A DNA stretch of 14,055 nucleotides, taken from Octopus sinensis (Eukaryota). Below the pieces are notes generated by a model. It was not told the DNA's origin. It searched no databases and saw only the letters and a program-made list of their open reading frames with translations. The stretch spans positions 1-14,055 of the forward strand of contig NW_021825953.1 of the NCBI RefSeq assembly GCF_006345805.1. The letters run 5' to 3'. The translations under genes and the position numbers were made by a program. The first letter of the stretch is position 1. Every line of letters begins with the position of its first letter. Below are positions 1 through 14,055 of the stretch, one piece after another.

Positions 1-145
1 GTGGTAATACCCTGGTCGGTCGTGGCTACTTGAGAATGCCATGTAAGGAGTAAATAAAACTTGAAATAAAGTTGCAATCAAAACTTCTTTTGAACACACA
101 CAGACACACACACACGCATATCTTTTATTCTTTTACGTCTTTCAG

Positions 146-272
146 CCTAAGATCTGTGGCCAAGTCGGGCAGTGTCAGCAGTACCATCGCCTTTCGAATG
201 GCTATGGTTGGCTTTTGGCGAAAGAAGGATTTGATGCTACAACCGAATCCTGAGTTTCTTGCCGTGCTGTAA
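146..272 (+). other. Possible terminal exon behind a 3' splice-site-like signal
   Basis: tcttttattcttttacgtctttcAG (AG 144-145) is followed by complex sequence. It is open in two frames: PKICGQVGQCQQYHRLSNGYGWLLAKEGFDATTES* and LRSVAKSG...EFLAVL*. No homology recognised. Confidence 0.2.
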
Positions 273-284
273 CCCCACCCCACA

Positions 285-286
<2 letters not shown>

Positions 287-322
<36 letters not shown>
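287..322. repeat. (CA)n microsatellite
   Basis: Pure CA run. Confidence 0.95.
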
Positions 323-323
<1 letters not shown>

Positions 324-699
324 CACGCGCATATATATGCACATATATTTAAATAATCAGTACATGATTTAGCTTATGAAACATAGTTCAACAAATCCAT
401 TCATATTTATGTAATGGACGACATTAGATGTTAAAATGGATTATATTTTTCATTTTTCATGTTGCTATACAACTTGTTTCATGCAAAAGGACTCAGAATA
501 GTCAAATTTGTACTCGTTGGTAGCTGGTATAAAAACCAAAAAAGACGTTAGAATAACATAGATTTTCTCTTAGTAATCATATTGTATTAATGGAGAGAGA
601 AAACGAATGTGTGTCGGGATTAACAGTTCAACATATGTATATATATATATATATATATTTATCGCCTGTAACCTATCTTGTTAATTTTATATATATATA

Positions 700-781
700 C
701 TACACATCGCTGGTCACAATGCGCTTCGCATTGCTTTAGCCTTCTAATGACGCCAACCCTGCTGGCTAAGCGAGCAGGCCA
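700..781 (-). mobile_element. 3'-tail fragment of the tRNA-derived SINE family seen at 11789-12085
   Basis: About 90% identical (8 differences in 82 nt by manual alignment) to 11830-11910. Includes the caatgcg-ctt-cgcattg stem-loop. Confidence 0.85.
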
Positions 782-831
782 CTATATATATATAATATAT
801 ATATATATAAATATATATATTATATATAAAT

Positions 832-864
<33 letters not shown>

Positions 865-1096
865 AATATATATATATATAAAACAAGATATTAACAAGTG
901 AAACTATTGGTTTGTAGGTAATCATTTATTTCATTTATATTCATTTGTCTTACTCGTTTTTATTATTTTGGCGTTTTGCTGAGATTTTTCTTGAGAACAC
1001 ATTCTTCGTGGTAATGGCGATTTGACGTCTATGTTTAGCATATTAGGTGTCCACTTTAGTGGTCATTCCTCTTAATTTCGTATATATACAAACACG

Positions 1097-1155
<59 letters not shown>

Positions 1156-1200
1156 GTATATATATATATGAATATGTATATATATGTATGTATATATATC
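782..1200. repeat. Interrupted (TA)n and (CA)n(TA)n microsatellite blocks (782-880, ~1096-1200)
   Basis: Direct reading. Confidence 0.9.
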
Positions 1201-1460
1201 TACCAGTAACTTATTTGGCAGTTTCTCTTGTAGTTCAAGAGAGTTATTATTTACTTTTTATGCAGAAAGTTTCATAGGTCAATTTATGGTGGGGGAGAAT
1301 TTTATATATGTATATTTGAGAATCTCTGAAACCAGATGCACGTGTAGCGTATTATTTCTTCTTGTATTCTTCTCTGACTTGGTTTATTAGGTCTCATGAA
1401 TAGGCTTAGCTGATTAGCGTTTGTTTTATTCTTTAGATCCCTTTATCCTGTGCTTCGTTG

Positions 1461-1482
1461 GAGAGAGAGAGAGAGAGAGAGA
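1461..1482. repeat. (GA)n microsatellite
   Basis: Direct reading. Confidence 0.95.
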
Positions 1483-1650
1483 AAGGGGGAACGGGGGGGG
1501 GTGAGAGAGAATAACTAAATGCCCATTGTAGTTTTATTACCGTCATTTTGTATCTGTATAGACATTGGCTGTCACCAACCAAGTGTATGAGATTATTCGT
1601 GTCGCTGATATAAGCAGAGGTAATATATCTGTGTTTTCTATTTGAACTTT

Positions 1651-1683
1651 TATAATAATATATAATAATATAATAATAATAAT

Positions 1684-1718
<35 letters not shown>

Positions 1719-1882
1719 TAATGTTAATAATAATAATAATAATATATAATCAATAATATAAAATAATAATAATAAAACAACAACAACAACGACAACAGCG
1801 ACAACAACAACCTAATAACAATAATAATAATTAAATAAAAATAATAATAATAATAATAAAAATAATAATAATGATGATGATG

Positions 1883-1914
<32 letters not shown>

Positions 1915-1922
1915 GATGATGA
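1651..1922. repeat. Compound trinucleotide microsatellite (AAT)n-(AAC)n-(AAT)n-(GAT)n
   Basis: Direct reading. It explains the poly-H/Y/L ORF 1724-1933. Confidence 0.95.
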
Positions 1923-2003
1923 ACAAAAACCAAACTATTTTTCTATTGCGAAGTGATATTTTCCTACAGTTCTTGATGGTGAATTTTTGTACGAAATTCT
2001 TAC

Positions 2004-2108
2004 CTAGTGTTCCTCGACGCCTTTGATGAGACCACCATGACGAATAGATCGTTCACGTGCCTAGAATATATCGTACCATATGTCTTGCTTTCATCGAAAC
2101 CGTGGGCT
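2004..2108 (-). other. Candidate 105-nt cassette exon
   Basis: On the minus strand: acceptor tatctttatactatccAG, then 105 nt open in one frame only (AHGFDESKTYGTIYSRHVNDLFVMVVSSKASRNT), then donor AG|GTAAGA at 2003. No recognised homology. Confidence 0.3.
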
Positions 2109-2280
2109 CTGGATAGTATAAAGATACGTCTGTTGTACGGTAGACTTAATAAATTTCCCAGAAGGCAAACTGTTTTCGAATGGAGTCTCAATTTTGATTG
2201 CTTGTGTACATTATTTATAAGAGTTTCTTCTGTTAATATTCTCGAAAGATTGGTGGCAGACCATCGATGTTTATAAAGAA

Positions 2281-2304
2281 GACACACACACACACACACA
2301 CAGC

Positions 2305-2353
<49 letters not shown>

Positions 2354-2492
2354 GCATGTATGTATGTATGAATGTCTATCTATCAATCCATTCAGATACA
2401 AATGCATATATATATAGATATACATGCATACATATATAGACATATAAATATGTACATACATGCATACATACACACATACACATAATTCATAC

Positions 2493-2534
<42 letters not shown>

Positions 2535-2803
2535 GTATGAATATATATACATATATGCACACATATATATGTGTGTCTGCGTATATGAATAGACAATATA
2601 CATCAAAGAGAGGGTATCATAAGCATTCAGATCAACTATAGATTCAATATACATATATTTCCAAATGTACTTCAATGAACTTCCGGTGGAATATTTTCAA
2701 CTTATTAAAATAAATTTCTGCCTGCTCTATTTGCAACAGATGAAAATTTAATTTAAAAACAATACAAACAAAATGGACATGAAGTAAATATATATATATA
2801 TTA

Positions 2804-2841
<38 letters not shown>

Positions 2842-3023
2842 CATCAAATGAACATTTTTCAAATATATACAAAACGAAAGTATTAAAAACAAACAATACC
2901 ATTATCAACCTGACGCTCATATTCTCGAGAAACTCTGTTTGAATTCGTATTTTACGTAAACAGATAAATACGTACACTCATACACCTACACACAAACACC
3001 CACAGAAACACAGGTATAGATGT

Positions 3024-3054
<31 letters not shown>

Positions 3055-3374
3055 GACTCACACACACAGAAACACACAGAGAGGCGTAAACCCCCTAAAA
3101 CACACAACTACACATTATATATGTACATATAAATGAAACATACACTCGGTATATGTACATAACTATATATATATATATATATATAATATATATATATAGA
3201 TTATATATATATGGATATATACACCTATATACTTACACATAGAAAGAGACATACGTATTTATATGTTACGATATTTACACACTATATTTACATATACAAA
3301 CACAAGAGAGCTTCGCTGTGTATATGAAAATATAGTATCGCACATGTACATGATATATATATATATATATATAT

Positions 3375-3405
<31 letters not shown>

Positions 3406-3462
3406 TAGATATACATACACACATATGTGTGTGAGTAAATAGATGTATGTATGTATGTATAT

Positions 3463-3516
<54 letters not shown>

Positions 3517-3719
3517 CATTTTTTCCACGTTATCATTTCATTTCACTTATCAAAAATTCATAGAACCAATCATTCGGTAGTTTGAGATATTTACCGTTTT
3601 TTTTTTGTTATTCCAAGATAGGAAAACTAATTCTATCATGCAGATACTTCGATGAAATATTTACATATAAATCATATGCACACATACACACACACACACA
3701 ACACACACGCACATATATA

Positions 3720-3788
<69 letters not shown>

Positions 3789-3803
3789 TATACCACAGAC
3801 ATA

Positions 3804-3834
<31 letters not shown>

Positions 3835-4025
3835 ATATGTATATATATAATATATATATATATGGTTCATGTTGGGTAAAATTCACGTCTACGAATATCA
3901 CAACTTCACTCATGTGTATATATACATGTTTGTAAAGACATACATACACAAACCCATACACAATCATACAAGACTGAACCACGATTACGTATATACGAAA
4001 CCATGGTCACGCAAACACAATGTGA

Positions 4026-4068
<43 letters not shown>

Positions 4069-4133
4069 TGAGCGTGCGTGCGTGTGTGTGCATACGTAGT
4101 TACAACACACACATACATATATATATACCATAA

Positions 4134-4170
<37 letters not shown>

Positions 4171-4191
4171 TATGTATATTATATATTATAT

Positions 4192-4254
<63 letters not shown>

Positions 4255-4650
4255 GCATATATGTAGGTTTTTGGGTAGCGTGAGTATTTGAAATATCTTA
4301 GTATCGATTTATTTTTTATTTGATATATATGTCTAGCAAATTTATATGTAGTTTATATATATATACTATATATATATATATAATATAAAGATACATAGCA
4401 TAAATGCGTACACATTTATATATATATATATATATATTCATAGCAATACATTCATATGTGCAGTATACACACACATGCACACACATACACACATGCACAC
4501 ATGCACACATACACACGCACATACTATGCATGTACAAAACTCAGTTACACGATATAAAATGATACCTGTAGATATACACTTTTTCTGGACTTGAGTATAA
4601 TCATACATACACACGCGTGTATATACATGCGCATGCATGTATATATATAT

Positions 4651-4684
<34 letters not shown>

Positions 4685-4930
4685 CATATATATAATATAT
4701 ATTGTATATATATATATACATATACATATATATTTATACACACACACACACACATATATATATATCCATATCCGCTTATCTACGCGTAGAACATATTTTA
4801 TATATAAACGACAAAAACGCGCTATGTGGCCGTATATGCACACATACACACACACATACACATTTTATACATACGCTCACAGACGTATACTCTCATACAC
4901 ACACACATATATATGTTTGTATGTGTATCT
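2281..4930. repeat. Region dominated by (CA)n, (TA)n, (TACA)n and (GATA)n simple repeats with short unique spacers
   Basis: Direct reading. All YI/HT/CV-rich ORFs here are repeat translations. Confidence 0.95.
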
Positions 4931-5084
4931 GACTCTTTGTGTGTTTCTACTTAAATATGTGTTTGTATTTCTGTCTGTGCGTGCGGCAGATGGTCTTTAA
5001 ATATATGTTTATGCCTTTGATTTATCATTAGAAGTGGTTTAGTATATTTTTCAATTTTGTAACGAAATCTAACGTTTCTTCTCA

Positions 5085-5234
5085 AATTTTTCATTTCTTC
5101 ATTTTTCATTTTTCTGTCTGGCTTTTTTCTCTCCTTTCTTCTCTCTTCTCCACTTCTTTCTTTTCTTTCTTCTTCTTCTACTTCTTCGTTTATTTATTTT
5201 TCTGACTTTTAACTTTTTTCATTTTTATAAACAG
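5085..5234 (+). promoter_or_regulatory. Long polypyrimidine tract with branch-point-like motif and 3' splice-site-like AG
   Basis: About 140 nt of C/T-rich sequence, CTGAC at 5202-5206, and tttttataaacAG ending at 5234. Confidence 0.35.
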
Positions 5235-5301
5235 ATTCAAGTGGAGCACAACCAACCATTTACAGTATTTCGTGTGGTCAGACCAGGATTTATCGAAATA
5301 T

Positions 5302-5453
5302 GGGCGGAGAAATGGCTGTGTAGCTAAGAAACTTACTTTGCGGCCACGTGATTCTGCGTTCAATCCCATTGCACGGCAACTTGGGTCTTCTGCTACAGAT
5401 TCAGACCATCCAATGCTTCGTCAGGGAGTGTAACAGACGGAAATTTAGTCGTA
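5302..5453 (+). mobile_element. Degraded 5' part of a tRNA/CORE-type SINE (family of 12412-12793)
   Basis: tggctgtgtagctaag (A box), gttcaatccc (B box), then ggcaacttgggtcttctgctacag...cagacggaaa, matching the other copies with deletions. Confidence 0.75.
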
Positions 5454-5509
5454 CACGCATGCACGTGCACACTGCTATATATATATATATATATATAAAT
5501 TAATTTTTA

Positions 5510-6690
5510 CGAGGGGCGTTCAATAAGTAATGCCCCTGACCCACTTCCCATAGCAGTAGAGCAACGAAACTTGGCACAGTTATTAGTCTTTTCCTACATA
5601 GGAACCACCCAGAGTAACGCATTTCTCCCATCGTTTGATGCGGCTCTGGAGACCGTTTTTGTAGAAGAACCCAGCTTCGTCCTCCAACCTCAACGTGACT
5701 TCAGAAATCAAGACTGCATCATCTGGGAAACGCTTTCCTTTCAGAAACAACTTCATGATTGGGAAGAGGTGAAAATCAGAGGGTGCAAGGTCAGGAAAGT
5801 AGGGGGGATGGGGAGGAGTTCATAGCCATACGCCTGTGCTTCTGATCTGGCGACAAGCGAGTTGTGGACCGGAGCGTTGTCCTGCAGGAGAAGGATGCCT
5901 TTGCTGATCTTGCCCCGCCTCTTGATTTTGATAACTTCTCTTAATTTCCTCAAAAGTGAAGCATAATAGGCTCCTGCAATTGTGGTACCCTTTGCCAGGA
6001 AATCTGTCATCACTACTCCGTCCTGGTCCCAGAAGACTGTGAGCATTACCTTGCCAGCGGAGGGCTGCACCCTTGCCTTCTTTGGAGGGGGTGAGTCACG
6101 GTGCTTCCACTGCATTGACTGGGATTTGGTCTCTGGATCATCTGATGGACCCAGGTTTCATCCTGTGTAATCAGTCTTTTGAAAAATTTTGACTCATCTT
6201 CTTGGCACATCTCCAAATTCACCCTCGAGCACTCGACGCGTTCTTGCTTCTGGAAAGGCGTGAGCAACCTGGGAATCCATCTGTCAGACACCTTTTGCAT
6301 ATGCAATGGTCATGAATGATAGTTTCCACAGACCCGGTACTAATCTTGACCTCATTGGCTATTTGGCGAATAATTATGCGTCGATCTTCCAAAATGGCAG
6401 CCTCAACTTGACGGACAGATGCCTCATCAATGGCAGAAGGGGGCGACCAGATCTGGGAGCTGTTTCCACAGAGTTCCGACCATGTTTGAATTCACGATGC
6501 CAGCGTTTTACAAGGTCATATGATGGGGCATCATCACCATAAGTTACTTTCATTTCATCAAAAGTCTCCCGTGGTGTGCGTCCTTTCAAATACAAAAACC
6601 GGATCACTGCTAGACACTCAACAGGCTCCATTTCACACTTGACTCGGTTCAAACACCCGTAAATCAGAAACCACAATTAATTCAGAGCTA
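5510..6690 (-). mobile_element. Mariner (Tc1/mariner, D,D34D) transposon lacking its 5' TIR
   Basis: TA (5508-5509) followed by CGAGGGGCGTTCAATAAGTAATGCC is a mariner-type TIR. Transposase relics follow. No complementary TIR is found after 6690. Confidence 0.95.
5583..6631 (-). pseudogene. Mariner transposase pseudogene (~350 aa, four 1-bp deletions)
   Basis: ATG at 6631 starts MEPVECLAVIRFLYLKG. Motifs: HTH region, PRSGRP, WIPRLLT (WVPHEL motif), ITQDETW, VMLTVFWD, LLQDNAPVH, HPPYFPDLAPSDFHLF. There are 34 residues between the 2nd and 3rd D after frameshift repair. Ends RWEKCVTLGGSYVGKD* with TAA at 5583-5585. Confidence 0.95.
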
Positions 6691-7149
6691 CTTTGTCAAT
6701 GTAGCGTAGTCGACCCAGCAGGTGTCGCCATTGATCGTCTCTGTTCGAAGGTTTTATTTACCTAGTTTCGGTGGAATACATCCACTTGTTTTCAATAATA
6801 GAAATATTAAAATTACTAAGTCTCTCTAAAAGAGATTACGGCAGCGTTACTGGAAATTAATTGTTATCGCCATATTAATATGCTACGCTACATTGACAAA
6901 GGGCAAATACCCTGAAACGCGTCTGTAGCTGTCTGACTAGCAGTGTGAAGCGGCTGACCTCCCTTGTTCGAAGGTTATAATGGACACAGTTTGTGTGTCA
7001 AATAGCTATCTTAAGGCGATGGCCTCATGGAGCTAATCAGCGACAGCTTTTAGTCTTATATCTATAAGACTGCCATATTAATATGGCGATAACAATTAAT
7101 TTCCAGTAACGCTGCCGTAATCTATTTTAGAGAGACTTAGTAATTTTAA

Positions 7150-7158
<9 letters not shown>
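6691..7158. mobile_element. Hammerhead-containing Penelope-like pLTR / retrozyme-like insertion with inverted segment
   Basis: 19-bp perfect inverted repeat 6691-6709/6883-6901. 85-bp inverted repeat 6798-6882/7074-7158 with 1 mismatch. Contains a type I hammerhead. No coding sequence. Confidence 0.7.
6887..6929 (+). ncRNA. Minimal type I hammerhead ribozyme, U3-A8 core variant
   Basis: Stem I gcuaca(6887-92)/uguagc(6924-29). Core UUGACAA(6893-99). Stem II aggg-caaaua-cccu(6900-13). GAAA(6914-17). Palindromic stem III ACGCGU(6917-22). GUC cleavage triplet, with a predicted cut after C6923. Confidence 0.85.
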
Positions 7159-7186
<28 letters not shown>

Positions 7187-7220
7187 GTGTGTGTGTGTGT
7201 GTATCTGTGTGTATGTGTGT

Positions 7221-7498
7221 GAAGGAGCATAGCTCAGTGGTTAGAGCGTCGGCCTTACGATCGTGAAGTTGTGAGCTCGAATCCCGGACCGGGCTGCGTG
7301 TTGTGTTCTTGAGCAAGACACTTTATTTCACGTTGCTCCAGTTCACTCAGCTGTAGAAATGAGTTGTGACGTCACAGGTGCCAAGCTATATCGGCCGTTG
7401 CCTTTCCTTTGGATAACACTGGTGGCGTGGAGAGGGGAAGCCGGTATGCATGGGCGACTGCTGTTCGGATTTGTGTCTGTGTCGTGACCGAAGGGGTC

Positions 7499-7500
<2 letters not shown>
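7221..7500 (+). mobile_element. tRNA-derived CORE-type SINE (3' end uncertain)
   Basis: A box tagctcagtgg (7230-7240), B-box-like gctcgaatcc (7275-7284), and CORE-like gtgttcttgagcaagacactttatttcacgttgctccagttcactcagctgtagaaatgag. Confidence 0.85.
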
Positions 7501-7536
<36 letters not shown>

Positions 7537-7559
7537 ATATATATATATATATATATATT

Positions 7560-8096
7560 TCTTTATATAATAAAACTGAGAATGTGTGTCTGTCTGTCTG
7601 TCTGTGTGTTTCCCTAAAACTTGAGAACTACACAACCAATTTCATTCAAATTTTACACATGCCTTACTTAGGGTCCGGGGAGTGTCATCGGCAAAAAAGA
7701 ATGTTCAATTTCTTGTCTAGAGCGAGCCCATAGCAATATAATATCTTCTCCACTATTTCAGTATTACGTGTTAAAAGTGAAACAGAAACGTTTCTCTATT
7801 TTATGTCAGATATTTTCACTTTAACAGTAAAAATAATAATAACAATTGAATTATATGTAGTAAGTAATAATTAAAATCAAACAATTGATCGAAATTACAA
7901 GAGACGAGCTAACAATTCCAGTCTGTTATATATTTTGAGTATTGTTATCACTAGCGATATCAAGATATAACTTTGTATTCTGTATTTTATGTGTAGATGT
8001 ATATATATAGATGTACATGTAATATGTACACACATATATACACATATATACATGCACTAGCAATATGACCCGGCAACGACGGGTCTTTAATGCTAG
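7560..8096 (+). mobile_element. Non-autonomous Helitron-like element
   Basis: 5' TC...tatataataaaactgagaatgtgtgtctgtctgtctgt start. 3' GC-rich hairpin gacccg-gcaacga-cgggtc (8067-8085) followed by CTAG (8093-8096) and T. No TSD. Confidence 0.6.
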
Positions 8097-8169
8097 TATA
8101 TATATATAGATGTGCGTGTGCCTGTGTGGTGTTGGGTGTGTGTGTATGTGTGTATGTATGCGTGTGTGT

Positions 8170-8232
8170 TCTATTGTGCTTGACAACCAGTGTCGCTATG
8201 ACTTAGTGATCCGGCAATAAGTATCCGACAAA
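8170..8232 (+). mobile_element. Highly degraded internal SINE fragment (family of 12412-12793)
   Basis: gcttgacaacc...acttag.g..cggcaa matches the reverse complement of ~12530-12600. Confidence 0.5.
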
Positions 8233-8434
8233 GGAAACATTGAAATAAAAGTTTCAAGATCGAGTTGTTCGTGTAAATCAGTGCTTCCCAACCATTGTTT
8301 TTGTTTACCTAAGGCCCCTTCTGATTCCTATTTTTCCAAAATGGACCCTCCAAGCCATTCGACGTTTAGAATAATCATATCTTTATAATTAAGTATCATG
8401 AGGTGTTGTATTAAAAAAAAGTGTTAAAATATTT

Positions 8435-8832
8435 TGTGTATTCTTTTCCACTCAAGACACAAGGTCCGAATTTTTTTTGAGGGGGAGAGGGCCAGTCTAT
8501 TAGATCGGCCCCACTACGCAACTCGCACTTAATTTGTCGACCTCGGCGGAATTTGAACTCAGAACGTAAAGACAAGAAATACCCTTAATCTTTTCTCCCG
8601 GCGTGCTAACGATTCTTATTTCTTTATTGCCCACAAGGGACTAAATACAAAGGGGACAAGCAAAGGGATTAAGTCGATTAGAGCGACCCCAGTGCGTAAC
8701 TGGTACTTAATTTATCGACCCCGAAAGGATGGAAAGCAAAGTCGACCTCGGCGGAATTTGAACTCAGAACGTAAAGACAAATGATATACCCCTAAGCATT
8801 TCGCCCGGCGTGCTAACGATTCTGCCAGCTCG
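8435..8832 (-). mobile_element. Dimeric tRNA-derived SINE with Meta/MESC-like central domain
   Basis: Minus strand reads gagctggcagaatcgttagc (head), gttcaaattcc (B box), catcctttcggggtcgataaattaagtaccag (Meta-like), then a second, internally deleted unit. Confidence 0.9.
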
Positions 8833-8850
8833 ACGTGTATTGTAGAAGTA

Positions 8851-9081
8851 CAGTAATGGCTCGATATAGTGTCAATTTGTTCCCGGAGACCGCTCGTAAA
8901 GCGAAAACTCGTAAACAGAAAATAAAACTCGTAAAACTCGACTTGTAAAATCGGTCTTTCGTAAAGCAGGTCCGCGTAATGTGAGGTATTGTGTAATGTG
9001 AGGTATAACTAATTTTGTTGCTGATAAATTTTATATGGACCCCTAAAGTGCCATATGGACCTCTACTTAGAACCATTGCTG
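8851..9081. mobile_element. Tigger/pogo-like MITE with degenerate TIRs and TA TSD
   Basis: TA|cagtaatggctcga at the left end and tagaaccattgctg|TA at the right end (13/16 match including TA). Subterminal CTCGTAAA repeats at 8893, 8908 and 8928. Confidence 0.6.
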
Positions 9082-9089
9082 TAAATCAT

Positions 9090-9155
9090 TTAAGGGGATA
9101 CCCGAGGGTGGACACAGTCTAATGACTAAAAGAAGTAACAGTTAAAAGGTAAAGA
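9090..9155 (+). mobile_element. Degraded SINE 3' tail
   Basis: ggacacagtctaatgactaaaagaagtaa resembles ggccacagtctaatgactgaaacaa at 11585-11609. Confidence 0.55.
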
Positions 9156-9175
9156 AATTCCTTATAACATTTTCC

Positions 9176-9535
9176 AGGCAGCGAGCTGGCAGAAACAGCA
9201 CACCGGGAGAAATGCTTAGTGGTATTGCGTCTGTCTTTACGTTCTGAATTCAAATTCCGCCGATGTCGACTTTACTATCCATCCTTTCGGGGTCGATAAA
9301 TTAAGTACCAGTTACACACTGGGGTCGCTCTAATCGACTTAATCCCTTTGCTTGTCCCCTTTGTGTTTAGTCCCTTGTGGGCAATAAAGAAATAAGAATC
9401 GTTAGCACGCCGGGAGAAAAGATTAAGGGTATTAAAATATTAACAGTACCAGTTGCGTACTGTGGTCACTCTAATCGACTGCCCACCTTCTCCAAAATTC
9501 CTGGCCTCGTGCCTCGAGTAGCAAAGATTATAACA
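9176..9535 (+). mobile_element. Dimeric Meta-like SINE, inverted relative to 8435-8832
   Basis: Same head, B box and Meta-like domain. The second unit is internally deleted. Confidence 0.9.
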
Positions 9536-9649
9536 TTGTCATAATAAAAGTCAAACACATAAGAAGTGGTATCAAAAGATCCTCGGACTAGTTAAGTTTA
9601 ATAAAAAAATAACTTATTCGCCTAAATAATCACCCTGCCCAACAATGCA

Positions 9650-9730
9650 CCGGTACTAGCGTTCTTGCCTCATTTGGAATCCGGCCCGGAAGTCGTTTTC
9701 TGTAAGCGAGCCGAGGACCGTCTGTGATTC
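9650..9730 (+). promoter_or_regulatory. Candidate CpG-rich promoter / first-exon boundary
   Basis: Local CpG cluster, ETS motif CCGGAAGT at 9686-9693, and 5' splice-site-like GTAAGC at 9702-9707. Confidence 0.3.
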
Positions 9731-9828
9731 GTTCTGTATCTCAATAACGACATACAAATTCACACAAACGAAAAGACACACACTCTCACCTCCACCATAC
9801 ACACATATGTACTAGGACGCTATATAAA

Positions 9829-9925
9829 ATTCATTCATTCATTCATTCATTCTTCTTCTTCTTCTTCTTCTTCTTTTCTTCTTCTTCTTCTTCTTCTCCT
9901 CCTCCTCCTCCTCCTCCTCCTCCTC

Positions 9926-9985
<60 letters not shown>

Positions 9986-10013
9986 ATACTAATACTACTT
10001 CTACTACTACTAC
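9829..10013. repeat. Compound microsatellite (ATTC)n-(TTC)n-(TCC)n-(TAC)n
   Basis: Direct reading. Confidence 0.95.
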
Positions 10014-10031
10014 TTTTCTTGTATATATGAA

Positions 10032-10637
10032 AGGCAGCGAGCTGGCAGAATCGTTAGCGCGCCGGGCGAAATGCTTAGCGGTATTTCGTCTGCCGTTACG
10101 TTTGAGTTCAAATTCCGCCGAGCATCCTTTCGGGGTCGATTAAATAAGTACCAGTTACGCGCTGGGGTCGATAGAAGCGATTTAATCAGTTTGTCTGTCC
10201 TTGTTTATCCCCTCTGTGTTTAGCTCCTTGTGGGTAGTAAAGAAATAGGTATTTCGTCTGCCGCTACGTTCTGAGTTCAAATTCCGCCGAGGTCAACTTT
10301 GCCTTTCATCCTTTCGGAGTCGATTAAATAAGTACCAGTTACGCACTGGGGTCGATGTAATCGACTTAATCCACTTGTCTGTCCTTGTTTGCCCCCTATA
10401 TGTTTACCCTCTTGTGGGCAATAAATAAATAAGAAACGTTAGCGCGCCGGACAAAATGCGTAGCGGCATTTCGCCCGTCTTTAAGTTCTGGGTCCAAATT
10501 CCATCGATGTCGACTTTGCTTCTCATCTTTTCGGGGTCAATAAATGAAGTACCAGTCAAGTACTGGCGTCGATGAGAACGACGACCCCGCTCCCTACAAA
10601 TTCCAGGCCTTGTGCCTATAGTAGAAAGGATTATTAT
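10032..10637 (+). mobile_element. Head-to-tail trimer of the Meta-like SINE
   Basis: Units at ~10032-10248, 10249-10433 and 10434-10637, each with a B-box-like motif and a catcctttcgg.gtcga..aa.taagtaccag-like domain. A further fragment lies near 10655-10690. Confidence 0.9.
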
Positions 10638-10909
10638 TGTTATTTCTATTACATTTCGCCGAGGTCGTCTTCGCCTTTCATTCTTTCAGAGTATCTGTCT
10701 GTCAATGTGCGTCGCTGAGTTTGTGTTTACCCCTCATCCCTCCTCTGTTACTTGATGGATTCTTACCAAGACACACTGACATATACTACATTCACTTAAT
10801 TAATTACTTACTATACTCCTGTGTAATCTATCTACGTTACATAATATCTTCCTATAAAGCTGATGCATTCAGATGAAATAGTACATCCATTAAAGAAAAG
10901 ACACTCAAA

Positions 10910-11036
10910 AACAATATATATATATATGTGTATATATATCTACGAACGCACATGTATACCTGTATATATATACATATATATATACATATAAATGTGTATA
11001 TATATATATATATAATGAATATACATGCATATATAC

Positions 11037-11087
<51 letters not shown>

Positions 11088-11419
11088 GCACACATGCACA
11101 CAAACACGGACATACTTATATAATGGCTGTTCACTTGTGACCGGGGAAGACAATCACTGACCATTAAGAACACTGCACTCAGACAAAATTATACTTTACA
11201 CTTGTGGTTCCGCTAGCGATCATTAAGTCCAGTTCTTGAGAGATACTGCAGACCAAACTTCATTCATATACTAAACTGCCGGTCTGTTTTCGAACAGCTC
11301 ACTTAAGTCAGAATGTAAAATGTGTCTTTCTTGAAAAACACAATGACAAGCATTGCTCTCCAAACTGGTCTTCCATATTTCGCATGCCTTAAATGAGGTC
11401 TTTAAACAGTTTAATATAT

Positions 11420-11497
<78 letters not shown>

Positions 11498-11510
11498 TAT
11501 ATATATTTAT
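10910..11510. repeat. (TA)n-rich microsatellite blocks (10910-11110, 11412-11510)
   Basis: Direct reading. Confidence 0.9.
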
Positions 11511-11522
11511 AAATGCACGATA

Positions 11523-11611
11523 ATAGAATAAGTACCGGGGTCGATACTTTCGACTAAAAATTCTTTAAGGCGATGCCCTAGCATGGCCACAGTCTAATGA
11601 CTGAAACAAAG
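11523..11611 (+). mobile_element. SINE 3' tail fragment
   Basis: atagaataagtac...ggggtcgat...cgactaaa...gcatggccacagtctaatgactgaaacaa matches the reverse complement of 12425-12530. Confidence 0.8.
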
Positions 11612-11633
11612 ATATACATATATATAAATGCAT

Positions 11634-11762
11634 AGGCACAGGTGTCGCTGTGTGGTAAAACGCTTGCTTGGCACCTTGGGCAAGTGTCTTCTACTATAGC
11701 CTCGAGTTGAGCAAAATCTTGTGAGTGGATTTTGTAGGTGGAAACTGAAAGACGTCCCACGT
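11634..11762 (+). mobile_element. SINE 5' part (head deleted internally, CORE-like domain)
   Basis: gctgtgtggtaa...ggcaccttgggcaagtgtcttctactatagcctcga...cttgtgagtggattt.gtag..ggaaactgaaaga matches the reverse complement of 12655-12745. Confidence 0.85.
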
Positions 11763-11788
11763 ATATATATATATATATATATATATAG

Positions 11789-12084
11789 ATCACCGTCATT
11801 ACCGTGACCGACCAGGATATCAGATGTTGCTACACATCGCTGCTCACAATGCGTTTCGCATTGTTTTAGCCTTCAAATGACGCCACCCCGCTGGCTAAGT
11901 GAGCAGGTCAACAGAAGAAAGAGTCAGTGAAAGTTGTAGCGAAAGAGTAAAGCAGGAATCGCCACCACCCCCTGCCGGAGCCTCGTGGAACTTTGGGTCT
12001 TTTCGCTCAATAAACAGTCACAACGCCCGGTCTGGGAATCGAAACCACGAGTCCGCTGCCCTAACCACTGGGCCATTGCGCCTC

Positions 12085-12085
<1 letters not shown>
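11789..12085 (-). mobile_element. tRNA(Arg-like)-derived SINE, near full length, deletion between A and B boxes
   Basis: Minus strand reads ggaggcgcaaTGGCCCAGTGGttagggcagcggactcgtGGTTTCGATTCCcagacc, with a 3' tail shared with 700-781. Confidence 0.9.
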
Positions 12086-12132
<47 letters not shown>

Positions 12133-12175
12133 CATACACACACTACTAAAACTCTGTGATTGCTTGCTTGACTGC

Positions 12176-12377
12176 AGCCAAACCGGCGCATAATGAGAAA
12201 ATACTCTAAAAGTAAGTTAATCCTGAAATGTGAATATAAACGGAATAAAACAAGTTTCGCGTAAATCGGACCACGGATTCCTGAAATACACGGTTTTTTG
12301 TGGTACCTTCATAAATAGCCAAAACGGCTTATAATGGGAAAATACTCTCAAAGTAACATAACCCTGAAAAGGGAATA
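12176..12377 (+). repeat. Diverged 61-bp direct repeat pair, 141-bp period
   Basis: 12176-12236 vs 12317-12377 match at 51/61 positions with no gaps. Confidence 0.85.
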
Positions 12378-12411
12378 AATAATACTATGAAAATTGCTTC
12401 CAATAATTTTA

Positions 12412-12793
12412 TACTCTTTACTCTTTTACTTGTTTCAGTCATGTGACTGTGGCCATGCTAGAGCACCGCCTTTAGTCGAACGAATCGACCCCAGAACTTA
12501 TTCTTTGTAAGCCTGGTACTTATTCTATCGGTCCCTTTTGCCGAGCCGCTAAGTTACGGAGACATAAACACACCAGCATCGGTTGTCAAGCGATGTTGGG
12601 GAGACAAATACTGATACACAAACATATACACGCACATATACATATATATATATGACGGGCCTCTTTCAGTTTCTGTCTACCAAATTCACTCACAAGGCTT
12701 TGGTCGGCTCGAGGCTATAGTAGAAGACACCTTCCCAAGGTGCCATGCAGTGGGACTGAACCCGGAATCATGTGGTTCGTAAGCTAGCTACTT
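12412..12793 (-). mobile_element. tRNA/CORE-type SINE with central microsatellite, 5' truncated
   Basis: Minus strand: aagtagctagc...gggttcagtccc (B box), ggcaccttgggaaggtgtcttctactatagcc (CORE-like), a TA/TG spacer, and a 3' tail ending in gagtaaa repeats. Confidence 0.9.
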
Positions 12794-12861
12794 TATTTTA
12801 TCAAATTTGCCATAAAGGCTGTACAAAGATTGTGTAGCTTTGCGGACTGGACAAACACATT

Positions 12862-13740
12862 AATGAATGAAAATGAAATAAAATGAATAAATGAGAGACG
12901 AAACCCAACACCCGCCGACCGGATATTTTAAAAATCAATATGAGGTTTCAAACCTCTTACAAGAAGGAGACAGTAAAACCTCTTACTTAACATGTTTTTT
13001 GAAAACACACAATTGAGGTTATAAGCCACTACAAATAATACAAAAAGATGAGGTTTCAAACCCTCTAACGAAGCTTTTTCACTTCCTACTCATCGATATA
13101 TCCATCATTATCTTCAATGCCGCTTGAGTTCCTGTATCCTGCCATTTCCCCTGCCTCACTCATGAAGGACATCTGGGTCGTGTAATGTCCACCCGAATAT
13201 ATACGAAACTCCTCCCCTTTATCCTTTAAGCCTTTCCCACAAGAGAAACCTTATAACCTCCACAGCTATCTGCGGAGGCCATTCGGGATCCCGTGTGAAG
13301 GCCATATCTAGTGTCTCTTTATGTTCTTCTACTATTTATTCCACCTCCCACCCTTGTAGAAAAAGATGGTCGTTTCTTCCACCGTGGGTGGCACAACTTC
13401 GAGACATGCAGACGGCACATCACCCCCCCCTGCGATGACCCGTTCTTCTTTTTTCTTTTTTTCTTTTCTTCCTGACTTCGGGAGAGTGGAGCTCTTCCGT
13501 TTTGTCCGGAGACTCTCCCCCACATCCCGAAGGCTTAGGGTCCTTCGGCGGGCAACTACCGTTGCCCGCCTTCTTCCTTTTTAATCCCTTTGACCGAGTA
13601 GGGGAGGTGGCATCCAGTGATTGTTCCTAGACCTTACCATGGTCCTGGGGGCAGTTCTTTTTAATGTGGCCTGGCTGCAGGCACGAGTGACACTTGGAGG
13701 GACGTCTCTCAAGTATCAGCGGATACCTGCAGCCAGGCAT
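12862..13740 (-). mobile_element. Decayed retroelement fragment, probably non-LTR ORF1 region plus putative 3' UTR and (CATTT)n-like tail
   Basis: A CCHC zinc knuckle followed by a basic low-complexity stretch. No RT or endonuclease motifs. The minus strand ends in catttattcattttatttcattttcattcatt at 12893-12862. Confidence 0.55.
13332..13722 (-). pseudogene. ORF1/gag-like pseudogene fragment with CX2CX4HX4C knuckle
   Basis: PLILERRPSKCHSCLQPGHIKKNCPQDHGKV* (knuckle 13651-13692, premature TAG 13627-13629). It continues in frame as EQSLDATSPTRSKGLKRKK...SPEVRKKRKK, with a frameshift in the A-run. Confidence 0.75.
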
Positions 13741-13839
13741 TAAAAAAAAAATCTCGAAAAACCAGATCTGTTGCGGCCGACGGGGTCCACAGGGTCAAAA
13801 TCGCTTTTGACCCTTCCCAATCGACCGCCGGCTATACCC

Positions 13840-13883
13840 TTCCATTACCGGTTTCGGTCATTTTGAGACCTTTTCAACTGTAA
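13840..13883 (-). ncRNA. Degenerate type I hammerhead-like motif, U3-A8 core
   Basis: Minus strand: uuacag UUGAAAA gguc-ucaaaau-gacc GAA ACCGGU A auggaa. Core, stem II and the palindromic stem III are intact. Stem I pairs at only 4/6 positions. Confidence 0.45.
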
Positions 13884-13968
13884 CGATTAAATAATTAAAT
13901 TTAGAAAAATTAGAAGAAAAGTTTTTTTAAAAGAATATTTCTGTAGTAGTGTTCAGATATAAGTAGCA

Positions 13969-14055
13969 TTCTGCCTTTCTCTGACTCCCTTGTTTGCACT
14001 TGTTTGTTCGGACCTCGAACACAAGTGCAAACAAGGGAGTCAGAGAAAGGCAGAA
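13969..14055. repeat. Near-perfect foldback hairpin (35 bp + 2-nt bulge + 5 bp, 5-nt loop)
   Basis: 13969-14003 is the exact reverse complement of 14021-14055. gttcg/cgaac closes the loop gacct. Confidence 0.95.

What the first reader, a model, noticed from the sequence alone, without database searches (positions are those of the whole stretch)
6887..6929. Complete hammerhead ribozyme with rare compensatory U3-A8 core
Seen: every element of a type I hammerhead in correct order and spacing: a 6-bp stem I, UUGACAA, a 4-bp stem II (R-Y closing pair), GAAA, a palindromic ACGCGU stem III and a GUC triplet. Established: the canonical core is C3UGANG8A, and C3-G8 is a Watson-Crick pair, so the double change to U3-A8 preserves it. 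Minimal hammerheads with palindromic stem III are characteristic of Penelope-like elements and cleave best as dimers. Searches for CUGANGA would miss this variant. Inference: a self-cleaving RNA cutting after C6923 in any plus-strand transcript crossing the locus.
Basis: partly seen in the sequence, partly recalled or inferred. Interest (0 to 1): 0.9.

Follow-up and report, generated by a model that had tools for sequence, protein, structure and literature searches.

The report
Variant-core hammerhead ribozyme in retroelement remnant
The motif is a genuine animal-type hammerhead ribozyme sequence sitting in a scrambled fragment of a small retroelement, but both this kind of ribozyme and its unusual U3-A8 core are already described, so it is a good catch of an ordinary thing.

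Summary
The sequence at 6887-6929 is exactly as described and is not a chance match. A matched descriptor gave 0 hits with a perfect 6-bp helix I in 200 Mb of random sequence. Element by element it matches the classical Schistosoma mansoni Sm1 hammerhead: UAC 5' of a 6-bp helix I, a 4-bp helix II, an identical loop 2 (CAAAUA), GAAA, an identical palindromic loop 3 (CGCG) and GUC.

The deviations from consensus are two compensated pairs, C3-G8 to U3-A8 and G10.1-C11.1 to A10.1-U11.1. The U3-A8 covariation is already published (Perreault 2011; Cervera & de la Pena 2014, about 1,300 copies in S. mansoni).

The architecture is the 'canonical metazoan type I' hammerhead of non-LTR retrozymes, not the PLE 'minimal' variant.

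The motif lies in a rearranged partial tandem with a 224-nt period phased on the cleavage site. Near-perfect inverted copies flank it. The block abuts a (TA)n tract and a 5'-truncated mariner. These traits fit PLE-type retro-insertion.

A second, weaker U3-A8 hammerhead-like motif lies at 13840-13883 (minus strand). Rfam models miss both motifs.

Only one complete copy is present, and helix III is 1 bp. Cleavage after C6923 is therefore expected to be weak and dependent on dimer formation. I read it as a relic: a new member of a known kind.

The parts
6883..6886 (+). CUAC directly 5' of helix I. Its UAC matches the UAC that precedes the 6-bp helix I in the Schistosoma Sm1/N79 ribozyme (candidate loop-1 nucleotides). 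Alternatively it extends helix I to 10 bp when paired with 6700-6709.
   Evidence: the 10-bp pairing appears in the circular fold of unit A
6887..6892 (+). Helix I, 5' strand (GCUACA)
   Evidence: 6/6 Watson-Crick pairs with 6924-6929
6893..6899 (+). Core positions 3-9, UUGACAA (U3 U4 G5 A6 C7 A8 A9); U3-A8 replaces C3-G8
   Evidence: the covariant is documented
6900..6913 (+). Helix II (AGGG/CCCU, with A10.1-U11.1 closing) and loop 2 CAAAUA, identical to loop 2 of S. mansoni Sm1
6914..6923 (+). G12 A13 A14 A15.1, loop 3 CGCG, U16.1, C17. ACGCGU (6917-6922) is a 6-nt palindrome that can form an intermolecular helix III. The predicted scissile bond lies between 6923 and 6924.
   Evidence: GAAACGCGUC is identical in AF036740; cofold gives the double hammerhead
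6924..6929 (+). Helix I, 3' strand (UGUAGC). In the long-range fold, part of it (from 6927) is captured by a competing hairpin at 6927-7048.
6700..6923 (+). Unit A: a 224-nt repeat unit running from the position equivalent to the cleavage site to the real cleavage site (GC 39%). It carries the hammerhead at its 3' end.
   Evidence: Direct homology of 6706-6797 with 6930-7030 (semi-global score 34 against 11.4 +/- 4.3 in shuffles, 0/3000 reaching it); size and GC
6924..7085 (+). Unit B: a diverged (about 65-70% identical) partial second unit starting at the cleavage site. Direct homology is last seen in the 14-mer GCCATATTAATATG (7072-7085, matching 6869-6882), after which the sequence switches into an inverted copy of 6798-6882.
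   Evidence: D4
6691..6709 (-). Perfect 19-nt inverted copy of 6883-6901 (CUAC + helix I 5' strand + UUGACAA + AG). It is a second, truncated hammerhead 5' half that also carries U3, A8 and A10.1. It is cut off at the junction with the mariner.
   Evidence: I2; E = 1.3e-4
6798..6882 (+). Left arm of the 85-nt inverted repeat (84/85 complementary to 7074-7158), ending in the 12-nt palindrome CATATTAATATG immediately 5' of the hammerhead
   Evidence: (I5)
7074..7158 (-). Right arm of the 85-nt inverted repeat (an inverted copy of 6798-6882)
7156..7221 (.). (TA)n then (TG)n microsatellite abutting the right end of the structure. (TA)n is a reported preferred target of PLE-type integration.
   Evidence: sequence; PMC8557442
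5510..6689 (-). Degenerate mariner-like element (HTH_48 + Transposase_1, with stops and frameshifts) lacking the 5'-terminal part of full-length copies, including the 5' inverted terminal repeat. Homology to six other copies ends at 6689, so the hammerhead is not part of the mariner.
13840..13883 (-). Second hammerhead-like motif (M2): UUACAG UUGAAAA GGUC UCAAAAU GACC GAAA CCGG UA AUGGAA. It has U3-A8, canonical G10.1-C11.1, a palindromic ACCGGU and a GUA triplet; helix I pairs at only 4/6.
   Evidence: random expectation 7e-4 per window

Best explanation
Positions 6887-6929 are a genuine hammerhead ribozyme motif of the canonical animal type I class, closest in layout to the Schistosoma Sm1/Sm-alpha ribozyme. 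It is carried by a small non-autonomous retroelement of the retrozyme/Penelope-like (PLE) lineage. In such elements, tandem units are transcribed. Each hammerhead cuts after position 17 (here GUC|U, between 6923 and 6924) by in-line attack of the C17 2'-OH. Because helix III is only A15.1-U16.1 closing a CGCG loop, two copies pair through the palindrome ACGCGU to form a 'double hammerhead'. The released unit-length RNA (here 224 nt) is circularised by a host ligase and copied back into DNA by a PLE-type reverse transcriptase. That enzyme typically leaves partial tandems and adjacent inverted copies at microsatellites. At this locus the array is a remnant. It holds one complete unit with its hammerhead (6700-6923), a diverged and truncated second unit (6924-7085), two near-perfect inverted duplications (6691-6709 and 7074-7158), a (TA)n tract on the right and a 5'-truncated mariner on the left. 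The core differs from consensus by two pair-preserving double transitions, C3-G8 to U3-A8 and G10.1-C11.1 to A10.1-U11.1. The first is a known natural, active covariant. The motif probably retains weak, dimer-dependent cleavage capacity. With a single complete copy here, it most likely has no role for the host. What is shown: the sequence anatomy, the non-random match to Sm1, the repeat architecture and the dimer fold prediction. What is inferred: the retroelement life cycle, the PLE-type integration and the residual activity.
For: Anatomy and coordinates. Uniqueness and chance: (0 hits with a 6/6 helix I in 200 Mb of random sequence). Part-by-part match to published Schistosoma sequences: UAC, 6-bp helix I, 4-bp helix II, loop 2 CAAAUA identical, GAAACGCGUC identical. 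The helices differ in sequence from Sm1 but stay fully paired: 6/6 and 4/4, covariation at most pairs. The architecture equals the 'canonical metazoan type I HHR' definition, and such motifs act as dimers. U3-A8 is a known natural covariation and is active in vitro. RNAcofold of two 53-nt monomers gives exactly the domain-swapped double hammerhead with a 6-bp helix III, -31.3 against 2 x -13.1 kcal/mol. There is a direct repeat of period 224 nt phased on the cleavage site. Unit size and GC (39%) fall within retrozyme ranges. The second, inverted 5' half shares U3, A8 and A10.1. A second independent U3-A8 motif in the window, with different helix II and loop 3 sequences that keep pairing and palindromy, argues that such variant hammerheads recur in this genome. 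Partial tandems, adjacent inverted copies and a (TA)n target are published hallmarks of PLE-type insertion. Animal retrozymes are proposed to be non-autonomous derivatives of PLEs.
Against: No Rfam hammerhead model reports it, even at E<=10. No further copies of this unit could be retrieved, so family-level conservation is untested. No reverse transcriptase or GIY-YIG ORF was seen in the window, though this check covered only stop-free stretches of 55 aa or more, ten of which were scanned against Pfam. G10.1-C11.1, described as highly conserved, is changed, and the combined effect with U3-A8 is unknown. The monomer MFE is not significantly stable (z = -1.15) and uses a non-hammerhead G5-C7/G16.2-C17 pairing. 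In longer transcripts the 3' part of the helix I 3' strand is sequestered by a competing hairpin. The 99%-perfect 85-bp arms are unlike typical imperfect retrozyme rods and could reflect DNA-level rearrangement unrelated to retrotransposition.
Confidence: 0.7

Rival explanations
1. Catalytically dead pseudo-ribozyme. The motif descends from a canonical hammerhead, but the combination U3-A8 plus A10.1-U11.1 (and loss of proper loop 1 context) abolishes cleavage even in dimers. It is purely a sequence fossil.
For: Two deviations fall at normally conserved positions, including G10.1-C11.1. PLE-type motifs already show very low activity in vitro. Rfam models give no score. The locus is rearranged and flanked by other decayed transposons.
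Against: All four changes fall in two base-paired partners and preserve pairing, while the other core nucleotides, both loops and all 10 helix pairs are intact. Random decay at that density would be expected to hit them. U3-A8 variants are reported active. U3, A8 and A10.1 are shared by the second partial copy, and U3-A8 by motif M2.
Confidence: 0.15
2. Currently functional ribozyme. The locus is a live source copy of an active retrozyme family, or a host-domesticated self-cleaving element that processes a transcript crossing it.
For: The motif is complete, with compensated changes. The dimer fold is favourable. Retrozyme RNAs are abundantly expressed in many invertebrates, including crustaceans.
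Against: There is only one complete hammerhead, so unit-length RNA cannot be excised from this locus. The second unit is about 30-35% diverged and truncated. No gene context was found; the surroundings are microsatellites, a SINE-like sequence and a broken mariner. No related sequence was found in any predicted-protein or contig search.
Confidence: 0.12
3. Chance look-alike created by inverted repeats of a DNA transposon (mariner 5' UTR, MITE or foldback). Helix I would be a by-product of terminal inverted repeats, and the core a coincidence.
For: The 5' half of the motif is part of a perfect 19-nt inverted repeat, and the whole motif lies inside 85-nt inverted arms next to a mariner.
Against: Mariner homology stops at 6689, and six other copies of that mariner have a different 5' UTR with none of this sequence. 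Even ignoring helix I, the descriptor is expected 0.01 times per window. The extra identities to Sm1 (loop 2 CAAAUA, GAAACGCGUC) bring the estimate to about 6e-14 per nt. A second U3-A8 motif occurs 7 kb away in unrelated sequence.
Confidence: 0.03

Closest known systems
Schistosoma mansoni Sm-alpha / Sm1 hammerhead (basis of the N79 ribozyme; the crystal-structure link is from my own knowledge)
   Same: Type I topology. UAC immediately 5' of a 6-bp helix I. A 4-bp helix II. Loop 2 CAAAUA identical. G12-A15.1 GAAA. Helix III of one A-U pair closing CGCG (GAAACGCGUC identical). GUC cleavage triplet.
   Different: Core pair U3-A8 instead of C3-G8. A10.1-U11.1 instead of G10.1-C11.1. N7 = C. All helix I pairs and three of the four helix II pairs have different sequence. 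The sequence 3' of helix I (the loop 1 partner) is not recognisably conserved. The carrier unit is 224 nt and unrelated in sequence.
U3-A8 covariant hammerheads (Perreault et al. 2011; Cercyon-PLE min-HHRs of S. mansoni, Cervera & de la Pena 2014)
   Same: The same pair-preserving double change in the catalytic core, mostly found as dispersed single motifs, sometimes as pairs on opposite strands 100-700 bp apart. Here a second, inverted 5' half lies 173 nt away.
   Different: The published PLE examples are 'minimal' motifs (helix II 7-8 bp, helix I 4-5 bp, a bulged nucleotide after A9, no helix III) and keep G10.1-C11.1. This one has the canonical architecture and also changes 10.1-11.1.
Non-LTR retrozymes of invertebrates (Cervera & de la Pena 2020), e.g. 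coral about 225-245 nt, mussel 350-390 nt, copepod Eurytemora affinis 278 nt
   Same: A type I hammerhead at the boundary of short AT-rich repeat units of 150-450 bp. The unit here is 224 nt with 39% GC. A direct repeat is phased on the cleavage site. The RNA is predicted to be self-paired.
   Different: Only about 1.7 units, strongly diverged from each other. Only one complete hammerhead. Near-perfect inverted duplications disrupt the array. No expression data are available.
Newt satellite 2 / avocado sunblotch viroid 'double hammerhead' (Forster et al. 1988, cited)
   Same: Helix III is too short to be stable in a monomer. A palindromic helix III lets two copies form the active dimer, which is what cofolding predicts here.
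   Different: Those occur in long tandem arrays or replicating multimers, where a second copy is always adjacent. Here no second complete copy is nearby.

Membership tests
Hammerhead ribozyme (class) | Three helices around a junction in type I order: helix I 5' strand, core 3-9, helix II, G12-A14, helix III, N17, helix I 3' strand | tested here: met
Hammerhead ribozyme (class) | Invariant core nucleotides U4 G5 A6 A9 G12 A13 A14, the A15.1-U16.1 pair, and H17 | tested here: met
   All present: UUGACAA ... GAAA ... U C
Hammerhead ribozyme (class) | Positions 3 and 8 form a Watson-Crick pair (C3-G8 in the consensus) | tested here: met
   The pair is kept as U3-A8, not C-G. This is a documented natural covariant.
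Hammerhead ribozyme (class) | G10.1-C11.1 closing pair of helix II (highly conserved) | tested here: not met
   A10.1-U11.1 (purine-pyrimidine orientation kept); conservation stated
Hammerhead ribozyme (class) | Scores above the gathering threshold of an Rfam hammerhead covariance model | tested here: not met
   No hammerhead hit at gathering score or at E<=10, even on a 76-nt slice
Hammerhead ribozyme (class) | Site-specific self-cleavage 3' of N17 giving 2',3'-cyclic phosphate and 5'-OH ends | not testable with these tools
   Needs transcription and cleavage assays or RNA-end mapping
Canonical metazoan type I HHR / non-LTR retrozyme | Helix I 6 bp, helix II 4 bp, helix III 1-2 bp capped by a 2-4 nt palindromic loop | tested here: met
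   6 bp, 4 bp, and 1 bp plus CGCG; definition
Canonical metazoan type I HHR / non-LTR retrozyme | Conserved loop 1 / loop 2 nucleotides for the tertiary contact | tested here: inconclusive
   Loop 2 CAAAUA is identical to Sm1 and UAC lies 5' of helix I. However, UAC can instead pair with 6707-6709 of unit A, and the 3' side of loop 1 is not recognisable.
Canonical metazoan type I HHR / non-LTR retrozyme | Lies in tandem repeats of 150-450 bp, each with a hammerhead; GC below 50% | tested here: inconclusive
   Period 224 nt, GC 39%, homology starting at the cleavage site. But there are only about 1.7 diverged units and one complete hammerhead.
Canonical metazoan type I HHR / non-LTR retrozyme | Expressed as linear and circular unit-length RNA | not testable with these tools
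   No transcriptome access; the source organism is not identified
PLE minimal hammerhead (min-HHR) | Helix II 7-8 bp, helix I 4-5 bp, an unpaired nucleotide between A9 and 10.1, no helix III or loop 3 | tested here: not met
   Helix II is 4 bp, helix I is 6 bp, there is no bulge, and loop 3 is present
PLE minimal hammerhead (min-HHR) | Located in the pseudo-LTR of an element encoding RT plus GIY-YIG endonuclease | tested here: not met
   No RT or GIY-YIG found among ten selected stop-free stretches from a list of those of 55 aa or more. This was not a full six-frame scan. A non-autonomous derivative remains possible.
PLE-type insertion architecture | Partial tandem copies, an adjacent inverted truncated copy, and insertion at a microsatellite such as (TA)n | tested here: met
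   Direct repeat, inverted copies and (TA)n at 7156-7181; hallmarks described. These traits are suggestive, not exclusive to PLEs.
Mariner / mariner-derived MITE as carrier | Sequence continuity with the mariner termini or UTR | tested here: not met
   Homology to six other copies ends at 6689, and their 5' UTRs lack this sequence

The most novel reading that the evidence does not exclude
The two U3-A8 motifs in this window mark a lineage-specific, still active retrozyme family. In it, a canonical, loop-stabilised type I hammerhead has fixed two compensated core-proximal pairs, U3-A8 and A10.1-U11.1. The junction at 6691-6709 would then be a genomic fossil of in vivo cleavage at the predicted site: nine nucleotides complementary to the core, joined to a unit that starts exactly at the cleavage-site position, as expected if a cDNA made on a ribozyme-cleaved RNA snapped back on helix I.
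Probability: 0.2. Interest if true: 0.5.

Novelty: new member of a known kind. Interest (0 to 1): 0.3.

Why it matters
It shows that consensus-based annotation (Rfam, CUGANGA descriptors) misses real hammerheads whose core has covaried, so animal genomes probably hold more of them than are catalogued. The combination of a canonical Sm1-like scaffold with both U3-A8 and A10.1-U11.1 is a natural 'double compensatory' variant. It would be a convenient test case for how much the 3-8 and 10.1-11.1 pairs contribute through identity rather than pairing. Beyond that it is an ordinary retroelement remnant with no indicated host function.

Tried and rejected
(1) Rfam at gathering score on the whole window, and at E<=10 on 1.1 kb, on 76 nt and on the M2 region, gave no hammerhead hit.

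(2) My first hypothesis was that the motif was part of the mariner 5' UTR or a mariner-derived MITE. It failed because six related mariner copies have a different 5' UTR and homology ends at 6689.

(3) A metagenome scan for TTGACAAAGGG-N4-8-CCCTGAAAC gave 9 hits. None was hammerhead-like, and the number is compatible with chance.

(4) Scans of prokaryote genomes and viral contigs for TGANRA-N4-CAAATA-N4-GAAACGCGTC gave 0 hits.

(5) Concatenated six-frame peptides of 6690-7160 searched against 5.8 billion proteins gave no hit. The same was true for the CCHC ORF next to M2.

(6) About 80 kb of sequence around related mariners (including an Oratosquilla oratoria chromosome) holds no hammerhead motif and shares no repeats with the window other than the mariner. 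The source species and further copies could therefore not be obtained.

(7) A look-up of a window ORF to find the source contig found nothing on record. The accession numbers appear in no paper in the library.

(8) A MAFFT alignment of HH1, M2 and Sm1 misaligned M2, so I tabulated pairs by explicit parsing instead.

(9) The supplements of the two de la Pena papers hold no searchable sequences. Przybilski & Hammann 2007 is not held, so no rate constant for U3-A8 variants could be quoted.

Full report
OBSERVATION. The window looks like an animal genome. It is dense in (TA)n, (CA)n and trinucleotide arrays, holds SINE-like and other dispersed repeats, and has no long ORFs. At 6887-6929 the plus strand reads GCUACA UUGACAA AGGG CAAAUA CCCU GAAA CGCG U C UGUAGC. 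It has a 6-bp Watson-Crick helix I, a core with U at position 3 and A at position 8, and a 4-bp helix II closed by A-U. It also has G12-A14, A15.1/U16.1 closing a CGCG loop (the palindrome ACGCGU), and C17 at 6923.

IS IT MORE THAN CHANCE? A regex descriptor finds this as the only hit in the window under strict settings. In 30 Mb of first-order Markov sequence trained on the window, I ran the descriptor without any helix I requirement: a Watson-Crick 3-8 pair, 4-bp helix II, GAAA, palindromic loop 3 and U-H. It hit 11 times, or 0.01 per window. In 200 Mb of composition-matched random sequence, restricted to C-G or U-A at 3-8, there were 5 hits with helix I at least 4/6, 1 hit with at least 5/6 and none with 6/6. 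With helix I the estimate is about 1e-9 per nt, which would still allow a handful of chance hits in a multi-gigabase genome. What removes chance is the match to a known ribozyme, described next.

COMPARISON WITH A KNOWN RIBOZYME. Two published Schistosoma mansoni sequences were used. The first is AF036740...GUCC CAAAUA GGAC GAAACGCGUC... (PMC5666329). The second is the Sm1-derived N79 cassette...GGUAC AUCCAG CUGAUGA GUCC CAAAUA GGAC GAAA CGCG... UC CUGGAU UCCAC (PMC12550524). They line up part by part with the window motif CUAC GCUACA UUGACAA AGGG CAAAUA CCCU GAAA CGCG UC UGUAGC. Shared features are:
- UAC immediately 5' of a 6-bp helix I;
- a 4-bp helix II;
- an identical 6-nt loop 2;
- an identical loop 3;
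- the GUC triplet.

Helices I and II differ in sequence but remain fully paired. Requiring loop 2 identity alone lowers the chance estimate to about 6e-14 per nt. I conclude that the motif is a hammerhead by descent, not a look-alike. High intracellular activity of this ribozyme type depends on the loop II / stem I bulge contact (PMC6412130), so conservation of loop 2 is meaningful. The UAC is less certain, because it can also extend helix I (see below).

WHAT KIND OF HAMMERHEAD. Cervera & de la Pena 2014 (PMC4209133) define the canonical metazoan type I hammerhead as helix I of 6 bp, helix II of 4 bp and helix III of 1-2 bp capped by a 2-4 nt palindromic loop. They state that such motifs are inefficient as monomers and act as dimers. 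The window motif meets that definition exactly. It does not meet their PLE 'min-HHR' definition: helix II 7-8 bp, helix I 4-5 bp, a bulged nucleotide after A9 and no helix III. The same paper reports U3-A8 in place of C3-G8 as a core covariation, with about 1,300 hits in S. mansoni. Perreault et al. 2011 (PMC3088659) report natural U3-A8 covariation and cite earlier proof of in vitro activity. The 'rare compensatory core' is therefore real but already described. A second compensated change is present here, G10.1-C11.1 to A10.1-U11.1, at a pair called highly conserved. All four departures from consensus are transitions that fall on two base-paired partners. Meanwhile the remaining core nucleotides, both loops and all ten helix pairs are intact. 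That pattern fits constraint on pairing better than random decay.

FOLDING. As an isolated 57-mer, the MFE keeps helices I and II but pairs G5-C7 with G16.2-C17, and it is not unusually stable (z = -1.15). Forcing the 1-bp helix III costs about 5.7 kcal/mol. Cofolding two 53-nt monomers gives, as the MFE, the domain-swapped double hammerhead. It has trans helix I pairs and a 6-bp ACGCGU/ACGCGU helix III, at -31.3 against 2 x -13.1 kcal/mol. In the 361-nt context, part of the helix I 3' strand (from 6927) is captured by a long imperfect hairpin at 6927-7048. This is a competing fold of the kind seen in viroid-like RNAs.

CONTEXT. To the left lies a degenerate mariner on the minus strand at 5510-6689, with HTH_48 and Transposase_1 domains and several stops. 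I first suspected that the motif belonged to its 5' UTR, because 6691-6709 is the exact reverse complement of 6883-6901. Six related mariner copies fetched from public assemblies (L010-L016) all share a different 5' end. They lose homology to the window at 6689. The mariner is therefore 5'-truncated, and the hammerhead region is not mariner sequence.

Within 6690-7160 there are three repeat relationships.
- (i) 6706-6797 is homologous in direct orientation to 6930-7030. The semi-global score is 34 against 11.4 +/- 4.3 in shuffles, with 0 of 3000 shuffles reaching it. Including UGUAGC, the homology starts at 6700 and at 6924, the latter being the first nucleotide after the cleavage site. This defines a 224-nt unit (6700-6923, GC 39%) that ends with the hammerhead, followed by a diverged second unit.
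- (ii) A perfect 19-nt inverted copy of CUAC + helix I 5' strand + UUGACAA + AG sits at 6691-6709, cut off by the mariner junction.
- (iii) An 85-nt inverted repeat (84/85) pairs 6798-6882 with 7074-7158. Direct homology of unit B to unit A is last seen in the 14-mer GCCATATTAATATG (6869-6882 and 7072-7085). That 14-mer contains a 12-nt palindrome, after which unit B continues as the reverse complement of unit A.

Both near-perfect inverted copies thus begin at self-complementary sequences: helix I in one case and the 12-nt palindrome in the other. This is what template switching would produce; that reading is an inference. The right end abuts (TA)n(TG)n at 7156-7221.

Craig et al. 2021 (PMC8557442) describe PLE insertions as partial tandems with an adjacent inverted 5'-truncated copy, often at (TA)n. 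Cervera & de la Pena 2020 (PMC7229834) place canonical type I hammerheads in 150-450 bp AT-rich tandem 'non-LTR retrozymes' in many invertebrates, including crustaceans. [quoted passage not shown] The locus fits this picture as a small, rearranged remnant. No RT or GIY-YIG ORF was seen in the window, although the check covered only stop-free stretches of 55 aa or more, ten of which were scanned against Pfam.

A SECOND MOTIF. Relaxing helix I to 4/6 reveals a second motif on the minus strand at 13840-13883: UUACAG UUGAAAA GGUC UCAAAAU GACC GAAA CCGG UA AUGGAA. It has U3-A8 again, a canonical G10.1-C11.1, a 4-bp helix II of different sequence, a palindromic ACCGGU and a GUA triplet. The random expectation for such a match is 7e-4 per window, before allowing for the few descriptor relaxations I tried. 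In the whole window, on both strands, only these two places combine NUGANNA, a helix II and GAAA at all, and both are U3-A8. M2 lies about 45 nt upstream of a short ORF with a zf-CCHC knuckle that has no detectable relatives. I take M2 as supporting evidence that U3-A8 hammerheads recur in this genome, but its own status is uncertain.

MECHANISM (inferred from the families named above). In an active array, each unit's hammerhead would cut after C17, preferentially as a double hammerhead formed by two adjacent copies. This would release 224-nt RNAs that are ligated into circles and reverse-transcribed by a PLE enzyme. At this locus there is one complete hammerhead, so no unit can be excised. 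Only inefficient cleavage, either intermolecular or by the monomer, could occur on a transcript that happened to cross it. The most likely status is a relic with residual, dimer-dependent catalytic potential.

WHAT COULD NOT BE DONE. No further copies of the unit could be found in any searchable collection. The species was not identified. The closest named relative of the mariner is in the mantis shrimp Oratosquilla oratoria, at 91% DNA identity, but mariners transfer horizontally. Family-level conservation and activity therefore remain untested.

VERDICT. It is a new member of a known kind, of modest interest.

Noticed in passing
window 13840-13883 (minus strand): A second hammerhead-like motif with the same U3-A8 core, G10.1-C11.1, a 4-bp helix II, a palindromic ACCGGU helix III and a GUA triplet, but helix I pairs at only 4/6. 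It lies about 45 nt upstream of a zf-CCHC ORF remnant (13630-13794, minus strand). Expected 7e-4 times per window by chance.
   Followed up: partly
window 5510-6689 (minus strand): A mariner-like element with HTH_48 and Transposase_1 domains, several stops and frameshifts, and its 5' end (including the terminal inverted repeat) missing. Copies 90-95% identical occur in several public assemblies, including an Oratosquilla oratoria chromosome. This suggests a widespread or horizontally transferred family.
   Followed up: partly
window 7223-7420 (plus strand): A tRNA-like head (GGAGCAUAGCUCAGUGGUUAGAGC ... GAGCUCGAAUCCCGG) followed by a non-tRNA body, as in a tRNA-derived SINE. ARAGORN and Rfam call no tRNA here. 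Other tRNA-like fragments are visible near 5300-5400 and 12047-12085.
   Followed up: no
window 8494-8823, 9197-9480, 10047-10687: A roughly 240-nt repeat family present in at least five copies or fragments in both orientations (76-95% identity), including a 237-nt inverted pair at 8578-8814 / 9197-9433.
   Followed up: no
window 13969-14055: An 87-nt near-perfect palindrome (76/87 positions self-complementary) running into the end of the window, upstream (on the minus strand) of motif M2.
   Followed up: no
window 9860-10020: A compound trinucleotide array, (CTT)n then (CCT)n then (CTA)n, about 160 nt long. The first 5 kb of the window is dominated by (TA)n, (CA)n and (AAT)n tracts.
   Followed up: no
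window 6927-7048: A long imperfect hairpin (AGCUGUCUGACUAGC... / ...GCUAAUCAGCGACAGCU) directly 3' of the cleavage site, overlapping the 3' part of the helix I 3' strand. It could act as an alternative fold that switches the ribozyme off.
   Followed up: partly
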